A stretch of 64,000 nt of DNA from Mustelus asterias (taxonomy: Eukaryota): NCBI RefSeq assembly GCF_964213995.1, contig NC_135803.1:44578001-44642000 (forward strand). The letters run 5' to 3'. A program made the translations under genes and the position numbers. Positions 1 through 64,000 of the stretch are shown here, in pieces. Numbering within the stretch: the stretch's first letter is position 1; the number at the start of each line of letters is the position of its first letter. The notes beneath the pieces are model-generated. The model saw only the letters and a program-made list of their open reading frames with translations. It was not told where the DNA came from and did not search any database.

Positions 1-13075: not shown

Positions 13076-16000
13076 GATCTGTATACAAAAAACGGGTGGA
13101 ACTTGAATCACACGGGGACCAATATCCTGGCCGGTAGGTTGGCTAAGGTTACTGGGGAGAATTTAAACTAGATAGGTTGGGGGGAGGGGAGCTAGAAGAG
13201 TTGACTAGGATCAAGGAACTAATTGATGGGGTGGAGGATGCAGGGGTAAGGGGAATTACAAAATTAATGGTAGAGGAGAGGGTGCAAGTGAATGAAGGCG
13301 GTAATTTAGATAAGGGAGTAGAGGGAGAGGGTGTTCGCGACTCATCAAAGCGGGTCCAGATAAAAGCTGGAATAAGGACACTTTGCCTGAATGCACGAAG
13401 CATTCGGAACAAGGTAAATGAGTTGATGGTGCAAATCAGCACGAGTGGGTACGATCTAGTGGCCATTACAGAAACGTGGCTGAAAGGTGACCAGGACTGG
13501 GAGATGAATATCCAGGGGTATCAGGCGTTTAGGAAGAATAGACAGGAAGGAAAAGGTGGTGGGGTCGCGCTATTAATAAGAGATAATATCAGGGTAGTAC
13601 TGAGGGATGACATAGGCTCTGAGGAACAAAACGTGGAATCATTATGGGTAGAGATGAGGAATAGTAGAGGGAGAAAGACACTAGTAGGTGTGGTATATAG
13701 GCCCCCAAATAATAATGTTGAGGTAGGGAGGGCTATAAACAAGCAGATAAGGGATGCGTGTAAAAACGGAACGGCAATAATCATGGGGGACTTCAACATG
13801 CACATTGACTGGCAGACTCAAGTCGGTAAGGGTGGAATGGAGGAAGAGTTCTTAGAATGCTGTCGGGATAGTTTCCTTGAACAGCATGTTACGGAACCGA
13901 CGAGGGAACGAGCTATTTTGGATCTGGTATTGTGTAACGAGGTAGGTAGAATTAAGGATCTTATTGTGAAGGACCCTCTTGGGTCTAGTGACCACAATAT
14001 GGTCGAATTTCTGATTCAGATGGAAGAGGAGAAAGTTTGGTCCCAAACCAGTGTCCTCTGTTTGAACAGAGGGAAATATGATAGGATGAGGGATGAATTG
14101 GCTAAGGTAGACTGGGAGAGCAGGCTGGCAGGTAGGATAGCTGAGGAACAGTGGAGGATTTTTAAGGAGATCCTTTTCAGTTCTCAGCAAAAATATATTC
14201 CAGCAAAAAACAAGGATTGTAAGAAAAGGGAGAACCAGCCGTGGATAACGAAGGAAATAAAGGAGAGTATTAAAATAAAAACAGCTGCGTACAGAGTGGC
14301 CAAAAATAGTGGAGAAACAAGTGATTGGGAAAAATTTAAGAAACAACAAAGAGAGACTAAGAAAGCGATAAAGAAAGGAAGGATAGACTATGAAGCTAGG
14401 CTAGCAATTAATATAAAAAATGATAGTAAAAGTTTTTATAAATATATAAAAAGGAATAGAGTGGCTAGAGTGAATGTTGGACCCTTGGAGGACGAGAGGG
14501 GGGAGTTAATAGTGGGAAATGAGGATATGGCTGAGTCTTTAAATAAGTTTTTTGTGTCGGTCTTCACGGTGGAGGACACAAATAGTTTGCCAAATATTAA
14601 CGATAGAGGGTTGGCAGCAGGAGAAATACTTAATACAATTAATGTTACCAGAGAGGCAGTGCTGGGTAGACTAATGGGACTGAAGGTGGATAAGTCCCCG
14701 GGTCCGGATGGAATGCATCCCAGGGTATTGAAAGAAATGTCAGAGGTAATAGTGGATGCGTTAGTGATTATTTATCAAAACTCGTTGCATTCTGGGGTAG
14801 TGCCGGTTGATTGGAAAACGGCTAATGTTACGCCGCTGTTTAAAAAAGGAAGGAGACAAAAGACGGGTAACTATAGGCCGGTCAGCTTAACGTCTGTAGT
14901 AGGGAAAATGCTGGAATCCATTATTAAAGAGGAGATAGCAGGGCATCTGGATAGAAATGGTTCGATCAATCAGACGCAGCATGGATTCATGAGGGGAAAG
15001 TCGTGCTTGACGAACATGTTGGATTTTTATGAAGATGGGACTAGGGCGGTTGATGGAGGAGAACCGGTGGATGCGGTGTTTTTGGATTTCCAAAAGGCGT
15101 TTGATAAGGTGCCCCATAAAAGGCTGCTGAAGAAGATTAGGGCACACGGAGTTGGGGGTAGTGTGTTAAAGTGGATTGGGGACTGGCTATCCGACAGGAA
15201 GCAAAGAGTCGGAATAAATGGGTGTTTTTCCGGTTGGAGGAAGGTAACTAGTGGCGTGCCGCAGGGATCGGTACTCGGGCCGCAACTATTTACCATTTAT
15301 ATAGATGATCTGGAGGAGGGGACGGAGTGTAGGGTAACGAAGTTTGCAGACGACACAAAGATAAGTGGAAAAGTGAATCGTGTGGAGGACGGAGAAGATC
15401 TGCAGAGAGATTTGGACAGGCTGAGTGAGTGGGCGAGGATATGGCAAATGGAGTATAACGTTGAGAAATGCGAGGTTATACACTTTGGAGGAAATAATAA
15501 CAAATGGGATTACTATCTCAATGGAAACAAATTAAAACATGCTACCGTGCAAAGGGACCTGGGGGTCCTTGTGCATGAGACGCAAAAGCCCAGTCTGCAG
15601 GTACAACAGGTGATCAAGAAGGCAAATGGGATGTTGGCCTATATTGCGAGGGGGATAGAATATAAAAGCAGGGATGTCTTGATGCACCTGTACAGGGCAT
15701 TGGTGAGGCCGCAGCTGGAATACTGTGTGCAGTATTGGTCCCCTTATATGAGGAAGGATATATTGGCATTGGAGGGAGTGCAGAGAAGGTTCACCAGGTT
15801 GATACCGGAGATGAGGGGTTTGGATTATGAGGAGAGGCTGAGGAGATTGGGTTTGTACTCGTTGGAGTTTAGAAGGATGAGGGGGGATCTTATGGAGACT
15901 TATAAGATAATGCGGGGGCTGGATAGGGTGGAGGCGGAGAGATTCTTTCCACTTAGTAAGGAAGTTAAAACTAGAGGACACAGCCTCAAAATAAAGGGGG

Positions 16001-16281
16001 GTCGGTTTAAGACAGAGTTGAGGAGGAACTTCTTCTCCCAGAGGGTGGTGAATCTCTGGAATTCTCTGCCCACTGAGGTGGTGGAGGCTACCTCGCTGAA
16101 TATGTTTAAAGCGCGGATGGATGGATTCCTGATCGGTAAGGGAATTAAGGGTTATGGGGATCAGGCGGGTAAGTGGTACTGATCCACGTCAGATCAGCCA
16201 TGATCTTATTGAATGGCGGGGCAGGCTCGAGGGGCTAGATGGCCTACTCCTGCTCCTATTTCTTATGTTCTTATGTTCTTA
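13076..16281 (+). mobile_element. CR1 LINE family A, 5'-truncated within ORF1, with intact ORF2; antisense in an ECT2 intron
   Basis: ORF1 esterase-like tail DLYTKNGWNLNHTGTNILAGRL..LN* (TAG at 13169), then ORF2, then 3' tail (TTCTTATG)n. Confidence 0.93.
13177..16182 (+). CDS. CR1 ORF2: APE endonuclease plus reverse transcriptase
   Basis: 1001-aa uninterrupted ORF. EN motifs NARS, ITETW, YRPP, MGDFN, SDH; RT motifs YRPVSLTS, QHGF, DFQKAFD, GVPQGSVLGP, FADD. The true start codon is uncertain. Confidence 0.92.
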   Translation: MGGGELEELTRIKELIDGVEDAGVRGITKLMVEERVQVNEGGNLDKGVEGEGVRDSSKRVQIKAGIRTLCLNARSIRNKVNELMVQISTSGYDLVAITETWLKGDQDWEMNIQGYQAFRKNRQEGKGGGVALLIRDNIRVVLRDDIGSEEQNVESLWVEMRNSRGRKTLVGVVYRPPNNNVEVGRAINKQIRDACKNGTAIIMGDFNMHIDWQTQVGKGGMEEEFLECCRDSFLEQHVTEPTRERAILDLVLCNEVGRIKDLIVKDPLGSSDHNMVEFLIQMEEEKVWSQTSVLCLNRGKYDRMRDELAKVDWESRLAGRIAEEQWRIFKEILFSSQQKYIPAKNKDCKKRENQPWITKEIKESIKIKTAAYRVAKNSGETSDWEKFKKQQRETKKAIKKGRIDYEARLAINIKNDSKSFYKYIKRNRVARVNVGPLEDERGELIVGNEDMAESLNKFFVSVFTVEDTNSLPNINDRGLAAGEILNTINVTREAVLGRLMGLKVDKSPGPDGMHPRVLKEMSEVIVDALVIIYQNSLHSGVVPVDWKTANVTPLFKKGRRQKTGNYRPVSLTSVVGKMLESIIKEEIAGHLDRNGSINQTQHGFMRGKSCLTNMLDFYEDGTRAVDGGEPVDAVFLDFQKAFDKVPHKRLLKKIRAHGVGGSVLKWIGDWLSDRKQRVGINGCFSGWRKVTSGVPQGSVLGPQLFTIYIDDLEEGTECRVTKFADDTKISGKVNRVEDGEDLQRDLDRLSEWARIWQMEYNVEKCEVIHFGGNNNKWDYYLNGNKLKHATVQRDLGVLVHETQKPSLQVQQVIKKANGMLAYIARGIEYKSRDVLMHLYRALVRPQLEYCVQYWSPYMRKDILALEGVQRRFTRLIPEMRGLDYEERLRRLGLYSLEFRRMRGDLMETYKIMRGLDRVEAERFFPLSKEVKTRGHSLKIKGGRFKTELRRNFFSQRVVNLWNSLPTEVVEATSLNMFKARMDGFLIGKGIKGYGDQAGKWY

Positions 16282-17130
16282 TACAAACAATAGATTTTAT
16301 AAACTGTTGTCCCAACTTGCCATTAGGCATGCTTTTTTTCCAAGTTCATCAATTTATTTAACCTTTGACATTTCAGTTAATACCAAAAAGACATAAACCA
16401 CTGGATTTGGATGCAGAATCCCCCCATTTATTGCTGAATTGCAGTTTGTGCAATTTGCATTACAAGCTCCAATAACTTATTTGGCCTTTCTTTTTGCAAC
16501 AATACAAGTTGAGGACAGGATCATGTCCAACATTGGCCCAGTTTTACACCAATAGTTAATGGAGTTATGTACCAGACCAGCAAATTGAAATAGTATCCAA
16601 AACATCTTTTAGCTGAACATCACTTACCAAATGAGCTATTTGTTTTTAAAAGTGTCATTTAAAAAAACTGGAAGTGAAGATAATTCATTGGCTAACTATA
16701 AATTAACAGTAAATTGATGATCAGATGCAGTTGGCATCAATCTAACAAAAAAGGTTAATCATTAACCTAACTCTACAATAGTCAGATAATATTGGTCAAC
16801 TTAGTGTCATGGATAAAAGAACCCGTGGACTTTTAGGTTTAGCTTATTACCAAGGCTTGCAGAACTGTCTTTGGGTAAGAACAAATTAAAATTTTCAAGC
16901 AAAACAGAAAATTAAAACCTTCCACTTTTTAAAAGAATAATTGTATGCGCTTACCAAAAATTGTTTCAGCATGTTAGGAATGTCAGGCGTTTTACTAATA
17001 AAGATGGATTATCACAGTAACAAAAGAATCAGAATTTCAAAATAAAAATTCCTTTAATAGAACACACATCACTGACACCTTACAAATGAAAAGATAATGA
17101 ACATGACAGTTTTAAACATGATGTTATTAC

Positions 17131-17207
17131 CTCCAAGGCTTTCAGAATCTGTTCAGTGTCTCCAACCTTTCCCAATAACGCAACTTTTGTTTGAATCAGA
17201 GGTGCAC
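17131..17207 (-). CDS. ECT2: ECT2 coding exon 2
   Basis: ttctag|GT...GAG|gtaata, 77 nt. Reads (S)APLIQTKVALLGKVGDTEQILKALE, similar to human PQIETRVILVQEAGKQEELIKALK; phases fit both neighbouring exons. Confidence 0.85.
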
Positions 17208-17329
17208 CTAGAAAGCAAAACCAAAAATTTATAAGCACAAATTGATCTCCCACAGCATTGACTAAATGTAGCTTTCAAATGAAGGGGGGGCTAGAGGATA
17301 TTGAATAATTGGAACAGAGTATACCGATA

Positions 17330-19290
17330 TAATAGAGTCCCTATTTCTAAGTCATGCATTTTGTCAACCAAGAGCAGTGGAATCATACCCGAGGAAGATG
17401 GTGTTGTCAACCTGGTCAAACACTGCAGACAGAAATGGATAAGGAGGAAATGTTTACCTTCATTACAGTCACAAAGGAAATCACTTGTGACTTTAATAAG
17501 AGCTGGATGAACACTATCGCAGGAGTGGAAACTTTATTGAAGGGATTCAAACATGGAGTTCTGGGAAAGATGTGGATGGATTTGGGAGACAACTACACAG
17601 TCAAGGACTTTGGAAAGGGAGTTTGGAGATGAGTCAGTAAATTGCAAGGTCAGAGGGATCAACAGTTGGTTTTGAGAGAACAGGAGTGATGCAGGTTTAA
17701 TGAGGGACTTCAGTTAGTGGGATAGATTGAAGCCGGGCCTTTTCTCTTTTGAGAAAAAGGAGGTCGATAGGGGTTTGATAGAAGTCTTCCAAACCATGAA
17801 CAGCCTAGACAGAGTAGATGAGAAGAAACTATTCTCATTTGCTATTGATGTTCTCATTTGCCAAAGAGCAAAGTGGTTGAGAACCTGAGGACACCAATGG
17901 CAAAAGAGCCAAAGGCAACAAGAGGAATAACTATTTCTTAAGCAGTTGCATTTTTTTCTTTCATATGTGGATATTGTTGAAAAGGGGAGCATTTATCACC
18001 CTTCCCCGATTGCCCTTGAGGTGGCAAAGATCACTTTCTTGAGCTGCAAGTATACCCACAGTGCTCTCAGGAATGGAGGTCCAACAATAGTGAAGGCACA
18101 GCAATATAGTTCCTCGTCAGGTTGATCTATGGTGTGGAGGGGACCATAGGCTATGGTATTCCCATGTTCGACTCCCTTGTCCTTCTAGCTCGTCGGGATC
18201 ACAGGTTTGGAAGGTACTGTCGAAGGAGAGTTGGCGAATTTCTGCAGTGCATCATGTACGTTGTACTGTATGTTGGCAGTGGAGGAAATGAATATTTAGT
18301 GGTGGATGGGGTGCCAATCAAACTAGCTGTTTGTCCTGGATGAAGAAGAGGTAGGGCGCTGTCAGAGCCACGTTCATCCAGACAAGTTCTCCTACATTGC
18401 CTTCTACAGACGTGTAGGCAAAGTATTTATATGACTGGTCCAGTTCAGATTTTGGTTGATGGCAAGTCCCATGATGTTGAAAGAGACTTCCAATGATGGC
18501 AATACCATTGAATGTTATGGAGTGATGATTAGGATCTGGAATGCAATGCCTTAGAATATGGTGGGCAGATTCAATTGTGACTTTCAAGAAGAAATTGTTT
18601 AAAAAGTTTATAGTTTATTAGTGTCACAAGTAGGCTTACAATGAAGGCTGCAATGAAGTTAGTGAAAATCCCCTACACTCCAGCGCCTGTTCAGGTAGTG
18701 AGGGAGAATTTAGCATGGCCAACATACCTAACCAGCACGTCTTTTGGACTGTGGGAGGAAACTGGAGCACCCAGAGGAAACCCAAGCAGACACAGGGAGA
18801 ACATGCAGGCTCTGGACAGACAATGACCCAAGCCAGGAATCGAACCTGGATCCCTGGCGCTGTGAGGCAGCTGTGTTAACCACAGTGCCATCGATAAATT
18901 GGATAATTAACAAGGGCAGCAGATGCATGGGAATACCACCATTCAAAAGTTCCCCTCCAAGGCACACACCATTCTGACTTGGAACTTTATTATCGTTTCT
19001 TCACCATCACTGGGTCAAGATCTTGGAACTCCATCTCTAACAACACTGCATGTGCACCAAAGGGACTGCAGCAGATCAAGAAGTGGCTCACCACCACAAT
19101 TAGAGATGGACAATGCTGACCTAGGCAGCAATGCCCACATCTCATGAAAGAAATGTCAAAAATCTGAAGAGAAAAAAAATTGCAGAGCTGCAGGGGAAGT
19201 CGGGGAGTGGGACAAGCTGAGCTACTATTCCAAAGAGCCTGCATGTGCACAACAAATCAAATATCCTCCTCCATAGAGTAATTATTCTAT
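17330..19290. mobile_element. Cluster of nested old LINE fragments (L2-like and CR1-like) around a SINE
   Basis: Segments resemble the CR1 3' region and 58420-60080. Internal boundaries are not well resolved. Confidence 0.55.
18603..18890 (-). mobile_element. V-SINE, alternative-tail variant
   Basis: Matches 9969-10275. Confidence 0.85.
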
Positions 19291-19669
19291 TTTAAAGTTT
19301 TCTGGGGAAGGATGAAACCGGGTTGAACCTAAAGAATCCATGACATTTAGGTTCAATTTGGGTCAACCATTAATGATTGCTCTAAAAGACTATTGAGAAA
19401 CATGTGCCAAACTCTCAACAAATTGAGAGAATAAAATTCTATATGATTTTACTGTTACTCAATTTATCGGGGGGGGGGGGGGGAGAGGCGGGGTGGCGGC
19501 GAAACAACACAACTACAAAGGTACACAAGATTGTCCAGTTAAGTAGAGAACTGAGTGAACAATTGGTTTGGCCAAATCCTAGATCCACTGTGATAAAATC
19601 AGACATTTCTTACTCCCAAAAGCATTTACGTTATTCCTGCACATCTATAACTTCCAGTTGCAAGTTTTA

Positions 19670-19838
19670 GGGCAGCAGTGATTAGCACTGCTGCCTCACA
19701 GAGCCAGCAACCTGGTGTCCTTACTTAGTGTACCTGAACAGGCACCAGAGTGTGGCAACTAGGGGATTTTCACAGCAACTCCAATGCAGTGTTAATGTAA
19801 GCCTACTTGTGACACTAATAAATAAACAAACTTTAAAC
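19670..19838 (+). mobile_element. V-SINE, alternative-tail variant, internally deleted
   Basis: Head fragment joined directly to the alternative tail. Confidence 0.78.
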
Positions 19839-20129
19839 AAAATAAAAGCAAATTACTGTGGATGCTGGAATCTAAAACCAAAAGAGAAAATGCTGGAAAA
19901 TCTCAGCAGGTCCAGCAGCATCTGTAAGGAGAGGTGGTAGCCACGATGTAGAGATACTGGCATTGGACTGGGGCACAGTAAGAAGTCTCACAACGCCAGG
20001 TTAAAGTCCAACAGATTTATTTGGTAGCACGAGTTTTCAGAGTACTGCCCCTTCATCAGGTGCTGTGAGACTTCTTACTGAGAGAGAAAAGAGCTGACCT
20101 TTTGAGTCCAGACGATCCTTTGTCAAAGC
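19839..20129. mobile_element. Penelope-like relic with a second Penelope-like relic nested at 19934-20080
   Basis: TSD ACTTTAAAC at 19830 and 20130. Outer part matches 42543-42768; inner part matches 43936-44030 and 62344-62502. The Penelope assignment is inferred from the hammerhead motifs and inverted structure. Confidence 0.7.
20026..20064 (-). ncRNA. Minimal hammerhead motif with degenerate stem II, on the ECT2 sense strand
   Basis: AGCAC-CUGAUGA-A-GGGGCAGUACUCU-GAAA-AC-UC-GUGCU. Confidence 0.6.
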
Positions 20130-20401
20130 ACTTTAAACTAAACTATCCCAATTGTACAACACTGTACCCAATGGTCAGTGCTCCATTAACTGCAGCAGGT
20201 CGTCTAACATCAGCGTCAGTCAGTTCAACAGAAGTGAAGCCTGCTTAGAGAACAATTCAGTCTTTGTGCATATACCAATTGGGCCACCCCAAGATTTACA
20301 TCACCCAACAGCGATGGTCAGCTGAAAGCCATGTCTCTATCTGCCAGAAACGGGGTGAATGCTCCGTAACCGCTTTCCCCACACGGAAACTAGAGTCTTA
20401 C

Positions 20402-20543
20402 TAAGAGCATCCTCTCCGGCGTCCGCTGCGACCTCGGCCGACTGGTGCTCCTTGAAGGAGTCGGCGAGTCTGGAGTCGAAAGCGGACGAGTCCACCAAGA
20501 AACTCCCGGTCACGGCGGCCACCGAGCTCCTCTCGGCGGCCAT
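20402..20543 (-). CDS. ECT2: ECT2 (RhoGEF) first coding exon
   Basis: ATG at 20543 reads MAAERSSVAAVTGSFLVDSSAFDSRLADSFKE..., resembling the vertebrate ECT2 N-terminus (..LADSSIFDSK..). Ends at donor A|gtaaga; 142 nt, phase 1; lies in a CpG-rich island. Confidence 0.85.
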
Positions 20544-20659
20544 TGTCTGCTCGCGACTCCCCGGACCGGACCAGGTAAAAGTTGAAAGGAAGGCACCCTC
20601 TGAAATGTTAAAGCGGCCTTTCGGGCGTACGCCGCGGCTCAAAGCCCGAGGACGAGCCC

Positions 20660-20910
20660 CGGTTTAAATTTGGCGCGCTCTGTGGTCTTTTCAAACGGCT
20701 CTGGAACCCGGGCTCTCGGCGCCGCCAACGGAAAATTCAAACTTCCAGACGCACTCCTAAACCCCTGCTCCGATTGGTCCACACGTAACCGACCAACAGG
20801 CGCGAGCGGCTTGTCCTGATTGGCTGGTTAAGATTCTCGGACCTGTGATTGGTCCCGAGGACGCCTAGGCCACAGCTGATTGGCCAGCGAACCGCCGTCT
20901 CTGATTGGCT
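20660..20910 (-). promoter_or_regulatory. ECT2 promoter with NF-Y boxes, CHR/CDE and E2F-like sites
   Basis: Five ATTGG (CCAAT on minus) at 20773, 20819, 20848, 20879 and 20904. CHR hexamers TTCAAA at 20690 and 20736 and TTTAAA at 20663. TTTGGCGCG at 20669. CpG-rich. Confidence 0.8.
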
Positions 20911-21097
20911 GAAGGTCAGCCTCCTGCCGCCAGTGTTCTGGATGCTGGAGGATCGGAAAGCGCAGGGCGAGGTGGACATTGTAAACGTGAATCTCAGAGT
21001 GCCACACACTGCACTGAGAGAAACTGATTTGTTCGGCATGTGTTATAATCTCCGCAGAGAGCGTTAACTTTAAAGAAAATAATTTCAATTAATAGTT

Positions 21098-21395
21098 TTT
21101 AGTTTATTTATTGGTGTCACGAGTAAGAAGTTACTGTGAAATCCCCTAGTCCGGCACACTCTGGCTGGCGCCTGTTCGGGTACACTGATTTAGCATGGCC
21201 GATGCACCTAACCAGCTCGTCTCTCAGACTGTGGGAGGAAACCAGAGCACCCGGAGGAAACCCATGCAGACACGGGGAGAACATGCAGACTCCGCACAGA
21301 CTGTGACCCAAGCCTGGAATTGAACCCAGGTCCTTGGCGCTGTGAAACAGCTGTGTTAACCACTGTGCCACTGTACTGCCCTTGCCACCATGCCG
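21098..21395 (-). mobile_element. V-SINE, alternative-tail variant, just upstream of the ECT2 promoter
   Basis: Matches 9969-10275. Confidence 0.85.
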
Positions 21396-21484
21396 CTGAA
21401 GCTGGTATGACAAGAATCTTTTGTACTGTAATAAACAAACTAAAATACAAATTTTTAGGCACTGCAGAACCAGACTCTTCCTTT

Positions 21485-22760
21485 TATAGAGTGATAGATG
21501 CACACAGTACAGAAAAAAGACCCTTCGGCTCATTGAGTCTATGCTGGTCAAAGACAAACCACCCAACTATTCTAATCCTATTTTCCAGCACTTGGCCCCA
21601 TTGCCTTGTATGCCTCGGCATCACGTGTATATCTAAATACTTCTTAAGTGTCATTACGATCTCTGCCTCCAGCACCCTTTCAGGCAATGAATTACAGACT
21701 CCCACCACCCTTTCGGTGAAAATGTTTTTTCTCACATCCCCTATAAACCACCAGCCTCCTCGTCATTGATTCCTCCACCAAGGGGAACATTTCTTCTTGT
21801 TAACGCGATCTATGCCCCTCATAATTTTATCTTGATCATGTCCTCCCTCAACCTCCTCTGCCCTCACAAAAACAACCTCAGACTATCCAATCTCTCTTCA
21901 GAACTAAAACTCTCCAGCCCAGGCAACATCCTGGAAAATCTTCTCTGCACCCTTTCCAGTGCTATCACATCCCTCCTATAATGTGGATTCCAGAACTGCA
22001 CACAATAGTCTAGCTGTGGCCTACCTAACATTTTCTATAGTTCCAGCATAATCTCCCTGCTCTTAAAGTCTATGCCTTGGCTAATAAAAAGAAGTATGCC
22101 ATATGCTTTCTTAACCATTTTGTCCACCTGTCCTACTACCTGAAGGGACTGTTTTACATGCACATCAAGATCCCTCTGATCCTTGGTGCTTTCCAGGGTC
22201 TTGCCGTTCATCATGTGTATATTCCCTTGTCTTGTTTGTCCTTCCCAAGTACATCACCTCAAACTTATCCGGATTGAATTCCATTTGCTACTGATCAGGC
22301 CATCTAACCAGCCTGTCTATATCCTCCTGTAATCTAAGGCTATCTTCCTCACTATTTGCCACCCAACCAATTTTGTATCATCCTTAAACATACTGATCAA
22401 CCGTCCTACGTTTAAACCGTAAACATACTGATCAACCCTCCTACATTCTAGTCTAAATCATTTATATAAACCATAAACAGCAAGGGCCCCAACACTGATC
22501 CCTGCTGGACCCACTGGACACAGGCTTACAGTCAGAAAAACACACGTCAACTAACACCTCCCCCCCCCCACCACCCCGCCCTGCTTCCTGCCACTCAGCC
22601 AACTCTGGATTCAATGTGCTAAATTTCCTTAGATCCCCATGGTCTCTTACTTTTAATATCAGTCCCCCATTTGGGACCTTGTCAATAGCCTCACTTAAGT
22701 CCAAGAAGACTACGCCAAATGCATTGCTGTCACCTGCACACCTAGTCACCACTTCAAAAC
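21485..22760 (-). mobile_element. Degraded CR1 LINE
   Basis: RT remnants (FLDLSEAIDKVP, FTERVVGVCNSLP) and a CR1-type 3' end near 21500. Confidence 0.8.
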
Positions 22761-23305
22761 TGAAAAGAAACTCTCCACATGTATACTTTCCACTGTCCTT
22801 TAAGTAGATTTTCAGCTTCCCTGCACCCAGTCCAAAGTCATTCTTACCCCCTGAGGGTTTACTTCCATTCTTTCTTTTCCAAGCTTGGTAACCTTTACAC
22901 CCAGAACTATCTTTCACAATGAGGGTTCTCCTGGAGATTTCTCTCTTTAACTAAAGCTAGGCAAATTTTCCAGTCTCATTTAAATTCTCAGGAATTTGCT
23001 CTTTTCAATTCAGGCATGAACTCCCAAGTGCACCAAGACTTTTGGCCTCTGGATGCTCTCTCTCCCTTCTGGATGCGGACAGATTGGCTATATCTCTGAC
23101 TTTTCAGGCGTATCTCAGAAAATCTCCCCTCTCAAAGTCCATCTCCATGGCAATGTAAATCATGTGGCCTAGTTTCCATGTAGAAATGTTGATCAGCTAT
23201 CCTTTAGTGCCCAACTCTCTTTTATCTTGGAACTAAATGGACAATTTAAAGCATAACTGTTTACAACCTAACATTCTCAAGACCCTCTTGGTACCTTTGA
23301 GATTT

Positions 23306-23650
23306 GGGTGGCACGGTAGCACAGTGGTTAGAGCACTGCTGCCTCACAGCTCCAGGGACCTGGGTTCGATTCCCGGCTTGGGTCTCTGTCTGTGTGGAGT
23401 TTGCACATTCTCCTCGTGTCTGTGTGGGTTTCCTCTGGGTACTCCATTTTCCTCCCACAGTCCAAAGATGTGCGGGTTAGGTTGATTGGCTATGCTAAAA
23501 TTGCCCTTAGTGTCCTGGGATGCGTAGGTTAGAGGGATTAGTGGGTAAATATGTAGGGATATGGGGGTAGGGTCTGGGTGGGATTGTGGTCGGTGCAGAC
23601 TCGATGGGCCGAATGGCCTCTTTCTGTGCTGTAGGGTTTCTAAGGTTTCT
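23306..23650 (+). mobile_element. Full-length HE1-type tRNA-derived V-SINE with CR1-like tail
   Basis: A box TAGCACAGTGG, B box GGTTCGATTCC, central GGGTTTCCTC..TTCCTCCCACAGTCCAAAGA core, tail GGGCCGAATGGCCT..TTTCTA resembling CR1 3' ends in this window. Confidence 0.9.
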
Positions 23651-25530
23651 AATTAGCAGTTAATCAATTGTATGCACAGATGCTTTTGCCATTTGCAAAA
23701 CCGTGCACCTTCTCCCCAGCAAAACAATCTGGGCCCCCTTTTCATCTTTAACAGCCACATGACCCAGATCTGTTGTCAGGCAGAAATCACAACAGGTCAC
23801 GTGATTACCTTCATTTTACCCCAAATTTTAAAATGGCACCAAAACATCATCAACTTCATATTTCTAGCACACTTTGTGTAATGACAACTTTAAACTGTTA
23901 TTAAAAGTACTTTTATAAATTGTATGAATGAAAAAATATAAGTGGGAAATGTTGGAATACTCAGCAATCTCAAGCTGTAATTTGAAGTGTAATGTACATT
24001 GTAAACATAACACAGAATGGTTACAGCACAGCAGGCCATTTGAGCCATCATGTCTGTACTGGCCTTCTGAGCAAGCAATTCACCTGGTGCCTCTCAGCTA
24101 CCCTTTCTCCATAGCCATACAAATGTTTCCTTTTCAAATAATGATCCAATCCCTTTTGAAGACTCAATTGACTCTACCCAGCATGTGCTCAGGCAGCACT
24201 TTTCAGATCCTAACCACTTACTACTTGAACATTTTTCCTCATGTTGCTGTTCCTTCTTTTGCCAACTACCGTAAGTCTGTGTTCTCTAGTGTTCTCAATC
24301 CTTCCACTAATGGGAGCTGCTTCTATCCACTTTGTCCAGACCCCTCATGATTTTGAATTTCTTGATCAAATTCTTCCCAACTTACCAAATCTGATGCCCA
24401 GAACTGGACATAACACCAGGTGAGACCAAACCAATGTTTTATACAAGTTTAAAATGTCCCTATTGGTAAGACCCAGGATGTCATATTTCTTACTAACTAC
24501 TCTCTCACCCTGCTTTGCCACCTTGAATGATTTATGAACAAATACAGCCAGCTCCTTTAAATCCTCTTTAGAATTATACCCTTTACTTTTTATTGTCTCT
24601 TTAATTTTTCGTACCAAAATGAATCACAACACTTCTTGCCATTACATTTTATCTGCCACTTATTTCCTCATTCCACCAATCTGTGTATGTCCTTTGAAGT
24701 TCTACACTGTCTTCCTCATGATTCACAATACTTACAAATTTCACATCATCCATAAATCTTGAAATTTTGCCCGTACACCAAGGTCTATGATATTTATATA
24801 TCAGGAAGAGCAGGGGTTCGTACACTGATCACTGGGGAATTCCACCATAAACCTTACTCTAGCCCAAAAAGTAACTATTCACCACAATTTATTTCCTGTC
24901 ATTTAGCCAATTTCATATACATGTTGCAACTGTTCCTTTTATCCAAGGGGCTCTGATTCTGCTCACAAGACTGTTGTGTGGCACTTTATCAAATGTCTTT
25001 TAGAAGTCCATGTACACCATATCCACAGCATTACCCTTGTCAACCCACTGTGTTACCTCATCAGAAAACTCAAGGAAGTTAGTTCAATGCAATTTGCCCT
25101 TAACAAATCCATGCTGGCTTTCCTTAATTAACCCGCATTTGCCCAAGTGATTATTAATTCTATTCAGAATTAATGTTTCTAAAAGCTCCCCCATCACCTG
25201 GGGTTAAACTAACTGATCTGTAATTGGGGCCGGGTTTATCTTTACACCCTTTTTTGAGCATGGGTGTAACATTTGCTATTCTCCATTCCTCTGGTACCAT
25301 CCCTGTGTCTGATGAAGATTGGAAAATTATGCCAGTGCCTCCAAAAGTTCCTCTCTCACTTCTTTCAGTATCCTTGGATGCATCTCATCTGGACCTGATG
25401 TCTTATTAACTTAAGAGCAGACAGCCTATCCAATATCTGGGTATCAATTTTAAACCCTTAAAGTGTCTGAACTGTCTCCTCTTTCACCATGATTTGGGCA
25501 GCATCATTTTCCTTGGTAAAGACAGTACAA

Positions 25531-25659
25531 AGGCTGGAATTCTCCCATCCCGCCCGCCACTTGAATTTTAGTGGGCGGGTTGCAGACAATGTGAAACCCC
25601 ATTGACAGTCGGATGGGAATTTCCAGCTTTTAGACCAGCGCAGCCGGAGAATTCTGCCC
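25531..25659. mobile_element. Short MITE inserted in a CR1; related remnants at ~50830-50955 and ~61725-61848
   Basis: Terminal inverted repeats GGCTGGAATTCTCC / GGAGAATTCTGCC; CR1 sequence continues on both sides. Confidence 0.7.
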
Positions 25660-25920
25660 AAAATATTCATTTAATACCTCTGCCATACTTCTTGCCTCCA
25701 TGTATAAATTCCCCTTTGGTCTCTAATCAGCTCCACTCTTTCTCTTATCATTCTTTTACTATTCATACGTCTATAGAAGACTTTAGGATTCATATTTACA
25801 ATATATGCCAATCTTTCATTTCCCTCTTAGCTGCTTGTATTTATTTTTTTCATTCCACTCTGAACCTTCTATATTCAGCCTACTTCTCAATTGTATTATC
25901 CACCTGACAGCTGTCATTTA

Positions 25921-26200
25921 CATAGAAACATAGAAACCCTACAGTGCAGAAGGAGGCCATTCGGCCCATCGAGTCTGCACCGACCACAATCCCACCCAGG
26001 CCCTACCCCCACATATTTACCCGCTAATCCCTCTAACTACACATCTCGGACAATTTTTTTAAAACCTGGCCAATCAACCTAACCCGCACATCTTTGGACT
26101 GTGGGAGGAAACCGGAGCACCCGGAGGAAACCCACGCAGACACGAGGAGAATGTGCAAACTCCACACAGACAGTGACCCGAGCCAGGAATCGAACCCGGG
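25921..26200 (-). mobile_element. HE1-type SINE, 5'-truncated
   Basis: Reverse complement matches 23306-23650. Confidence 0.88.
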
Positions 26201-29200
26201 ATTTGCACATTTTTACTGCTTCAATTTAATCTCTATCTCTTTTGTCATCCAGGGAACTCTGGATTTGTTGGCGCTACTGGGAATATAACATGACTGTACT
26301 TGAACACTCTCGCCTTTAAATGCAGTCCATTGTTCAGATAGTTTGTACCTCAGTCACACCTGTAATTGAGGTTCCTGACTACACTTGAGTGCCAAATGCT
26401 TTAATGGTACATTGAACTATATTGCTTTTACATAATGTCAATTTTGAACTGTTTTGTACTGTACTTTTAAAAATGTAATGAATAAAGTGTAATTTTGGAA
26501 AGAAAAATGTCAGGCAACATGGATGGAGAGCATTGGTGTGCAGACTGTTGTGGAAGAAGTGCTGCTTGATAGAACTGTCAACGACACCTTACATCAGATT
26601 ACTGATGATCAAGAGTAGACTATCTGGCAGTAATTGACCGGATTGAATTTGTCCAGCTTTTTTGTCCTGGACAATTTTCCACATTGTGAGATAGATGCTG
26701 GTATTGTAGATGTCTTGGAACAGCTTGACTAAGGGCTTGCTTTATTATAGAGCACATCTTCAGTACTACAGCCAGGATGTTGTCAGAGCCTTTTCTTTTA
26801 GCTGTTTTTTGATATCAGGAGGAGTGACAAAAATTGGCTGAACATTGGCATCTGTGATGAAAGGGACTTCAAGAAAAGGTTCTTAAACTTTCTACATCTG
26901 CTTCTCCTAAATTTGTTCCAATAGTTGTTATTCTGCTTAGCTTGCTTTCTCCCCACAAACTCATCTACTCTTTGTTGCTCCCATTGCCTTCACACAATCA
27001 GAACACATTTTGTTCCTTGGGACAAACTTCTCTGTGTACTACAATATTTTGTGGCTTTTTTCTAAGAAACCCTGTTGAATTTTTTAAAATTAATGTCATA
27101 TTTAATTTTAAAAGGATATCAAATCAGCACTGTGTATACAAAAATACACGTGATTCGTAAAACTTTTGAGACAGTAAACTATGCATCTAACATTTTGTGG
27201 TAACATTCTGTGAATTCATGTGTTATGTATTTGTATTAATTCTTATTGGACTCTGCTGTTTTTATGTTTTCACTGCAAGTGACAGCGTAAGTCCCCAGCG
27301 TTGGAACAGACAGAGAAGCAGCAACCATGTAAGAGAATACACACTTGTAAATAAATCTCCGTGCTCCCTCGCATCATTCTCCAATATACAGCACCATGCA
27401 TCTTTGTTAATAATGTGTATGTTTACTGATTGTTGTGCAATGTATTTACTACATGACAATAATAGAGCAATTACTTCAATATTTAGATTGTGGAAGGACA
27501 GTAGTAAATGTCAGAAACCATGGAGTGAATTTTGTCTATCATCCTGTTTTTCATTGTGAACATGGTAATAGTGGGCAGTACATTTCAGGGAAAAAAGGAT
27601 CTATATGCACCCAGACTTGCCTGTTGAAATTAAGGAACACCCAAACCCACCTGTATTCCCAGGTTAGCCCAATTGTAACACAAGGATATGCAGCACCCAG
27701 GTGTTTGCCCAGGCCAATATGCAGGAAACTGCTTCTCTGACCTGTACCTGCATTATTCCTTGCTCACAAAATCTGACGCAGTACATTCCAAACCCATAAT
27801 TACCTTGTATATTCCTGCCTTTTTATGGAGAAAGCCATGAACAGCACTGATTGACATTGAAATCAGAAGAAACAATCTCAATTTAAATATCAGAACAATA
27901 GGTTTTATTGTTTTGCTCAGTTTCTAATCACATGTTCATGTTGTCATCTAGCATTAGGTTAATCTGCAGAGGTTTCAATTTTCCTTTACAGAGGAACAGA
28001 TCTTTCTCTGCATCTCCTTTGGCAATGATGTACAGACTGATATTGTTCTTTGTTCAGACACATGGCCACCACCATCTCCTACAGCCACATGTCCTGCAGA
28101 AACTCCTCCACTACAGTGACATTGCTATATTTGGTCCAATTCTTCTCCTTTTTCATGTTTATCATGCTCTAAAAGTACAGAAAGTATACATGTCAGGTAT
28201 CTAAGCATATTTAGCAGGACGATTATATTTTGGGTTTGTTTTAGCTATTTTATCATAAAATTGATTTGGAAGGGAAAAAATTAAATGGATTCTGTATTGA
28301 GACAAGTGCTGAGGGAACACATGGCGAGTGAAGATGCAAATGAATTAACTTCGATGTTGTTCCTTGGCTGCAAATAATATTTGTTTCAATCAAAAGATAT
28401 GATATTTGCAAAGGATTAAAGTCGTATGCTCCCTTTCAAATTGTAAAAGGCAAAATAGAATATAGTGGCTAGTACAAATACTTTGTGAAAGAGAATGCTG
28501 CACAAATACTTTCATGGAGACAGAAATGCTGGATGTTACTGCTTAACTAAGACAACCAACTTTTGTGGGAAGGCTATTTTGTGTTACTACATGGAAATAA
28601 ATAGAATGGATTAAATCAAATGATTGTGTTTATAATTGTGTATAGCAAGATTCACCTTACTGTTAAAGTAGTTTAATAGTTTATACCTGGGCCTCATCAC
28701 ACCATCTATCGGCTCAGTCAATGTTTGCAGAGTCAAAGTTCACATGCAGAAAACACAAATATCCTGTTTATGTCATATGCTATCCCCCAAATGAGATAGA
28801 TGGCAGAGAGAGTCAATTCATGGAAAAAGAATGATACACAGAGCACTTAACAAAGTGATCGTGGCCATTGTATCTTAGAAGGAATCTCTCATAGACCCAT
28901 AATACTAACGGTATCTATTATCATGGAGTTGGAGTTTCTTTGACCTGATTTGTGCAGTGTAATTTATTGCAGCAGCTACAGTGGCTAGTTTTTTATAATG
29001 GTGTTTAGCTCCGATTTAAATTCATCAACTTCAATTATGCACATGAAGATACTGCTTGCATGGATAGTCATGATAAATATACTATTACCTTCAGACTAGA
29101 ATGATTGGTACAGTATGCACTGGGGTATCCTCCTTCAAGACCTCTGAACAATGTACAAAAATGTTAATTAAAATCTCCACCCATGATATGCTTTTGCAAT

Positions 29201-30708
29201 TTGCATTGTTGTATAAATTTGCAATGCACTTACAATTCAATGTTTACATGAAACTTGTTTTTTGTTGTAAATAATTTATAAGATTTCCATAATGTTATGC
29301 CCACTTGGAGAAATTAATTGCTTTGGTTGTTATTTTCAATTAATTCAAATTGTTATTGCAATGATCATGGGTAAGTCATGTACAAGGTTCACAATTATAC
29401 TGCAATGACAGAGGAAGAGGCTGTTCTTGGTGCGTGTGTGAATTATTTGCACTATTGGTGCATATAATTTATTTCATGGCATTACATCAGACAGTGGCAA
29501 AACTTGCACAAGATGATCATGGCTTAAATTTGCTTTTGTATTCAGAAAAAAATTACCAGAAAATCTCAACACCTTGACTCAGTGAAACTCCCTATAACAT
29601 CAGTTTCTAAAGTTGGCAATTGTGATTAGTTCCATTCTCAAGAGTGCTTAGCAATGAGAGAGATAGCTAGCTAATAACTGCCAACCTAATCTGTTATGTT
29701 GTTCCATGGACTGGTAAGCATAATCATTGGTAATTTAAAGTCTCTCAGTGCATAACATGCACTATGCCCAAGGCTGAATCGTCCAGTAAACTCGCATATT
29801 CGAGTAGCCAAGTAAGAATTTGGAAGAGATGCTGTCTTGAATTTCTAAGCAGAAATCACTTTGATATGCTTAAAGGAGTACATATGTCTGGTCCATTGTT
29901 ACATTCTTCAAAGTAAAACTCTGCTGCACTAGAGGAAATGATAATAAATGTCATCTTTGGTACTCAACAAAGACAAAAATTGACTATTTTGTTTCCAACA
30001 TAGAATATTATTGTACTGTTTGCTTTCATATGGTCAGTGTCTTATGAGATTGCAGAGATGAAAAAGTTTGGCATTGGACACAAGATTCAAAGGCACTTTT
30101 ATAACTTTCCGTAGAATTCTAATTGTTCTTTTGAGCTTTGAATTTTTTGCAGAGTTTACAGTCTGTCAATTGTTTGGCCATCAGTCACTACCACTGAAAA
30201 TGCGTGGTTATACTTGATGAATATTTTAAAAATGAAGCATTACTTTGTAGTAAGAGATACCCTGGTCCAAACATGCCCTATGTCAAAAAAGTCTAACATT
30301 GCTTTATGCTGGAAAAGAAAAAACGCACAAGAACAAATCAATTCAAATATATTTCTTTTGGAGCGTGTTCAATGGAAAAGACACAGATCTGTTTGGTTTT
30401 GGAGTCGTTTTTGACCTGGACTAATGAAAACTGAAGTAAATGATTGATGTTGCAAAATATGAATTTCGCCTTCAATCTTCCGTCTTTTAATGCCATTATT
30501 TTGAAAAAAGCAGTCCCTCAATTCACTTACCAAAGCATTCTCAAATTCCCAAATATAGGCCTTTGACCTATATGCCATGAGACTTTAACTGCTTTTTTTT
30601 CCTAAATCACAACCCCTCCATCACCATTATATCATTGTACCCAAAAGTACTATTATTCTTTCGCATCATAATTGTTCACCTAATAAAGGAGCAGAGATGG
30701 AGAGTTAC

Positions 30709-31721
30709 AACATAGAACATAGAACAGTACAGCACAGAACAGGCCCTTCGGCCCACGATGTTGTGCCGAGCTTTATCTGAAACCAAGATCAAGCGATCCC
30801 ACTCCCTATCATCCTGGTGTGCTCCGTGTGCCTATCCAATAATCGCTTAAATGTTCCTAAAGTGTCTGACTCCACTATCACTGCAGGCAGTCCATTCCAC
30901 ACCCCAACCACTCTCTGCGTAAAGAACCTACCTCTGATATCCTTCCTGTATCTCCCACCATGAACCCTATAGTTATGCCCCCTTGTAATAGCTCCATCCA
31001 CCCGAGGAAATAGTCTTTGAACGTTCACTCTATCTATCCCCTTCATCATTTTATAAACCTCTATTAAGTCTCCCCTCAGCCTCCTCCGCTCCAGGGAGAA
31101 CAGCCTTAGCTCCCTCAACCTTTCTTCATAAGACCTACCCTCCAAACCAGGCAGCATCCTGGTAAATCTCCTCTGCACTCTTTCCAGCGCTTCCACATCC
31201 TTCTTATAGTGAGGTGACCAGAACTGCACACAATATTCCAAATGTGGTCTCACCAAGGTCCTGTACAGTTGCAGCATAACCCCACGGCTCCTAAACTCCA
31301 ACCCCCTGTTAATAAAAGCCAACACACCATAGGCCTTCTTCACAGCTCTATCCACTTGAGTGGCAACCTTTAGAGATCTGTGGATATGGACCCCAAGATC
31401 TCTCTGTTCCTCCACAGTCTTCAGAACCCTACCTTTGACCCTGTAATCCACATTTAAATTAGTCGTACCAAAATGAATCACCTCACATTTATCAGGGTTA
31501 AACTCCATTTGCCATTTTTCAGCCCAGCTTTGCATCCTATCTATGTCTCTTTGCAGCCTACAAAAGCCCTCCACCTCATCCACTACTCCACCAATCTTGG
31601 TGTCATCAGCAAATTTACTGATCCACCCTTCAGCCCCCTCCTCTAAGTCATTAATAAAAATCACAAAGAGCAGAGGACCAAGCACTGATCCCTGTGGCAC
31701 TCTGCTAGCAACCTGCCTCCA
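30709..31721 (-). mobile_element. CR1 family B, 5'-truncated
   Basis: RT C-terminal half ending HTRMIGSGIA; tail (TTCTATG)n; near-identical to the copies at 44223 and 51125. Confidence 0.92.
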
Positions 31722-33123
31722 CTCTGTGTTTGCCATTCTGGTCTCCAGTTTCCCAATTTTAACTGCTCCTCCAACAGAGGTCATGCCGTCAGTTGCCTAG
31801 GCCCTAAGCTCCCTAAATACCTTCATCTCTTTTTCTCCTTTAAAATGCTCCTTAAAGCCTGTCTCTTTGATTACACACAACTACAAGGCTGAAAAAAATA
31901 AATAGTTTTGTCAGCTTCCATCTCAATGAGTCAGCTTCAAGCCAATCCACATTCAACAATCTGCTCTGAAAACCCTGCTCACATTTTGACAGCTGCGACA
32001 AATTCCATCACAGTAGCTGAAACAATGAACAAAACAACCTACAGCCAACAACCTTTTAAAAAAGTCAATTTGACCTATATCCCAATGTTAACTGATCCTT
32101 TAAAAAAATTCCACAATCTGACTCTGCCAAAAACGAGTCATTTCTTCCTTGGGCCATGCCCTATCTATGAACCATGTTCTGTTGAAATCTGTCCATTAAT
32201 TTTTAAGATACATTGTTTCCAGTCAAACCTACTGGGGCATTACCTCTGCTCACCTTTAATGGCGGCGTTCGAAAAAAGATTCAGGCAAATTGGTCATTAA
32301 TGGAGAAAGATTCACAAACAAAGTCACAAATTAAAAATGAGGGAGTTGGGCAAAGTAAAAAGGTCTGAGGGAAGGCCACTGAAGTAAATAGATTAAATAC
32401 ACTTCCAGTGAAGGGCAGGGATAAATCTGTGAAAAAGAGACAAGCTAATTGAATGTAATAACTTTTTCTAAAATGGCTGTGCTCTTAGCAGCCTCAAAGC
32501 AGGTAGATATTGAAATCGTTTCTTCAGAAGTAAAGAACTGTCACAGACGATGATGAGTGGTGAATTTAAACTGTAGCTATCAATTTGAGACCAGTAGCTG
32601 CACAACTGTTTCCAGCCAAATAATACCTTGCTGATACTGCCTGACTTTGCAAGTGTGAAAAATTCAACTCCCAGCAACTAAAATTTAGATTTTTATAGAA
32701 CAGGAGTGAAACTCTCTGCATTCTCATAATATAACTGCCAAGTTCAAAAAGTAATCTTGAAATCACAGAGATTCAATTCAATATCAAATAAACCACCTAG
32801 TTGGCCTCCCCTGCACAAAAAGCACTATTCAAAACCAGGTTATACAATTCACTGGAATAATATATCAGAGACACGTTGCTCGAGTACAATCAAGACCAAC
32901 TCTATATCTTCAGAATCATTTTGCAGCAACATTGCCATTTCAATATAAATACACACCAAGCCCTTCAATGTGTGTCAGTGTGATTGAATGACTGTGTTTC
33001 AGTTAACAGCTAAAGGGGAGTGAATATTTCATCCACTTATTCTGTTCAAAAGGTGCACTAACATATAGCTTTCAGATTCTGCAATTGGGCAACATATACA
33101 AATAGCTTCCCCTCTTATTATTA

Positions 33124-34074
33124 CTAGACATTACTGTTCCACAGATTATCGGCCTTACTTTCTCTGAGCTGGTTGATAATTTTAGTGAGATTGTCAATTT
33201 TCTGCTCTTTTCTTTTCAGTTTTTGTTGGAGTACTCTAAATTTTTGCCTCTGTTCTTCATTCTTCTTTCTTTCCCATGCAAGCTTCTTTTCTAGAGTTCT
33301 CCTAATGATATCTGGGCAAGGACTCATAAAGTAACTGTGATCCTGAGGAAATGTCATTCCTGACAAATCCTGATCATCGGCAGAAGCAAGCGCAGTCTCA
33401 GAGGAACACTGCAGTTCTTCAGAAACCAGGACTGGAGCCAATAAATGGGTCCCTGTTTCTGGGATAAACACTCCTGTAGATATCCAAGTAGTTTCTTCCG
33501 ATATTGTTGCTTGCTCAGATGTTAGATCTGTAGATGTTGTAAACAAACAGGGCAAAATAGTCACAGACATTGTAGGTACATCCAATGAACTAACGAGTGC
33601 AGTAGATGCATCCGATAGTACTTCAGGTTCACTGGCTGTCCAATGGAAGGCGTCTGAACACAGAGCTGCAGCTGAGTCTTGAGATTGTTCCTCTGAATGA
33701 ACTGTTACTAACCCACCTGGAACTGATTCCAGTTTTACCCCTGTTGTACATGATTGAGTTTGTGCAGTGCAGTTAAACAGCGTGAGGACTTCTGAAGACT
33801 CTGTTTCAGGTTTTAGAGGAACTTCCAATACTTGAGAAAACTCTGCTAAATTCAGGACAGCTGCGGCTGCTAGCTGAGCTAATCTCCCTGTATTAAGAGT
33901 CTCTGTAGTTAATGTAGACTGTAAGTCTGTGATTTTTGCTAGCTCGGTTGGCTGATGAAATGCTTCATCAGCTGAATCAGTTTGTGGTGGCAAATGTGAC
34001 ATCTGTCCTTCCGAACTTCCCTTACAATGTCCGCCAGAAGCTTTAGCCTCATGTAGCCTTCGGGAGCTTGTATT
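33124..34074 (-). CDS. THAP-domain protein exon 3: S/T/E-rich linker, DHSY HCF-1-binding motif, C-terminal coiled coil
   Basis: ttgtag|AAT; 951 nt open to TAG and in frame with ORF 33124..34002. QDHSYF is followed by a basic heptad segment. Joined CDS is 1212 nt = 403 aa. Confidence 0.88.
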   Translation of the reverse strand, partial: NTSSRRLHEAKASGGHCKGSSEGQMSHLPPQTDSADEAFHQPTELAKITDLQSTLTTETLNTGRLAQLAAAAVLNLAEFSQVLEVPLKPETESSEVLTLFNCTAQTQSCTTGVKLESVPGGLVTVHSEEQSQDSAAALCSDAFHWTASEPEVLSDASTALVSSLDVPTMSVTILPCLFTTSTDLTSEQATISEETTWISTGVFIPETGTHLLAPVLVSEELQCSSETALASADDQDLSGMTFPQDHSYFMSPCPDIIRRTLEKKLAWERKKNEEQRQKFRVLQQKLKRKEQKIDNLTKIINQLRESKADNLWNSNV

Positions 34075-34549
34075 CTACAAAATAGATAAGATTAAATGTT
34101 TTAAAAAACCGGAATACATTTTGAATTACATCTTAGCACGTATGCGATCATTTGAATTCACTCAATTTACCCAGTGGTACAAGAAACAACAGGGGCCATT
34201 CAAAATGACAATTTTTGGACCAAGTAAAGTCAACATTTCCTCATTGCAAAAAATAACCCTGTAACATATTTTTCAAAAGAACTCCTCCAGTGATATCCTT
34301 GACTTCAACAGTCAGTAAATGCATATTCAGTATGCCCACACAAAATACTGCCTACAATTCTTCTGAGAGGTTGACATTAAATGAAAGTGCACCAGTTCAA
34401 AGTATGCCAATACATCAGTTCAAAGTATGCCATAGAAATTGGGCTTTTGAGGACACTTTCTCAGCAGTTTTTAATCAATGCAGTAAGACTCTAGTTTGTA
34501 AGTTTTTACCAAATCCAGTTATCAAATCTGATGTAGTTTAAAAAAAATA

Positions 34550-34872
34550 AACATTCATGGAATGTGAGCGTCACTGGCTTGGCTAGCTAATTGCCCACCA
34601 TTTCAGAGCATTTGTGAGTCAACCATATTGCTGGGAGTCTGGAGTCACAGGTAGGCCAGATCGGGTAAGGATGGCAGATTTCCTTCCCTAAAGGATATTA
34701 GTGAATCAGATGTGTTTTTACAACAATCATCAGATAGATTTGTGGTCATTCTAAGACTTTTAATTCCAGATTTTTATTTAATTCAAAATTTACTATCTAC
34801 CTTGGTGCGATTTGAACCCGGGTCCCCAGATCTTGCCTGGGTCTAGTGACAATACCACTCTGCCACCGCCTC
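34550..34872 (-). mobile_element. tRNA-derived SINE, third family, in THAP intron 2; related copy at ~2770-3066 (+)
   Basis: B box GGTTCAAATC on minus; GCAAT(A/G)TGGTTGACTC core shared with 2946-2962; tail resembles the 3' end of the old LINE at 58420. Confidence 0.7.
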
Positions 34873-34924
34873 TCTGAGATTTACTAAAACAATTGACAAG
34901 ACACAATAATGGTTCAAACTGTAC

Positions 34925-35114
34925 CTTGGTTTTAGGAGGTGGAAATATGGTTGGAATGGAAGAGAATTTTAAATGCCTTCTATCATTCCGTTCCTCAAAA
35001 CAATCTTTTGTGAAGTGATCACTACATAGAGTTGCTCTCGGTGATGGCATCCAGTTTTCCCGTGCTACAGCTGTCAGCCATTTTGCCATGAGGTAAGGTC
35101 TTGAAATAGGAAAC
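34925..35114 (-). CDS. THAP-domain protein exon 2
   Basis: gtag|G...AAG|gtacag, 190 nt. FPISRPYLMAKWLTAVARENWMPSPRATLCSDHFTKDCF...IPTIF contains the conserved P, W, CSxHF and AVPTIF-like box. Confidence 0.93.
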
Positions 35115-37158
35115 CTACATCAACAGAATCAAAGACAAAATAGGAGGAGGGATTCAATAAAACTTACTGAAACTGCAAACACCCGAAATAGCATTTTCAG
35201 ATTTTTATCTTTATTAATTTGAAATGATGTACTTATCAGTCAAAGCATCTGCTCTGGGCAAAACTTATTGTCTTAAACGGCTCCATGCTGCTCAGATATC
35301 TTAAAACACACTTGACAATTAAATGAGTTGTCCGGTTAAATTATTTTGTTGAATGTTGGGTTTTAACAAATAAAAATTGAAGTACGCAGCTCTACAGCTC
35401 TTTCTAAAAATAAACAAATATTCAACAATAGGCACTAACACTTAAACAAACACATTAATGGATTAAGAAATACATGTTAGCAAGAAGTTCAAAAATCCAA
35501 AGGTTGCCCTTTGCTGGTATGAAACACAATCTATGACACTGAATAAAAAAGTAAAAGTGAAAATAACTCTAGTAAACTCTCAAAATAAATCTCACTCTGC
35601 AAGTACTTGTTATAAAAACTGATTATAGTTATAAACTAAAATTAATTCATGTAAATTACTGGATAGATAAATTCATGCAAATCTTAAACATTATTTCAGA
35701 TTACCTGGCATATTACAAATCCAAAACATCAGAAAGTATCTGAAAACACAGGCCTTAATAAAAACATATTTCTTGTTATGTAATTGTTGCTTAAACATTT
35801 AACGCAAGCATCTATTAAAGATTTTCACGCTGCAGTCACATATTATAGATTTTTGCTCACATGGTGATTGCCTTTTTTCGTTACCGTCTCAAAGCAATTA
35901 CAGAAAAACAATTCCCACAGGAGCATACTATTTAAAAGTTCTTAACTTTATACTCATAAATTGTGAATTTCTTTAAAATTTCAAAATGTTACTACAGATT
36001 TTTCATGTATTCTGCAACCTCACCACCCAAATTTTGCCCTCAAACTGCTAGATCAAAGATGGTAGATTTGCAAGACTTGCCTAAAAAAAAGCAAAGTTTT
36101 ACAATATATTAAAATCTAATTTTATTTGTTGTACCCCAAAACTTTGTATTCCTGCTCAACCGTGATGTCAGTCAAGTTTGCAATTTTTATATACGGATAT
36201 CTGTTCGTGCACAAATTACACAATGGTTTCCAGCTAGACATAGTTAAGTATACAGCCAGCTCAACACATTCACTATCCAGTTCCTAATCTCAAGATAATA
36301 AAAATACTAAGTGCTGGAAAATCTCAATCGGTCTGGCAGCATCTGTGGAGAGAGAAATAGAGTTTCGAATCCAATATGACCCTAAGCTCAAGATGCTTGT
36401 TATGTAACTAGGCTGTTTCTGATACAAGAAAACCACTCAAAACTTGAAGACTTTCGTGCTATTGAGATTGCTGTAATATAGGGTTGCAACCCTCCTCTAC
36501 CACAAGGCTCCAGGTACTTGGCATCATCACTACACAGTGGTTAGCAAGGTCAGTAGCAATACAGGCCAACAATTCATAGCCAATAAATTCTACTGAGTAT
36601 AAACTTAATCATGCAATTCTTATATCTGTGTGTGATGGTGTTTTTCTGGAACCTCTGGAAAGCTAATTTTCTTGGTTTGAACTCGTTAAGAAAATATATT
36701 TATGAAACGGTGACAGAGACTAACAGGAATAATGATTGAAGCCATGTTGGCCAATGCAGACGTACATATGCAGACTGTACCATCCGTCTACTGAAGAAGG
36801 GAGTACAGGGTTGTAGATGGATACTTGATTCAAACATTAATAAAAGGAAGCATCTTCCGAAGGTCAAATTGCACACCCCATTGCAAGGTGTCTTGGTAAA
36901 CTTGCTTTAAATTGCAGGAAATGCTGTTAAACAAAATCACAGATAGCAATCAAAACAAAATATCCAGGTCTGCCTGTGGTGCACGAACTGAGGTGAATGA
37001 TTAAAATCGCCACCCTTGCACCGAATGCAAATTTTAAAAATGCGCTCCTGCAAATTCTCACGCAGGACCAGTGACGTTGAAATCCTATCAGAGTGATTTT
37101 TTTTTTCTGAAAGGGGAAGTTGACCTTCTTCGGCAGCCTTGAATTGGTGGCAGGGTAC

Positions 37159-37229
37159 CTGTGAAAAGTGATACCGCTGCCTTTCTTGAAGCGGTTCTTG
37201 CAGTCCAGTGCGCTGCACGATACTGGCAT
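37159..37229 (-). CDS. THAP-domain protein exon 1
   Basis: ATG at 37229; MPVSCSALDCKNRFKKGSGITFH(R) gives the C-x4-C start of a THAP zinc finger. Donor AG|gtaccc; 71 nt. Confidence 0.92.
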
Positions 37230-63003: not shown

Positions 63004-63232
63004 TGTCATCTGGTGCAGCAGCTGGGACTCGGTCACAACCTGAAGGCTCTGAATTTTGTTATTACCATGTTTGAAATGCTTGCTCCTCAATCAAGTGAAA
63101 CGGTTGAAGTGACGGACACGTCATTTGATGGAGTGCAAGTCAGAGTGTTTGAACCCAAGAAGAAGGTTGATGATGAACTAAAGCGAAGCATTATTTACAT
63201 TCACGGTGGAGGTTGGGCTTTAGGAAGTGCAA
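63004..63232 (+). CDS. NCEH1: NCEH1 exon 2 (HGGG oxyanion motif); gene continues beyond the right edge
   Basis: tttccccag|TGT...GCA A|gtaagt, 229 nt. VTDTSFDGVQVRVFEP...IIYIHGGGWALGSA. Confidence 0.95.
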
Positions 63233-64000
63233 GTAAGTAAACTGCAAAATGAAATGATGTATTTCTTAATCTTCCTGTTAAACACTTGTACAACAAATGT
63301 TTCATTTAGTTTACTGGAGTTTAAAGACAAATAGATAAAGAAGTCTATTTTCGCCAAGTATGCCTTTCTAAAATAAGTCCTGAAGAGAATATTTCCAATT
63401 ATGCACTTCAGAGGAAAGGCTTAACTAATAGCTACTGAGTATATGCATAAGGAGCTATATCACTCTGAGAGCACTCAGAGAGGAGATGAATGTGAGGTAT
63501 CTCGGAGAATACCTCCAACTATGTCTTGTTCTTATTTAACCTAACCATTAGCACATAAATAAACTTTTTGAACAAAAGACCACTACCTCCAGCAAGATCT
63601 CTCCTGGAGTAAGAACCCAAGGGCTCCCAAGTGTTGCTCTCCATAATAGATGGTGGCAGCAGTGACTACACTCACAGAGGAATAGTAGAAAATGATTGGA
63701 AAATCCTCAGATGAAACCCAGAAATAGTGCAGAGCAGCAGGTGAAGGACTTCAAGGCCAACCGAGCAACCACACAAGAGACAACCAAATAATGAGGGCAA
63801 CCCAGTGACTGTAAGATGAGTGGCAGAGAAAATGACAACCTTGAAACAGGCTCGAGAAATGGCTACTACTTTGCCCCTACCAGAATCTAAGGGCCCTAGA
63901 TAGGCTGAACAGTAGCAAAATTGGTGAAGACATTTTACCAGTATCGTGAATAAAGAAAACAAAGATTAAGTCAGCACTTTATCTGCTGTTAGGGCATAGC

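Follow-up and report, generated by a model that had tools for sequence, protein, structure and literature searches.

How LINEs translate their second open reading frame is unsettled, and the process is usually put down to reinitiation. CR1-group elements dominate the repeats of birds and reptiles, and a turtle CR1 is reportedly one with overlapping ORFs. They also account for 22-34% of shark and ray genomes according to the accessible part of PMC13343379. The closest described elements to the family studied here are the vertebrate canonical CR1 LINEs with an esterase ORF1 (type IVB, subgroup CR1_7; PMC4120745, PMC13343379); as far as they are set out in the accessible parts of these papers, the family shares with them a zinc-finger-like ORF1 N-terminus, an SGNH esterase, an ORF2 encoding APE endonuclease and reverse transcriptase, and a microsatellite 3' end; it has the same heptamer junction as their published consensus rows (PMC13343379), and differs from canonical CR1 in having lost the esterase catalytic motifs. 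Within their accessible text neither PMC4120745 nor PMC13343379 discusses ORF2 translation (the strings "translat" and "overlap" are absent from that of the latter), and CR1 is not mentioned in that of the 2016 frameshift review PMC5009743. Our literature search found no paper proposing frameshifting for CR1; the 1990s CR1 papers and the Repbase notes lay outside its scope and may mention the overlap.

Several better known systems resemble the CR1 junction in part. Retroviral gag-pol and coronavirus 1a/1b (as described in PMC5009743) have, as does CR1, a structural ORF that closes on an X_XXY_YYZ heptamer in its own frame, with the polymerase ORF in the -1 frame; the CR1 junction is unlike them in that the site is not followed by a stem-loop or pseudoknot-like fold and in that its host is a non-LTR element. 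The -2/-1 site of PRRSV nsp2, which is stimulated by nsp1beta/PCBP, has a short unstructured motif at a wild-type spacer of 10 nt (described in PMC4937337), as in CR1, whereas the PRRSV motif is C-rich and that of CR1 is G-rich, making the resemblance positional only. SART1 (described in PMC2699510) and L1 (described in PMC5009743) are, like CR1, bicistronic LINE RNAs, with low ORF2 output, and a UAAUG is present in two of 16 CR1 lineages; in contrast to both, the CR1 ORFs overlap at a slippery heptamer and most CR1 lineages have no AUG. A -1 frameshift is stated to be needed for ORF2 of the Dictyostelium elements TRE5-A and TRE3-A (PMC5911963, accessible part), and +1 shifting or reinitiation has been suggested for Paramecium LINEs (PMC5405496, likewise), so that frameshifting in non-LTR elements is not without precedent. 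TRE5-A and TRE3-A are APE-type non-LTR elements like CR1, of a different clade and host, and are likened to it here by the description in PMC5911963 only.

The CR1 copy and its ORF1/ORF2 junction

We examined a window of 64,000 nt of Mustelus asterias DNA, which contains a CR1 LINE with esterase ORF1; APE endonuclease and reverse transcriptase domains are present in its ORF2, and the SGNH esterase in the ORF1 of sister copies. Its features are:

13075..16274, + strand: member of a young CR1 LINE family, 5'-truncated (99.7% identical by blastn to the full-length copy L264 over 3200 nt)
13076..13171, + strand: end of ORF1, the last 31 codons plus stop, C-terminus of the SGNH esterase domain, ...GENLN* (from the sequence; the full ORF1 in L003 matches Lipase_GDSL_2)
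13147..16182, + strand: ORF2 frame, -1 relative to ORF1, open from stop to stop for 1011 codons, with a linker of about 68 codons ahead of the endonuclease
13162..13168, + strand: slippery heptamer U_UUA_AAC in the ORF1 frame, putative -1 shift site (from the sequence; seven of seven bases identical in 16 of 18 lineage representatives)
13169..13171, + strand: UAG, the ORF1 stop, immediately 3' of the heptamer, with UAA or UGA among other lineages
13179..13189, + strand: G-run G6-A-G4 beginning 10 nt past the heptamer, candidate stimulator (G at +11 to +13 in 16/16 TTTAAAC lineages)
13267..13269, + strand: first ORF2-frame AUG, with U at -3 and out-of-frame AUGs upstream at 13226 and 13238
13372..13995, + strand: APE-type endonuclease domain (Pfam PF03372, PF14529; weak alignment with the L1 endonuclease beginning at residue 76, E 0.7)
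14848..15495, + strand: reverse transcriptase domain (Pfam PF00078, E 8e-33)
16183..16282, + strand: 3' UTR, ending in (TTCTTATG)n repeats (from the sequence)

The microsatellite tail runs a few bases past 16274. Since the copy is 5'-truncated and starts at 13075, it retains no more of ORF1 than the last 31 codons; the complete ORF1 of the family, read from sister copies (e.g., L003), is 309 aa long with an SGNH/GDSL esterase domain. With its ORF1 start missing, the window copy itself could not express a frameshift product. There are 1729 genomic sites matching a 34-nt family pattern, and the junction sequence is identical throughout the 40 best family matches. Named homologues of the family ORF1 are from sharks, rays, reptiles, birds and one frog, those of sharks and rays being closest.

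An initial annotation had proposed a -1 ribosomal frameshift at this junction, and its reading of the letters was correct. ORF1 closes AAT TTA AAC TAG, with TTTAAAC at 13162-13168 in the ORF1 frame and TAG at 13169-13171; the -1 frame, open from 13147 to 16182, is that of ORF2, and Pfam finds both the APE endonuclease and the RT in it; the first ORF2-frame ATG, placed about 100 nt past the heptamer, is at 13267, and the GG-TT-G6-A-G4 tract noted 6 nt downstream of the heptamer is at 13175-13189. Counting both strands, the window contains TTTAAAC 25 times, and therefore only conservation can make the case for the heptamer; the motif alone is not beyond chance, and its position, frame and cross-lineage invariance are.

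Conservation of the heptamer

Copies within the genome were collected with the junction DNA as query, five divergent ORF1 protein queries and a seventh search, yielding 210 loci (209 analysable, in 191 distinct places), and the ORF1 end was located using queries minus their last six residues. TTTAAAC plus a stop closes ORF1 in 172 of the 191 places of this ORF1-similarity sample, a set in which the 30 window-family loci match by construction, having been found with the junction query. The remaining 19 places have the heptamer with a mutated stop (6), TTTAAAT plus a stop (8) or a broken junction (5); the U_UUA_AAU variant of the eight still fits X_XXY_YYZ. Seven near-identical U_UUA_AAU-UAA copies (L074, L079, L081-L083, L085, L090), on contigs of 54 kb to 1.4 Mb, probably represent segmental or satellite amplification of one decayed copy. 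Genome-wide pattern searches select for the motif itself and yield counts, not fractions: heptamer-UAR-7 nt-G5 was found at 17,133 sites, compared to 11 for the reversed control; a spacer of 13 nt between heptamer and G-run, instead of 10, was found at 78; and another base at the third position of the Leu codon at 463, scattered over many families among the 100 sites listed.

Eighteen lineage representatives were chosen as intact; they are mutually related and hence not independent. All seven heptamer bases are identical in 16 of them, at ORF1 identities down to 25%, the two exceptions being U_UUU_UUA (L192) and G_AAU_UUU (L191). The heptamer is conserved beyond coding need. Across the 16 TTTAAAC representatives (11 from this genome and 5 foreign; 25-88% identity over the last 80 residues) there is no variation in the heptamer or in the first base of the stop, unlike the type of stop and the flanking bases, which vary; the codon ahead of TTA specifies N, G, R, S, D, Y, H or F, and T is always its last base. 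Among 17 invariant degenerate ORF1 residues in the 11 lineages of this genome, a single codon is used for three, the terminal TTA and AAC included, and in the same ORF1s TTA accounts for 25 of 168 Leu codons and AAC for 26 of 65 Asn codons.

Foreign loci (22) were recovered from metagenome and GTDB contigs with a degenerate esterase pattern that ends about 26 codons before the stop; their endonucleases are 33-42% identical to that of the window, and they look like host-derived CR1s. Fourteen of their junctions read TTTAAAC-TAG, one reads TTTTAAC-TAG, and another four are broken upstream. The remaining three depart from this: in L192 a U_UUU_UUA stands three codons ahead of the stop, in L191 a G_AAU_UUU stands at the stop, and both have a -1 frame open into the endonuclease; L183 lacks a canonical heptamer, and its endonuclease is in frame 0. 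The presence of animal-type CR1 LINEs inside public bacterial genome bins and metagenome contigs (L182-L203, L234-L263; 31 matches in collection G001 alone) appears to be a sign of host DNA contamination.

The published consensus elements (supplement of PMC13343379) were covered for the first 400 nt of each, and most consensus junctions lie outside that part. Within it, 18 of the 22 listed heptamer-plus-stop matches are by eye CR1-group ORF1 ends, and rows with the heptamer junction come from alligator, crocodile, bearded dragon, bullfrog, coelacanth, bowfin, halosaur, chimaera, sharks and rays; six synonymous variants of the heptamer had no match in the CR1-labelled rows over the same 400 nt. 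When homologous ORF1 C-termini were compared as protein, 72 of 104 fitted a strict X_XXY_YYZ at the last three residues (xLN 63, QGN 8, SKN 1), against 2-17 at eleven upstream offsets, and 32 did not fit a heptamer at the stop. The QGN* endings belong to unnamed esterase ORF1 proteins (P0083, P0091, P0092, P0096-P0098, P0165, P0174) and are compatible with G_GGA_AAC; L191, the sole QGN-like locus with DNA, reads CAG GGG AAT and not the G_GGA_AAC predicted from the protein ends.

The ORF2 frame and its start codons

The endonuclease is in the -1 frame in the majority of copies in seven of eight multi-copy families (22/22, 7/10, 20/26, 43/46, 3/5, 3/5 and, for family 2, 85/109 scorable copies); the exception is the degraded L061 family (1/3). 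Read in the -1 frame, the linkers from the junction to the endonuclease (39-84 codons) are free of stops in 15 of the 16 rows scored, the other two frames always containing stops; the rows are copies chosen as intact, with L071 and L194 left out and L190 scored over a shortened linker. Of 17 readable lineages, 13 lack an ORF2-frame AUG ahead of the endonuclease, and the four that have one have it at unrelated positions. In the AUG-less lineages the first ORF2-frame Met falls inside the endonuclease domain, 14 (L190) to 133 codons past the NAR motif and beyond the Asn whose alignment to the N-terminal strand of the L1 endonuclease is weak (E 0.7); in L066/L266, the nearest endonuclease relative sampled (68%), it is 77 codons past the motif.

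For the window family, two out-of-frame AUGs (13226, 13238) precede the ORF2-frame AUG at 13267, which is kept in 98 of 100 listed sites. A UAAUG overlapping the ORF1 stop in the ORF2 frame is found in 2 of 16 lineages (L065, L096), the window family not among them; the other 14 have GAT, GTT, ATT, ATA or GAA at this place. The TURBS motif UGGGA, which sits 40-90 nt upstream in the systems covered by the accessible part of PMC3542737, had no conserved place in that range across the lineages.

The proposed fusion of ORF1 to ORF2 thus gains support at the level of lineages, from a heptamer identical in 16 of 18, two other sites of slippery type, and the 13 of 17 readable lineages with no AUG before the endonuclease. 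The annotation had suggested weighing conservation of heptamer and frame against that of the AUG. This comparison favours the shift across lineages; the window family does not discriminate, its best-scoring copies being identical at the junction and its AUG kept in all but two of the listed sites; and in family 2, on its face, the frame varies and the AUG hardly does, the outcome that the annotation had named as counting against a shift.

Copies departing from the pattern

From family 2, which has a G10 run and a downstream AUG, 110 copies were taken and 109 were readable; the heptamer is present in 109/109 and the AUG in 108/109, and 24/109 are out of the -1 frame, mostly via G-run length. 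The run lengths have a single sharp in-frame mode (79 copies) with smooth tails, as slippage or read error in inserted copies would give; in-frame G13 (5) is not enriched over G12 (6), and the distribution does not demonstrate selection on the length of the G-run. The frame variation is tentatively attributed to such slippage or read error in the G10 run.

One copy, L037 (G000:C71:6613369-6617283), has ORF1 and ORF2 in a single frame of 1280 codons, via loss of the stop and a G11 run. A propagating sub-lineage of this type was rejected: the stop-lost form accounts for 6 copies vs 2400; the six all lie on one strand, and the G-runs in the five that were read measure 10, 10, 11, 11 and 12, which points to independent changes or errors. 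The junction was without joint or indel in four contig sets, which are silent on expression.

The G-run and the search for a stimulator

G occupies +11 to +13 in all 16 TTTAAAC lineages and +14 and +15 in 15 of them; some of these are third bases of ORF2-frame codons (CAG, TTG or GGG, then GGG in 15/16), and GGG makes up 151 of 445 ORF2 Gly codons. Downstream folds of the 18 representatives were no better than shuffles (z -1.4 to +1.3) and the consensus fold was empty, with an energy of about 0, in a region poor in C and under a model that leaves pseudoknots aside; a local hairpin as stimulator was rejected on the shuffle test and the consensus fold. A stem-loop of the canonical viral type was not found 5-9 nt downstream of the heptamer. 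As there is no stem-loop or pseudoknot-like stimulator, shift efficiency could be low.

The G-quadruplex put forward in the annotation as stimulator did not hold up as a conserved feature, the three-tier motif being present in 0/18 representatives and a two-tier fold being predicted in 5/18, including the window family; quadruplexes that stimulate frameshifting have four G3 tracts and an optimal spacer of 6-8 nt (PMC3919603, accessible part). Searching 13 extended copies for a long-range partner of the G-run gave no conserved C-run and no consistent best duplex site; a pyrimidine-rich arm of the 3' UTR was often among the top five sites, which is expected of any G-run. What is conserved is a G-run at a fixed 10-nt spacer without a conserved fold, and this matches the layout of the protein-stimulated PRRSV type. 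By analogy with that type, the G-run may be the binding site of a trans-acting protein that pauses the ribosome, either ORF1p or a host G-run binder, a reading we put forward tentatively.

How ORF2 may be expressed

In full-length elements of this CR1 group U_UUA_AAC followed by a stop closes ORF1, and the frame one base back from the heptamer is that of ORF2, so programmed -1 ribosomal frameshifting probably yields ORF2 as part of an ORF1-ORF2 fusion. On mammalian ribosomes few heptamers are as prone to shifting as U_UUA_AAC (PMC5009743, accessible part). In a minority of ribosomes two tRNAs would slip back together by one base on the heptamer; most would terminate at the ORF1 stop, giving a high ratio of ORF1p to fusion, as in gag-pol; and the minor product in the window family would be a predicted fusion of 1313 aa (309 + 1004 residues). 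A protein bound to the G-run (ORF1p or a host G-run binder) might pause the ribosome at the heptamer. The Pfam scan of the window CR1 contained no protease domain that could release the enzyme.

It is unlikely that ORF2 is instead reached by termination and reinitiation, with a restart at a codon, AUG or not, overlapping or near the ORF1 stop and with the heptamer and G-run as part of the reinitiation signal. SART1 is described as using UAAUG (PMC2699510) and L1 ORF2 is thought to use AUG-independent initiation (PMC5009743), the UAAUG of L065 and L096 is in the ORF2 frame, and nearly every family 2 copy (108/109) keeps its AUG; however, the other 14 lineages have one of five different codons at that position, UGGGA has no conserved place upstream, and both the in-frame X_XXY_YYZ and its replacement by U_UUU_UUA are left unexplained. 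That the heptamer is a by-product of protein constraint on an ORF1 ending in LN, with ORF2 started at its first in-frame AUG (13267) by scanning or internal entry, would agree with the strong conservation of LN* and with the retention of this AUG in the listed window-family sites, and is nonetheless very improbable: no representative uses the synonymous L and N codons, only 463 scattered sites have another Leu third base compared to 17,133 genome-wide, two out-of-frame AUGs lie ahead of 13267, and the first Met of L066/L266 lies 77 codons past NAR.

The frames might also be joined in the RNA, either through an extra base from polymerase slippage at the heptamer or through a splice to the AG within the stop. 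A one-base insertion at the heptamer gives the same fusion; the runs within the heptamer are just three bases long, though, and lineages with UAA or UGA have no AG at the stop, which rules out a splice acceptor there, so that we regard joining of this kind as the least probable of the readings considered.

If -1 frameshifting is true, the CR1 enzyme would be an ORF1-ORF2 fusion made at a fixed ratio, the AUG-less ORF2s would be explained, the annotation and assay of intact CR1 copies would change, and the junction would offer a natural -1 site without a structural stimulator. A broader proposal is a good deal more doubtful: that the LINE group which dominates in non-mammalian vertebrates, together with its distant relatives in animals, makes a Gag-Pol-like RT fusion via an ancient -1 cassette of heptamer, adjacent stop and G-run at +11, and that the stimulator is a protein bound to the G-run, possibly ORF1p acting as feedback, instead of an RNA structure.

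Other observations on the family and the window

The esterase motifs of the window family are altered (NGWN vs DGLH in relatives, and GTAD vs GTND in most; window 13076-13110 and L003:668-1594), and the esterase is likely inactive, despite more than 1700 young copies. The full-length family copy L264 is closest in ORF1 to L270 (69%), with about 33% in the endonuclease, L270 being a degraded copy; it is closest in endonuclease and RT to L266 (68% and 73%), with 54% in ORF1. This suggests that the family may be a mosaic formed by recombination in the linker past the G-run. CR1-like ORF2 fragments of other families are present in the window at 11538-12553 (-), 30789-31796 (-), 44305-48108 (-), 49166-50254 (+) and 51203-51877 (-).
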